From Rebecca billardiae RCC1528 (Eukaryota > Protista > Haptophyta), in the NCBI GenBank assembly GCA_965240325.2, contig OZ251251.1, forward strand, positions 682,001 to 746,000: a stretch of 64,000 bases of DNA. The letters run 5' to 3'. A model generated the notes under the pieces. That model searched no databases, had not been told where the DNA came from, and worked only from the letters and a program-made list of their open reading frames with translations. The translations under genes and the position numbers were made by a program. Shown piece after piece: positions 1-64,000 of the stretch. Positions within the stretch are counted from its first letter, which is position 1; every line of letters starts with the position of its first letter.

Positions 1-3000
1 AGCGTATCAAGGACATGATGCTGCCAAGTCTCTTTTCGTACCTCGAGTCGAAACGGCACATCGTGAACCCGAATGAGAATTTCCTGAATTTACATACTCT
101 GCTCGAAATCTTCGAGCACGAGCTGAACGTATCGACCATGTCGGAGCTCCGAGCTGAGTTCAAGAAGCTCTACCCGGACCGACCGACCCCGGTGAGCGGC
201 CCTGAGATGATCAAGCAAACGGTGGAGATGGTACGCGCATCACGCTATCGAGAGCTAGACGACGCCACACTCCTCGTGTTCAAGCTGTACAACGGGATGC
301 ACGAGCACCCAGAGGTCTACTCGACCGTCATCTCTATTTACGGTTCAATGTCGCCCCAGCAATGCGTGGCGCAGACCGAACAGCTCACCGCCCAGATCGA
401 GGACGCATACAGGCGTTGGACTCAGTCGCCCAAGGGACGACAGGCAACGCAACGTGACCCCAAGCGGGGCGGTCCCGCGCACGCTCTCAATACTGAGGAG
501 GCGGACCGCCGACAACCAGCCGTCACGTGCTCGCACTGCGGGCTACGCAATCACACCGCAGAGCGGTGCTGGAAGCTACATCCAGACTTGCGGCCACCCA
601 GGCCGCCCGGTGCACCAAAACAGGGCAACTTCAAGCCGCCCGCCAAGCCCGGCGGGCGTGACGGCAAGTTCATCAAAGTACCTCCGCCCCCCAAGCGGGC
701 GTGGAGGCCGCGAGCCCAGATGGTGCAAGACGAGGACATCGACCCGGAACCCGATGACGCAGATCTCGAGCCGACGCAATACGCGTATCTGGACTCGGGC
801 GCGTCCCAATCATTTGTCGATATCAACCTCGGCCTGCTACACAATGCTCATCCGATCAGCATGTCTGTCAAGGTCGCCAAGCGCGACATTGAGCTACACG
901 CATCCAAGGCAGGCGACATGTACGTATACTTACTCGACGCCGACTCAGACACAACCGTGCCGGTGTGCCTGGAAAACGTCGTCGGAGTCGAAGATCTCAA
1001 TACTACTCTCTTTTCAGTCAACGCGTTCGCCGCGGCCGGAATGGCTGTGGTGTTCGACGAACGACCATACATCCGCATCGGCCCCAAGAGGGTTCATTTG
1101 CGCCCCGACAACACTGTCGGATTCAAGGCAGTCGTACCCAAGGCAGAGACAGCCATGCCGGCCACCGCGGACGACATGCCACCAGACGTCGACCCGATCA
1201 AGAACGGTCGAAAGATCACGCTCTGGCAATCCAGACTAGGATACGCCGATATCAAGCGTGTACGCGCAACCTACCGCGCGAACGACAAGATGTCGGAGGC
1301 ATCGCCCTGCACGTACCAGCCCTCCGACATTGCCAAGTTCAAAGCTAAGCCGTTCCCGGGCACACGTGAGAGGACAACTCGACCGCTCGAGATGCTCCAC
1401 AACGATGTCATCGGGCCCATCAACGGGCTGCCCGCCAAGACTCCAAGGTGGGGAACTCTATTCATCGATGATTTTTCCGGATACATGCGCTTCTACGACA
1501 TGCAAAACAAGGCTGAAGCGCCGGAGAAGCTCGACCTCATGGCCAGCGAGATGGGAGCCAACTCTCTATCCGCCACCATGCAGAACAAGGGTATCGCAGG
1601 ATGCACCATTCACCTCGACGGAGGCCGAGAGTTACACTCAAAGAATTGGAACCGAGTCCTTCGCAGGTACGACATGCTATGCAACTACATGTCGCCCCCC
1701 CACACGCAGCAGCTGAACGGCGTCGCCGAACGTGGCCTCGGAGTCATCATGAATGACGCCAGGACAATGCTGTACCTCTCAGGCGTACACCACAAATGGT
1801 GGCATTGGGCAGCCAAGTGCGCTGCCGCGCAACGCAACCTGATGAGCAAGCATCCTACCAGCGATGGCAAGCTGGTTTCACCGCACGAGTTGATGTTTGG
1901 CACCTCGCCCGGGCCATTCCTGCAAAAGCTGAGAGTCTGGGGCTCGCCCTGCATCTACCTCGTACAGTCGATCAACAAGCAGAACAAGCTACTCCCGCGC
2001 GCGCGGGAGGGCATCTTATTGGGATACGGATTTGACGGTATCTTCGAGCGAGGCGCCATCAAGCGATCGCACGGATACATCGTTTTGAGTGCCGACGACG
2101 GGAAAATCGTCATCACTCGGCATGTCAAGTTCAACGAGCAAGTCATTTTGGATCGAATCTCTACGCATTTCAAGGAGATCCGCGAATTTCGGGACCCCCT
2201 GCTGGCGTGGAGCGCTCGGCGACCTCCTCAAGGTGCAGATGCTGGTAAGACCCATGACAGCAACACCATCGAGGAGGGCGACGAAGAGTTTGCCAGCAGC
2301 AGCAGCGACGCCGACAGCGGCTCCGAGCGCGGAGGAGACGATCCACCACCGCCGGACGAGAAATCAGACGACGATGACGACGAGGATGACGGGGACGGCC
2401 CCGACGACGACGAGAAGGGAGATGACGGCGACGACGACGGTGATGAAGACGGCCCCGGAGCTGGAGGCGGACCATCGCCCAGCAACGCGCCGCCGGAGCC
2501 GAAGCAGCCTCCTCCCTCCGCCGATCGTCGCCCACAGCGGACCCGCAACATGACTGGCAAGTCATACTTCCCGTCGACGCGGCGCGCGCGCGCGCGCGCG
2601 CAGCTCGCGCAGCTCGCATCAGATATCCCGGTACCTACATCGTTCAAGGAAGCGATGGAGAGCAAGCAAGCATCCGATTGGACAAGGGCTATCATGGAAG
2701 AATACGAGGCCCACGACAGACTGGGCACATTCACGCCCGTCGTTGTTCCCAAAGGGAAAGCAATTATCCCATCGAAGCTGGTCTTCAAGGTCAAAGCCAA
2801 TCCAGATGGTACCATCGAGCGGTACAAGGCAAGATTGGTTGGTCAAGGCTTCCGCCAGATTCAAGGAGTCAATTACGACGAGGTGTTCTCGCCTACTATC
2901 CGGTACGAGAACGTACGCCTCCTATTGGCACTGACGACGGAGCTACGAACACCAGAAAGACCTTGGATCATCCACTCCGCGGACGTGAGTACGGCGTACC

Positions 3001-4743
3001 TCCAAGCCCCTTTGGAGGACGGCCTGAAGATCTACACTACGCTACCCCCGCTGTACCCGTGTACTCTCAAGCCACCCGAGGGGCATGTGGTCGCGGCCGA
3101 CTGGGATATGGCCCTTCCAGGATTTAAGCAGAGCGGCCGACGATGGCACCTCCGCCTCAGCCAGAAACTGCGAGAGAAAGGATTCAAGAAACTCGCACAG
3201 TCGGAGTGCATCTTCGTCCGCATCTCCGGAGACATCATCGACGTCATCGCAGTGTACGTGGACGATCTGCTTATTCTGAGCAGCTCCCCCGACAGCGCAA
3301 GGCCCAGCTCGATTATTGAGGAAATTCGAAAAGAATTTACCCTCCGGGATTTGGGACCAGCAACGACGTTCCTGGGCATGAATATCACCCAGGGGCCCAA
3401 GTCGACGACTATCTCCATGTCACAGTACATCACTGATCTCCTCAAGAGGCACGACATGAGCGACATTACGCCCGTCGACAACCCATGCAGATCGGCAGCA
3501 GAGCAACCGACATCAATCGAGACAGACGATTCATCATCGTGCTCGTCGGAGGAATCAAAGACCTACCGAGCAATTGTCGGAGCGCTACTATTCATCATGA
3601 ACACCTGCCGACCCGACATCAGCTACGCAGTCAACATGTTGGCAAGGTACATGGCAAGCCCAAGTTCGAACGACCTTAAAGGTGCCAAGCGAGTGCTCAG
3701 GTACTTGGCAGGGACAAAGAATTCCGGCATCACTTTCAAATCAACACCTACTCAGCCACGGACGGAGATGTTTGTGGACTCGGATTGGGCCAACGATACA
3801 AATGATCGCCGCTCGACAGGAAGCTATATCTACTTCCACGCAGGCGGCCCAGTATCGTGGCGCACCTTCAAGCAGTCAATCACAACCCTCTCATCATGTG
3901 AGGCCGAATATGTCGCTCTCGCGGAAGGAGCCAAAGAGGCAGTTTACCTACGCGACATCATCAGCGATATTCTCAATATTCCCAAGACGCCCATTGTGAT
4001 CCATGAGGACAACAAGGGGGCGATTGATCTCTCGAAGAACAGCATTCATCATAAGCGCACCAAGCACATCGACGTACGACACCATTTTATTCGAGATTGT
4101 GTCGACCTCGGTGCAGTCAACATTATCAAGGTACACACATCGGAAAACATCGCCGATTGTCTTACCAAGGCGCTACCCAAGGACAAGTTTGCAAAATTCC
4201 GAGACATCATGGTTGCACCAGTTTCGAATTGAGGGGGCGTGTCAAAAGCCCAAGGCAGCCATTGGCGCCATTCCCCAGCTCGAGGTTTCAATCTCAAGGC
4301 GCTGAGCAATTCTAAGCGCCACCATGCTGAGGCTTCATTCCAATTCAAAACCTTATCATCGACCTCAACTGTCGGTTTTATTCACGTCCAGTGCACCAAT
4401 TCATTCATCATCATTCATCGTGCATTTCATAATGGCCAACAAGCGTCGCGGAACAATCCAGGAATCAAAGCCTCCTGAGATGTTCTCAAGCCTTCGCAGG
4501 GCAATGCACTATCAGATCATTCCGAGAACGTGCCTTCGCAATCAGAAGCCGAGAAGCATCTCCAAACTTTCTAATCACGAAAGTTCTGGGATGAGTCCTT
4601 CGTGAGAACCCTACAAAAGTTTTTCTCAGCGATCTGGAGCTACACCAGCCAGCAACAAAACCGAACTGATCAGCAAAGCAGGGAGACCCCTGCGCCACCA
4701 TCGCCAAAGAGCGAACCTCCGCCAGCGCACGAAGTGCCAATCA
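1..4743 (+). mobile_element. Ty1/copia LTR retrotransposon, 3' portion (PPT 4231-4239; 3' LTR from 4240, end uncertain near 4743)
   Basis: Polypurine tract GAGGGGGCG overlaps the pol stop and is followed directly by TGTCAAAAG. The LTR end is inferred from ...CAATCA where composition changes; CTTTGACA at 4905 is an alternative. The 5' LTR is outside the window. Confidence 0.85.
15..4232 (+). CDS. Ty1/copia gag-pol polyprotein (frame is open to the window edge, so the true start may lie upstream)
   Basis: Domains in copia order: CCHC knuckle CSHCGLRNHTAERC; protease YLDSGAS; integrase (HNDVIGP, FIDDFSG, HLDGGRE, LNGVAER); RT (RYKARLV, YVDDLL); RNase H (FVDSDWA, SSCEAEY, KHIDVRHHF). Confidence 0.97.
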   Translation: MMLPSLFSYLESKRHIVNPNENFLNLHTLLEIFEHELNVSTMSELRAEFKKLYPDRPTPVSGPEMIKQTVEMVRASRYRELDDATLLVFKLYNGMHEHPEVYSTVISIYGSMSPQQCVAQTEQLTAQIEDAYRRWTQSPKGRQATQRDPKRGGPAHALNTEEADRRQPAVTCSHCGLRNHTAERCWKLHPDLRPPRPPGAPKQGNFKPPAKPGGRDGKFIKVPPPPKRAWRPRAQMVQDEDIDPEPDDADLEPTQYAYLDSGASQSFVDINLGLLHNAHPISMSVKVAKRDIELHASKAGDMYVYLLDADSDTTVPVCLENVVGVEDLNTTLFSVNAFAAAGMAVVFDERPYIRIGPKRVHLRPDNTVGFKAVVPKAETAMPATADDMPPDVDPIKNGRKITLWQSRLGYADIKRVRATYRANDKMSEASPCTYQPSDIAKFKAKPFPGTRERTTRPLEMLHNDVIGPINGLPAKTPRWGTLFIDDFSGYMRFYDMQNKAEAPEKLDLMASEMGANSLSATMQNKGIAGCTIHLDGGRELHSKNWNRVLRRYDMLCNYMSPPHTQQLNGVAERGLGVIMNDARTMLYLSGVHHKWWHWAAKCAAAQRNLMSKHPTSDGKLVSPHELMFGTSPGPFLQKLRVWGSPCIYLVQSINKQNKLLPRAREGILLGYGFDGIFERGAIKRSHGYIVLSADDGKIVITRHVKFNEQVILDRISTHFKEIREFRDPLLAWSARRPPQGADAGKTHDSNTIEEGDEEFASSSSDADSGSERGGDDPPPPDEKSDDDDDEDDGDGPDDDEKGDDGDDDGDEDGPGAGGGPSPSNAPPEPKQPPPSADRRPQRTRNMTGKSYFPSTRRARARAQLAQLASDIPVPTSFKEAMESKQASDWTRAIMEEYEAHDRLGTFTPVVVPKGKAIIPSKLVFKVKANPDGTIERYKARLVGQGFRQIQGVNYDEVFSPTIRYENVRLLLALTTELRTPERPWIIHSADVSTAYLQAPLEDGLKIYTTLPPLYPCTLKPPEGHVVAADWDMALPGFKQSGRRWHLRLSQKLREKGFKKLAQSECIFVRISGDIIDVIAVYVDDLLILSSSPDSARPSSIIEEIRKEFTLRDLGPATTFLGMNITQGPKSTTISMSQYITDLLKRHDMSDITPVDNPCRSAAEQPTSIETDDSSSCSSEESKTYRAIVGALLFIMNTCRPDISYAVNMLARYMASPSSNDLKGAKRVLRYLAGTKNSGITFKSTPTQPRTEMFVDSDWANDTNDRRSTGSYIYFHAGGPVSWRTFKQSITTLSSCEAEYVALAEGAKEAVYLRDIISDILNIPKTPIVIHEDNKGAIDLSKNSIHHKRTKHIDVRHHFIRDCVDLGAVNIIKVHTSENIADCLTKALPKDKFAKFRDIMVAPVSN

Positions 4744-5525
4744 ATATGTAGATCTCCGAGCATTGTCTGTCATCAATCAGAATCAATGCTGATAACGATA
4801 TACTGCTATACTATACGACCTGACCTAGGCGGTCACTGTCTGTGCTGATGCCAGTCATCATTAATATAAATATCTGTGTCATCAGCATACTTTGATACTT
4901 TGACACTGATGATCAGAGCGTAGCTTACTCTGATGAGTAAGTTAGGAGTGGGGTCTTAGGAGTAGTACGCGGACACTTATACTAGTAAGTCACTTAACAG
5001 TCTGCTGCTTAAGTAGTAGTCTTGCATGCATGCGCCGCATTATTATTAATTATTATTATTATATATTATTATATATATAATATAGTAATAACCGCAACCT
5101 GATTATACACTAATTATACACCGACCGACACCGATAAGACCGGCCCCGTCACTCTCATAGGCATAATAACCGTCTACAGCGGGTATCTAATCAGCCGCGA
5201 TGCTGAGTATACGACGGGCCCTGCGGGCTTAAAGCGCTAGCGCCGCTTATTCTAAGGCAAGTCGCGTCTGACTTCGTCCGACGGAGACCGCGCGCTGATG
5301 AATCCGGTCGGATCACGGATCAGTCCGGCGGGCTGATCGCATCGATCAATCGCACTGTTCTGAGTCCCGCCTGATGGGCGGCGGCCGGCGGCAGCTCGGA
5401 CGCAGGGGTTTTCGAGCGGTGCCTGGGCGTGTGGAACCACTGGATGGATGCACCAGGGGTTCTCTCGCGATGCCCGGTCGGTACACGCGCGGACAACGGC
5501 TTTGCAGCGTCGCCTCAGCGCTCGC

Positions 5526-5906
5526 TCACTCGTCTTCCGGTGGCTCGAGCGCGAGCTTTGCCGCCGCCTCGGCGCGGCCCTGCTCGAGCTTGAGCACGTA
5601 CAGCTGCGCGTCGATGTCTTCCAAGTTGGCCATGACCACGTCCGCGCGCGCGTGCTTCTTCGCCGTCAGCATGGTCAGCTCGGCGGCCGCGGCGAGCTTC
5701 TCCTGAGCCTCAATGGCCGTGTCGCGCTTGGCGGTGGCCTGTGCGATCTGCGTGTCGAGCTCGGCGTCGACGTTCGCGAGCTGGGCCTCCCAAAGCGCGC
5801 GCTTTGCGTTGATGGGCGCCGCCTTCGTCGCCATCTCCGCCGCGATCTCCCCAATCTTGAGCTCGAGCTCCGTGGGCGGAGGGGCCTCCTCCTCAGCGTC
5901 CCCCAT
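5526..5906 (-). CDS. Small coiled-coil hypothetical protein (126 aa)
   Basis: MGDAEEEAPPPTELELKIGEIAAEM...; strong G/C third-position bias, heptad-like A/E/K/L composition. Confidence 0.65.
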   Translation of the reverse strand: MGDAEEEAPPPTELELKIGEIAAEMATKAAPINAKRALWEAQLANVDAELDTQIAQATAKRDTAIEAQEKLAAAAELTMLTAKKHARADVVMANLEDIDAQLYVLKLEQGRAEAAAKLALEPPEDE

Positions 5907-6041
5907 GCTTGTCTTGTTGCCCAGTAAGTAACGACCACCCCACATACTTTTGGTCGTCCGGACTCCGCGCCCGGCCGCCCGCCACGGACGCACGCCAGGG
6001 CCCAGGACAGCTTCGCCAGTACGGGCGCGACGGCCGTGCCG

Positions 6042-8912
6042 ATGGGCGAGCACGGCGAGTCGGACGAGGACACGCTCGGTGAGCTCGACCGAGCGCGCGG
6101 TGGCGGCAGCCGCCTCACGCGCGGCCGCTCCACCGCCGTCAGCTTCGGCGCGACCGCCGCCGCAGGCCCGTCCACCGCCGCCACCCTCTCGTATCGGCGC
6201 CACTCCGTCGCCGTCTCCGCGCTTGACGACGAGCGGGCGGAGGAGGGCGCGGTCGCGGACGACGAGGACAGCGAGCGCGGGTCGCACGGCGTTGGCGCCC
6301 ACGCCGCACGGCGCGAGCTCGATGGTGCCGCGGCCGCGGCGCATGCGCCAGCCACGCCGCGCCTCCAGCCCGCGCGCCGCGGCACGGTCGTCGGTGGCGA
6401 GAGTCGCGACGCTCTGCAGCAGCTGCACGCGCTGGCGCAGGTGTGCGCGCCGCGCGCGCCGCGGCCGATCTGCAGGGTGGGCGTGAGGACGCGGGAGGGC
6501 TCGACGCGGCGCGCGCGCGCGCGCGCTCATCGTGCGCCGCCCCGCACGCGCCTGCGCCACGCGGCCGCCGTGTCGCGCGCCGCGCGCGCGCCGCCGCCGC
6601 GCCGCCGTGCTCTGGGCGGCGGCGGCGGTGGCAGGTGCGTCGGCACAGGCAGCACGAGCGGCGCAAGTCGATGGCGCTCACGCTGCTCGAGGGCACGCTC
6701 GACCCGTGGGACACGCTCACCGACCACTCCGAGGCCGAAGGCTACGGCTCCGACCATCTCGCGCAATCTCCCGGCAGTGGCAGCTCGGCGCACGGCGGCG
6801 GCCATGGCGGCGGCCATGCGCTTCGTCACTCGCATGCGGGCGCGGGCGCCGACGGGGCGGGGCGTGCGTGGGGCGCGCACGCGGAGGCGCGCGCGCCGCC
6901 GCGCGACGGAGGGCCCGGCGCGCCGCGCACGCTTCGCGCGGACGGCGGCGCGAAGGGCGCTGAGCGCGCCGGCGCGCGCTCGGCGGCTGACGGCACGTCG
7001 AGCGGTGATGCGCGCGGCGGCGGCGGCGGCGGCAGCGGCAGGGCGGCGGGCCCGCCCGCGCCCGCGGCGCCGGCGTCGCCGCCCGTGGGCCTGCTCTCCG
7101 CGCTCCTCGTCCTCTGCGGCTGCGCGTGCCAGGGCCCGTGCGACGTGCTCAACTCCGTCGACCGCGGCTGCGCGGACCTCATCAGCCTGTCAGAGTATTG
7201 CTACGGCATCGCCGCCTCGCTGCCGGGCGCGGTCCGGGAGCTGCGCTCGGCGGGCTTCGTGCTGTCCACGCGGCAGGTGCGCGCGCGCGCGCGCCGCCTC
7301 GGGCGCTCGGGCGGCGGCGCGCCTCGGCTCGCGCTGTCGCGGGGGCGGGGGCGGGGGCGGGGGCGGGGGCGCGGCGGTGCGGTGCACTGCGCGCCCGCTG
7401 GCCACGGCCACTGCCACCGCCGCCGCTCGCGTGTGCGCAGGGCGGCCCTGGGTGCTGCGCGCACGGCACGCGCGCGCCGACGCGCCGGCACGCGGGTACT
7501 CACCCCGTCGCCCGCCCGGCTCGCCCTCCCCGCGCGCCCTGCTCCCCGCGCGCTCCCCCTGTGCCCCCGCCACCCTCCACGCGCGTGCGCATGTGCGCGT
7601 GTGTGTGTGCGCGTGTGTGTGTGTGTGTGCGTGCGTGTGCGTGCGCATGTGCGCGTGCGCATGTGCGCGTGTGTGTGTGCGCGTGTGTGTGTGTGTGTGC
7701 GTGCGTGTGCGTGTGCGTGTGTGTGTTTGCGTGCGTGCGCGTGTGCGTGTGCGTGCGCATATGCGCGCGCAGCACGTGACGCTCGCCGCGTGCGGTCTCG
7801 CGTACACGGCGTGCCTGAACGCGGCTCTCTGCTCCGCACTGCCCATGCCAGTGCTGCTCGTCCTCAAGAACGGCAACCTCGTCGCCAACATGGCGGTGGG
7901 CGTGCTGCTGCTGCGCAGGCGCTACACTCGAGCGCAGGTGTGCGCTGTGCTCGCCGTGACGGCCGGGCTGGTGGTGACGGCGGTCGCGGCGCGCTCGGGC
8001 GCGCCGCCGCCTGGCGCGCCGCCGCCGCCGCCGCCGCGCGGCGCGCCCACGGCACTGTCGGCGCCGCCGCTCGGCGCGGCGGGCCTCGGCGCGCGCGCCG
8101 GCCGCGCGCTCGCCATCCTCGCGCGCCGCGCGCGCGCGCTGCTTCCTGGGGGCAACCGGCAGCGGCGACATCCGCCGCCGCCGCCGCCGCCGCCGCCCGC
8201 GGTGGGCGGGTCCGCGCAGACGCCCGCGCACGGCGGCGCAGAGTCCCTGCTCGCCGTCGCGGCCCTCGCGAGCGCGCTGGTCGCGCGCGCGCTCACCGGC
8301 GCGGTGCAGGAGTCCGCCTTTGCCGCGTCCGGCCGCGCGTCCGTCTCCGAGATCCTGTTCATGCGCAATTTGCTCGGCCTGCCGTTCTTCGCGGCGCGCA
8401 GCTCGGGCGTGGCGGCGCACGCGCGGCGCTGGGCGCGCAGCGCGGCGCTGGGCTGGGTGCGCTGGCCGGGCGCGTGGCTGCTTCTCGGCTGCAACCTGGT
8501 GATGGACTACTTGTGCAAGGCGCTGATGACGCGCATCATCGGCGCCTCCTCCGCCCTCACCGCCTCCCTCGTGCTCACCATCCAAAAGTTCATCTCGTTT
8601 GCGATCTCGGTGCTCCTCCTCTCCACAGACCGCGCGGCCGCGCGCTCGCCGCTGCTGTGGGCCGGCTCGGTCGCGGTGCTGCTCGGGACAGCCGCCTACT
8701 CCTTCGTGCCGGGCCCGCCCAAGCCCGCCCGGCGGAGCTCGGCCAAGGCGGCGGCAGCAGCAGGCACCGGGCCGGCGGCGGCGGCGGGCGCGGCGGCGGG
8801 CCTGACCGCCGCCGCCGCCGCGCCGCCGCCGGAGGACCGCGGAGGTGGCGGCGGTGCGGCCGGTGCTGACGGTGCCTGCGGTGGTCGCGGCGTCAAGTCG
8901 GCGGCCGGCTGA
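6042..8912 (+). CDS. UAA-family nucleotide-sugar transporter (SLC35B4/YEA4-like), spliced
   Basis: Hydrophobic segments MPVLLVLKNGNLVANMAVGVLLLRRRYTRAQV, LTGAVQE, SALTASLVLTIQKFISFAIS; GT-AG introns at ~6441-6634 and ~7277-7772. Confidence 0.8.
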   Translation: MGEHGESDEDTLGELDRARGGGSRLTRGRSTAVSFGATAAAGPSTAATLSYRRHSVAVSALDDERAEEGAVADDEDSERGSHGVGAHAARRELDGAAAAAHAPATPRLQPARRGTVVGGESRDALQQLHALAQVCAPRAPRPICRVGVRTREGSTRRARARAHRAPPRTRLRHAAAVSRAARAPPPRRRALGGGGGGRCVGTGSTSGASRWRSRCSRARSTRGTRSPTTPRPKATAPTISRNLPAVAARRTAAAMAAAMRFVTRMRARAPTGRGVRGARTRRRARRRATEGPARRARFARTAARRALSAPARARRLTARRAVMRAAAAAAAAAGRRARPRPRRRRRRPWACSPRSSSSAAARARARATCSTPSTAAARTSSACQSIATASPPRCRARSGSCARRASCCPRGRCARARAASGARAAARLGSRCRGGGGGGGGGGAAVRCTARPLATATATAAARVCAGRPWVLRARHARADAPARGYSPRRPPGSPSPRALLPARSPCAPATLHARAHVRVCVCACVCVCACVCVRMCACACARVCVRVCVCVCVRVRVRVCVCVRARVRVRAHMRAQHVTLAACGLAYTACLNAALCSALPMPVLLVLKNGNLVANMAVGVLLLRRRYTRAQVCAVLAVTAGLVVTAVAARSGAPPPGAPPPPPPRGAPTALSAPPLGAAGLGARAGRALAILARRARALLPGGNRQRRHPPPPPPPPPAVGGSAQTPAHGGAESLLAVAALASALVARALTGAVQESAFAASGRASVSEILFMRNLLGLPFFAARSSGVAAHARRWARSAALGWVRWPGAWLLLGCNLVMDYLCKALMTRIIGASSALTASLVLTIQKFISFAISVLLLSTDRAAARSPLLWAGSVAVLLGTAAYSFVPGPPKPARRSSAKAAAAAGTGPAAAAGAAAGLTAAAAAPPPEDRGGGGGAAGADGACGGRGVKSAAG
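7579..7770. repeat. Intronic (GT)n/(GC)n alternating purine-pyrimidine tract
   Basis: Directly visible. Confidence 0.9.
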
Positions 8913-9343
8913 CGCCTCGGCCTTCGGCGCGCGGCAGGCTGGTGATGCTGTGCTGCTGCGTGCAGCGCGTGCAGCTGCGCGCAATCCGCGTGCGCGGCAT
9001 ACTGTGTATAGTAGTAGTGTATATACTGCGGCTGTCACTCATCTGGCAACAGCAGCTACACGGTCAACAGTAGTTACTACTACAGCAGCAGTACCGACTA
9101 CCGAGTCCGAGACCGAGTAGCTGTAGTAGTATACCGCGCCCGCGTGGCGCTGCTATAGCTAGGCCTAGGCTACAATCGTCAGCGCGCATCATATCAGACT
9201 CTGTCACTCGTCACTCCGGCAGGCCAGGAAGCAGGGCATCAGGAGTGATGCCAGTAGGCGGGGTACTTACGACGAGCAGTTCATCATATCTATCTATCAT
9301 CATCATAATATATATATATATTCAGTCGCGCCTACAGTAACTA

Positions 9344-10125
9344 CAGGGTCCCCAACAATTGGTCGGACATTGATTTTTGCTGACTACGGCTGCTAACGAT
9401 GAGATGGGCCAGAGGCTCACATGAGCGCCATGGACCTTACTCCTCGGATGACGACAGGGTGTGGGTGCAGCGAGCGGCGCGCTCAGCGTGTGGCCAGGGC
9501 TGGCTTGGATGTACAGCTCAACCGACTAGCGGTTGGCTCTGAACAGGTCCACGGAGCCCCCGCGGGTGGCATGCCTGCTAAAATTCGTATCTGGCGCACG
9601 GTTGCATTTGGCGGCGGGCGGGTTGGTGCGCGCACTGGTGGGTCTCCAGCGTTCGCTGCGGGTAGTGGCGCCGACTGTAGCCCTTGCCTGCACGGCCAGA
9701 GCCGATCGATGGGCTGTGCAGCAGCTGTGCAAGCGAGGTGCGCAACAGGTAGGCTGGTCCGATCGGGCCGTATATACTCCTGGTGTAGCGCTACGTCCGG
9801 GCTTGCCCAGGGCTGTCGAGCGCATGCCGCATAGTCATCGACCATGCCACGTAATAATATCTGCGCGGCCTTGAGCGGGCTTGCTGGCTACAGACATGCG
9901 CAGAAGCCACACGGCTGCTTCACGGCCCTCACGACCAGCCTTGTGCCGACTGTCCGCATGACCCAGAGGGGTGCTCCACGCGGGCTGTCCGGCTATGCGC
10001 GGTCGCAGACAGACCTAGTGGGGTGCACACGAGCCGAGCTGGCCGCTCCTGACCCCGCGCGAGGCAGCCACAGGCCGTACGCTGAGCTGCTGCCCAAAGT
10101 GTCCAGTTTAATGTTGGAGACCCTG
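9344..10125. mobile_element. Non-autonomous Tc1/mariner-type element (MITE, 782 bp)
   Basis: Imperfect 26-bp TIR: CAGGGTCCCCAACAATTGGTCGGACA vs reverse complement of right end CAGGGTCTCCAACATTAAACTGGACA; TA on both flanks. Confidence 0.8.
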
Positions 10126-10231
10126 TAGTAAGTGTCCTGGCGGCAGTTTGCCGCCGGACTCCGGCGGGCTCCCGCAGTCCGCGGCGGCTGGTTCCCCACT
10201 GCAGCCGCTGCCGCGGGCACGAAGCGGACGG

Positions 10232-11023
10232 ATGGGCGAGATGGCCAGCGGCGAGATGGGCACCGCACAGCCGACGCCCGCGCTCGACGACCTGCCGTCA
10301 GAGGTGCTCGACCGCATCCTGTCGCTCCTGCCGCCGCGCGACCTCGCCAGCCTCAGCCTGAACGCCACCGCGCGCCTCTTCCACGCCGCGCCGCCCGGCG
10401 GGTGCTCGCCGGTCGAGCGCGCGCTGCGCGAGCGCGCGCGCGCGGGGGGGCATGGCCGCACGCTGCCGGCCTCGCTGCCCTCGGGCGTGCGCACGTGGAT
10501 AGAGGAGCTGTTCGCGCGCGAGCGCATCCTCGAGCTCGCATCCGCGCACTCGCCTCCCGAGGCGGCAGGCGACGGCTCCAGCGCGTTTGTGGACGCGGAG
10601 GGCGCGCTGCACGCGTGCAGCGAGGAGCCGGTGGAGGACGAGGACACAGGGGAGCCGACGGGCGAGTATCGAGCGCACGTGGCTACCGGTCACTCGGGTG
10701 CGCCGGTGGTGCGTGCGCCGACGCGCGTCGCCGCCCTCAGCGCGGTGCGCATGGCCTCGGTGGCCGCCGGCTGGCAGCACCTGCTCGCGCTGAGCGAGGC
10801 CGGCGCCGTGTACGGCTGCGGCGACAACAGTGCCGGCCAGCTGGGCGTGGGCGCCGGCAAGATCACGCGCGCATTCGAAGCGCATCGAGGCGCTGGACGG
10901 CGTGCGCGTGGCGGCGTGGGCGGCGTGGACGCCGAACTCGCGAGTCGTATTCTTCATCTTCGGGCGTCGGCGGAAAATACTATCGATCCCGACGAAAGTA
11001 CGAAACTCGCGCGGCCGCGGTAA
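10232..11023 (+). pseudogene. F-box + RCC1-repeat protein, apparently frameshifted/truncated
   Basis: F-box LDDLPSEVLDRILSLLPPRDLASL; RCC1 repeat VAAGWQHLLALSEAGAVYGCGDNSAGQLGVG; the continuation RIEALDGVRVAA lies in another frame near 10880 and then breaks off. Confidence 0.65.
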
Positions 11024-11029
11024 TGCACG

Positions 11030-12022
11030 ATGGCGCGGAGAAGAAGACTACCGCTGGCGCTGTTCCTCGCCGCGAGCGCCGCCAGAGCAGGCGCGGCGTC
11101 TCGGCACGCGGGCAACGCGACCCTCGTGACGACGGCGTGCAGCCGCTCGCCCCGCTCCGCGAGCGACACCGCCGGCGCGCACGCCGGCGGGCTGTGCCCG
11201 GCGCCGCGCCGCTCGGCGCTCGGCGCGCGCATCGACCGAGCGCAGGTGCCGTGGTTCAATATCATCGTGTCGAAGAAGCGCAAGGTGGCGGTAACGGGGA
11301 TCGCGAAGGCGATGATTTCGAGCGTGCGCGCCATCGCCAACCGCGAGGCCGCCGCGTCCGGCTGCAAGGCCAGCCGCTGCGCCGAGGCGCGCATGAACCG
11401 CTCGCTGCAGTCTGAGATTGAGATCTCGGCGTACACGCGCGCGGTGATGCTGCGCGACCCGTTCGAGCGGCTCGCCTCGGCGTACTTCGACTCGGCGGAC
11501 AACCCGTACATCGCGGTCGGCGCGTGCCCCTCCTCGCGCGCGTGCTCGCTCGACAAGTTCGTCTCCGAGCTGTGGCACAACTGGGAGAGCGCGAGGCGCA
11601 ACGAGCACTTTACGCCGCAGGCGGAGCACGCGCGGATGGGCGCCATGCGGTATCACTACGTGCTGCGCATGTCGTCGGCGGCGGACATCGCGTGCCTGCT
11701 CGAGGGGCTGCTCGGCGGCAGCCGCGACACGCACGCCAACCAGTCGCCCGGCGGCGGCGGCAGCGGCGGCAGCGCGCGTGACCGACGCGACAAGCTGCGC
11801 GCGCTCGCGGGCAATTTCACGCCGCGTGCGGTCGAGCGTGCGGCGCGCTTGTACGAGCGCGACGTGGCGCTGTGGCGCGCGACGGAGCCGGCGTGCGACT
11901 CGCGCCGCGCGCACGGCCCGAGCCTCGCCGACATGCTCGCGCCCGCGAGCGGCGGGACGAGCTGGCGCTGGCGCGCCCGCGGCCACGGCGGGCACAGCGG
12001 CCTCGGCGGCCGCGTGCGCTGA
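11030..12022 (+). CDS. Golgi-type carbohydrate sulfotransferase (Sulfotransfer_2-like)
   Basis: N-terminal hydrophobic anchor; 5'-PSB-like GIAKAMISS; 3'-PB motif LRDPFERLASAY; NEHFTPQ; LYERD. Confidence 0.85.
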   Translation: MARRRRLPLALFLAASAARAGAASRHAGNATLVTTACSRSPRSASDTAGAHAGGLCPAPRRSALGARIDRAQVPWFNIIVSKKRKVAVTGIAKAMISSVRAIANREAAASGCKASRCAEARMNRSLQSEIEISAYTRAVMLRDPFERLASAYFDSADNPYIAVGACPSSRACSLDKFVSELWHNWESARRNEHFTPQAEHARMGAMRYHYVLRMSSAADIACLLEGLLGGSRDTHANQSPGGGGSGGSARDRRDKLRALAGNFTPRAVERAARLYERDVALWRATEPACDSRRAHGPSLADMLAPASGGTSWRWRARGHGGHSGLGGRVR

Positions 12023-12409
12023 GCGCTCGGGGGCGCAGGCGCAGCAGGGGCAGCCAGGCAGCGGGTCGCCTGGCTAGAGCCCCGGGTGGCGCGCGGCGAG
12101 CGGCGGGCACGCCGCCGGCACGGGCGTTTGCGGCGAGGCGCGCGCGGGCCGGCGTGCGAGTCGACCAGCCGAGCCGCTGCCGCCACCACTGCGCCGGTGC
12201 CCCGAGCACCAGGCGGTCGCCGTGCGTCCAACGGAACGCCGACTACGCCAAACGGGCAAAAATTCAAGTTGCGCGCGAGACGAAACGCATCCGCGGTTAC
12301 TTGTAGTACTCGGTTCGACGACGATGCCGGTTGGTCCTCTGGAAAGAGGCGGACGGTGGCAGCTGCAACTTCCAGCTCCGCCGGCCGCGCACATCCGCCG
12401 CGCACGGCG

Positions 12410-12886
12410 ATGCACATCCCACCACCGACCGAGGCGATCCGGGCGGCGGGCGACCCAATCGGCAAGCGTGGCGCCGGCGCCGCGCCCGGCGCGCGCCGCG
12501 GCCCGTCGCCGCTCTCGGCGCTCGCACTCACGGCAGTCGCTCTCGTGCTGGCCGAGCCGCTGTGGCCGTGGCTGCTCCGAGCCGTGTGCGCCGCGGCGTG
12601 GCTCGCGTGCTCGCTCGTGGCGTGGGAGGTGGCGAAATCGCTCGTGCTTCCCGCACGCACAGCCGCGCTCGCGCAGCCCGCGCAGATCGTCCTCATGCTC
12701 TGCACGTTTGTGCCGCTGCGCTGGCTCGCCGGCTGGTCGGCGCCGCTACCCACGTTACCCGCGTGGTACTTCTTCGCGGTGCTCGTGCCGGCGCTGGATA
12801 CGTTCATTGGGCTGGAGACGGTGAGCGGGATCGTTCGCTTTGCCATGGCGCCCAAGGCGCCGCTCTTCCCGTACACCGCACTCTGA
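12410..12886 (+). CDS. Small multi-pass membrane protein, unknown function
   Basis: Four hydrophobic segments and host-like codon bias. Confidence 0.55.
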   Translation: MHIPPPTEAIRAAGDPIGKRGAGAAPGARRGPSPLSALALTAVALVLAEPLWPWLLRAVCAAAWLACSLVAWEVAKSLVLPARTAALAQPAQIVLMLCTFVPLRWLAGWSAPLPTLPAWYFFAVLVPALDTFIGLETVSGIVRFAMAPKAPLFPYTAL

Positions 12887-13350
12887 GCCGGCCGGGCGCA
12901 GGCGGCGGCTGGGACCAGCGGGCGGGAAGAGCCGCGTCGGCGGCATCGGCAGCTGCGCAGTGGCGGCTGATGAGGCCCGCCGCCCCCGCGCGCGCCCGTG
13001 GATGCAGACAGTCGCTTCTGGGGCGCTGCTCTCGCGCGTGCCGCCGGCCGCGCGGAGGCTCTGCGGTGGCAGCTGGCAGCCCGCGGCGGCGCCGCAGGGC
13101 TGCCGCGTTACCGCGCACGGTCGGGCGGCCAACCCGCAGGCCGCGCGGCCCCTGCGCCGGGCCGGCCGCGCGCCCGCGACGGAGCCTCCGATCCGCGCTT
13201 GTCGGCCTGCCCGTTGGCGCGCCATGAACTGGCGCGCCACGCGCTAGACGACTGATGTATATTCGCCGCCAGCAAAGTGTGATAGGATATATATATAATT
13301 ATAATAATATATCGTCAATAATATATATATAGATGCTGACGGGTACATAT

Positions 13351-14050
13351 TGTCCGAGCCCCGAGGGAATGAAGAGCCCGAAACGACTGAGCTAAATCGG
13401 TTCGCGCGAACCGATTTAGCTCAGTCGTTTCGGGCTCTTCAACTCCTCCGACATAACCGTAACGGTCTCCGTATGTAATTTTATGTTGGACACCCCGCGA
13501 GGGGCTGTAGTCCTGTCCAGTCGGTTCTGACGGATTTGTTGTCGAGGTTTTTCTCTCCCCGCCTGGTCTCTCCCAGGTGTTCCACCCTGCGTGCTCGTCT
13601 GCTCTGTGGCTTCGTAGAGACTCCGTCTTTTGTGGGCGGTGAGCCCTTCTTTTGCTGCTGTGGCTTTGTGAGCTAGGCTCTTTTTGTGTCTTTGTTGTTC
13701 ACCCGGGCGACTGTACCCGGAGGTTGCGCGTCGCGTACCGTGCTCGTTTTTCTGTCGTCTTTCTTTGTCGGTCATCTTCTTCGTGCTCCCCTCTTTTTCG
13801 TTCGTTTTGCCGACTCCGCCTCGCGAGTCGCGTTTTCATTCCCCCCCGGAGCCGCGAGGCTCTCGCGAGGTCGAAAGCGCTTCGCCTGAAAGGCCAAGAG
13901 TTCTTATGCCTGCGTGTCGGTCGCTGGATTCGAACAGGTGACTTTACGGTTGTGTCGGAGGAGTTGAAGAGCCCGAAACGACTGAGCTAAATCGGTTCGC
14001 GCGCGAACCGATTTAGCTCAGTCGTTTCGGGCTCTTCAACTCCTCCGACA
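13351..14050. mobile_element. 700-bp TGT...ACA element with palindromic ends and a 5-bp TSD
   Basis: CATAT at 13346-13350 and 14051-14055; perfect palindromes at 13370-13441 (72 bp) and 13951-14052 (102 bp) built from the same arm. Confidence 0.85.
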
Positions 14051-14818
14051 CATATATATATAATATTTAATCGCGGACGATTATTCAGATCGTCGAGTAG
14101 AGCTACGCGGACCGTGATGCTGAGCACGGAGCAGGCGGCCCGCCGGCGGCGGCGGCCGACTCGACCGCCCCAGGCAGACCACCGTCATAACCGCCCGGCA
14201 CCGCGTGATGCACATGGCTGTCAGTGTGGCTGCTGCATGCGTGCGTCGCCGTACGGCGCGTCCCGGCGGAGTTCATTCATTCAGTGACCGTGCCAGGTGA
14301 CACTCGGGTCCCGCCGGCGCGGACCGCGCGCGGCGGTTTCCGTTTACGACACTCAATATAATAATATTATACAGCAGCTAGGCCGCCGACATGGGCCGGA
14401 CGACTCCGGCGCGCGGGCCGATAAGCTACTTGAGTACTTACTCACTACTTACTGCTGTCTATAACTCACTACTCAGACTGACTCATGAGTGATGGCGCTG
14501 CCGCGCGCTCAGTCCTACGACGGTCGGTCCGACTCTGACGCCGCGCCGGACGGCCCGACTCGGACAGCGGGCCGACTGTGCGCGGTGCAGGAGGGCACAC
14601 TGCGTCCCGCGACCGACGGCGGGCGACACGGTCAGCGACAGGCGGACCGACTCGGGACTCGCGCGCGGGCACTGTAGTGATGACTGCGGCGGTCAGCCAT
14701 GCGGCGGCACGGGCACGACGGCGCGGCCCCACGCCGGGCACGCGGCGCGCAGGCCGGCCGCGCGCGGGCCTCCGCAGCCAGCGGCCCCGCTGGAGTCGGA
14801 ATAATCCGGGTCGCCGCC

Positions 14819-15714
14819 GGCCTGTTTTATTTCGACCAGATTCCATTTACTATGTCACGGCGACAAACCCGTGCCCGCCAGTGGGAATGAGTGTCACGCC
14901 CCGTTCAGTGTACCTCTCACGGCCGACGGCGGCCCCCACGTGCGTGAGGAATGCGATTCGTGCACTCCTCGGTGACCGGTGAGTGCACGAATCCAGTTGC
15001 GGCGCTCGTCCGCCTCGTCGTCGTCGCACACGAGGTACACTGAAGAGCACGGGTCAGAAGCCAGATCTCTCTGCGCGCTCGCGCCCGCGTGGCGAGGCAC
15101 TGGCAGGCTTGTTCTCATCATCTTGGCCAAGACTGCAGCCTGCCAGATGCGCGATGACGCGTGTGCACGCCTTTCTGCGCGCCATGGGTGCGCGGGGCAC
15201 GCACCTTGTCGTCATCTACGCCGAGGAGGCCTGAACAACCGGCCCACCAACCTGCCGTGACAACGTTCAAATGCAGGCGGCAAGCTGCATGCGCAAACAT
15301 CTCACGCTCGACAAGGAAGTGGCGGCGGAGCGAGTAGAGCTGGTATCGTTTGCAGTCCATCTGTCGTTCAACAATCCTGGTTCACCAACTGACACGGGCG
15401 CGACGCAGCCACGGCAGAGTGCTTGCAGCTTGCAACGCGCCCGCAACCGCGGTTTGCTGCCGCGGCGCGGCGATCGTCACACTGCCGTGCGCTGCGAGTG
15501 ACCCGTCTGTGTCATGGAGAAGCACCATGGCAAGGCTTAGCAGCAAGCATTGGCATGATCTTTAGCTACAGCTCAGCGCCCTAGTACGAACATGCGCCAA
15601 CGACGTGCCATCACTACTCCGCAATCGCGCCGGTACCCACCACCAGCGGGCAAGCCGCCATTTTACCGCGTTGGCGAATGTCGCCGTTGGGCTCTGGTAG
15701 AAATAAAACAGGCC
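14819..15714. mobile_element. Non-autonomous TIR element (~0.9 kb)
   Basis: 22-bp TIR GGCCTGTTTTATTTC(G/T)ACCAGA; CGCCGC on both flanks, off-register by 1 bp. Confidence 0.7.
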
Positions 15715-15931
15715 CGCCGCAGTACTCATCGGTACGGTAACAGTACTCACTGTGATATGAATACATGTTGCTGTGCTGAGGCCCTGATGATGCCGCCGCC
15801 ACCGGGTTTGTAGTCGCTGCGCATCATCGCTGTGGCCCAGTGTGTGGCCTGTGTACAATCGCTCGATGACGCACCCATCAGAATCCTGATGTGAGTCCCG
15901 GCCCCGCCGACCGTCGGCAGCCGAGCTGCGG

Positions 15932-18450
15932 TCAGCTGCCGCTGCTGACCACGTGCCTCATCCTGAGAGGCAGCGCGAGCAGCGTGGCGGTGTGCGGGTG
16001 CGCGCCCCGCTCCGTCGCCACGGGCACCGAGCGCAGCCGAGATTCAATCTCGTCCCAGCGGTCGTGCCCGTCAAAGCACGCGCGCGTGCCCTCCCACTCG
16101 ACCGAGGCGGTGCGCAAAAGCAGCTCGCCGGAGGAGCGCGCGCGCGACACGGGCGGCGCCGAGCCGAGCGAGTCGGCAGAGGCGCCGATGCCGCCCACGC
16201 CGCCCGCGCTCAGCGCAGCCGGCGGGCGGCCGGACCAGCCGGCGTGGCTGTCGCCGTCGGCGCTGGTGTCGTCGTCGCCCGCGCCGCCGTCGAGCGCGCC
16301 GTGCGGCGCGCCCGGCCGCACGTCCGCGTCCGGCACGCCCCTGTCCGGTGGGAAGTCCTGCGCGGTGGCGCGCGTGCGCACGCACAAAGGCGGGCGCGCG
16401 TGGGCGCGCGCCGCCCGCGCCCCCTGCGGGCGGGGGCACCGACCGGCAGCGCGTGCGCGGCACGCAGCCCAGCGGCGGCGCGCGGCACGCGGCCCGGCAC
16501 GCCCGCGCCGCGCGCGCGCATGCGCGCACCTGCATCGCCATGAAGCGCGCAAGGTGCGGCTCCTCGTGCGTGTTGTCAATCTCGGCGAGGAAGGTAGCGA
16601 GCCGCGACAGCCGGTACACCGCGCGCGGCACGCGCTGCAGCGAGTCGAGGATCTCGGAGCGCGGGACGAAGCTGCGGGACGGGGCGCGTGTGTGCGTGCG
16701 CGTGTGTGTGCGCGCGCGCGTGTGCGTGTGCGTGCGTGTGTGTGTGCGCGTGAGCGCGCGCACGCGCCGCGCATGCCCACGCCGTGTTGCGCACAGCGCC
16801 ACTCTTGCAGGAGAGCGCCCGCCAGCACGTGCACCGCGCGGCGCACGGCAGCCGCGCCACCGCGCCACCGCGCCACCGCGCGACCGCGCAGCCGCGCACC
16901 GTCCGGTCTTCTCGCCCCGCTCCTGCGCGCGCCGCATCACCTCCGCCTCGTCCGCTCTCACGTACAGGATCGCGATGCGGTAGTGCGGGTGCTGCCGCCG
17001 GATGCGCCGGAACACGCGCTCATACCTGCGCGCGCCGCGGGGGCGCGGGGGTGCGCGCGCGCGTGACAGCGGGGCTACAGTGTGTGCTCGGTGGCCCCGT
17101 CCAGTGGCACACGCGTGCACGGCATGTGCGCGATGCGTGCGCGCGTGCGCGTGTGCGTGTGTGTACGTGTGCACGCGCTGCGCTCAGCACGCGTGCGGCG
17201 CGCGCACGCCCCACACCGCACCGCACCGCGCGCGCACACACGCACACACACGCACACACACACGCGCGCACACACACGCACGCACACGCACGCACCAGTC
17301 CGCGTCCCGCAGGCTGCCGTCCACCCACACGTGCTTGCCCGCGCGCAGCGCCGCCTCCTGCGCCAGCTCGACCAGGTAGCCGGACTCGTGGCGGGTGTGG
17401 TACCCCGCGGTGAGCGGCTCCTTCGCCACGTAGCTGAGAGGGGGGTAAGGGCGTGCGCAGAGGCGGTGAAGGCGGGGCCGCGTGGGTTAGGGTTAGGGTT
17501 AGGGCTAGGGGTAGGGGTTAGGGTTAGGGCCGCGTGGGTGTTGGGTGCGCGGCGCACGCGCCACCGCGCCCAGGCCAAGCAAGCGGCCGCGCGCGGGGCC
17601 ACGCACCCGGGCCACTCCGGGAAGGCCGTCTTGAACACGTCCGCGTCGATCTGCACGATCGAGCACAGCGGGAAGATCCCGCGCTGCGCCATCCAGTTCA
17701 CCGTCCGCGACTTGCCCGCGCCCATCGCCCCCGCTGTGAACACGATCCATGGCTGCGCCTGCTCGGGCTTCGAGACGGCGTCTACGACCTGGCCGGGCGG
17801 TGGCGGGCCCGGCCGGGCGCGTGTGAGCGGCGGGGGGCGACGCGCGGCACACCACTGCCACGTCGCGCCTGCCGCCGCGCGCAGCCGCCCTCCCGAGGGC
17901 TCGTGACCGCGCGGCGCGCGCGCGCGCTCTCCCGCGCGGCGCGGCGCGGCGCGGCGCGGCGCCCGCGCGGCGGCTGTGCGCGCACCTGGCAGATGAGCGA
18001 GTCCTGCACCTGCTGCCGGTGCTCCGAGTAGTACCCGTGGTACGACGTGTCCACCCGCGCGCGGAGCTCGCGGAAGCGGCCGTACAGCCCGCGCAGATCC
18101 GGCGCGCTGCCGCCGGCCGCACCGCCGCCGCCGCCGCCGCCGCCGACGCTCGCGTCGAGCGGCGGCGGCGGCTCGACGGAGTAGTTCTCCTTGGTCGAGC
18201 GCGTGTAGTCGTACGAGCTCGACACGCACGTGAGGCAGGTGAGCGGCACGCGCTCGATCCGCGGCAGCGACGCCGGCCTGTACGCCAGGAGGTTGGGCGG
18301 CACCTCGAGCTTCGAGGCGGGCGGCGGGAGCGACGAGCGGCGACGGCCGTTGGCGGCGGCGCCTGGCGCGGCGGCGGCGGCGGTGCCCGGTGGCTGGGAC
18401 GGGGCGCTCTTGCCGGGCCGCTGGCCCGGCTGGCTCACGCTCGCGCCCAT
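15932..18450 (-). CDS. Zeta-toxin-like P-loop kinase, multi-intron
   Basis: Walker A IVFTAGAMGAGKS; IDADVFK; TRHESGYLVE; VWVDGSLRD; ILYVRA..VMRRAQERGEKTGR; N-terminus MGASVS. Confidence 0.85.
17487..17529 (+). repeat. Interstitial telomeric (TTAGGG)n inside an intron
   Basis: About 7 partly degenerate TTAGGG units. Confidence 0.9.
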
Positions 18451-18761
18451 TTGTCTGCGCCTCGCGCGCGCGCCGGCGTTGGCGCCCGCGCCCGCCCGTT
18501 CGTGCACTGGTCAGGAGGGTGATGCGCCGTGCGGGTCGCAGCGCTTGCGCCCGCCCGGCGACTCAAAAGGGGCAGCCGAAGGCTCCGAGAGCGACCGGAG
18601 ACTTTCCGCGGCCGTTGTTTTCCGATGATGACTTCGACCAACGCCCGGAGCCCTTGCCGGGCCGAGAGAAAGGCTGGCTGACCCGGCTCGAAGCGGCAAT
18701 CGCCGTGCACGATGGCCGCCGGCTGAGCACGGCCGGCTGGCCACACAACAAGTGCAACGCG

Positions 18762-19108
18762 ATGGGCCGCCGGCGCTCGGCGCGCCGCCCCGGCTGGAGC
18801 TGCGTGTGCTGCGTGCTCCCGCTCGTCGTCTATCTCGTCCTGCTCGCCGCCTCCGCGCGCCGCCTCGTCCTCGCCTCGCGCGACCGAGGCGCGCGGCGGC
18901 GCCGCACGCCGTACAGCGGCGGCCGAGGCGGCGCGGGCGCCGGCGCGCGGATGCCGTACGCCAACGGCAGCGACGGCGCGAGCGCGGAGTGGGAGGACGG
19001 GTTCGTGCCACAGCCACCCCGCCCCGCGCCCGAGGCCGCGCGCGCGCTCGCTGCCGCGCTCGAGGCGGCGCGCGAGGCGGCCGACGCCGCGGCGGATGCG
19101 CAGGCGGA

Positions 19109-19139
<31 letters not shown>

Positions 19140-22131
19140 ACCGGCGAGCGCTGCTGCGCGCTCACGCCGCCGCGCGAGCTGTCCGAGGCGGAGGTGCGCG
19201 CGCTCGACGACGGCCGGCTCCCGGTCACCATCGTGCAGCTCCTCGGCGGCGAGCCGCACCGCGCGGGCCGCGTGCCGTGCGACGTGCCGTGCAAACTCGA
19301 TTTCGCCGCCAAGGCTCGAGCCGGCGGTCGCGGCGGCCGCGGCGGGCCGCGGCCGCGGAGCCGGCGGCAGCTGCCCGAGGGGCTGCGCGTGGTGGACGTG
19401 CAGCTCGTCGGCGGGTACCGCGACTCCGACCTCGTGCGCGCGCGCGGCACGGCCGCCGTGCCCGGACTCCACCTCCTCGGCCTCAACAGCATGGAGGCCG
19501 ACGCCTACCACGCAGCGGTGCGCGCAACTAGAAAGGATACTCCCGCCCCTTTACTGTATATCTATCATTATATGATATAAAGAACGGGCTCCGGGTGATC
19601 AGACGGGCGTGCGCCCAGCGCCCAGCGCCGAGCACGCGCGCGCGCGGAGGGGCGGCGGCGGTGGGTGGCGCGCGGGGCGGTGGGCGGCGGCGCGCGGAGA
19701 GCGAGCGGTGCGGGGCGCGAGGCGCGTGCATACGGGAGAGCCGGGTGCGGGGCGCGAGGCGCGTGCACACAGCCACAGGAGAGTGGGGTGCCGCGGCCGT
19801 CCGCCTGCGGAGGGCGGAGCTGCTCTGAGAGGGCGGGGCGGCGAGTGGGGATCTGCCCGCGGCAGAGGACGGGCGTGCTGGGCAGCGCGCGGCGCGCCCG
19901 CCACCGCGACACCGCCGCGGCGTGCCACGCCCGCCGCGCTCTCCCCTCGCACGCAGCACCAACAGGCAACGGCACGCGCCGCGCGCGCGCGCCCACTGCG
20001 GCACGCGTGCCCACACTTGCGCGCGCGCCGCGCCGCGCCGCGCCGCGCCCCAAACGGCCGCTGGCCCGCTGGGCTGCCGCCGCGCGCAGGTGCACCCGCC
20101 GACGCTGCGCGCGAGCGGCGTGGCCTCCCTCGCGCCCGCGCTCGACTCGACCGTGCCGTGCACGTACATCACCGCGCCCTCCGTCGAGGCATGGGGGCGC
20201 GTGACGCCCGCGTGGGGCGGCGGCCGGCTGCGCGCGCTCCCGCGCGGCGCGCCGATCGCGGTGCTGGCGGCGTCCAACTGCCGCTCCAAGTCCGGGCGGG
20301 AGGAGTTCTTCCGCGCGCTGCGTGACGCGCTGGGCGGGCGGGTGGCGTCGATCGGTGCGCCGTGGCGCCGCGCCCCCCCCCCGCGCGCGCGCACCCACGC
20401 CGCGCCGCGCCGCGCCGCGCCGCGCCGCGCCGCACGCTCCCCAGCGCCAAGCATCGAGCCAAGTTGCATGCGGCCCGCCGCCAACACAGCGTGGCCCCCG
20501 TGCGCGCGCGCGCCAGGCAAGTGCGACCGCACAGAGGACTGGCCGCTGTGCCCGGCGGCGCCTGGGGACGCGCCGCCGCTGCACACGACAACCGACGGCG
20601 ACGAGCGCGGCGGCGGCGCCGATGGCGGCGACAGCGGCGACGAGCGCGGCGGCGGCGCCGACGGCGGCGGCGGCGGCGGGCACTCCCTACTGTGGGCAAC
20701 GCGGGGGCGCGGCGGGGGCGCGAGTGATAGGCGCCTCGCCCCGCGTGCCAACGCGACCCGCCGCGCGCCGGCGCCGCCGCCGCCCCCCTCGCTCCGCCCA
20801 TGCACCAAGCGCGAGGCCCTCCGCCGCTACCCGTTTTACTTGGCGTTTGAAAACTCAGTACGACCCGGGTATGTGACGGAGAAGCCGTTCGACGCCTTCG
20901 AGGCGGGCGTGGTGCCGGTGTACCTGGGCGACCCGCGCGCGCCGCTGACGCACTTCCCGCCGCGCTCGGTGGTGCCCGTGCTCGCGCCCGACGCGGCTGA
21001 GCCGCAAGCCGCGGGGGCGGCGGGCGGCGGCGCGGGCGGCGCGGACGAGCGTGCTGGCTCTGGCGTGCCGCGTGCCGCGCCGCGCGAGGCGGGCGATGCG
21101 CGGCTGCAGGCCGCCGCCGCGGGGCAGTGGAAGGGGGCTCGCCCCCTTGGCGCGGGCGCCGCGCCCGGCGCCGACGGCGCGGCGGCCTCCCCGGCGGCCG
21201 CCGCCATCGCCGCTGCCGCCGCGCCGGGCGGCGCGCGGCACGCGGCCGCCGCGTCCCTTGGCCTCGCGCCCACTGTGACACACGCGCGCCAGCTGGCAGC
21301 GCACCTGCTGTGGCTGCTCGCGGAGCCGCGGCGGTACGAGGCGCTGCTGGCGTGGCGGGAGCGGCCGCTGCCCGCGGCGTACGCACGGCGGTGGGGGCGG
21401 CTTGCGCTCCCGCACTCGCACTGCCGCCTCTGCCGGTGCGCGCGCCGCCGCTGCGCCGCGCGCCGCGCGCGCCCCGTGCGTGCCCGTGCTTGCCCAGTGG
21501 CTTGTACTGTGCATGCTCGCGCGCGCCGCGCGCGCGCGCGCGCTCGCCATGCTTGGAGGCGGGTGCTGCGGTGGGCAGTCGGTGGGCCTGTGGCGCTTGC
21601 CCTGCGCGTCCGAGCCCCGACGCACGCCGCGCGTGCCCTGCCGCGCCAACCCCCCCCGGCGCCATGCCCCGCCCCGCGCCCATTGCGCCGCATGCGCCGC
21701 GCCCCTGCCCTGTGGCTGCCCTGTGGCTGCCCTGTGGCTGCCCTGTGGCTGCCCTGTGGCTGCCCTGTGGCTGCCCTGTGCATATGACTCCCGCCCGGCC
21801 GCACGCGCCGCCGCGCGCCGCCCGTCGCAGCTGGGCGTACGCGCAGCGCCACCTCGGTGACGGCAACGTGAGCTGGTCCGCCGCCGAGCAGCAGCTCGTC
21901 CTGTTGCAGCCCCAGGGGCCACCACCGCAGGCACCAGCGCGGGGCCTGGCGGCGTCAGCGGGCGGCACTGGGGAGGAGGACGCGTCTGCCGGCGACCGCC
22001 TCGTCAGCGGCGGTGGCAAGACAGCAGACTCCGCGGCAGCAGCTGCAGCTGAGCCGGCGGCGGATGATCCGGTGGATGCGCAGCGACGATGGCCACGCGA
22101 GCAGGAGTCGTCGAGTGATCATCAGCGGTGA
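18762..22131 (+). CDS. Alpha-1,3/4-fucosyltransferase (GT10), spliced
   Basis: Type II membrane anchor CVLPLVVYLVLLAA; NSME; ASNC; signature YPFYLAFENSVRPGYVTEKPFDAFEAGVVPVYLG; CRLC. Confidence 0.9.
21706..21780. repeat. 11-bp minisatellite (TGCCCTGTGGC) x ~7, intronic
   Basis: Directly visible. Confidence 0.9.
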
Positions 22132-22814
22132 TTGATATCGGCCCGACTGCGACAGCCTTGGTGGGCGGCCTCCGTTTCGCCCCCCCGTGGCCGCCTAGAC
22201 ACGGGTCCGACGGGGCCCCGGGACCGTTGGCCGCGGTCCGCGTGACTGGCAGCTCCGTGGCCGATGCCGACCCGGGTAAGACGTCGGGTCGGCGCGCGTG
22301 ATCTGGTGATGATGGCTTGATGATCGGCCCCGCGGGCCGATCCGCGGGGTGCTGCGCTGCTCATTCACGAGCACGGCGGTCGTCTCAGGCACCCCGCCAC
22401 GGAGTGCGGCGCTGCTCACACACTCGCACACGGCGGGCACCGCCGAGGCACGCCGGCACGGGCCCAGCCCGGGACGGGCCCCCCAGACTGAGACAGCCGA
22501 CAGGCGGCCCGCACGGGCGGCGCCGCCCGGCGGCGGTCGTCTGCTCTGATATGTCAGTTTATGTAATCGGACGCGAGGCGTATAGTCAGGCTGATACGGA
22601 AGAGTTGAGACGCGCGAGTGCCGCTGCAGCTGCTTAGCAGTTTGATGAGTTATTATTAGCTAGCTCATTAGCGCTGTCATAGGCCTGTGACAATGACCAG
22701 TCCGCTGATGGCTAGCATCGGTCTGCATCGGAATTCGGATATGACTCTCTGCCGTACGGCGATTGAGGTCATTGTCAAGGATGGCAGCTCGCCCGCCCCA
22801 GTGGGCGTCTCGGC

Positions 22815-23735
22815 TCATGCGGAGGCGACGCGCGCGTGCACAAAAAGCGAGCCGACGATCACCGGGTCGCCACCGACCACCTCGGACACGCGCAGCTCGC
22901 CCGGCTGCCCGGCCGCGCCCGCGGCCGAATCTCCCGCCTCGAGATACAGCTGGCGGTACGTGTTGCGCGGCGCCGCCTGCGCGGACGCGTCGCGCGCGTT
23001 GAGCGCGCGGAATTCGGCGTCGGAGCCGGCCTCGACCAGCCGGACGGACGCGCCGCCGGGTAGCGCCAGCTCGAGGCGGAACGGCGGGAAGATGATCAGG
23101 TCGCGCGCGTCGCCGCCACCGCCGCCGCCGCGCGCGCCGCGGCCGTCCGCGCGCGCCGCCACTTCCGTGTCAGGTACCGAGCCGGCCGAGAGGACGGCGC
23201 TGAGGCCGAGCGGGAACTCGAGGAGCTGCGCGACGCGGCCGTCGCCGACGCGCGCCGCCGCCGCACCGCCGAGCAGCTGCGCCGAGCGCGGGCGCACCGG
23301 CGGCGGCAGCGTGAGCAGCGGAGAGAAGGCGGCGGCGTTGGCGGACCAGACCAGCTCCCACCGGCCGCCGAGCGCGGCCGAGGTGGCGGCGCAGCCGCGC
23401 GAGGGGTCGAGCGGGACGAGCGCGCGCACGGCGGCCTCGGCGTCCGCGTCTCGGCCCTCGCGGATCGCGCGGAGCAGCGCGACGCGCTCCGGCGGGCCGC
23501 CCAGCGCCTCGGCCGCGGCGAGCGCGCCTGGCGCGAGCGGCGCCGCCGCGCGCGCATCCGCGCCCGCGCCGAGCGCGGCGCCGAGCGCGCCCGCGCCGTG
23601 CGCGAGCGCGGCGCGGCGTGGAAGGGTCGTGCGCGTCGCCTGCGCGGCCGGTGGCGCGCGGCGCGGCACGCCCACCGCGAGCGCGGGCACGAGCAGCCAG
23701 CAGGCGCCGAGCGCCGTGCGGCCGAGCGCCATCAT
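22815..23735 (-). CDS. Plastid lipid-associated protein / fibrillin family
   Basis: Signal-peptide-like N-terminus; LGGRWELVWS; C-terminal QLYLE...LRVS...GSLFVHAR. Confidence 0.75.
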   Translation of the reverse strand: MMALGRTALGACWLLVPALAVGVPRRAPPAAQATRTTLPRRAALAHGAGALGAALGAGADARAAAPLAPGALAAAEALGGPPERVALLRAIREGRDADAEAAVRALVPLDPSRGCAATSAALGGRWELVWSANAAAFSPLLTLPPPVRPRSAQLLGGAAAARVGDGRVAQLLEFPLGLSAVLSAGSVPDTEVAARADGRGARGGGGGGDARDLIIFPPFRLELALPGGASVRLVEAGSDAEFRALNARDASAQAAPRNTYRQLYLEAGDSAAGAAGQPGELRVSEVVGGDPVIVGSLFVHARVASA

Positions 23736-23920
23736 CGCTCGAGTCCGGGCACAGATTGGCCGGCCAGCGCCGGACCGGTCGCGCACACGCGCAAGCGACT
23801 CTCGAGTGGCGAGTTGCTGTGCTGGCTGCCCGCTCGGTCCTGACCAGCGCGTGCGCGCGCGGCAGCTGCGCCCGCCTTCCGCACGCGCTCTCGGACCACC
23901 GCCGACCGCACACACGGACG

Positions 23921-26900
23921 ATGCAGGACCGGCCTTCGGAGCAGGACGCGTCAGCCTCGGCGGACGACCGCGCCCGCCTGCGCGAGATGCGTCTGCGCCG
24001 CCTCGAGGCCGCCGCCGCCGCCGCCGCCGCCGCCGCGCCCGCCGCCGCGCCCGCGCCGCCGGCCGGCGCGTGCGCGTCCGCGTCCGCGAGCTCACCCGCG
24101 CGCGGCGGCGCCGAGCCGCCGCCGTCGCGCTTGGCCGCAGCGGCGGACCCCACGCTCCCCCCGCCCAAGCGCGCCGCGCCCGCCTCCGCCGGCGCCACGC
24201 CGCGCGGCGGCGCGTGCGCGCGAGAGGCGGCCGAGCTGCTGCGCCTGCTGCTCGGCGCGCCCGCCGCCTCGGGCGCGCAGGAGGACGTGCTCGCGCGCGC
24301 GGCGCGCGGCGCGCGCGCGGACGCGTCGGCGGACGCGTCCGCTGCCGCCGAGCTGCACGCCGCCCTCGCGTGCGTGCGCGAGCGCATCGCCGCCGCCGCC
24401 GCCGCCGCCGCGTCGGGCGCGGCATCGGAGCCGCCGCCGCCGCAGCCCGCGGCCGCGGTTGTGCGCTGCCTCGCGTGGGCGGCGGCGCTCGAGGCGCAGG
24501 GCCGCTTCCGGTACGACGCGCGGCTGGCGGCGGCGTCGGCGTCGCCGGGCGGCGGGGGCCCCGCCGCGCCGCCGCCGCCCGCCGCCACCTCCGCCGCCGC
24601 CGTGCGCCACGCACTGGCCGCAGAGGCGCGCCAAGGCATCGGCGCGGCCGCGGCGCGCGCGCTCGGCGTGGGCGCGGGCGTGGGCACGGGCGGCGCGGCG
24701 CACCCGGCGGTGATCGCGGCGCTCGGCGAGGCGGTGGGCGCGGCTCGCGTGCCCGCGTGGCTCTGGCCCGCCATCCACGCCGGCGCGCACCCGGACCCGT
24801 CGCCGCTGCCGCGCACGCTCGGGCCGATCCTTGCCGCGCTGCTCCGACCTCTGCGCAGCATGGCCGCCGACGACCCTGCGCCGTTCCTCGGCGCGCCGCT
24901 CGCCGACGTGCTCGGCGCGCCGGGCGCGGGCGAGGCGGTGGGGCGCGTGCTCGAGGACGAGCTCGTGCGCCTGCGCTCGCGCGCGTGGGGCGGGCGCGCG
25001 CTGCAGGAGCGCTCGGCGCTCGCGCCGCCCTTCACCCTTGGCTGCCCGGAGCACACGTTCGCGGAGCGGCTGGCCGGCGCGAAACCGCATGAGGTGGAGG
25101 GCGTGGTGCGCGCGATGCACGCGGGGCTGGGCACGGCGCACGGCGCGGGGGCGGAGCTGCTCAAGCGCGCGTGCAAGGCGGGCCCCGCGCCGCGCGAGCA
25201 CGCGCTCGGCTGGCTCGCGCGCGCGCTGGGCGCGAGCGCGGCGCGCGCCGAGCACATCCGAACGTCCGCGCAGTCTTCCGAGCACGCGCTCGCGCACGCG
25301 CGCGCCAACGCGGAGTGCGGCGGCGACGAGTTCGTGTGCGGGCTGGCGGCGTCGGCGCTGCGGCTGTGCCGCCCCTTCCTCGCGTACGACGGGCCCGCGC
25401 CGCCCGCCGCCACCCTCGCCCGCCTCCACCTGCGCTACTACGCGTCGACGCCACGCGCCGACCGGCCGGCGTATGGCCGCGGCGCGCGCCTCGCGGGCGC
25501 GCTGCGCGTGGGCGGGGCGGAGGGCGAGGGCGGCGAGGGCGGGCTGTACGACGAGGAAGGCGACGCGCCGATGCCGCCGCCCGCCGCGCAGCCCGCGGGC
25601 CCCCACAACGCCGCGGCCGCCGGGCAGCCGCAGCCATCCTTATTCCATTTCGTGGGCGAGATCTTTTTTCTTGCGCAGTACGGCCTGCGTGTGGGACTGG
25701 TCCCGGCGGTGCGGCGGTGCAGCTACGAGCTGCTGCGGCTGGAGCGCACGCTCGCGGCGAGGAAGAAGGGCGCGGACGCCGACGCCGACGCCGACGGCGC
25801 CGCCGCGGAGCAGGCGTACCGGCTGCACCAGGCGCACCTGGTCCTGCTGGCACAGCCGGACCTGGTGCAGGACTCGCTCGATTTTGTCCGGCTGCAGGCG
25901 GCGTGGCTCGCCACGATGGCGGCGCTGCCGGCGGCGGAGGCGGAGGCGGCGTTCGCCGCCGTGCCCGCGTGGGTGGTGCTCGACATGGCGGCGTGGCTCT
26001 GCTTCGTGGCGGAGGTGCGGCCGCGCGAGCTCGCGCTCCAGCCGCTCCGCCACCTGATGGCCTCGCTGAGCGCGCTCATCCGCGCGGGCTGTCCGCAACT
26101 CAACGGCGGGCGGCGGCTGATCCGCTCGCCCGTCATCCTCGGCAAGCTGGTGGAGGTGGTGCACGCCGTCGTCGTGCCGGCCGAGGCGCGCGCCGCGCGC
26201 GCCGCCGGCGGCTGGGGCGGCGGCGCGGTCGGCTCGCCGCTCGCCGACGCGCTGCTCGCCGAGCGCCCCACCTGCTGCTTGCTGATCGAGCCGCTCGTCG
26301 CCACGTACGCGGCGGTGGACGCTGTCGAGGTGCGGGGCGGGCAGGCGGCACGCGCGCGCGCGCACACACGCGCACACACACGCACGCGCGGTGCTCAACC
26401 CCCGACCCCCGACCCCCGACCCCAACCCCAGGGCCTGGACGTGGACTCGGTCGAAGCGGCCGACTTTGAGAAGTTTGCCGTGCGCGGGCGCATCAACGCG
26501 CTGTTGCTTGCGCTGTGGCGGCTGCCGGAGGTGCGGCGCGGGCGCGGACGGGCGGCGGCGGCGACGGGCGGCCTCGCGCGCCGCACGCGCGCCCCGCCGA
26601 CGCGCGGACCCCCGCCCGCCTCCCCCCTTTACCCCTCCCCGTCCGGCGGCGCAGCCCAGGGCGACCCTCGTTCAGCTCGGCTCGGCCGCACGCACCGCTC
26701 CCGCGCTGAGCGCGCTGCTGCACGGCTGCGTTGACACGGTGCTGTACTCGCTCGACGAGGCGCTGCGCCGGCTGCGCGAGCTGAACCGCGCGGCGGCGGG
26801 CGGCGCGCCGGCGGAGGAGGCGGAGGGCGGCGGCGGCGCGCGGTACGTGCGCCACCTGCTGCGCACCGCTGACTCGACGCTCGAGCTCGCCGCCACGCTC

Positions 26901-29900
26901 GCCGCCGAGCCCGCGCTCGGCGCGCTGCTCGCGGTGCCGCCGGTGTCCGCGCGGCTGGCGGCCATGCTGGTGCAGTTCGTGCCGTGCCTGGCGGGGCCGC
27001 GCGCGGTGGCGCTGCGGCTGTGGCCGCCGGCGCCGGCGGCGGCGGCGGCGGAGGGCGCGGCCGAGGGCTCGGAGCCGGCGGACGGCGGCGCGGGCGGCTG
27101 GGCGGGCGCGCAGCGCGCGCTCGGCGCGGCCTACAAGCCGCGCGCGCTGCTGTCGCGTCTGCTGTGCCTGCTCGCGCGCACCGCGCCGCACGGCGGCGGC
27201 GGCGGCGGCGTGGCCGCGCAGCTCGGCGCCTGCGAGGACCTCGAGCTCGGCGCGTTCGAGAGCGCCATGGCGGCCGTGGAGCGCGACGGGCTGCTGCCAG
27301 CGGAGGAGCGGCAGGCGCTCGCGGCAGCCATGGCGGAGGTGAGGGCGGCGGTGGCGCGCGGCGGCGGCGGCGCGGCCGGCTCGAGCGGCGGCGGCGGCGG
27401 CGGCGGCGCGGCGGGCGGCGCGGCGGCGGGCGCGGCGGCGGGCGGCGGCGGCTCGGGCGGCGGCGGTGCCGAGGCGGAGGAGGCGCTGTTCGCCGAGCTC
27501 CGCGCCGAGCTCGGCCCGATCCCGCCGCCCTCCGCCACCGCCATCGGCGGCGGCAGCGGGCTGCGCGGCGCGGCGGGCGGCGGGCTGGGCGCGAGCGCGC
27601 GCCTCGTGAGCGCGTACGCTGCGGCGCTCGGCCCTCTCGCATACGACGCGGCCGCGCTGCTCGAGGCGGGGTGCGTACCGGCGCACTCGTTCCGCGCGCA
27701 GGCGCTCGAGGGCGCGTCGGGAGACTCGGCGCCCGCCGCCCTGCGCAAGACGCTGATGGCCGAGGTGCGCCGGTTGCAGCGGGGGGACCTCCCCTTGCAC
27801 CCGGACGCCGCCATCTTCGTGCGGCAGGACGAGGGGCACATGGGCGTGTGGCGCGCGCTGATGACGGGGCCGATGGACACGCCGTACGCGCTCGGCTGCT
27901 TCGTCTTCGACCTGCTCTGTCTCCCCGAGTACCCTGCCATCCCGCCGCTGATGCGCTTCATCACCACCGCGGGCGGCACCGTCAAGTTCAACCCGAATCT
28001 GTACGCGGACGGCAAGGTGCGCGCGCGGCCTGGGAGTGCAAGCTCCGCCCCTCCGCGCGTGCGCCCGCGCCGCCTGCGCGCGTGGGGCGAGGCCGCTGCG
28101 GGGCCACGGCCGCAGTGCCGCTGTTGCGTGCCGCGCGCGCGCGGGGGGCTCGGCGCGGCGGCGCGCGCCCGGCGGCATGCGTGTGTGCAGTGCACGGCGG
28201 GCGGGCGGGCGGGCGGGCGGCTGCACCCGCCGACGCTCACAGCGCCCTCCCCCGCTGCCGCGCGCGCCGCCCGCCCTGCCGCCGCCCCGCCCCGTCCGCA
28301 GGTGTGCGCCTCGCTCCTCGGCACCTTCTCCGGCGCCGACGCGTCGCAGCGCTGGGACCCGGCGCGCTCGTCCCTGTACCAGCTGCTCGTGTCCGTGCAG
28401 TCGCAGATGCTCGTGGAGGCGCCGTTCCTCAACGAGCCGGGGTACGAGGACCGGCCGCCGGACTGCGCGGAGTCTGCCGAGTACAACAGCGCCCTGCGGC
28501 TGCACACCGTGCGGCACGCGATGGTCGCCATGCTGCGCAGCCCGGTGCGCGCGCGGGGCGGCGGAGATTGCAATCTCGGCCGTGCGTTCTGTTCGCGCGC
28601 CGTGCGGAGGGGCGGCGTCGCGGAGGGCGCGCGCCGACGCTGTCGCGTGCTCGGCGGGGGTGGCGGCGGCGGCGGTGGCGGCGCGCGGCGGAAGGCGGAA
28701 GGCCAGCTCACGCGCTGCCCCGCGCCGCCGTGCGCGCGCGCGCGCCCTCGCGCGCACCGCGCACCGCGCACCCCCCCCCTGGGCCGCGCGCGCCGCGCTC
28801 GCGCCCCCGCAGCCGTGCGGCTTTGAGGACGTCGTCCGCGCCCACTTTGCGCGGCAGCGCGCGCGCGTGCTGCGCTTGGTGTGGCGATGGGCGGCGGACG
28901 CGCCGCCGGAGCTGCGGCCGCGGATGGTGGCCGCTCTGGCGCAGCTGCGCGCCGCGCTGCCGCCGGCAGAGGCTGGCGAGGAGGAGGCGGAGGCGGAGGA
29001 AGCGGCGGCGGCGGCGGCGGCGGAGGAGCAGCAGCAGGCTGCCCAGGTGCGCGCGCGCGCGCGCGCGCCGCGGGGCCGGCAGGGGCGTGCGCCGCGCCTG
29101 CGGGGTGCTCAGGAGCGCTGCCCGCCGCCGCCTGCGCCGCGCTCGCGCCGCCGCCGCCACGCGCGCTCGGCGCCGCGGCAGCAGGCGGCGCCGCCCCACG
29201 CCGCGCCGCCGCACGCCGCGCCGCAGCCGCCGCCGCCGCTCACGGCGCAGGCGCTGGCCGCCGCCCTCGCCGCGGCGGGCGCGCTTGCGCCCGCGCCGCC
29301 GCCGCAGCCGCCGCCGCAGCCGCCGCAGCAGCCGCCGCCGCCGCCGCAGCCGCAGCCGCAGCAGCCGGCCGGTGGCATTGGCGCGATGGCGGCAGACGAG
29401 CTGCGCGCACAGCTCGCCGCCGCCCTCGCCGCCGCCGGCGCCTCCGCCGCGCCGCAGCCGATGGAGGTCGAGCCCCTCCCGCCCGGAGCCGCGCTCCCCG
29501 GACTGCCCGGACTCCCAGGCGGGGCGCAGCAGCCGGTGGCAGCGGCCGATGCGCAGATGGCGGCGGCCGGCGAAGGGCCGGACGGTCCGGACCCGCCGCT
29601 GAGTTCGGACGAGCTGGCGGAGCTGGGGCTGGGGCCGGCGGACGCGCAGGCGCTGCAGCGGGTGCGCGCGCGCGCGCGCGCCGGGGCGTGCGCGAGTGCC
29701 CGCGCCGCACCGCGGTGCAACGGCAAGGCGCGCCAAGCCACGCGCCGGAGCTGAGCGCGGCGAGCGCCGCAGCTGACGAGCCCGCGTCGGCGCGCGCGTC
29801 CCGTGCCCCCGTGGCCTGCCCCGCCCCCGGCCGCGCCCGTGCGAATCCTCGGCAGCTCGAAGGGCTCGGCTTTGGCCCGTCGGTGGCGCTGGAGGCCTAC

Positions 29901-29960
29901 CTCGTGTGCGAGCGGAACGAGACCCTCGCCGCCAACTTCCTCTTCTCCCAGTACGACTGA
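23921..29960 (+). CDS. Ufd2/E4-core + BIRC6-type ubiquitin-conjugating (UBC) domain + C-terminal UBA protein, spliced
   Basis: Ufd2-core-like FHFVGEIFFL, AVPAWVVLD, IRSPVILGKLVEV, EKFAVRGRI, DTVLYSLDEAL; UBC ALMTGPMDTPYALGCFVFD...KFNPNLYADGK/VCASLLGT; UBA LGFGPSVALEAYLVCERNETLAANFLF. Confidence 0.8.
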
Positions 29961-30922
29961 TAATAATTATAATATGACTCGGCTACTTGACGCGCGAGTA
30001 GTGACTGGCGGTCTGCGGGTCTGGCGGCTTGGCACGGGGGACAGGGGTCAACCGTCGGAGCCAGAGCCAGCAGCCATCACCCACGCACTACCCAGCGGCG
30101 GCACTTGATGCTGCATTAGGCCCAGGCATCATGAGACAGAGTGCCGCCGAGACTGCGCGAATCGGACGTGCCGCCCCGCCTGGAGTATCTCGCCTGCCTG
30201 AGCTGTGGGCTCCGGTCACTGTCCGGGCGGACGTCCAGCAGGGGTGAATTCAGACTCTCTGGGGGGGTCTGGGGGGGCTCCCCCCAGCCGATCGAAGGAC
30301 CAAATACGCCTCAATAAGGCCCCAACTCGCCAGAATTCGCATAGCAGACCGTGTTCGTTGGACGTGTTGGCTGAGGGCTGCGTCGTGCGGCGTCGGCTCT
30401 GCGCCGGGCGGCCATGACGCATTGCACACAGCCCCGATATCGGCGCCTCCCTCGCGAGTCAAGACGTAGCGTAGTGCAGGATCGAGCAACGCATTGACCG
30501 CTGCGGCGCACCGCGCAGGCCACGCCGCACCTCAGCACTCGCGAACAAGCTCTGAGCCAGCCAGCTGTGGCAGTCCTCTGAGGAGCTGCAGCCAAGCACG
30601 AGCTCGTGCGCATACCCGTGGCACCACGAGCTGACGGCGCGGCCCGGGGCGCGAGCAGCTAGAAGCCGACAAGCTCATGCGCACGCCCGCACCGCCGCGA
30701 GGTGTGGCCGCCGGCGCGAGCAGCTCGACGCGGACAGCGCGCAGCTTGCTCGAGTCGACGAGCAGCTTCTCGCCCATCGGTGACTCTCAGTGCACGAAGG
30801 TGCACCCGAGGCGCGAGCGCGACAGGGTGCCGCGGCCAACCAGCGGATGCGCCCGGATCAAGGCCTCCCAAGACGTCTCATCTCCTCGCCCGCTCCGCGG
30901 AACTCCATCGTGCGGGAGAGTC

Positions 30923-31697
30923 CAGGGCTGGGAGTTCGTGATCACGTGAGCGTGATATCACGGCGTGATCACGTGACACGTGATCACGTGACGCGTCACG
31001 TCGGCAATGGGTCCGTCACGTGACAGCAGTCCGGTAGTCATGGTGTGCACCCGGACAGCCCCAGGGCCCGAGGCCGGGGCGGTGCGGGGCGCGCCGACTC
31101 CGGCCGCCGAGAGTACTCGACGAGCCGCAAGGCGGGTTCGCGGCCGCAGTCGGATGAGCCGCCGTGGCGGACGTGCCGAGCGCGGAGGCGGGCGCGCCGA
31201 GCGCGGAGTCGGCGCGTGAGAAGAAGCGCCTCAAGCCGGGGGAGCGCCAGCTGGGCAAGGCGCGCCCGATCCCATCCTCGAGCGCACCAATGAATAATGG
31301 CCACGCGCGGCCCGGGCCGCGGACGGCGGAAGGGCTCCGGCGCGGTGAGTGCGCGCGAGCTGACCAAGTTTAAGATGGCTCGGCAGGCGAGCCTCATGCA
31401 GGTATTCAGACGGGGCTGCTGACCACGACTAGTCGGAGTGCAGCTGTCTAATCGCGCTCTTCATGAGTACTCGTCCGCGAGTACTGGTCTGTCGTAGACG
31501 ATTAGATTTCGTCCGATTATTCACTCCCAAATAGGCCCAAAAATTGTCTTCGCCTCGGCCCGGCGGGGCCCCGGGGGGACACCCCCCGGACCCCCCCCGT
31601 GGGCCGGACTCGTCACGTGATGTCACGTGATCACGCCTGTTGGGCAGCCGTGACGACACGTGATCGGGTCACTGTACGACGAATTCCCAGCCCGCTG
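30923..31697. mobile_element. hAT-like MITE with subterminal TCACGTGA repeats
   Basis: TIR GGGCTGGGA(G/A)TTCGT; CACGTG clusters at ~30940-31023 and ~31613-31663; no clean TSD. Confidence 0.7.
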
Positions 31698-32014
31698 GGG
31701 AGACCGGTCCGGGAGGCCAAAAAAAAGTTCAGCACGATGGAGTCCTCCGTGTTCGACTGTGACGACGCGTTCAAACACGTCGAGGCGTGAGAAGACGTCG
31801 ATTACTTCGATGAGGACTACGTTACTTCGTCCGCCGCCCCGGAGATCGTCTTTCGATTGATGGTACCCTCATCGCCCTCTGGCTCCCAGGGGTTCCGGTC
31901 TAAACTTGCACCCCCCATAGGGTCAGTGGACGTCCCTGACTGTGGCGCTGGAGCCTGTGTGCGTCTCTTATTCTTAGTAAACTGTATATATAGCTAGATG
32001 AGCGTCGTCGCTAG

Positions 32015-35000
32015 CTACCCGCGCGCGGCCCCGCCGTGCCCCGCCTGCGCGAGCGGCGGGACGATCTCGAAGTCGACGTCCATGCCCGTGTCCGAGTGCG
32101 CGTAGATGTGGCAGTGGCTGAGCGAGCGCCCCGTGAAGTCGCGCGCGCGCCAGCGGATCGTCACGTTGCCCGGCGTCGGGAGCACGATCGTGTCGCGCCA
32201 GTCGCCGGGGGCGTAGTCGAACGCGGCGGCGGCGCGCGCGGCCTCGGCGCCGCGCAGACTCGCGTGCCGCACGTCAAGAATCTGAAAGTGGTTCACGTGC
32301 AGGTGGAAGGGGTGGTTGCTCAGCTGCGCCCGGCCGTCGAGCGTGTACCCGTTGCTCACGCTCCACTCCTCCACGGAGCCGAGCGGCACGGTGCGCCGCA
32401 CCGCGCCGTCGTATGATCGGCCGTTCATCCCGTACCAGGTGTACTTCCACAGGGGGGGCGCCGCGCCGGCGCCGGCGCCGGCGCCGGCGCTGGCGCCGCC
32501 GCTGCCGCCGCCGCCGCCGGCCGTGTGGGCGGTGCCCGCGTCGTCGCCGCCGCCGGCGCCGGCGGCGGCAGCTGTCCCGTTGCTCCCGTCGGGTGCGGCG
32601 CGCGCGCGCGCGGGCGCCTCCACGGCCTCGTCGAAGCCGATGCCTGGCGGCGGCAGCGGCGCGGGGCGCATCACCGCGCCGCCGTGCGACATGCTGAGCT
32701 GCCAGCGCGAGACAGCATGCGCGGGCAGCGCGCGCAGGTCCTCCTCGCCCGTGCCAAGGGCAGGAGCGCCCTCACCCTCGCGGCCGGCGCCGGCGCCACC
32801 CTTGGCGCCGCCGCCGTGCGCGGGGCGGTGCGCCGCGCGCAGCTGGCGGCGCGCGGCGCGGCGCGCCGACGGCCGGTGGACGCCGCCGCCGCCGCCGCCC
32901 GCCGCCGCCGTCGAGTGACCCGAGCCTTGCCCGAGCGCGCGCGCGCCCGGCAGCGGCGCTATCATCAGCGGCAGCGCCGCCGTCCGCGCCGGGGCCGTCG
33001 GCGCCGGCTGCTGCCCGGCGCGCGCGGGCGCGCCCGCGCCCGTCGTCGTCGCCGTCGGCGCCGGCCACCACCGCCCAGCCAGCGCGGCGGCGCTCACCGG
33101 CGGCGTCCGCCCACGCGCGGGCGCCGCCGCCGGCTCCGTCGACGGCGGCGGCGGCAGCACTTCAAGTAGCAGCAGCTCGGCGTCGGTCACGTCCGAGCCG
33201 TTGCCCATGAATTCGAGCAGCGCGGGCGGCGCGCCGCGGAGCCCCGAGCGCAGCGCAAACCGCGCGAGGGGCGCGGCCGGCTGGTCCGCGTCCGCGCGCT
33301 GCGCCGACGCGCGCGCGCCGGGCGCGCGTGAGCACAGTACGCGCAGCAGCGCGCGCGAGCCCGGCGCCATTACCACTCGGCCGTGCGGCGCGCGCCTCGG
33401 CCGCGCCAGCGCGACTCCGTCCCGCGCGAGCACCAGCAGGGCGCATGACACGCCGTCGTCGGCGGCGTCGTCGGCGTCGGCGGCGTGCGCACCCGCTGCG
33501 CCGGGCGCGCCCGCCGCCGATGACAGGCGCAGCGCGGCGCTCTGCTGGCCGCTCAGAGCGCGCCGGCTGCTCGGAGCGGCGGCGTTGCCTGGCGCTGCCC
33601 TCCTGTCGTCAGCAGCGCCGATGAGCTTGGCGAGGTGCAGCACGAGCATGTCGTTGTGGCCCGCGTGCACGAGCGCGAGGTCCTCCCGCCCGTCCGCCTC
33701 CGCCTCCGCCTCCGCCTCCGCCTCCGCCTCCGCAGCGGCGGCGGAGGCTGGCTCCTCTGCAGGCACCAAGCGCGGCTCAGCGCGCGCCGCCGGGCGCAGC
33801 GTCACCGCCGCGCGCGGGAAGAGATGCCCGTTGACCGTGGCGAGCTGCGCGGGCGCGTCCACCCAGTGCGCGCCCTCGGCGGCGGCGGCGCCCGAGGCTG
33901 CGTGCGGCCCGTCCTCCGCGCCGCGCGCGCCGCCGCCGCCGCGCGCGCGCATGCGCACGCGCCCTCCCTTGCCCAGCGGCGGCGCGAGCCCGCGCAGCTG
34001 GACACCGAGCGGAAGCGTCGAGCCGGCCGCGCCAGCGGCCCACGCGTAGTTGCGCATGGTGCCCGCGGCCACGTTGAAGGTCTGCACGACGCACACGCGC
34101 GCGCGCGCCGCCGCGGGCCCCGCGGCGGGGATCCCGCCGGCCGGGCGGGCCGGGCGCGACGGCGGCGGCGCGCCCTGCGCCGCAGCCACCGCCGCGGCCG
34201 CGGGCGTCGGCGGCGGCGGCGCGCCCTTTGGGCGCACGACGATCGCCCCGGCCATCCCGCCCGCCGCGTGCAGCGCCGACGAGCCGTGCAGGTGCGGATG
34301 GTAGAAGAAGTGGCCGACGGGGTGGTCGGAGGGGATGCGGTACTCGAAGAGACCCTCGCTCTGCGGGCCGATGCGGCTGCGCGCGGCGCGGGGCGGGCGC
34401 GCGGCGCGGGGCGGGCGGGCAGGCAGGGACGGCCGTCGGGGTGCGGGGCCGGGGGCGGGCAGTGGGCGCGCGCGCGCGGCGCACAGCGCGCGGCGCGCGC
34501 GCACCGGTACACGTTGTCCCCGAGCCCGCTCGGCGAGACGTGCATGCCGTGCACGTGCAGCGCCGTCGCGTTCGGGTGACCCAGTCGGTTCCAGGACGAG
34601 AGGCCGGGCCCGTCGTATGCGCTGTCGGCCGGGTCGTGCTCGAGCATGTTGACGAGGCGGATGCGCAGCGTGTCGCCCTGCGCGACGTGCAGCGTGGGGC
34701 CCGGGATGCTCCCCTCGTACGCGCGCACGTTCAGCGTGAGCGCCGCGCCCTCGCCCTCGCCGCCGCCACCGCCTTCGCCTTCGCCTTCGCCGCTGCCGCC
34801 GAGCTTCACGGTGGCCACGCGCACGCGGATGGTGGTGTTCAGCTCGCCGCCCTCGGAGACGCGCGCCTCGGGCTCGACGAGAAGCGGGCGCTCGCCGATG
34901 ACCACCGCCGCGCGCGCGTGCGCGACGGCCGGGGCGCTCGCCGCGCCGCGCGCAGCCGCGGCCGCGCAAAGCGCCAGTACGCACGCCGCCGCCGCGACGG

Positions 35001-35142
35001 CCGCGACGGCGGCGCGCGAGCACGAGCGAGCTCGTGCGCTGCGTGGCGCGTGATGAAGCCCCGCCTCCGCGTCGGCCATCAACGGCTCGCGCGCCTCAGC
35101 CGCGAGCGCACCGCGCGGCGCGGGGTCGTGGCGCTCGACCAT
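32015..35142 (-). CDS. Multicopper oxidase with N-terminal membrane anchor (intron ~34378-34506)
   Basis: All four copper motifs: LHVHG, YHPHLHG, HPFHLH, HCHIYAHSDTGM; also YEGSIPGPTL and WRDTI. Confidence 0.93.
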
Positions 35143-35319
35143 GGTGCCCTCCGCGCGCGACGTCGTCGCCAGCGAAGGCTCTCGCGCGCAAGCCTGCCCG
35201 GCGCGTTTGCGACTGTTCACAGGCGGGGCCGGCCGGCCAGTGGGCAACCATTTTCATCATCGCAATAATCGATCCGATCGGTCCGGTCCGCCGTCATTTT
35301 GGTCTCCGTCGGTGGACGC

Positions 35320-36149
35320 ATCAGGCATGGAGGCTGCGCGCGTGCGGTCGGGCTGCCGTCGGCGTGAGTGGTAGGCTCGGCTCCTCCCGTGCCGCGAGCC
35401 GGTCGCGGATCTCGTCGTACAGCGCAGCGTCGATCTCGACGAAAAGGGCGCGCGCGAAGCCGAGGTGGTCGCGCTCGCCTCCGGCGGCAGCGGCCTGCAC
35501 GTCCGGCAGCTCCTCCCGCTGATGACACGCGCGACGCCTGTCTGCTGAAGCGCTGGTGCGCGGCTGCGAGCGCGCTTTGCGCGGTGATGCGGCTCTCCAC
35601 GAGGAGCTTGAAGACCTGCGAGGCGCGCTCGCGCAGAAACCTCGTCACAGCCGCGCTCGCGAGCAGCGATGGCTTCCAGCTCTCCGGATCGGTGAAGAGA
35701 GCGACCACCTCGTCCCGCGCCGTGCGCTCGATGGCGGCGGCGGGAAGCGTGCTCAGATCGGCGCGGCTGGCGAGCTGCCGCACGTGCTCGTCGGGCTCGA
35801 GATACTCGACCGCCACCTCTGCCCCTCCCGCTGCCACCGTCTGGGCGCAAGCCGCCACGCGCCGCTGCGGATGGCGGGAGTATGGGCGGGCCGAGGGCGC
35901 GAGCGGGTGGGGCAGGGTTTCGTCGTTCGGAGACGATCGCCGCGTGGAATGGGAGGTGTGGTGGTGCCATGCACGCACGCGCGCCGCCACTCGGCAGCGC
36001 GCCGCGCGCCGCGCACCGGCCGCGCGTGCGAGCGCTTAGGCGCTGCGCCGCACGGAGCACGCGGCAAACGGCTACGTACCTGTGGAGGAGTCGCCGGTGG
36101 TGGGCGCGGCAGCGGTAGCCGTAGACAGAGCTTGGTTGGGTGACCGCAT
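35320..36149 (-). CDS. Hypothetical spliced protein
   Basis: Coding-like blocks (VEYLEPDEHVRQL...FKLLVESRIT; HLGFARALFVEIDAALYDEIRD) separated by GT-AG segments; both ends uncertain. Confidence 0.45.
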
Positions 36150-36492
36150 CGCCGCTACGGCTCGCCCGGGGCCGTGCGTCCAGCAGCTCGCCCACTGGTG
36201 GCGGGGGTCGTTCTCGCGCGCCCGGGCGCGAGCGGCTCGGCGGCGCCCGAGCCGAGGGCCCGAGGGCGGCTCGCCGCTAGGCCGGGACTCGGCGGGATGG
36301 CGATGGGCCGTCGGACCGTTCGCGAGGCCGGCTCCCGCCGTCCCGTTGCGGAATAATCTGGATGCTACTTCTTATATCGTCTGCTTATCGATCAGCAGCG
36401 AGAGTCCGGAGCGCCCGGAGCCAGTGCTCAAAACAGTCAACTCAGCGTTCGATCTCCGTATATATATATATTGTAACTCTGAACCACGGCGG

Positions 36493-37437
36493 TCACTTGA
36501 GCTCCAGCTTGGCCGTCGCCATCAGCGTCGGCCAGTGCGGCACCGAGTACGCGTCGGTGGGCGCGGGGAGCAGGTGCCCCAGCGCGCCCGACGCCTCAGC
36601 GCCCTCGTGCGAGCCCTCGCCTAGCAGCAGCGCGCCCGCCAGCTCGTCGAAGCGCGGCGCGAGCACCGCGCACGGCGCCCCCGCGCCGATGATGACTCGC
36701 GCCGCCGTGTCGTCGGCCGCGTCGCCACCGCGCGCGGGCGGCACGGCGATCGGCAGGTCGAGGAGCAGCGCGCTGGGCAGGCGCGCGCGCAGCGCGTCCT
36801 CCGCCGACGGCCCGAACGGCCGGTGCTCGCTGCCGCAGCCCGAGCACGTGAACGTCGCCATGTTGTGCACGACCGCGCCCACCGCAATATTCAATTTCTC
36901 GAGCATCTCGATGCCCTTGACGACGTCCGCGAGCGCGAGCGCGTGCGGCGTCGAGACGACGACGGCGGCGTCGATGGGGAGCGACGAGGCGAGCGCGAGG
37001 GGCACCTCGCCCGTGCCCGGCGGCATGTCGATCAGCAGCGCGTCCAGCTGCCCCCAGCGCGTGTGGTTGGCCATCTGCGTCGCGAGCTCGGCGATCAGCG
37101 GCCCGCGCAGCACGATCGAGCCGTCGCCGAGGCGCCTGCGCCACATGCGCGCGACGTACGCGAAGGACTGGCACACGATACCCTCGTCCGACGTCCACGG
37201 CGAGACCTGCCGCCCGTTCGCGCTCAGCTCGGGCTCGCCGTCCGGCATGCCGCCGAGCAGCGTCGGCAGCGACGGGCCGTGCAGGTCGGCGTCGAGGACG
37301 CCGACGCGCGCGCCCGCGCGGCGCATGGCCTGCGCGAGGCCCGCGGCGATGGTCGACTTGCCCACGCCACCCTTCGCCGAGTGCACGGCGATGATGCGCC
37401 CCACGCGCCCCGAGATCGCCGTGGCCGCGCCCGACAT
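36493..37437 (-). CDS. Mrp/NBP35-family Fe-S cluster carrier ATPase
   Basis: AKGGVGKST, DADLHGPS, LRGP, WGQLDALLIDMPPGTG, STPH, HNMATFTCSGC. Confidence 0.92.
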   Translation of the reverse strand: MSGAATAISGRVGRIIAVHSAKGGVGKSTIAAGLAQAMRRAGARVGVLDADLHGPSLPTLLGGMPDGEPELSANGRQVSPWTSDEGIVCQSFAYVARMWRRRLGDGSIVLRGPLIAELATQMANHTRWGQLDALLIDMPPGTGEVPLALASSLPIDAAVVVSTPHALALADVVKGIEMLEKLNIAVGAVVHNMATFTCSGCGSEHRPFGPSAEDALRARLPSALLLDLPIAVPPARGGDAADDTAARVIIGAGAPCAVLAPRFDELAGALLLGEGSHEGAEASGALGHLLPAPTDAYSVPHWPTLMATAKLELK

Positions 37438-37651
37438 GGTGCGCACACCGCCGCCGCTTGCGTCCGCCGAGTCCTTGTCCCGCTGCTGATTCGGCTTGCC
37501 GCTTGGCGCTTGCGGCACCTTTTCCGGTCGGCACTCTACTGTAGATCTGTAACTCGGCAGCCCTTCGTCGGCGGAGCTCGCCGGGGTTTGCCCTCGGCAC
37601 CGTCTTGCTGCAGCCGCCGCTCATCACACGCGGGCGGGCGGGCGGGCGGCG

Positions 37652-38777
37652 ATGGAGAAGCCGATCTCGTCGACGCGCCGAGGCCTGCGCTCTGCGCGCA
37701 GGCGGCGCGAAGAGCGCCTCTTCGGCCCGGACGTGTGCACCGCCTCCGCGGGCATGGGGCTCACCACCGTTCTCTTTGGAATCTTCTTTGCGATCGCGGT
37801 CGTCACGATGCCGGCCGCGGTCGTCGCGGTGGGCGCGCTGCTGTACGTGCTCACGGCGGCGCTGTGGCTGGCGACGGCGACGGTGCACCCGGGCATTGTG
37901 CCGCCGCACACGCTGCTCCCCGACGCCGAGAGCGCGCAGTACTCGCAGCTCGCGCGCACGATGGACGTGGGCGCGCGGGAGCTCCCCCTCCGGTGGTGCT
38001 ACCACTGCCGCGCGTTCCGCCCGCCGCGCGCGGTGCACTGCCCCGACTGCAACGTGTGCGTCACGCGGTGGGACCACCACTGCCCGTGGGTCGGCCAGTG
38101 CGTCGGCCAGCGCAACTACAAGTACTTCCTCGGCTACATCTGGCTACTCACATTACTCTCGCTCTATGTGGGTACATTCCTCGGTATCTACGCGTTCAGG
38201 CTGGTGGCTGAGTGGGACGTGGACGGCTTCACGCGCGTGCTCGGCGGCGGCGCAGCCGCCGTGCTGTACAACGGGATCGGCGTCATCGCTGTCGCCGTCG
38301 GCGTCGTCATCGGTGCGCGCCGCCGCGCCGCCGCGCCGCGCCGCTGCGGCCCTGGTCGACGCACCCGCCGCCGTCTGCTGCCGCCGCCCGTGCCGCCCCC
38401 CTCCACGACCCACCGCGACCCGCCCAGGCGTGGTGTGCGTGGGTCCACTGGCCTTCTTCCACGCCTCGCTCACGCTGGCCGACGCCACCACCTCGCAGCA
38501 GGACCGGACCGCGTACACCAGGTCCGGCGCGTGCGGCGGCGGCGCGGCCAACTGCCACGCGGTGCTGTGCGGCGCGCAGGCGCTACACGACGCGTGGTGC
38601 GCGGAGTGCGAGGCGGTGTTCGAGGAGGAGCGCGCGCGGCGCGCGGTGGCGGGCGCGGAGAGTGGCGGCGGGAGCGCGAGCGGGCAGCACACCTCGGCCA
38701 TCGAGCTACAGCCGCAGCGCAGCGCAGGCAGCAGCCAACACCGACAGATCTTTGGCGCAAGCGTGAGTGTCGGCTGA
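37652..38777 (+). CDS. DHHC palmitoyltransferase (intron ~38313-38427)
   Basis: WCYHCRAFRPPRAVHCPDCNVCVTRWDHHCPWVGQCVGQRNYKYF plus TM helices. Confidence 0.95.
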
Positions 38778-39259
38778 GAGCGGGCCGGCCGCTCGCGTCT
38801 CCGGGACGGACGGACGGCTGTCGGGATGGTGGCTGCTGCACCTGCCCTCGCGCGGCACGGTTGGCGTGCAGTCGCCGCGACGACGATGCCGATTCGGGCT
38901 GCACCAGCGGCGTTGGACCCTACCGTCCTCCGCGAGCATGTACTCGCGCGCTGCTGACCCCAGGGTGCAGCCGGCCAGCGAGCCGCACTACCGCCTGCCC
39001 CTGGCTCGCTGACGCTGGTCTATTTTTATTGCATGATGCATGTCGTACATATTATATATATATATATATTCTTATTGGGCGGCGTCAGCGCCATCTAGTA
39101 GTAGTATGTTATTGTATTATTGTTATATTCGCCGCCCGCATATTATTATGAATATTATTATAAATATACTTATTATATATATCAGATATCATATTCGCGC
39201 GCATCATCATACTTCAGGGCTCACCGTTCACGTCGATATCACTGCTTCATCGTCGTGAT

Positions 39260-39451
<192 letters not shown>

Positions 39452-39733
39452 GATGGATGTGACAATAATGACGACGAGCTGACGAGTCACGAGACACGAG
39501 TAGACGGAGTAGCAGTAGCACTGCGCGACTGCTCGTCGCGCGACTGTGACTGTGAGTCAGCAGCAGCAGATGATTCAGAAGCCTTCTTGCGGAGAAGCCG
39601 CCCGCTGCGTCTGCCTGCGAGCGTCGTCGCCGACGACTGGCGCATCAGGAACGAGTCCCGTGGAGCAGCAGGCCGCTCGGTCCGCTCGTCCCGCGCTCCG
39701 ACCCGGTGCGCTCGTAACGCACTGCGCGGACGA

Positions 39734-42723
39734 CTACCCGCTGCCCGACGATGCGGGCCCGCGCTGGGCTGCGGTCGATGGCGACGGGTCCGACGAGTGC
39801 GACGGCACCTCCGACGAGGCGCCGCCCTCGGAGCTGTCGGCGTCGCCCTCGTCCTCGTCGCCCTCGTGGACGAGGGACGTGCGCCGGCGGCCGCTCTTGG
39901 AGGAGCGGCCGCCGCCGCCGCCGGACGGCGTGCCGATGCCGCCGGCTTTGAAGCTGCTGTTGGCGCTCGCCTGCTGGCTGCCGTGCGCGCTGACTGGCAC
40001 CATGAACGAGCGCAGCACGCGGCAGATGTACTCGGTGCCGGACGAGTCCTTGTCGATGCACGCGGTCAGCCCAGCCGCCTCGAACTCGGAGCGGTCGGGC
40101 GAGCCGATCGGGTCGCCCGTCATGCCGATGATCATGCCATCGTACCCTTTTGCGCGCAGCAGCCGCACGGCCGTCGCGCCGTTCATCCGCGGCATCTGGT
40201 TGTCCACCAGCAGCAGGTCGTACGGCGGCAGCCCGGCCAGGTGCCGCTCGTTCACCATCTCGATCGCGCGCTCCCCGTTCCCGGCGGTCTGCCACGGCGC
40301 GCCGACTGTCTGGAAGGTGGTGAGTGGCAGCGTCATCTGGAGGAACGCGTCGTCCTGCGAGCGCCGCGAGCGCGCGGCGCGGCGCGGCGCGCGCGCGGCG
40401 AGAGGGTGAGCGTGCGCGGCGCATGCCCCATCGCGGCCCGCACCACGGTGGTCACGGCGTCCGCGCGGCGCGGCTGGGCGGCGCGCGGCGCGTGCGCACC
40501 TCGACGTGCAGGCAGCAGAAGTTGTGCGGGATGGCGACAGGCGTCTGCGCGGCGGCTGGGTCGCGCGCTGCGTGCTGCCGCCAGCGCTCCTCCTCGTCGC
40601 CCGAGTCGCCCGGCACCGCCGCGTCGGACGACGAGCCGTCGCCCCGCTCCACGAGCTCGGCGAGCCGGTCGCCGAGGTTGGACTTGGCGGCGGAGGAGTT
40701 GGAGTTGCTGCCGCGCTCGCGGTTCATGTCTTGCCGCTGCCGGCCGCGCGTGAGCTGCGCATCCACGGCGTGCGAGGGCACTGGCAGCGCGGACGGCTGC
40801 AGGTAGAGCCGCATCTCGAACGTGGAGCCCATACCCTCGCCCGGCGAGGAGAGGGCGAGCTCCGACATGTCGTGCAGCCGAAGGATCTGCACGGCCGGGG
40901 GGTGAGCCGACGCGGCGGCGGTCAGCCGGCAGGCAGGCGGATGGGTGGGGGCGAGGGCGGGCTGCGCGCACGCACGTGTGCTCGGGGCGCGCGGCGAGCG
41001 GCGCGCGGGCGCGCGCGCGCACCGACTTGGAGATGCTCAGCCCGAGCCCCGTGCCGCCGCGCCCCTGCAGCTGCCCGATCCCCACCTGCGTGAAGCACTC
41101 GCCGCTGTTGAGCTGCTCCACCTGCTCGTCCGAGAGTCCGGTGCCCGTGTCGACGACCGCGACGTGCACGAGGACGAGGCCATCGTCTTGCTGGCGCTCC
41201 TCGTCGGTGCCGAGCCAGCAGCGCAGGTAGACGGCGCCGCCGCGGTCGGTGAACTTGAGCGCGTTGCTCATCCCGTTGTTCAGGCACTGCAGCAGCCGCC
41301 ACTTGTCGCCGCTCCACACGCTCAGCCCGAGCTGCTCGTCCACCGCCGCGCGCACCAGCGCCACGCCCTTCTCCGCCGCCAGTCCCTCAAACGTCGCGTG
41401 AGACTCGTGGAGCAGCCGCTCGAGCGTGAAGGGCTGGCGCACGAGGACGAGCCGGCCGCTGTCGATGCGCTCAAAGTCGAGGATGTCCGACACGATGTTC
41501 TCCATCAGCGCGCAGCACGTGTCGAGCACGTCGAGCAGCTTGTCCGCCTCCATGTGCGCCGCGCCCGCGCCGCCCGCGCCGCCCGCGCCGCCCGCGCCCG
41601 CGCCGCCCGCCGGGGTGCGCGGCGTGGCGCCGCCGCAGCACTCGTTGGCGCGCAGCAGCTTGGTCACGTTGAGCACGGAGAGCAGCGGGCTGCGCAGGTC
41701 GTGCATCACCACGCGGATCAGCCGCGCGCGCGCCAGCTTGCCCTCCTCGGCGCGCGCCGCCTGCGCGGCGAGCTTCTCGCGCGCGCTCAGCGCGTGCAGC
41801 CGCGCGGAGCGCGCGTGCTCGAAGCGGCGGTGCACGCGCTTGCGCTCGCGCTGCGCGAGGCAGACGGTGCGGCGGAAGGCCCACTCGCCGCGCGCCGTCT
41901 TCGACAGGTTGTACCGGCAGATCGTCGTCGCGAAGCCGAGCATCAGCAGCGCGCCCAGGTTGTACGGGCACCAGCCGACCGCGTCGGGGAGATAGAAGTC
42001 GAGCGTCGCGCCGACGCTGATCGAGGTGGCGCAGACGATGCAGAAGGCGGGGACGGTGAGCGGCACGTACGCGCTGGCCAGCGCGACGAACGCGCCGAGG
42101 CGCAGCATCAGCGCCGTGTTCGTCGTGCACGCCGAGCTCGGCGTGAGCAGCTGGTGGAATCGGAAGAAGATTGCGAGCGCGACGAGCGTGCCGACCGCAA
42201 ACGTCTCCATCATCTGGAGCGGCACGTTGCAGAAGGCCTCGGAGCGGAAGAAGGCGCCGATCTGGACGAGCACGCCCACTACCAGCGCGTTCGCGCTCCA
42301 GCCGTGCCGCTCGATCGAGAGCTCGGGCCCGAGGCTTCGCTTTGCGAGCGCGACAAACGAAAGGCAGTTGAACACCGCCATCACAAAGAGGACGTTGGAC
42401 ATGCACCTGCCGAGGGCGGGGTAGAGCACGTCCATGCGGAACGCGAGCTCCACGTCCGGATCGGCGAACGAGCCGCGCCACGTCCGGCGCAGCTCGGGCA
42501 GGTCCTCCACGTTGGTGTCAAAGTCGTGCGGCAGCGACATGTCGCGCGGGTTGGCGGCGCCCGCCACGCTGGACGTGCCCTCGATCTCGTCGGTGACCGC
42601 GGTAGTGTCGTCGCCCGTGAGCTCCGAGGAGCTCATCGTGCCCGAATCGGACATGAACTTCCCAGGCCCGGTGACCTGCATCTTCAGCACGGCGGCCACT
42701 GAGGCGAAGTCGTGTCGGCCCAT
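39734..42723 (-). CDS. Membrane-bound hybrid histidine kinase (HisKA-HATPase-receiver), spliced
   Basis: TM region; H-box VMHDLRSPL; N-box [11 protein letters not shown]; DTGTG; GGTGLGLSI; GSTF; receiver [14 protein letters not shown]...GMTGD. Confidence 0.93.
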
Positions 42724-43320
42724 GACACGAGGGGCAAGTGAGTTTTGCGTCAATCTCGCATGTGGGTATTTAATCTGCGCGGGCGCAGATTTGTTCTCAG
42801 GATCCAAGAGCCGTCAATGGTACCGATACGTGGAACGCTCCCGTACTTAGTGGAACGGGCTCCCATGCGTGAGGAGGCAAGCTTCTCGCCAGTCATCATC
42901 ACGCGTGTATGATAAGTATGGACGAGCCCGCCGCTCGCCAGTGCCGAGGAACTGCTTAAAGTAGTATTTGGGTTGGGAACTATCTACCAGTTTTGAGCTT
43001 GTGGGTGGGTACTCTACTCACTTGAAATGCCAATCTTCAATGTCAGTGAGTACAGCGACCGGTTCAGGGGGGGAGTGATATGATCATATGAATCTGACTG
43101 TGCACCCGCCCTCGCCCGGGGGGGGGGGTATTTATTATTCGTAGCGACTGGGCACTGGCGGGTCCTGCGCCCTCGTGCCTGTGTCTTTAAATCATAGAAT
43201 TGGTCCACTGCTTGTAAGTTAAAGTCGTCCCGGAGGTTCATCAACCTGCTTCATCCGGTCAGGGGAGAGAGGGAGAGGGATCAGGGGAGAGAGGGCGTCG
43301 TCGTCGCCCCGGGGTTGCGC

Positions 43321-45672
43321 TCACGCCTCGGCGGCGGCAGCGGACGGCACGGCGGCGCCGAGCTCGGCAATGGGCAGCTCTTGCTGCTCGCCACTCGCCA
43401 GCGTCTTCACCGAGCACGTGCCCTTCGCCGCCTCCGCCTCGCCGATCACCACCACCGCCGGCGCGCCCAGCCGCTCCGCCTGCTTGAACGCCCACTTCAT
43501 CTTCTTGGAGCCGTCGAGCACGAGGTCGGCGCGCCGGCCGGCCGCGCGGAGCGCGGCCGCGGCGCGCATGGCAGCCGGGAGCTGCGCGGCGCCGAGGGGG
43601 AAGACGAGCGCGTCGACGCGCGCCGCGCCCTCCGTGGCTGGCAGCAGAGACTGCGGAGCGTGCGGGGCGCGCGGCGGCCACGGGGCAGGCAGCTGGTGTG
43701 AGCACGCGCGCGCGCCCTGGCCGCAAGCCCAGCGTCAGGCGCGCGCGCGCGTGCACGCGGCCGGCGCGCCCGCTCGCCGCGCGGCCGCATCCATCGGCGG
43801 AGTGCGCGCCCGGCGAGCAAAGGCGCGCGCGCATCCCCGCGCACCCCGCGTGCTCCCTGCCCGCGCCCCGCGCCCCGTCCCGCCTCCCCGCCCTGCAAGC
43901 TTTCTTCGCCCGCTCTTTCTGCTCCGCTTTCGCTTCTCCTGCTTTGACCGAGAGCGAGCGTGCGCGCGACGCTCACACGCACGCACACGCGCACGCGCGC
44001 ACGCACGCACGCACACACACGCACACGCACCTTCTCCTTGAGCAGCTCGACGATGACGGCGTCGCCAAAGCCAAAGCCGACCGCCGGCATCGACTCGGTG
44101 CCCGCGCCGCCGAGCGCAGAGAGCAGCTCGTCGTAACGGCCGCCGCCAAAGATGGCGCGCAGCTGCGCGGCGCGCGCGCGCCGGGTCGCGCCGCGCACAC
44201 AGCCGGTCGCAGGCGTGAGCTGGCCACACCGCGCCGCGCGCCGCGCCGGCGGCCGGCAGCTCAGGGCGCGCGCCGGGGGCCGAGCCTCGGGCGCGGCGCG
44301 GTGTGGCGCGCGGCCGCGCACCTGCCCCTGCCGATCGAACCCCTCGAACACGATGCCCGTGTAGTACGCCAGGCCGCGCACAACGCTCAGGTCGAGAGCG
44401 AGCCACTCGGCGATGCCGAGCGCTTGCGCGTATTCAAAGAGAGTCCGGAGCTCCGTGACCGCCGCCGAGTCCGGGCCCAGGAGCGCCTCGAGCTCGGGCA
44501 GCGCGGTCACGCGCAGCAGCTCGAAGAGCCGGTCGCTCGCGCCGTCCGACAGCCCGACCTCCGCCAGCTGCTCGCGCACCGCCGGCTGCGGGCAGGCATC
44601 GCAAGAGCAGCCATCAGAATGGTGGTTGCAGCAGCCATCAGAATGGTGGTTGCAGCAGCCATCAGAATGGTGGTTGCGCGGAGGCGGAGGGCGCGGAGGC
44701 GGCGGCGCGGAGGCGGCGGCGCGGGCGGCGGAGGGCGGGCGCGGAGGCGGCGGCGCGGGCCCGCGCGGACATCAGGCGCGGCACAGAGCGCGCGCGCGCG
44801 TGGCGGCTTGGCCGGCCCGGCGGGGCGGCGCGCGGCGCGATGGCTGCCAGCTGGGCGTGCGTGCGCGTGCGTGCGCGTGCGTGCGCGTGCGTGCGCGCGC
44901 AGCCACCACGGGCAGGCGCGAGCGCGCCGCCGAGCGCACACGCGCGCGCACCGCCGCCGCGCGCACCTCGCCAATCTTGTCCAGCTTGTCGATGGCGACG
45001 CACGCGCGCGCAAAGAGGGCGTCGGGCACACCGAGGGCGGACATGGCCTCTGAGAGGCAGCGCCGGCTGGAGACGCGCACGCCTGCGCGCGCGCGGCGCG
45101 CAGCGGCGCGAAGCGGCGGGCGCGACGCGCGCGCAGCGGGGGCGCGCGTTGTCGCGCGCGCGCGCCGCCAGTGTGCGCGCTGGCGCCCCGCCAACGGCCG
45201 CCCGTGTGCGCACACGCCCGCGCGCGCACCCACGTCCTGAGCGCTTAGCCCGACGCGCTCGCAGAAGCCCACGGCCGCGGCCAGGAGCTCTGCCTCGGCC
45301 GTTACGGCCGTTACGCCCCAGATGTCCATATTCCACTGGTAGTGCTCGCGCCGCCGGCCGCGAGTCATGCGTTCGTACCGCCAGCACTGCGGGCGGCGGC
45401 GCGCAGCGCGGCGCAGCGCAGCGCGGCGCGCGCGGAGGGCAGTGAGCGCGCGTGGGCGCGTGCGCGCGGGCCACGGCGCGCGCGCACCGCACACGCCCTC
45501 GTCCGCGCGCGCGGGAGGGCGTGGCGGCACGCGCGGCGCGGAGCGCGATGCGCGCGCTGCGTGCGTGCCGTGCCGCGCGCGCGGGGGGGCGCGGCAGACA
45601 GAGAGCCGAGACAGGCCGGCAGGCAGGCAGACAGACAGGCAGACAGACAGACAGACAGATAGACAGACAGAC

Positions 45673-45712
<40 letters not shown>

Positions 45713-46604
45713 TGGCTGGGTGTGCGTGCTCACCTGCGGGATTGAGAACCACTTGAGCGGGAGCGGCAGGGCATTGCGCTGCGCCAGCACCATGCGCGCG
45801 AGCGACGGCGTCATCTCCGGCCGCAGCGACACGCGCCGGCCGCCCTGCCAGCCATCCGCCGCCCGCGGCGCGGCGCGACGGCGCGGCAGGCGCGTGTGTG
45901 TGAGCGCGGCGCGCGGGGCGCGCTCGCGCGCAGCGGGCGGTGCGCACGGCCACCGCCGCTCCAAGGCGCGCCCGGGGCCGCCCGGGCGGGAGCGGCTCGG
46001 CAGCGCGTGCCTCGCGTGCGGGCCAGCCGCACGAGCCCGCGCCATCGCGCCGGCGCGCGCGTGGGCACGCCGCGGGCCGGCGCAGAGGCGGCCGCGCTGG
46101 GACCGGACCGGCCGCGCCGTGCGGCGCACGCGGCGGGGTGGGCGCGGCGGCGCGCGCGCGGCGCACCTTGTCCTCGAAGGAGTAGAGCTGCTGCGTGACC
46201 TCCTCCCCCGCCTTGCGCACGTACAGCGCCTCGCTCTCCAGCACCGGCGAGTCGTACTCCTCGAAGCCGTGCGCGCCCGCGACCGCGCGCCAATGGTCAA
46301 ACAGCCACGAGCGCTGTCGCATCGCGTCGGGATAAAAGTCTCGCGTGCCGCGCGGCGGGGAGAGGTCGAGCGGCTCGGAGTAGGTCGCGGAGGCCTCGCC
46401 TCGCTTCGCGTCGTCCTGGACCACCGCCGCGCTCCCACGCCCGCCACCCCCGCCCTCAGCGGCCGACGCGGCTGCGCGCGCGCGCGCGCGGCCCGCGCGC
46501 AACACGCGCCCCGCGCCCGCGCCGGCGTGGCTGCGTGCGCCAGCCGCGTAGGCGGAGACGCGCCCGACGAGCATGATCGCAAGCGCGACGCGCGCCCCTT
46601 GCAT
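43321..46604 (-). CDS. hisS: Histidine--tRNA ligase, bacterial/organellar type, multi-intron
   Basis: [63 protein letters not shown], anticodon-binding C-terminus; hydrophobic N-terminal presequence. Confidence 0.93.
44607..44677. repeat. 24-bp tandem repeat x3 (GCAGCCATCAGAATGGTGGTTGCA), intronic
   Basis: Directly visible. Confidence 0.85.
45595..45712. repeat. (CAGA)n microsatellite, intronic
   Basis: Directly visible. Confidence 0.9.
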
Positions 46605-47733
46605 CACTCGCTCGCCGCCCGATCCGCGGCGGCCCGCTGATGCGCGCGTCGCAGCGCGCCTGCGCGAACACGCTCGAGGGCGCTCGCTGCGGCTGATGAC
46701 ACCCAGCAGCCGCGACGAGCGTCGAGCGACCGGATTCTTTCTCGTCCCTTCAAGCCATGGCGGGCGTGAATGCCCGTCCACCGGCGATCCAAGGCCCCAG
46801 CGCCACGGCCGGATCACCGGGGCGTGGCGTAGGCAGGTTGGTGCGGTCGTACGAGCGCATGGGCACGAGTGACAGATTCCTTTCCGACTTTTCGACCACT
46901 CTCACGTCCACGTCCACGTCCACGTCCTCGTGCGACCGGCGCGCGTGAGGCTGCGCATGGGAAGAACGGGCAGGTAGGGACCAGGATCACCCTTCTGACG
47001 GCCATGCCGACCTCTTTGGTATGCCTTGCGACGGTGCAGACCAGCCAATGTTCCGTCTGACCCAACACACCGTGTGTCTGACTATCAATGTTGACTGCGC
47101 AATAGTCGTGCGACCGCCGTCCGACACGGCTGCCATGCGAATACGTGCGCAGCGTGTGCGCGCCTATCACTCTGGTGAGGCGAGGCGATCATCGACCGAC
47201 ATGGCTAGCGAGCTGATCCGGCCTATCCACGCAGTGCTGAATATGGACGAATATAACCTGCTACTGTCAGACGGAGGGCCTGCCCTTTCTAGCAGCGCAG
47301 GCTCTCTGGCTCCATGAGTCAATTGCCAATGCCCGGCATGAGCATGTGCACCGCACCCCGCCGTACCGGCGCGTGCACAGCGCAACCCGCGTGCCCGAAC
47401 CGGAACACGGACATCTGCGGTCCTCGCCACTCGGCCTCCTGTGTCGTGCCTCATCAGGCGCTCGGATACGATCGACAGTACTGTATGGAGATAGAGTCGC
47501 AAACGCGCCGGCCCGGCCGCCCGGGGATCCGGATCGCAGACGACGTATAGTGACACGGTGCGACACATACGGACCAGGCCTACGCCATCGACACGTGCGT
47601 GCCCACGACCACGCCCGCGCGCACACGACACGTTCTTTCGCGGGCGGCGGGCGCGGGGCGGCCGCCGGCCGCCATGTTTGACATCGATCATTCTCGCAGT
47701 CCTGGTAACTCATGCATACCAGTATGGCTTATA

Positions 47734-48527
47734 TAGTCCCTCACAAGTTTAAGCCTCCCGACATTGTTCGCCATATCAGCGCAGCAAAGCAGCGGCGCGC
47801 CACCATACCAGGGGCGTACTTGGCCCACTCCACTGCCGTGCACATGAGGTGCGCCCGGACCCGATTGCTCGAGTCCTCGCAAATAGGCGTGGCTGTGCAT
47901 CCTGGGTTGACGTTTGGTACCCGGCGGCCGGCGAGCTCGACTGGCGGCGAGCAGACCTGCCTGCGTGCCGCCGGCTGTCGGCAGCCTCCGTGCGCTGAGC
48001 CGCGCGCCGCGCGGTGCGTGTGCGACGTAGCTCCGCCCACGCCACGCATGCACCCTCGCGCCGCGCCGCCAGCTTGGCGCTGCCGTCAGCCAGAGCCGAT
48101 CGAGTGCATGCCCGAGCCTGCTCCGAGAGCATCAATATGGGCTGCGTGTGGCTGCGCGTGCACTTTCGTCGCCTAATTTTGCCAGCGTCGAGTTGGCGCG
48201 TGGCACGCCCACCGTAGCAGCACGACTCCCGAATGCACAAAAGCCGGGGGTCAGCTGAATTAATGCAGCTCACACGACCGCGCTCCACGCCGAAAACCAG
48301 CCCGTAGCTGCCCGCCGGCTGGCTCGTGCATGCGCACCGACTGCCGGGCGCATCGACACCGTGGCGCACAGAGCGCGGGTGCCGCGGCCGGGTGGGTATG
48401 TACTGACGCGGCTGGGCCTGGTGCATGCGCGGGCGGATGGGCTCTGCCCGGGTCGGCGCGTAGCGGGCGTGCGGGCTGAGACAAAGTCGTGCCTGCTGCA
48501 GCCGGCAACTAAATTTGTGGGTCCCTA
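47734..48527 (+). repeat. Left 794-bp direct repeat
   Basis: TAGTCCCTCACAAG...TTTGTGGGTCCCTA recurs at offset +5623 with identical ORF translations. Confidence 0.95.
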
Positions 48528-49005
48528 AGTGAGCAGGTAGTAGAAAAGTCGGAACGAGGGCGAGGGCGACGGCGAGCGAGGCCGGCGTCGGTCCACATGG
48601 GTCGGGGATATTCCCGCCGTGCAGCGATCCCAGCGCGTCGTCCGCCTCCGGCGAGTTGGTGGGGCACAGGAGCCCACATCTTGCGCAGAGCAGCTGAGGT
48701 TAATCGGACGCTCCCGCGCGGCGGCGGGGCCGGCAGTTGGGGCCTCCACTGGGTTGGACTTGCGCCACGCCGCTTGTCATAGCTCGACGAGCTCAACCCG
48801 TGGCGCCGAGCTCGTGCCCAGCGCACATCCGCGAGGGCGTGCGGCCCCAGCGCACGCGGCGGCTGCGTCGATGGGGCGCTCGCCATGGACGGAACGAGTT
48901 CGAATAGAGGCCACACCGCTTCGTCAGCTGTAAGATCAACTTTGGGCGGCTCGGGACGTAACGTGCACTCATCTTCGGTCGTGGCCAAGCAGCCGGCGGC
49001 GGCTG

Positions 49006-50307
49006 ATGGGCCGCGCGCCGACCGCGCCCAAAGATCGGCGCGGGCGCAAAGGCGCCCACCGCGTCGGCTACGCTCCGAACAGGCGGGTATCGCGGGAGTG
49101 TATTGCTCTGGATTACAACCCGAAGGCCCTGGGCCCTGCGGAGAGGTTTCACCATGCGATCGGCGCGTGCGTGCTGTGCCTCAATGAAGGCTCTCCGTTG
49201 GCCTCAGCTTTCCAGAGGGCGGCGCGGTCGGCCGAGGTCACCGAGAAGACGATGAAGAAGTGGTTCATGGACTGGCACACGGAGGGCTGGCACATCGATG
49301 CTGACGGGAAGCCGAAGCGCGGTCCACGCCCACGCCTCAGTGCCAAGGCGCAGGCGGCGCTTACGTCCGAGCTCAGCGCCGGGCCGGCTGGTCAGAGTGT
49401 GCGGAAGGCTGCGTGCCGCGCCGTCGGTGCTGGATCGCTCGATGCGTCCGCGCTCGACGTCTCCGACGAGACGCTACGCCGCGCGGCGCGGAAGAAGATG
49501 GATTGGGAGCCGCTCAAGGTGAGGAAGCAGATCACGGCTCAGCAGGCGAAGAAGCGGGTGGCGTTCGCACGGTGGCTGCAGAGAGTCAAGGCGATGGTTG
49601 ACAGGCTGTTCTTCACCGACTCGAAGTACTTCAAGTTCGACGTCACGAACCGGAGCACGGTGATGTCGTGGACGCTGCGTGACGAGCCCAAGCGCAAGCT
49701 GAACCAGGTCCAGGCAGGTGACTGCGTGATCCATGGCTACGCCGGCGCCTGCTCTCGCGGCATCACGCCGCTCTATTTTGCCACGGGCACTCACGGCCGC
49801 ACGCATGAGAATGGTCGCGGCAAGCAGTGCCGTGGCGTGTGCTGGAAGGAGTACCTGAACGACGTGCTGCCTTTCCTGGACAAGGAGGCCCAGGCGCTCT
49901 TCGGCAACTTCATCAGACAGATGATCTTCCAGCAGGACAGTGCCTCACCCCACACGGCGCTGGCTGTGCGCCAATGGCTCGACGAGCGGTTTGGCCCCGA
50001 GGGACACCTTGGCCCCAAGTCGACCGAGGGTCAGCCGGGCCGTAGCTGGCCGCCGAACAGCGCCGACTTGTCGCTCATTGAGCATGTCTGGGCGCGCGTG
50101 GAGCAGCTTCTCAACGCATGGAAGCACAAGTGGTGCACCGACAACCCGAGCAAGCAGCGGCCAACCTTCAAGGAGTTCGAGGAGGTGGTGAAGGCTAAGT
50201 TCGAGGAGGTACGGAACGACAAGAAGTTCATCCAGGCGCTGTTCAAATCCTATCGGCGTCGGCTGCAGGACTGCGTCGAGACCAAGGGTGAGCAGCGCGT
50301 GCGCTGA
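49006..50307 (+). CDS. Tc1/mariner/IS630-superfamily DDE transposase (DD47E)
   Basis: GPRPRLS linker, VSDETLRRAA HTH, KRVAFAR, FFTDSKYF (D1), FQQDSASPH (D2), WPPNSADLSLIEHVW (E), SYRRRLQDCVETKG; uninterrupted 433 aa. Confidence 0.95.
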   Translation: MGRAPTAPKDRRGRKGAHRVGYAPNRRVSRECIALDYNPKALGPAERFHHAIGACVLCLNEGSPLASAFQRAARSAEVTEKTMKKWFMDWHTEGWHIDADGKPKRGPRPRLSAKAQAALTSELSAGPAGQSVRKAACRAVGAGSLDASALDVSDETLRRAARKKMDWEPLKVRKQITAQQAKKRVAFARWLQRVKAMVDRLFFTDSKYFKFDVTNRSTVMSWTLRDEPKRKLNQVQAGDCVIHGYAGACSRGITPLYFATGTHGRTHENGRGKQCRGVCWKEYLNDVLPFLDKEAQALFGNFIRQMIFQQDSASPHTALAVRQWLDERFGPEGHLGPKSTEGQPGRSWPPNSADLSLIEHVWARVEQLLNAWKHKWCTDNPSKQRPTFKEFEEVVKAKFEEVRNDKKFIQALFKSYRRRLQDCVETKGEQRVR

Positions 50308-50424
50308 AGAGCAGTGTCGGACAATGATGGTATAGTTTATTAGCTGCTCAGTATAGTAGATCTCGAGTCATATCATATCAGCCTATAGGCTATAGCTTAC
50401 TCTACGTCTAACGTCACGTCTCAC

Positions 50425-53344
50425 GACGGCTGCGACCAGCGGCGGCTAGCTCAGCAGAGCGGCGCGACTGAGCGATGATGTGCGCGCCGGGCGGGCACGC
50501 CGACGCGTGAGCAGTGCGCCCCGGGGCCGCTCGACGCGCGCGCGCGCGCCCGGCCGCACGGCGCCTCCTCCACGCGGCCCCATGTCCCGGCTCAGAGCGA
50601 GCAGCTGACAGCAACTGGTCTTCACGATCTGCGGCGGCGGCGAGCAGCTACGACTGCTACGGGGGCCTCAGAGCGCGGCGAGGACGAGCTAGCTGGGCGA
50701 GATCGGGGTGCGGGGCACTCGGCGCGGCCCAGGCACACCGAGCCCACGTGCCAGCGGGGCGGCGCCGCGCCGCGCGCGCGCGCGCTCGCGCGCCGACTTT
50801 TGTCGGGTCAGATCAGCCTACGGCAGCTCACGGCCTCAGCCGACGGCTGCGACCAGCGGCGGCTAGCTCAGCAGAGCGGCGCGACTGAGCGATGATGCGC
50901 GCGCCGGGCGGGCACGCCGACGCGTGAGCAGTGCGCCCCGGGGCCGCTCGACGCGCACGCGCGCGCCCGGCCGCACGGCGCCTCCTCCTCGCGGCCCCAT
51001 GTCCCGGCTCAGAGCGAGCAGCTGACAGCAGCTGGTCTTCACGATCTGCGGCGGCGGCGAGCAGCTACGACTGCTACGGGGGCCTCAGAGCGCGGCGAGG
51101 ACGAGCTAGCTGGGCGAGATCCGGGTGCGGGGTGCTCTGCGTGGCCCAGGCACACCGAGCCCACGTGCCAGCGGGGCGGCGCGGCGCCGCGCGCGCGCGC
51201 GCGCTCGCGCCGACTTTTGTCGGGTCAGATCAGCTGACGGCAGCTCACGGCCTCAGCCGACGGCTGCGACCAGCGGCGGCTAGCTCAGCAGAGCGGCGCG
51301 ACTGAGCGATGATGCGCGCGCCGGGCGGGCACGCCGACGCGTGAGCAGTGCGCCCCGGGGCCGCTCGACGCGCACGCGCGCGCCCGGCCGCACGGCGCCT
51401 CCTCCTCGCGGCCCCATGTCCCGGCTCAGAGCGAGCAGCTGACAGCAACTGGTCTTCACGATCTGCGGCGGCGGCGAGCAGCTACGACTGCTACGGGGAC
51501 CTCAGAGCGCGGCGAGGACGCGCGGGCTGGGCGCGATCGGGGTGCGGGACGCTCGGCGCGGCCCAGGCGCACCGAGCCCACGTGCCAGCGAGGTGGCGCG
51601 GCGCGCCGCGCGCGCGCGCTCGCGCGCCGACTTTTGTCGGGTCAGATCAGCTTACGGCAGCTCACGGCCTCAGCCGACGGCTGCGACCAGCGGCGGCTAG
51701 CTCAGCAGAGCGGCGCGACTGAGCGATGATGCGCGCGCCGGGCGGGCGCGCCGACACGTGAGCAGTGCGCCCGGGTGCCGCTCGACGCGCACGCGCGCGC
51801 CCGGCCGCACGGCGTCTCCTCCACGCGGCCCCATGTCCCGGCTCAGAGCGAGCAGCTGACAGCAGCTGGTCTTCACGATCTGCGGCGGCGGCGAGCAGCT
51901 ACGACTGCTACGGGGGCCTCAGAGCGCGGCGAGGACGAGCTAGCTGGGCGAGATCCGGGTGCGGGGTGCTCGGCGCGGCCCAGGCGCACCGAGCCCACGT
52001 GCCAGCGAGGTGGCGCGGCGCGCCGCGCGCGCGCGCTCGCGCGCCGACTTTTGTCGGGTCAGATCAGCTTACGGCAGCTCACGGCCTCAGCCGACGGCTG
52101 CGACCAGCGGCGGCTAGCTCAGCAGAGCGGCGCGACTGAGCAATGATGCGCGCGCCGGGCGGGCACGCCGACGCGTGAGCAGTGCGCCCCGGGGCCGCTC
52201 GACGCGCACGCGCGCGCCCGGCCGCACGGCGCCTCCTCCACGCGGCCCCATGTCCCGGCTCAGAGCGAGCAGCTGACAGCAGCTGGTCTTCACGATCTGC
52301 GGCGGCGGCGAGCAGCTACGACTGCTACGGGGGCCTCAGAGCGCGGCGAGGACGAGCTAGCTGGGCGAGATCCGGGTGCGGGGCACTCGGCGCGGCCCAG
52401 GCACACCGAGCCCACGTGCCAGCGGGGCGGCGCGGCGCCGCGCGCGCGCGCGCGCTCGCGCCGACTTTTGTCGGGTCAGATCAGCTGACGGCAGCTCACG
52501 GCCTCAGCCGACGGCTGCGACCAGCGGCGGCTAGCTCAGCAGAGCGGCGCGACTGAGCGATGATGCGCGCGCCGGGCGGGCACGCCGACGCGTGAGCAGT
52601 GCGCCCCGGGGCCGCTCGACGCGCACGCGCGCGCCCGGCCGCACGGCGCCTCCTCCTCGCGGCCCCATGTCCCGGCTCAGAGCGAGCAGCTGACAGCAGC
52701 TGGTCTTCACGATCTGCGGCGGCGGCGAGCAGCTACGACTGCTACGGGGGCCTCAGAGCGCGGCGAGGACGAGCTAGCTGGGCGAGATCGGGGTGCGGGG
52801 CACTCGGCGCGGCCCAGGCACACCGAGCCCACGTGCCAGCGGGGCGGCGCCGCGCCGCGCGCGCGCGCGCTCGCGCGCCGACTTTTGTCGGGTCAGATCA
52901 GCCTACGGCAGCTCACGGCCTCAGCCGACGGCTGCGACCAGCGGCGGCTAGCTCAGCAGAGCGGCGCGACTGAGCGATGATGCGCGCGCCGGGCGGGCGC
53001 GCCGACGCGTGAGCAGTGCGCCCCGGGGCCGCTCGACGCGCACGCGCGCGCCCGGCCGCACGGCGCCTCCTCCACGCGGCCCCATGTCCCGGCTCAGAGC
53101 GAGCAGCTGACAGCAGCTGGTCTTCACGATCTGCGGCGGCGGCGAGCAGCTACGACTGCTACGGGGGCCTCAGAGCGCGGCGAGGACGAGCTAGCTGGGC
53201 GAGATCCGGGTGCGGGGCACTCGGCGCGGCCCAGGCACACCGAGCCCACGTGCCAGCGGGGCGGCGCCGCGCCGCGCGCGCGCGCGCTCGCGCGCCGACT
53301 TTTGTCGGGTCAGATCAGCCTACGGCAGCTCACGGCCTCAGCCG
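50425..53344 (+). repeat. Tandem array of 7 x 417-bp units
   Basis: The same unit recurs at 50514, 50931, 51348, 51765, 52182, 52599 and 53016 (exact 417 period, substitutions only). Confidence 0.97.
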
Positions 53345-53356
53345 AGGCTGCTCACT

Positions 53357-54150
53357 TAGTCCCTCACAAGTTTAAGCCTCCCGACATTGTTCGCCATATC
53401 AGCGCAGCAAAGCAGCGGCGCGCCACCATACCAGGGGCGTACTTGGCCCACTCCACTGCCGTGCACATGAGGTGCGCCCGGACCCGATTGCTCGAGTCCT
53501 CGCAAATAGGCGTGGCTGTGCATCCTGGGTTGACGTTTGGTACCCGGCGGCCGGCGAGCTCGACTGGCGGCGAGCAGACCTGCCTGCGTGCCGCCGGCTG
53601 TCGGCAGCCTCCGTGCGCTGAGCCGCGCGCCGCGCGGTGCGTGTGCGACGTAGCTCCGCCCACGCCACGCATGCACCCTCGCGCCGCGCCGCCAGCTTGG
53701 CGCTGCCGTCAGCCAGAGCCGATCGAGTGCATGCCCGAGCCTGCTCCGAGAGCATCAATATGGGCTGCGTGTGGCTGCGCGTGCACTTTCGTCGCCTAAT
53801 TTTGCCAGCGTCGAGTTGGCGCGTGGCACGCCCACCGTAGCAGCACGACTCCCGAATGCACAAAAGCCGGGGGTCAGCTGAATTAATGCAGCTCACACGA
53901 CCGCGCTCCACGCCGAAAACCAGCCCGTAGCTGCCCGCCGGCTGGCTCGTGCATGCGCACCGACTGCCGGGCGCATCGACACCGTGGCGCACAGAGCGCG
54001 GGTGCCGCGGCCGGGTGGGTATGTACTGACGCGGCTGGGCCTGGTGCATGCGCGGGCGGATGGGCTCTGCCCGGGTCGGCGCGTAGCGGGCGTGCGGGCT
54101 GAGACAAAGTCGTGCCTGCTGCAGCCGGCAACTAAATTTGTGGGTCCCTA
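53357..54150 (+). repeat. Right 794-bp direct repeat
   Basis: Copy of 47734-48527. Confidence 0.95.
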
Positions 54151-54722
54151 TACTGTTGGGTTCAAACCCCCAGTTTCCAGGTCTCTCTTCGGAGAGCGTG
54201 CGATGAAGGATGGCGCGGCAACCTGCCACCGTGAGCCTTACGCACGTTAAAACAAATAAACTGTACGTACGCGCTATCAAACATTACGTACGCGCTATCA
54301 CTTATCATGAGTCGGCGGTCAGGGCGGTTCACTACACGACGATGTAAATTCCCCTGCTTTATAATAACGCGGGCTCCGGGTGATCAGACTGGCGGCCGAA
54401 GCCTCCAGCCGACGATAGTAAAGTATGCCGGTTCCTGCGGGCAGTCGCAGTGGTGCCTTCCCGCCGGCTTGATGAATACAGTTGACTCTGCATGCATCAT
54501 AACCTGCACGCACCCTCTCGGCTCATCTGGAGAATAGGAATCTGGGTAGAAAAATGGGAATGACGATAATGCGATGGGGAACAACTAGCAACAGTGTGCT
54601 CTGATGAGAGCGCCCGCGGTTCGTCACACATTCTCGTCACCGGATACCTGCGCGCGCTCTTTCGTGTTTGTTGATGTCCGGCGCAAGAGAAGGCCAGAGG
54701 CGGGCTTGGACCCCGAGCTGCC

Positions 54723-57700
54723 ATGGCCGATGAGTGGCCCGAGATGGGGGGGGCGGGTGAGCAGGGGGAAGCGATCGGGCTGGAGGACGACACGTTCGGC
54801 CGCCATCCAGACGAGCTGCGCGAGCTCCGCCCCACCGATGCACAGGCCCATCACAACGACTGCGCCAGCCAGGGGTATGGCGATGCCGCCATGGGATCAC
54901 GCGACAACAAGCCGAGCGTGGGCGCCGCGACTGATGACGAGACCATCTCAGCGATGCGCGGGGCGGGCAGCGCGGGGGTGGCGGTCGCAGCTGACGCAGA
55001 TGACACGGTTCTTGGAGTCGTCGCGAAAGGCGAGCGCGTCCTCGGTGACGACGCGGAGTACGAGATCGGCGGCGGGATTGATCCAGCAGAGCATGCAGCT
55101 GTATGCGCACACGCGTCAGACGAACGCGCGCCCTCGCGCTCGGTGGGTGGGCTCGGACAGTCTCGGGCGGTGGCCTTGACGAGGGGGTTCCGCGGGGAGA
55201 TACGTGCTTGGCGCGCCAGCACCAGTCCCACGAGGGCCACGTGAGCGAATGGTGGCCACGCGAGCACCCGAGTCGCGATGCCCGTGCCCGCGGCGCGGCG
55301 GGTGACGGTCAGCCCGAGCTGACATGCTGCGGCCGCGTTGCATGCTCACTCACGAGCACCCGCTCCCCGTGCCGTCTCCTCCTCGCGCCGCCTGCCCGCA
55401 TCGCGCGCGCAGTTACTCAGTGGGCTCCACAGCACCGAGGACGACACGCACCCGGCCGACGAGTTCTCGCCGTGGGACACGCTGCCCGGCCGGATTGCGA
55501 AGCTCGTCGTGTGCCACGGCAAGCCGATGCCGGAGGAGTTGATCCACGAGGGGATCAAAAGCGTGTACGCCGATCTGCGCAAGGCGGACCAGACGCGCTA
55601 CCGCGGCGATTCCGGGCTCGCCGTCCGCGGCGCGCTCTGCTCGACAGGTCTGTTCCATAAGACGGTCGGTGGGCGCTGGTGCCTCAAGGAGGACACGCTG
55701 CGCGTGCTGATGCTGCGCTTCAAGGAGCGCTCGAGCGCGAGGCGCGGCAAGCAGCAGCTCAAGACGGCGGGCGTGGAGGGGGTGGGCGTGTCGCCAGGCG
55801 CCGGCGCGCCCAAGCTGGCAAGGCAGTCGAGCAGGTGATGCAGCTTTGCGCGCGCCTGCGCGGACGATCGCGTGACGCAACGCAGCGCACTTCGTTCCTT
55901 CGCAGCGGGCTGACCCACTACGCCGCACCCGCCCGCGCGGACGACCCTGCATCGCGCGCTGCTTCGCGCCGCGCAGAGAGGCGTTGGCGCCGTCGTCGAT
56001 GCCGATGCCCCCCATGGGCAAGCACAACCACAGCTCGGCGCGCTCGGTCGACTCCGACTCGATGACGGCCACGGAGCCCGTACAACGGCCGAGGCCGGGG
56101 CCAGCGCCAGCGGCGTCTGATGGCCAGGGTGCCAGCGATGGAGGCTCAGGCGCGGCAGCCGGCCTCGGCAGAGCCGACTCCCGGGATGCGCGCGTCCCGC
56201 CGTGGACCCTCGTCGCCCCGACCTGCCAGCTGCCGTCGCCGTATTCGTGCACTGCTGCGGTGCTGCCGAGGAGCGATCCATCGACATCAGCCATCGGCTG
56301 CGCAGGGGACGGCAGCAGCGGCAAGGCCGGCAAGGCGGCAGGAGCTGGCGGCGTGCTGGCCCAGCCCGGGCAGCCGCAACTCGCGCGCGCCCCCGGCGCT
56401 GTGGCTCCGGCCGGCAAGGACGGAGCGGCCCCGCGAAGGGCCAAACGGGCGCACTCGCCAACGCCACCGTCATCCGCGCCAGCCCCGCAGCAGCGGCGGC
56501 AAGCGTCGGTGGCGGTCGTCCTCACCGAGGGTGAGGCAGCGGCCGTGGGGGTGAGTGCGAGCGCATCGGACGCGACGTCTCACGGCAAGGCCCGTGCCGC
56601 CATCGTCGGCCATGTCGTGCTGTCGGCCACGGGCGTCGGCTCGGACGACGCCAATGGGCTACCTGAGGACGGGCTACCACTGCCGCCGCCGCCGCTGCCG
56701 CCGCCGCCGCCGCAGCAGCTGTCCCCTCCGGCAGGGCCGCAGCTGCCACAGCCGCCGCAGCAGCAGCCGCCGCCGCCGCTGCCGCAGCAGCCGCCGCCGC
56801 AGCGCCAGCTACCGCCAAAGCCGCAACGGCCTCGGCAGCAGCTGCCACCGCCGCCTCCGCCCCAGCCCCGACAATCGCCAGCTGCGCACGGGTTTGCGCC
56901 GCCGCCGCAGCATGCCGGCGCGCACGCGGGCTCGGGCATGGGAGCCCCGCGGACATCCTCTCCGCACTGCGACCCCGGGCGTGGCACCCACGGCAGCGTG
57001 GGGCCCTCCGCGCAGCACCGAGGCCGGGCGTTGCCGCAGCATGGCCGCCCGCCGCCGGGCGCGCCACGGGCGCAGCAGAACCTCGGCGGCGGCGCGAGCG
57101 AACGCAGCGGCGGGCCTTCGCACGAGCACGCGCCGCCCGCGAACGACCTCGCGCGCGCCCCCCCGCTCGCTGGGTTCCACACGCGGTATGCGCGGCAGTA
57201 CGACCAGCTGGTGTGCTTGCTCTCGGACCTCACGACGCGACTTGCCGACGACCCGAGCTGCGAGGCGGTGTTCGACAACCCGTTCGACGGCGTGAACCTC
57301 GAGTCGGAGACCGAGCTGTGGAACGCCATCGGCCACGAGAAGTTCATCTGGCTGCTGCAGATTTACAACTTCCTCGCGCCCAAGCTGCCCATGATGCCCG
57401 AGCGCTGGGCGGAGGGCGCGGCGATGCGCGGCGAGGGCGCGTGGCGCGGTGGCGGCGAGCACTACGCTGGCGACGGCGGCAGTGACGACGAACACGACGA
57501 GCGCGGGCATCCGCACCACCTCCCACGCCACGGCGGCGGCGGCAGCGGCGGCGGCGGCGTGCCCATGGCGCCGCCGCCGCGCGACTCCCGCGATCGGGGC
57601 GGCGCAGGCGATGAGCTGGGGAGCGTGCCGCCGCCCGTGGCTCAGCAGCCGCCAGTGTCGCAAGCGGCGTGGCATCGGCACCCGCCAACTCAGTCCTCGC

Positions 57701-58698
57701 CGCCGCCACCGCCGCCGCCGCTTCCGCCGCCGCCGCTGCAGCAGCAGCCCGCACGCACAGCCTACGCGCCATCCGAGCCGGGGCAGCAGCGGCCGCAGCA
57801 CTCGGAGCGCGCACGGCCGCCGGCGCGCTCGGGCGCTTCGCGGCCCACGGCGCCGGACGGTCGGCCCGAGCACTCCCCGATGGTCGTAGGAGCGCGGCCG
57901 ATGCGCCCGCTCGACAGCGGCGCTCCGTTCCGAGCGGCATGCGAGGCTCGCGGCGTTGGTGGCGGCTCGGACGGCGGAGCGGCGCAGAGCGACGCGCGCA
58001 GCGCTGCACGCGCGGCGCCCCCCGAGCTGCAGCCGCACGGTGGCGCCCCACCGCTCGTGCGCGTGCCAGCTGTGCGCACGTCTACGCCGTCCACGAGTAC
58101 CCCGCCGACTCAGCAGCGGGTCGCGGCCGCCGCGGCCGCGGGTGCAGGCGCGGGCGCGGGCACCAAACCGCCTCCTCGGAAGCGGCAGCGCACGCGCGCG
58201 CCGCGCACCAAAAAGGGCAGTGCCACCGAAGAGGAGCACGCGCCGTGCACCGTCGCCTCGCGAGCAGGCACGGATGGCTCCACCGAGATGCCGCAGCCTG
58301 CGCGCCGCACGGCCCCCGCCGTTGCCGCGCGGCCGATGCTCACGCCGATGGTAACGGACGCCCGGCTGCTCTCGGGGCCGCAGGTGCCGCTGCGGCAGGC
58401 CGCGCACCGGCCGGCCCCGCCGCTCGACTCACCGCGCGACTTCCTCCGCGGCCCTGGCGCCGCTGGCGGCTCTGGCTGCGCATCTCACGCGTGCTCGGCG
58501 CTCGAGGACGATGAGGCCGGGCACATTCGCTTCGCAGATGCTGCTCACGGCGACGACCAGGCGTGCTCCGATTGGCTGGGCTTGCTCTCCGACGCGGGGC
58601 ATCCCCACCAGCTCACGGCGGCCACTGGCGCCCAGCTGGGCATCGGCATGCTGCCGCCGGAGCACATCGACGTGCCCGGCGCCTGGTCGTCGCCGTGA
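54723..58698 (+). CDS. Low-complexity protein with a HARE-HTH-like winged-helix domain, spliced
   Basis: Acidic first exon; globular block RIAKLV...LRKADQTRYRGDSGLAVRGALCSTGLF...RWCL (~55412-55834); second block NPFDGV...EKFIWLLQIYNFL; Pro/Gln-rich linkers. Confidence 0.6.
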
Positions 58699-58826
58699 AC
58701 TCGATATCTAGCGGCGGTGGTATTGCATCAGCCATCACATATGCACCGCGCCGTCTGACGATGAGATGGACCGATGATGGTGAACGATGACTCATGATGC
58801 CGATGATAATAAGTTCAATTGTGTAA

Positions 58827-60863
58827 CACAGTAAAGAAATCGATTTTCGGCGTTACCGTAACCCGTCCGCACTTCCGCCCAGTGGGGATGCGGGGGATTT
58901 TTTTTCATGCCGCGTTCGCGGCACTTCGCGCCGCCACAGTGGAGAAAGATCGGGCCGAAGCCGTTTGAGCATGGTCGCTTGTGCGCACGCCCATTCGAAT
59001 CGATGGCGCGCTCCGAGCGGCGGGCGTGCGCGCATGTGTGCCGCGAGGGGGGCTGCGAGGCGTCGGCCGGCTTGCCAAGGCGGTTCCCCGGGGCGGCGTC
59101 ACCCTCGCCCGCCCCTCCTCGCCCACCCTCGCCCCACGGGCGGCCACACGTGACCTGTTAAGATGACTTCACGGGAGCCGCGCGGCACGCGCGCGGAGAG
59201 GCGAGGGAAGCGGTGTTTCGCGGAAAAACGTTCTATAGCATTGTGCTCAACCCATGTGGGCACCCGCTCCACACGTTTGTACGCCGCCAAACCGCACACA
59301 GCGGCCTGAGCAGCTCCCAGACTGACTTTCGCTCTTGAAGCCTGTTTTTGGGCCAGATCTTGGTGTGGATGTAGCGCGGCGAGGAGGCGCCGGGCGCGCG
59401 CCCGAGCTGCGTGCTGCCACTCGCCATGACCCATAGACATCGTCCGTCGCGAACGACCCGGCTCGCCTCGACCTCTCCGACCCGCCGGGCAGCCACGACC
59501 GAGCGCGCAGCCAACGGTGTCCAAACAGAGGCTTCTCAGACCGCGTGGGATGGGCATAGGCGCGAGAGAGGGCGCCCAGCGCGCTCTTGAGATGCACAGG
59601 AGCACGCACTGATGCGTATGGAACCATCCCATCACGATCGCCCCGACCTGGCGCGCCCTATCTGGCCCGTCAGGCTGCCCGCGCCGCCGCCGCCGCGCCT
59701 CGCCGCCGCCACGGGCGCCGCCGCATCGCGGGCACGTGGGTAAGTCTGTATTCAACAAATACAGAATTTCCGGTGCGGCCCTCTGTTGGGCGGCAAGGTC
59801 GATCTGGTCGACACCTTGCCGCGCGGCATGGGCCACGGCGCGGCGAGGTGGCGGCTGGCGCACCGCGGCGCGGGCGGGATGGCTCGAGGACACCACCGCC
59901 CCGCCTCCCACGCCGCGCCGTGCGCGTGCGCCGTGCTCTCGTCGCGTACCGAATTTCCTGCGGCGAGCGACGTCACACAGCGCGACCATGCCATCGCGCG
60001 ACCAAGTGCCGTCCAGCGCGGCGATTTGTCGTATTTGTTGAATACATGCGGGTACGAATCGGACGTACGACGCCCTCGACGCACACGTCGAGAGTCACGC
60101 GCGCGGCGTGGACTGGCACGCGACGCGGAGATGGCGGGCGCGGTGCCGCGGGCGCGCGACTGGTCTAGAACAGCACAATGAAGCGCGGGACGGCGCCGCG
60201 CGCGTGGGCTCGCTGCCGTCTCCTCGCAGTCGAATATTTCTGTGCACCCTCCTACCAGGTCAGTCGACCGACTTGCACGCGGCATGCGAGCACTGCGTGC
60301 GGGGAGGAGTGTGACATGGCAGGCTGTGGCGAGGTGGATTGCCGTGCAGGAGTATGCTAGGAAGGGCCGCTCCCGCGCTCGCGCGGTGCCTCGCGCACGC
60401 CTCGTCGAGGACGAGCGTGTTTGAATGGCTCCGGGGAGGCCTGAGACTTCGCTTGTTCACAGCAGCGCGCGACAGGTGCACACAACGAAGGTGACGACCA
60501 GGCACTCCGGCGAGGGCGGCTGCGCTGGCAGCAGACTGCATTCGGAGTAAGATGCGCCATCTTACGCGCCGCTTCGCCTCGCTGCATCGCCGCACTGAGC
60601 AGCAGGGCTCCACGCTCACGAATGGCTCACCACGAGCTACGTGACCGGCCAGCCGCGTGCAACCCGGCGAGGCAGAGAGGGGCGGAGAGATGGGGAGGCT
60701 GGGTGGGATGTTGCAGTCCCATGCCCGGGGCACTCGTCAGGCGCCTGCGCGGCCACCGTAGCGTCTTCTGTGCGCTCGTGCGGCCCGCGCGAGAATTTCC
60801 CCGAAAATCGGCTCGTGTCGGATACGGGTTACGGTAACGATAATCCCGTTTTTGTTCACTGTG
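58827..60863. mobile_element. ~2-kb non-autonomous element with CACAGT termini (CACTA/Mirage/Chapaev/Transib-like)
   Basis: Both ends read CACAGT-N18-CGTTACCGTAACCCGT; AA on both flanks. Confidence 0.75.
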
Positions 60864-61914
60864 AATATCGTATATCTACATCTGCTTATGACGACGATTA
60901 TTATAAACTAATAGTATATGTATACATATATGACCGCGTTCCGCGGTCCTTCCGTAGAACCAACGTAGTTAGGGGCCCGCGGTGCACCCTCCGTCGGCTG
61001 CTGTCTCAGTCTGGTCAACATGGCGGGCCGATGAGGACTGTCGCCGCGGGCCCGCGCGAAGAACTAAGAAGTACGGACGGCGGCCGGGGCAGCGGCGCGC
61101 GCGCGCAGGGCGAGCCTGCCTTGAGGTGCTCGCGCTGCGCCACGCGCTCGACGACGGGCCGCTGGTCGCTCAGCCGGCGCGCCTCGTGCCGGCAGAGCGA
61201 GAGCGCGCACCACTCTGCTGGCCCCACCCCCAGCGGCCCCAGCCTGCGCTCACGGCGCTGCGCAGCCGCGCACCGAGAGGCGAGACCGAGCGGAGCTCGG
61301 GGTGGAACGAGGCGAGCGGCGGGTCGCGCCTGCCGCCGCGCGTGCGCGCCTGCTCCACCGCGCCACCGTGCTCGCCCGCCGCCTCCTCCGCCGCGTCGGC
61401 CTCGAAGCCACGGCGGCGGCCAGCCAGCCTCCGACCGAGGCGGAGCCCGTGCGTGCTCACTCACCCGGCGCGGTGGCGCCCTCGAGTCGACGGCCGTCTA
61501 CTCCACAGCTGGCTGCTCGAGCTGCTGCACGGGGCGTCGCGACGAGGGCGCCGCGCGCGCCCAGCGCGTCCGTCGCCGCGTCGCGCAGCGCGTCGAGCTC
61601 GGCGCCGCGCTTCGCCAGCTCGGCGCCCAGCGCCTCCGTGCGCACTCGTGCTCATTCGATTGTCGTCATCGCGCTCGTCGGCTCCGTGGCGAGCCCGCGG
61701 GGCGGACGAGCGGACTACTGCGCGCCGCAGCAGGAGCAGCGCGCGGCGCGCAGCGCTCCGCGCGCAGCAGGGCCGTCTCCTCATCCACCGAGTGCACGGC
61801 CTGCGCGGCGGCGACGCTATGTGCGAATCAAGGCCTATATGGCCGGCCATGACCGATGATATTGGCCGCTAGGCGGCCATGGCCGATGGTTAGCGGTCGA
61901 CCATCCATCTCGGG

Positions 61915-62347
61915 CAGCGATCCCGGTTCGCTGAAAAAGTTCGCGAACGGGTTCGCGAACGGTCTTCGTTCGCCTAGGTTCGCGTTCGTTCGCCTCATCG
62001 GCTGGCCTCGGGCGAAGTTCGCGAACTCGCGAACCGGTTCGCGAACTACGCGAACTTGTTCGTGAACCCCCCACTGTCAATCTCCCATATGTAAGCGGCC
62101 AATCTCAAGGTAATCTTGGGTCGATATTCCAATATGATTTCCGCCAAACTGGGAGAATATTCAATATTTAATCAAGTTTTCCTATTAAATCGAATAAATA
62201 ATCGGTTCGCGTACGGTTCGCGAAAGTTTGCGAGTTCGTTCGCGAGAGGGCCGTCGGGGAGGCAGTGAGTTCGCGAACTCCCGTGGTTCGCGAACCGAGG
62301 TTCGTGAGTTCGTTCGCGAGGCCAGATTACACGAACCGGGATCGCTG
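61915..62347. mobile_element. hAT-type MITE (433 bp)
   Basis: Perfect 16-bp TIR CAGCGATCCCGGTTCG; perfect 8-bp TSD ATCTCGGG; many subterminal TTCGCGAA motifs; AT-rich core. Confidence 0.92.
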
Positions 62348-63701
62348 ATCTCGGGCATCTCTGGCCGATGGGTATTGGCCGATGGCCGTCCGGCGGCCGG
62401 ACCGCCGTACTCGTAGGCCGCGCCGGACGGCACGGCCACGGCGCCGGCGCGTGATGGCCGCGTGAGCACGCCGCGCGGGCTGCAGCACTGTCCGACTCTG
62501 CACGGTCGTAGTTCGAGAGGGCGGCCCCGGGGCTCGGCCGACCCAACTGGTGGACTTGTTGAGCCCCAGTGGCGGTCTCGACCGAGCTTGGCAGGTGTGT
62601 GTGTGTGCCTGTGTGTGTTAATCTGATATATACTATATCAGTTACAGGCGACTATGTCTATATATTGCGATGTATTTGCCGATTCTGCGCGCCGGCCCGG
62701 CGAGTGAAGGACGCGAGGTGCAGCAGGCGGCGAGCCCGGCGAGACTCCGAGGGCGAGTCAGCGGCCGCACCCGCGCCCGCGACCGCGCCCACGCCTGCGC
62801 CCACGTGACCCCTACTTCTGCCACGCGGCTCGCGCTTGCACTGCCAGCAGCGCTGCGGCATCGTCTCACGCAGACCACGTCTGCCGACGCGGCGACTGCG
62901 GCAGCCTCGCGGCGAGCGGACGAGCGGTGGCTGCCGCAGCACAGTAGTCGGCTGCAAGCAGCTTCTGCGACGAGATCATGCCCAGACCGAGAGTCAAGCC
63001 GACCTCGTTGGGGTACCGCATACGTTCTGCCCGAGTGGCGAATAATCTTTTGCCGAAAAAGAAAAAGAGGTGAATGAATATATATATATATATGATGTAT
63101 TCATTTATTCATTTATTCGTCGTAGTCGGCCACTGGCCGATGAACGGGCAAACGTGGGCATCCTGTGGCCGACGGGTTGGCCGACGCCCGTCGAGGCTTG
63201 ATTCGCACACAGCGGCGACGGCGGCGCGCGCCGCCGCGGGGGGACGCACGCGCTGCGGGCCGAGATGAGTCCGGCCGCCGAGCCGCGGTGGCGGCGTCGG
63301 CGTGCGCGCCGGGCGAGGTGGGCGAGCTCACGCGGCCCGGGCTCAGCACGCCCGTGCACAGCGCCGGCCGCGGTGGCGAGCGCGCACCGCTCGGCCGCGG
63401 TGGCAACCGGCTGAGCGGTTGATGTTTGAAGCCGCGAGGTCAGCGACGTCTCCGATGACTCGGCCATGATTGTGGTCCTCCTTCGCCCACGGGTGCTTTG
63501 TCGACCATCCGCTGGAGGCGCGCCAACGTCGGTACGGACAGCGCCTGCTTGAGCGTCGTGATGTGCATCAGCTCGAGCCGGCCGAAGATGGGCCCGCCGA
63601 CGGCGATGATCATGATGTGCGCGCTTGCCGCTTGGGCACCCGTCCTCGTCGCGAGACGCTGGCGGGCGGGTAACCCGTTTTTCTTATTTCATTATGGCAA
63701 A

Positions 63702-63920
63702 GGAGGTTCATCCATCGAGGCAGGCGGGTAACTTGGTTTAACCAGCGCTATTCAAAACAATCCCTTCATTATGACACTCAGGAGGTTCATCCATCGAGGC
63801 AGACGGGTGACTTGGTTGGACAAGCGCTATTGAAAAGAATCTCTTTTAATATGACGAGGCGGTTCATCCATCGAGGCAGGCGGGTAACGTATTTGAACAA
63901 GCACTATTCAAAAGAATCTG
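63702..63920. repeat. Degenerate ~78-bp tandem repeat x ~3
   Basis: GGTTCATCCATCGAGGCAG...CTATT.AAA recurs in units starting at ~63702, 63781 and 63858. Confidence 0.85.
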
Positions 63921-64000
63921 GCCTCATAGCTGTTTTCGACCCAAAACAATCAAACGTCGCTCGGCAAACTCGTACTTCAGCATACAAGAGGGGTAGGAAT

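Follow-up and report, generated by a model that had tools for sequence, protein, structure and literature searches.

The element described here is very probably one copy of a young, multi-copy transposon of the Tc1/mariner superfamily with a composite-like build, in which a core that encodes the transposase (INT, or module B) lies between two long direct repeats (LTDRs, or module A). It occurs in a 64,000-nucleotide stretch of the genome of the GC-rich alga Rebecca billardiae RCC1528, referred to below as the window. The evidence comes from comparison of its modules, joints, and flanks across the genome, with sister families, and with metagenomic relatives.

Architecture of the unit

Two 794-bp LTDRs (47734-48527 and 53357-54150, same orientation) enclose a core of 4.8 kb. 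They are identical at 794/794 positions, and repeat comparison places an abrupt end to this identity on either side. Each LTDR is non-coding and carries its own imperfect inverted repeats (TIRs), TAGTCCCTCACAAGTTTA at one end against TAGGGACCCACAAATTTA as the reverse complement of the far end, with 13/18 positions matching. TA dinucleotides adjoin the outer ends as a target-site duplication (47732-47733 and 54151-54152). The outer flanks read ..TA/TAG.. and ..CTA/TA.. (slashes mark the element ends), and the extra TA is absent from the inner junctions. A preliminary description of this DNA had laid out the same order of TA, repeat, core, repeat, and TA, with the same imperfect ends and with the extra TA confined to the outer ends; all of these points were recovered. 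The element boundary may be read in two ways, either as a TA within the TIR plus a TA duplication or as a start at GTCCC with a TATATA target.

The core (48528-53356) consists of a 478-bp leader, the transposase gene (49006-50307), a 116-bp AT-richer spacer, and a satellite (50424-53351) of 7.0 copies of a 417-bp unit with 96% matches, all on the forward strand, as are the LTDRs. This tandem repeat accounts for 2.9 kb of the 4.8 kb (61%). Among the matches listed, all satellite sequence falls within copies of the element, and the spacing between LTDRs at the other monomer loci is offset from that of the window copy by near-multiples of 417 bp. The core termini form a perfect 9-bp inverted repeat, AGTGAGCAG (48528-48536) and CTGCTCACT (53348-53356), with a chance probability at fixed positions of about 4e-6. 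The preliminary description correctly placed an intact transposase in the core but overlooked both the sevenfold satellite and this inverted repeat. Its statement that the core holds no RT, integrase, PBS, or PPT agrees with the ORF content, which comprises one Tc1-like ORF; Pfam gave no match for the other ORFs of the element or for the LTDR ORFs scanned. Rfam likewise returned no match in the LTDRs, and a search for words shared by modules A and B yielded nothing but GC-rich low-complexity matches.

A Tc1-like transposase

The single core ORF is intact and encodes 433 amino acids. Its frame is open in 23/23 genomic copies, which are at least 99% identical. Taken by itself, the ORF matches Pfam DDE_3 weakly (E=0.013) and the 433-aa protein matches no Pfam HTH family. 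A homologous-protein search with the single sequence returned only itself, and phmmer found no match for it in the PDB. A structural model predicted by AF2 from the single sequence was discarded (pLDDT 41). Because the ORF scores weakly on DDE_3, the Tc1 assignment rests on a profile of relatives and on fold comparison.

With the profile of relatives, SB100X of Sleeping Beauty scores E=7e-41, and Mos1, SETMAR, and the Tc3 DNA-binding domain also match. Residues D205, D311, and E359 align with D153/D244/E279 of SB100X, giving a DD47E spacing. At the N-terminus, the family profile finds counterparts in Pax paired domains and in the Tc3 DNA-binding domain (1u78; E=1.7e-7). An AF2 model with pLDDT 85 resembles Mos1, Sleeping Beauty, and SETMAR (Foldseek E 1e-11 to 1e-6). 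Among the relatives, DDE_3 is present in 38/42 and the Tc3-type HTH families HTH_Tnp_Tc3_2 or HTH_32 in 16-28/42. The Tc1-type identity proposed in the preliminary description holds through these two lines of evidence.

Membership of the IS630-Tc1-mariner superfamily is supported by three features. An RNase H-fold DDE/D domain is indicated by the triad alignment, the profile, and Foldseek. A paired-like bipartite HTH is found N-terminally at the level of the family profile. TA is duplicated at the target site, as judged from 28/29 flanks of the window family (family 1) and the plain TA of family 3. The superfamily's fourth feature, a single TIR pair around the transposase gene, is replaced here by a gene that lies between two TIR-bounded modules.

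Copies across the genome and movement of the whole unit

In the 72-Mb genome, the LTDR-core-LTDR build occurs at 11 loci that share the same outer boundaries and have unrelated flanks. Seven are monomers (C39, C35, which is the window copy, C10, C33, C17, and two on C1), two have the form LTDR-(INT)n-LTDR (C7, n=4; C30, n=3), and two are multimers (C3 and C1:2.33-2.39 Mb). The element is adjoined by TA at 28/29 flanks examined across the family (15/15 left, 13/14 right). These shared boundaries and duplicated dinucleotides show that the entire unit has been inserted at many TA sites, via the left end of the left module A and the right end of the right one. The proposal of a composite mobilized by its outer ends is thus supported, and the several copies at different TA sites that it predicted are present. 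Paralogous empty sites, sought with the flanks of the window copy, gave small repeats in the flanks and none across the insertion point. The same genome encodes more than 45 light-harvesting-complex genes.

At least 28 near-identical LTDR copies are found in the genome, and LTDRs of the family show at most one difference. The genome also holds solo LTDRs, an LTDR-LTDR dimer, and arrays of the types (LTDR-core)n and LTDR-(core)n-LTDR. Solo 794-bp copies with TA on both sides, as had been predicted, occur on C8, C13, and C10; a further solo copy (L131) lacks the right flanking TA. Recombination between the two repeats may have produced the solo LTDRs, or a single repeat may have transposed. The joints between the modules follow a simple pattern. 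Modules A and B abut directly in either order, the two modules of the A-A dimer (C1:2318313-2319898) overlap by one TA, and B copies in arrays are joined as B-TA-B. Module B never stands alone: it is bracketed by LTDRs, either singly or in arrays joined head to tail as B-TA-B.

The preliminary description had named three observations that would speak against its reading, namely a core without the repeats, a unique arrangement, or an assembly duplication. No core without LTDRs was found among the 23 copies in the genome, and the arrangement recurs. Since 11 loci have their own TA duplications, an assembly duplication is excluded.

Inheritance across families

Two sister families share the build. 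Family 2 (L043; 37% amino acid identity) has 812-bp LTDRs identical at 811/812 positions, TIRs matching at 19/22, a 415-bp satellite, and B ends reduced to AGT..ACT. Family 3 (L044, L045; 33%) has 783-bp LTDRs, TA/CAGGG..CCCTG/TA outside and non-TA pairs inside, and a 204-bp satellite. The core's 9-bp inverted repeat is shorter or missing in both. Among the three families, LTDR nucleotide similarity does not extend past the terminal ~20 bp, and no conserved coding was found between LTDRs of different families. A TIR motif, ..CAAAAGT.. / ..CAAGTTTAAG.., is common to the A modules across families and missing from the B ends. The satellites of families 1 and 2 are related at weak significance (z=5.3 over dinucleotide shuffles, same strand), and that of family 3 shows no relation to the others.

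Relatives in metagenomes broaden this picture. Contigs L047, L060, and L065 carry direct repeats that are diverged, and one relative has the order A-B-B-A with the same joints as family 1. In the circular-type contigs L048, L049, L051, L052, and L054 and in the linear L134 and L135, the TIR-bounded module does not include the transposase. Instead of collapsed LTDRs, the circular-type contigs may represent tandem arrays or genuine circles. The sister families and several metagenomic relatives share a TIR-bounded module of ~0.75-0.8 kb with the transposase outside it, whereas more distant relatives are classical, with the gene enclosed by TA/CAG.. ends. On a quick-search tree of 39 rows, some with long branches, the 10 "outside" and 14 "inside" rows require one change, on a branch with SH-aLRT 96. 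Contig L059 (GC 0.32) was excluded from this tree because translation with the standard code gave no long ORF. Contig L068 was considered as a further LTDR element (direct repeat, 96% identity), but its repeat overlaps the ORF, which makes it an uninformative tandem array outside the label count. Taken together, these comparisons show that the LTDR-INT-LTDR build is a lineage trait passed down through a Tc1-like clade, and no one-off composite.

Two other explanations bear on this conclusion. As the repeats are complete TIR-bounded units in themselves and also occur singly, two MITE copies might by chance have come to lie either side of an ordinary Tc1 element, or a repeat might have been duplicated in assembly. 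This account is refuted by the same comparisons and is vanishingly improbable: 11 loci have the build with different flanks and TA duplications, families at 33-37% amino acid identity and metagenomes retain it, and throughout the clade the TIR-bounded module does not include the transposase.

Alternatively, module B could be a true autonomous Tc1-like transposon with 9-bp TIRs and a TA duplication, specific for the TA at A-A joints, in which case dimers would spread and the composite would not. The TA on either side of its perfect 9-bp TIRs, the one unoccupied A-TA-A dimer, and the differing genealogies of A and B, as expected for independent modules, fit this idea. It would nonetheless require 11 independent, perfectly site-specific insertions against one empty dimer, and B lies outside A brackets in 0/23 copies. 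Moreover, the build is unchanged in family 2, where the B ends are only AGT..ACT, and in family 3, where the inner joints lack TA, and the TIR motif conserved on A is missing from B ends. We regard an autonomous B as very unlikely. The perfect inverted repeat of family 1 nonetheless suggests that B ends may be substrates too, which weighs against the favored reading of a unit moved by its outer ends.

Concerted evolution of the repeats and a possible transposition cycle

Near-identity of the LTDRs has more than one source. Private SNPs are shared by both LTDRs of one element in two cases (C791A on C17 and G146A on C33), with one unpaired SNP. Over 1896 bp, 8 SNPs and 2 indels separate two B sublineages whose LTDRs are nevertheless identical: ~6-7 LTDR differences are expected between them and none is observed (P ~0.001-0.003). 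The A and B genealogies also differ, which simple transposition of a fixed unit does not predict. Judged from these substitution patterns, the LTDRs are in concerted evolution, and their identity reflects a recent burst combined with active homogenization. The preliminary description had offered recent origin or homogenization; both are indicated.

Identity would follow automatically, as in LTRs, if every cycle rebuilt the two LTDRs from an intermediate with one LTDR, an A-B circle or concatemer, much like the translocatable unit of IS26 or a phage genome with terminal redundancy. The private SNPs paired in two elements, the near-identical LTDRs in three of three families, the (A-B)n arrays, and the relatives that assemble as circular-type contigs would all be compatible with such regeneration. 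It leaves the identity of LTDRs across B sublineages unexplained, and arrays with unequal exchange offer a simpler account of these observations. An unpaired SNP is present in one element, though it possibly arose after insertion. To our knowledge, Tc1/mariner chemistry offers no precedent for regeneration from a one-LTDR intermediate. The idea is on balance unlikely.

A mechanism that moves the whole unit can be outlined. The short TIRs that bound each A module are most likely bound by the transposase. The TIR would start with YAG (here TAG), the "extra TA" being the element's first two bases. After insertion, TA would flank the outer ends alone, with B sequence flanking the inner ends (AG/CT here, other non-TA pairs in the sister families). 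Tc1-type excision depends on the flanking TA; hence, movement of the whole unit would be favored over that of a single A. If inner ends were sometimes cut with a 2-nt stagger, the resulting self-complementary TA overhangs could account for the B-TA-B joints and for the A-A dimer with its single shared TA. Unequal exchange between A copies could generate arrays and solo A, and arrays as donors, gene conversion, or both could preserve the likeness between an element's two A copies.

These steps can be combined into a tentative model, which we consider possible though doubtful in its full form. A Tc1-like clade would have turned "inside out," with the transposase gene flanked on each side by a copy of the MITE that serves as its substrate, and efficient cutting limited to TA-flanked outer ends would keep the unit whole. 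A transposase-driven cycle of arrays, dimers, or circles would keep the LTDRs alike, matching in eukaryotes the dimer or translocatable-unit pathways of IS26/IS30 type. The LTDR length of ~0.75-0.8 kb might be under mechanical or regulatory constraint, for example, an LTR-like promoter and terminator role.

Relation to known mobile elements

The literature yielded no description of an LTDR-INT-LTDR build for Tc1/mariner elements. The closest known analogue is KolobokP, which belongs to another superfamily and comprises composite-like DNA transposons with this build in animals (Kojima and Bao 2022, Mob DNA 13:24, PMC9587614). That study states that LTDRs are absent from all other DNA transposons and confined to one Kolobok lineage. 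In both systems, the LTDRs carry their own short TIRs, and solo LTDRs co-occur with (LTDR-INT)n-LTDR and LTDR-(INT)n-LTDR arrays (Table 2 and text of PMC9587614). Both also retain one short terminal motif at INT-INT joints (TATA in KolobokP, TA here) and have clustered LTDR lengths, ~450 or 660 bp in KolobokP and 733-812 bp (eight modules) or ~1130-1143 bp (two modules) here. Differences lie in the transposase and duplication (Kolobok with TTAA-type duplications versus Tc1-like with TA) and in the hosts, which are animals in one case and an alga and environmental eukaryotes in the other. KolobokP encodes a His-Me finger (I-PpoI-like) homing nuclease downstream of the transposase, which its authors tentatively invoke for multimers (PMC9587614). 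The window element has a satellite in that position, a feature of its own INT, and no other ORF with a Pfam match. As no second protein was found in it, the build does not need a nuclease.

With classical Tc1/mariner elements (Tc1, Tc3, Sleeping Beauty, Mos1), the element shares the DDE fold and motifs, the TA duplication, short YAG TIRs, and, in its relatives, a paired-like HTH N-terminus. It differs in a gene placed outside the TIR-bounded module, four potential ends, long terminal direct repeats, and catalytic spacing (classical DD34E; DD47E in the window element and DD39E in the clade profile). Bacterial composite and pseudo-compound transposons, such as Tn9 (direct IS1 copies) and the translocatable units of IS26, similarly use two direct TIR-bounded modules to mobilize the intervening DNA, and single modules and multimers co-occur. 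Their flanking IS encodes the transposase around a central cargo, whereas the flanks here are non-coding, with LTDR ORFs that match no Pfam family, and the center encodes the transposase. Their assembly is opportunistic; here the build is a stable lineage trait. LTR retrotransposons likewise have long identical terminal direct repeats, solo repeats, and tandem arrays with a common repeat. They are defined by TG..CA ends, 4-6 bp duplications, and RT, integrase, PBS, and PPT, in place of which the window element has TAG..CTA ends with TIRs, a TA duplication, and a DNA transposase.

Implications

Elements of this kind are mistakable in annotation for LTR elements, pairs of MITEs, or circular contigs. 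The family is young, with 23 intact genes and LTDRs at most one position apart, and it belongs to the best-understood transposase superfamily. Discrimination among four ends, LTDR identity, and the constraint on LTDR length thereby become testable. An LTDR build in Tc1/mariner that shows the same four patterns of insertion and a clustering of LTDR lengths, nuclease-free and in algae, extends the picture past Kolobok. Its occurrence in two superfamilies points to a convergent, stable cut-and-paste strategy for which a nuclease is dispensable.

Structure of the window element

In the assembly studied (G000; 72 Mb, 41 contigs, very GC-rich), the window corresponds to C35:682001-746000. Its element is bounded by two 794-bp long terminal direct repeats (LTDRs, module A) at 47734-48527 and 53357-54150. 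Pairwise alignment of the two copies gives 794/794 identical bases, and identity drops sharply beyond. Each begins TAGTCCCTCACAAGTTTA, and its far end is the imperfect reverse complement of that start (13/18). The outer flanks read ..TA/TAG.. on the left and ..CTA/TA.. on the right. Between the LTDRs lies module B (48528-53356, 4829 bp), which comprises a 478-bp leader, a single intact ORF of 433 aa (49006-50307), a 116-bp spacer and a satellite of 7.0 copies of a 417-bp unit (50424-53351). The two ends of module B are perfect inverted repeats of each other over 9 bp (AGTGAGCAG...CTGCTCACT). The preliminary description had correctly recorded the direct repeats, their 13/18 ends, the TA flanks and the intact transposase, and had overlooked the tandem repeat and the inverted repeat of B. 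No other ORF of the element has a Pfam match, and the element has no Rfam match. The 8-mer GTGAGCAG, part of B's inverted repeat, also occurs near the ORF end (~50290, + strand) and once per satellite unit (e.g. ~50508), always on the + strand; it could be a binding motif or a chance recurrence.

Other repeats lie nearby. An abundant ~110-bp repeat (54157-54266) begins 6 bp past the element, with 788 candidates genome-wide at first look, many at 97-100% identity; it carries a T-arm-like GGTTCAAACCCCCA, and ARAGORN called no tRNA. The left flank holds fragments of two other dispersed families (47136-47225 and 47562-47666), the latter often found elsewhere as inverted pairs ~860 bp apart (e.g. 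C5:1135474/1136350), as the TIRs of a ~1-kb element would be. Elsewhere in the genome, a 3.2-kb element with 423-bp TIRs (locus L041, 2336-5501, G000:C11:553.3-556.5 kb; also locus L042) contains a 650-bp segment ~85% identical to LTDR positions 105-757, without the LTDR ends; it may hold a clue to how module A arose. The genome also carries >45 light-harvesting-complex genes over many contigs, which identifies it as algal; most are end-to-end uninterrupted matches, and pairs of them, inverted or tandem, are frequent.

Family 1 copies in the genome

Module A occurs in at least 28 copies at 99-100% identity, mostly as same-strand pairs, and each of the 23 copies of B directly follows an A or another B, so that no core stands without direct repeats. 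Seven loci are A-B-A monomers (C39, the window on C35, C10, C33, C17, C1:4.10 Mb and C1:2.42 Mb). Elsewhere, two A enclose four B on C7 (A-(B)4-A) and three B on C30 (A-(B)3-A), C3 holds a rearranged (A-B)2-A, and C1:2.33-2.39 Mb a long array of the form A-B-A-B... There is also one A-A dimer; full-length A stands alone at three loci (C8, C13 and C10:1.75 Mb), and older fragments exist as well. Flanking sequence is unrelated from locus to locus, and TA adjoins 15/15 left and 13/14 right flanks. Because the build recurs at 11 loci in unrelated, TA-bearing flanks, the sequences show that the composite transposes as a unit, as had been proposed. The solo repeats had likewise been predicted, and the window arrangement is neither unique nor an assembly duplication.

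The sole exception to the TA rule is a solo LTDR (G000:C10:1747230-1748023, L131; 99.4% identity) with a left TA and a right flank beginning TG. In the C3 dimer (L133, G000:C3:3674000-3681500), the middle LTDR is broken off after base 233, and ~200 bp of other sequence separates it from the next core, which begins at base 157. The C1 array (G000:C1:2329003-2390505; L016, L021, L132) has the same flank on both sides in opposite orientation, and its halves join head-to-head within the satellite (L132 3283-3722); a 60-kb inverted duplication and a fold-back in the assembly are the two explanations. At other monomer loci, A-to-A spacing differs from the window copy by near-multiples of 417 bp, and the satellite matches listed all fall within family 1 copies; the spacing differences thus reflect satellite copy number.

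Likeness of the LTDRs

Only three SNPs were found among LTDRs of family 1 composites: C791A (C17) and G146A (C33) are present in both LTDRs of their element, and G648A (C1-2.42M) in one only. Two B sublineages (C39, C30, C10 and C33 versus the rest) are 8 SNPs and 2 indels apart in 1896 bp, yet no fixed LTDR difference separates them, against ~6-7 expected (P ~0.001-0.003). The LTDRs thus evolve in concert, to which array donors, unequal exchange, gene conversion and a one-LTDR intermediate could each contribute.

Transposase

By itself, the 433-aa ORF gives a weak DDE_3 match, and a homologous-protein search returned no close homologue. An exhaustive HMMER search retrieved 401 relatives, and a profile and structure model were built on a 42-sequence alignment. 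The profile matches the Sleeping Beauty (SB) catalytic domain (E=7e-41), as well as Mos1, SETMAR, the Tc3 DNA-binding domain and Pax paired domains. DDE_3 is matched in 38/42 relatives and Tc3-type HTH families in many of the 42. The SB triad aligns with D205, D311 and E359, with DD47E spacing in the window transposase and DD39E in the clade profile. The alignment-based AF2 model (pLDDT 85) has a predicted fold that matches the Mos1 and SB structures. The frame is open in 23/23 genomic copies.

Relatives and comparison with KolobokP

Protein search of the genome identified two related families. Family 2 (C11, L043; 37% aa identity) has 812-bp direct repeats (811/812 identity) and TIRs matching at 19/22, with ..CAAGTTTAAGC common to families 1 and 2; its order is TA outside, direct repeat, transposase, then a 415-bp satellite. 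Family 3 (C29, C20; 33% aa identity) has 783-bp direct repeats, outer ends TA/CAGGG..CCCTG/TA, non-TA inner ends and a 204-bp satellite 3' of the gene. Further relatives came from metagenomic and other public sequences: L047 has the order A-B-B-A and TA at its joints, the direct repeats of L060 and L065 have diverged, and L048, L049, L051, L052 and L054 are circular assemblies, as expected for collapsed LTDRs. TIRs were clear in L048, L051 and L052, and not in L049 and L054. In L051, L052, L060, L065, L134 and L135, a non-coding module is bounded by canonical CAG/TAG termini, with the transposase outside. More distant relatives have the classical build. In a quick maximum-likelihood search on a small, assembly-limited sample, 'outside' (n=10) and 'inside' (n=14) rows are separated by a single change, on a branch with SH-aLRT 96, which indicates that the LTDR-type build is inherited in the clade.

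Module A measures 733-812 bp in eight families and ~1130-1143 bp in two, with unrelated sequences. LTDR lengths also cluster in KolobokP, composite-like animal DNA transposons that share with family 1 the build, the four insertion patterns and the retention of one terminal motif at INT-INT joints (PMC9587614). Their authors described them as the only DNA transposons with LTDRs and proposed an encoded His-Me nuclease as driver of multimer formation (PMC9587614). In the literature searched, we found no Tc1/mariner element with LTDRs. Family 1 differs from KolobokP in belonging to another superfamily, residing in an alga, lacking the nuclease and carrying a satellite.

Joints, ends and proposed cutting

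A-B and B-A joints are direct, with nothing between. The A-A dimer has one TA in common (..GGGTCCC-TA-GTCCC..), and B-B joints carry a single TA, forming a 20-bp palindrome. Alternatively to a TIR that includes the 'extra TA', the element could begin at GTCCC with TATATA as target. Since classical relatives end TA/CAG.. or TA/TAGGG.. and family 3 TA/CAGGG, the TIR is most simply read as starting YAG, with the extra TA as part of the element.

Tc1/Tc3-type cleavage leaves a 2-nt stagger. With the TA-terminal ends of a YAG-start TIR, such cleavage would give self-complementary TA overhangs on transposon ends and donor flanks, which predict precisely the overlapped A-A joint and the B-TA-B joint. 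The former would arise when the inner ends are cut and B is lost, and the latter when an internal A is excised from an array. In every family, non-TA dinucleotides adjoin the inner ends, whereas outer ends gain TA upon insertion; this difference would give the outer ends an advantage by simple means.
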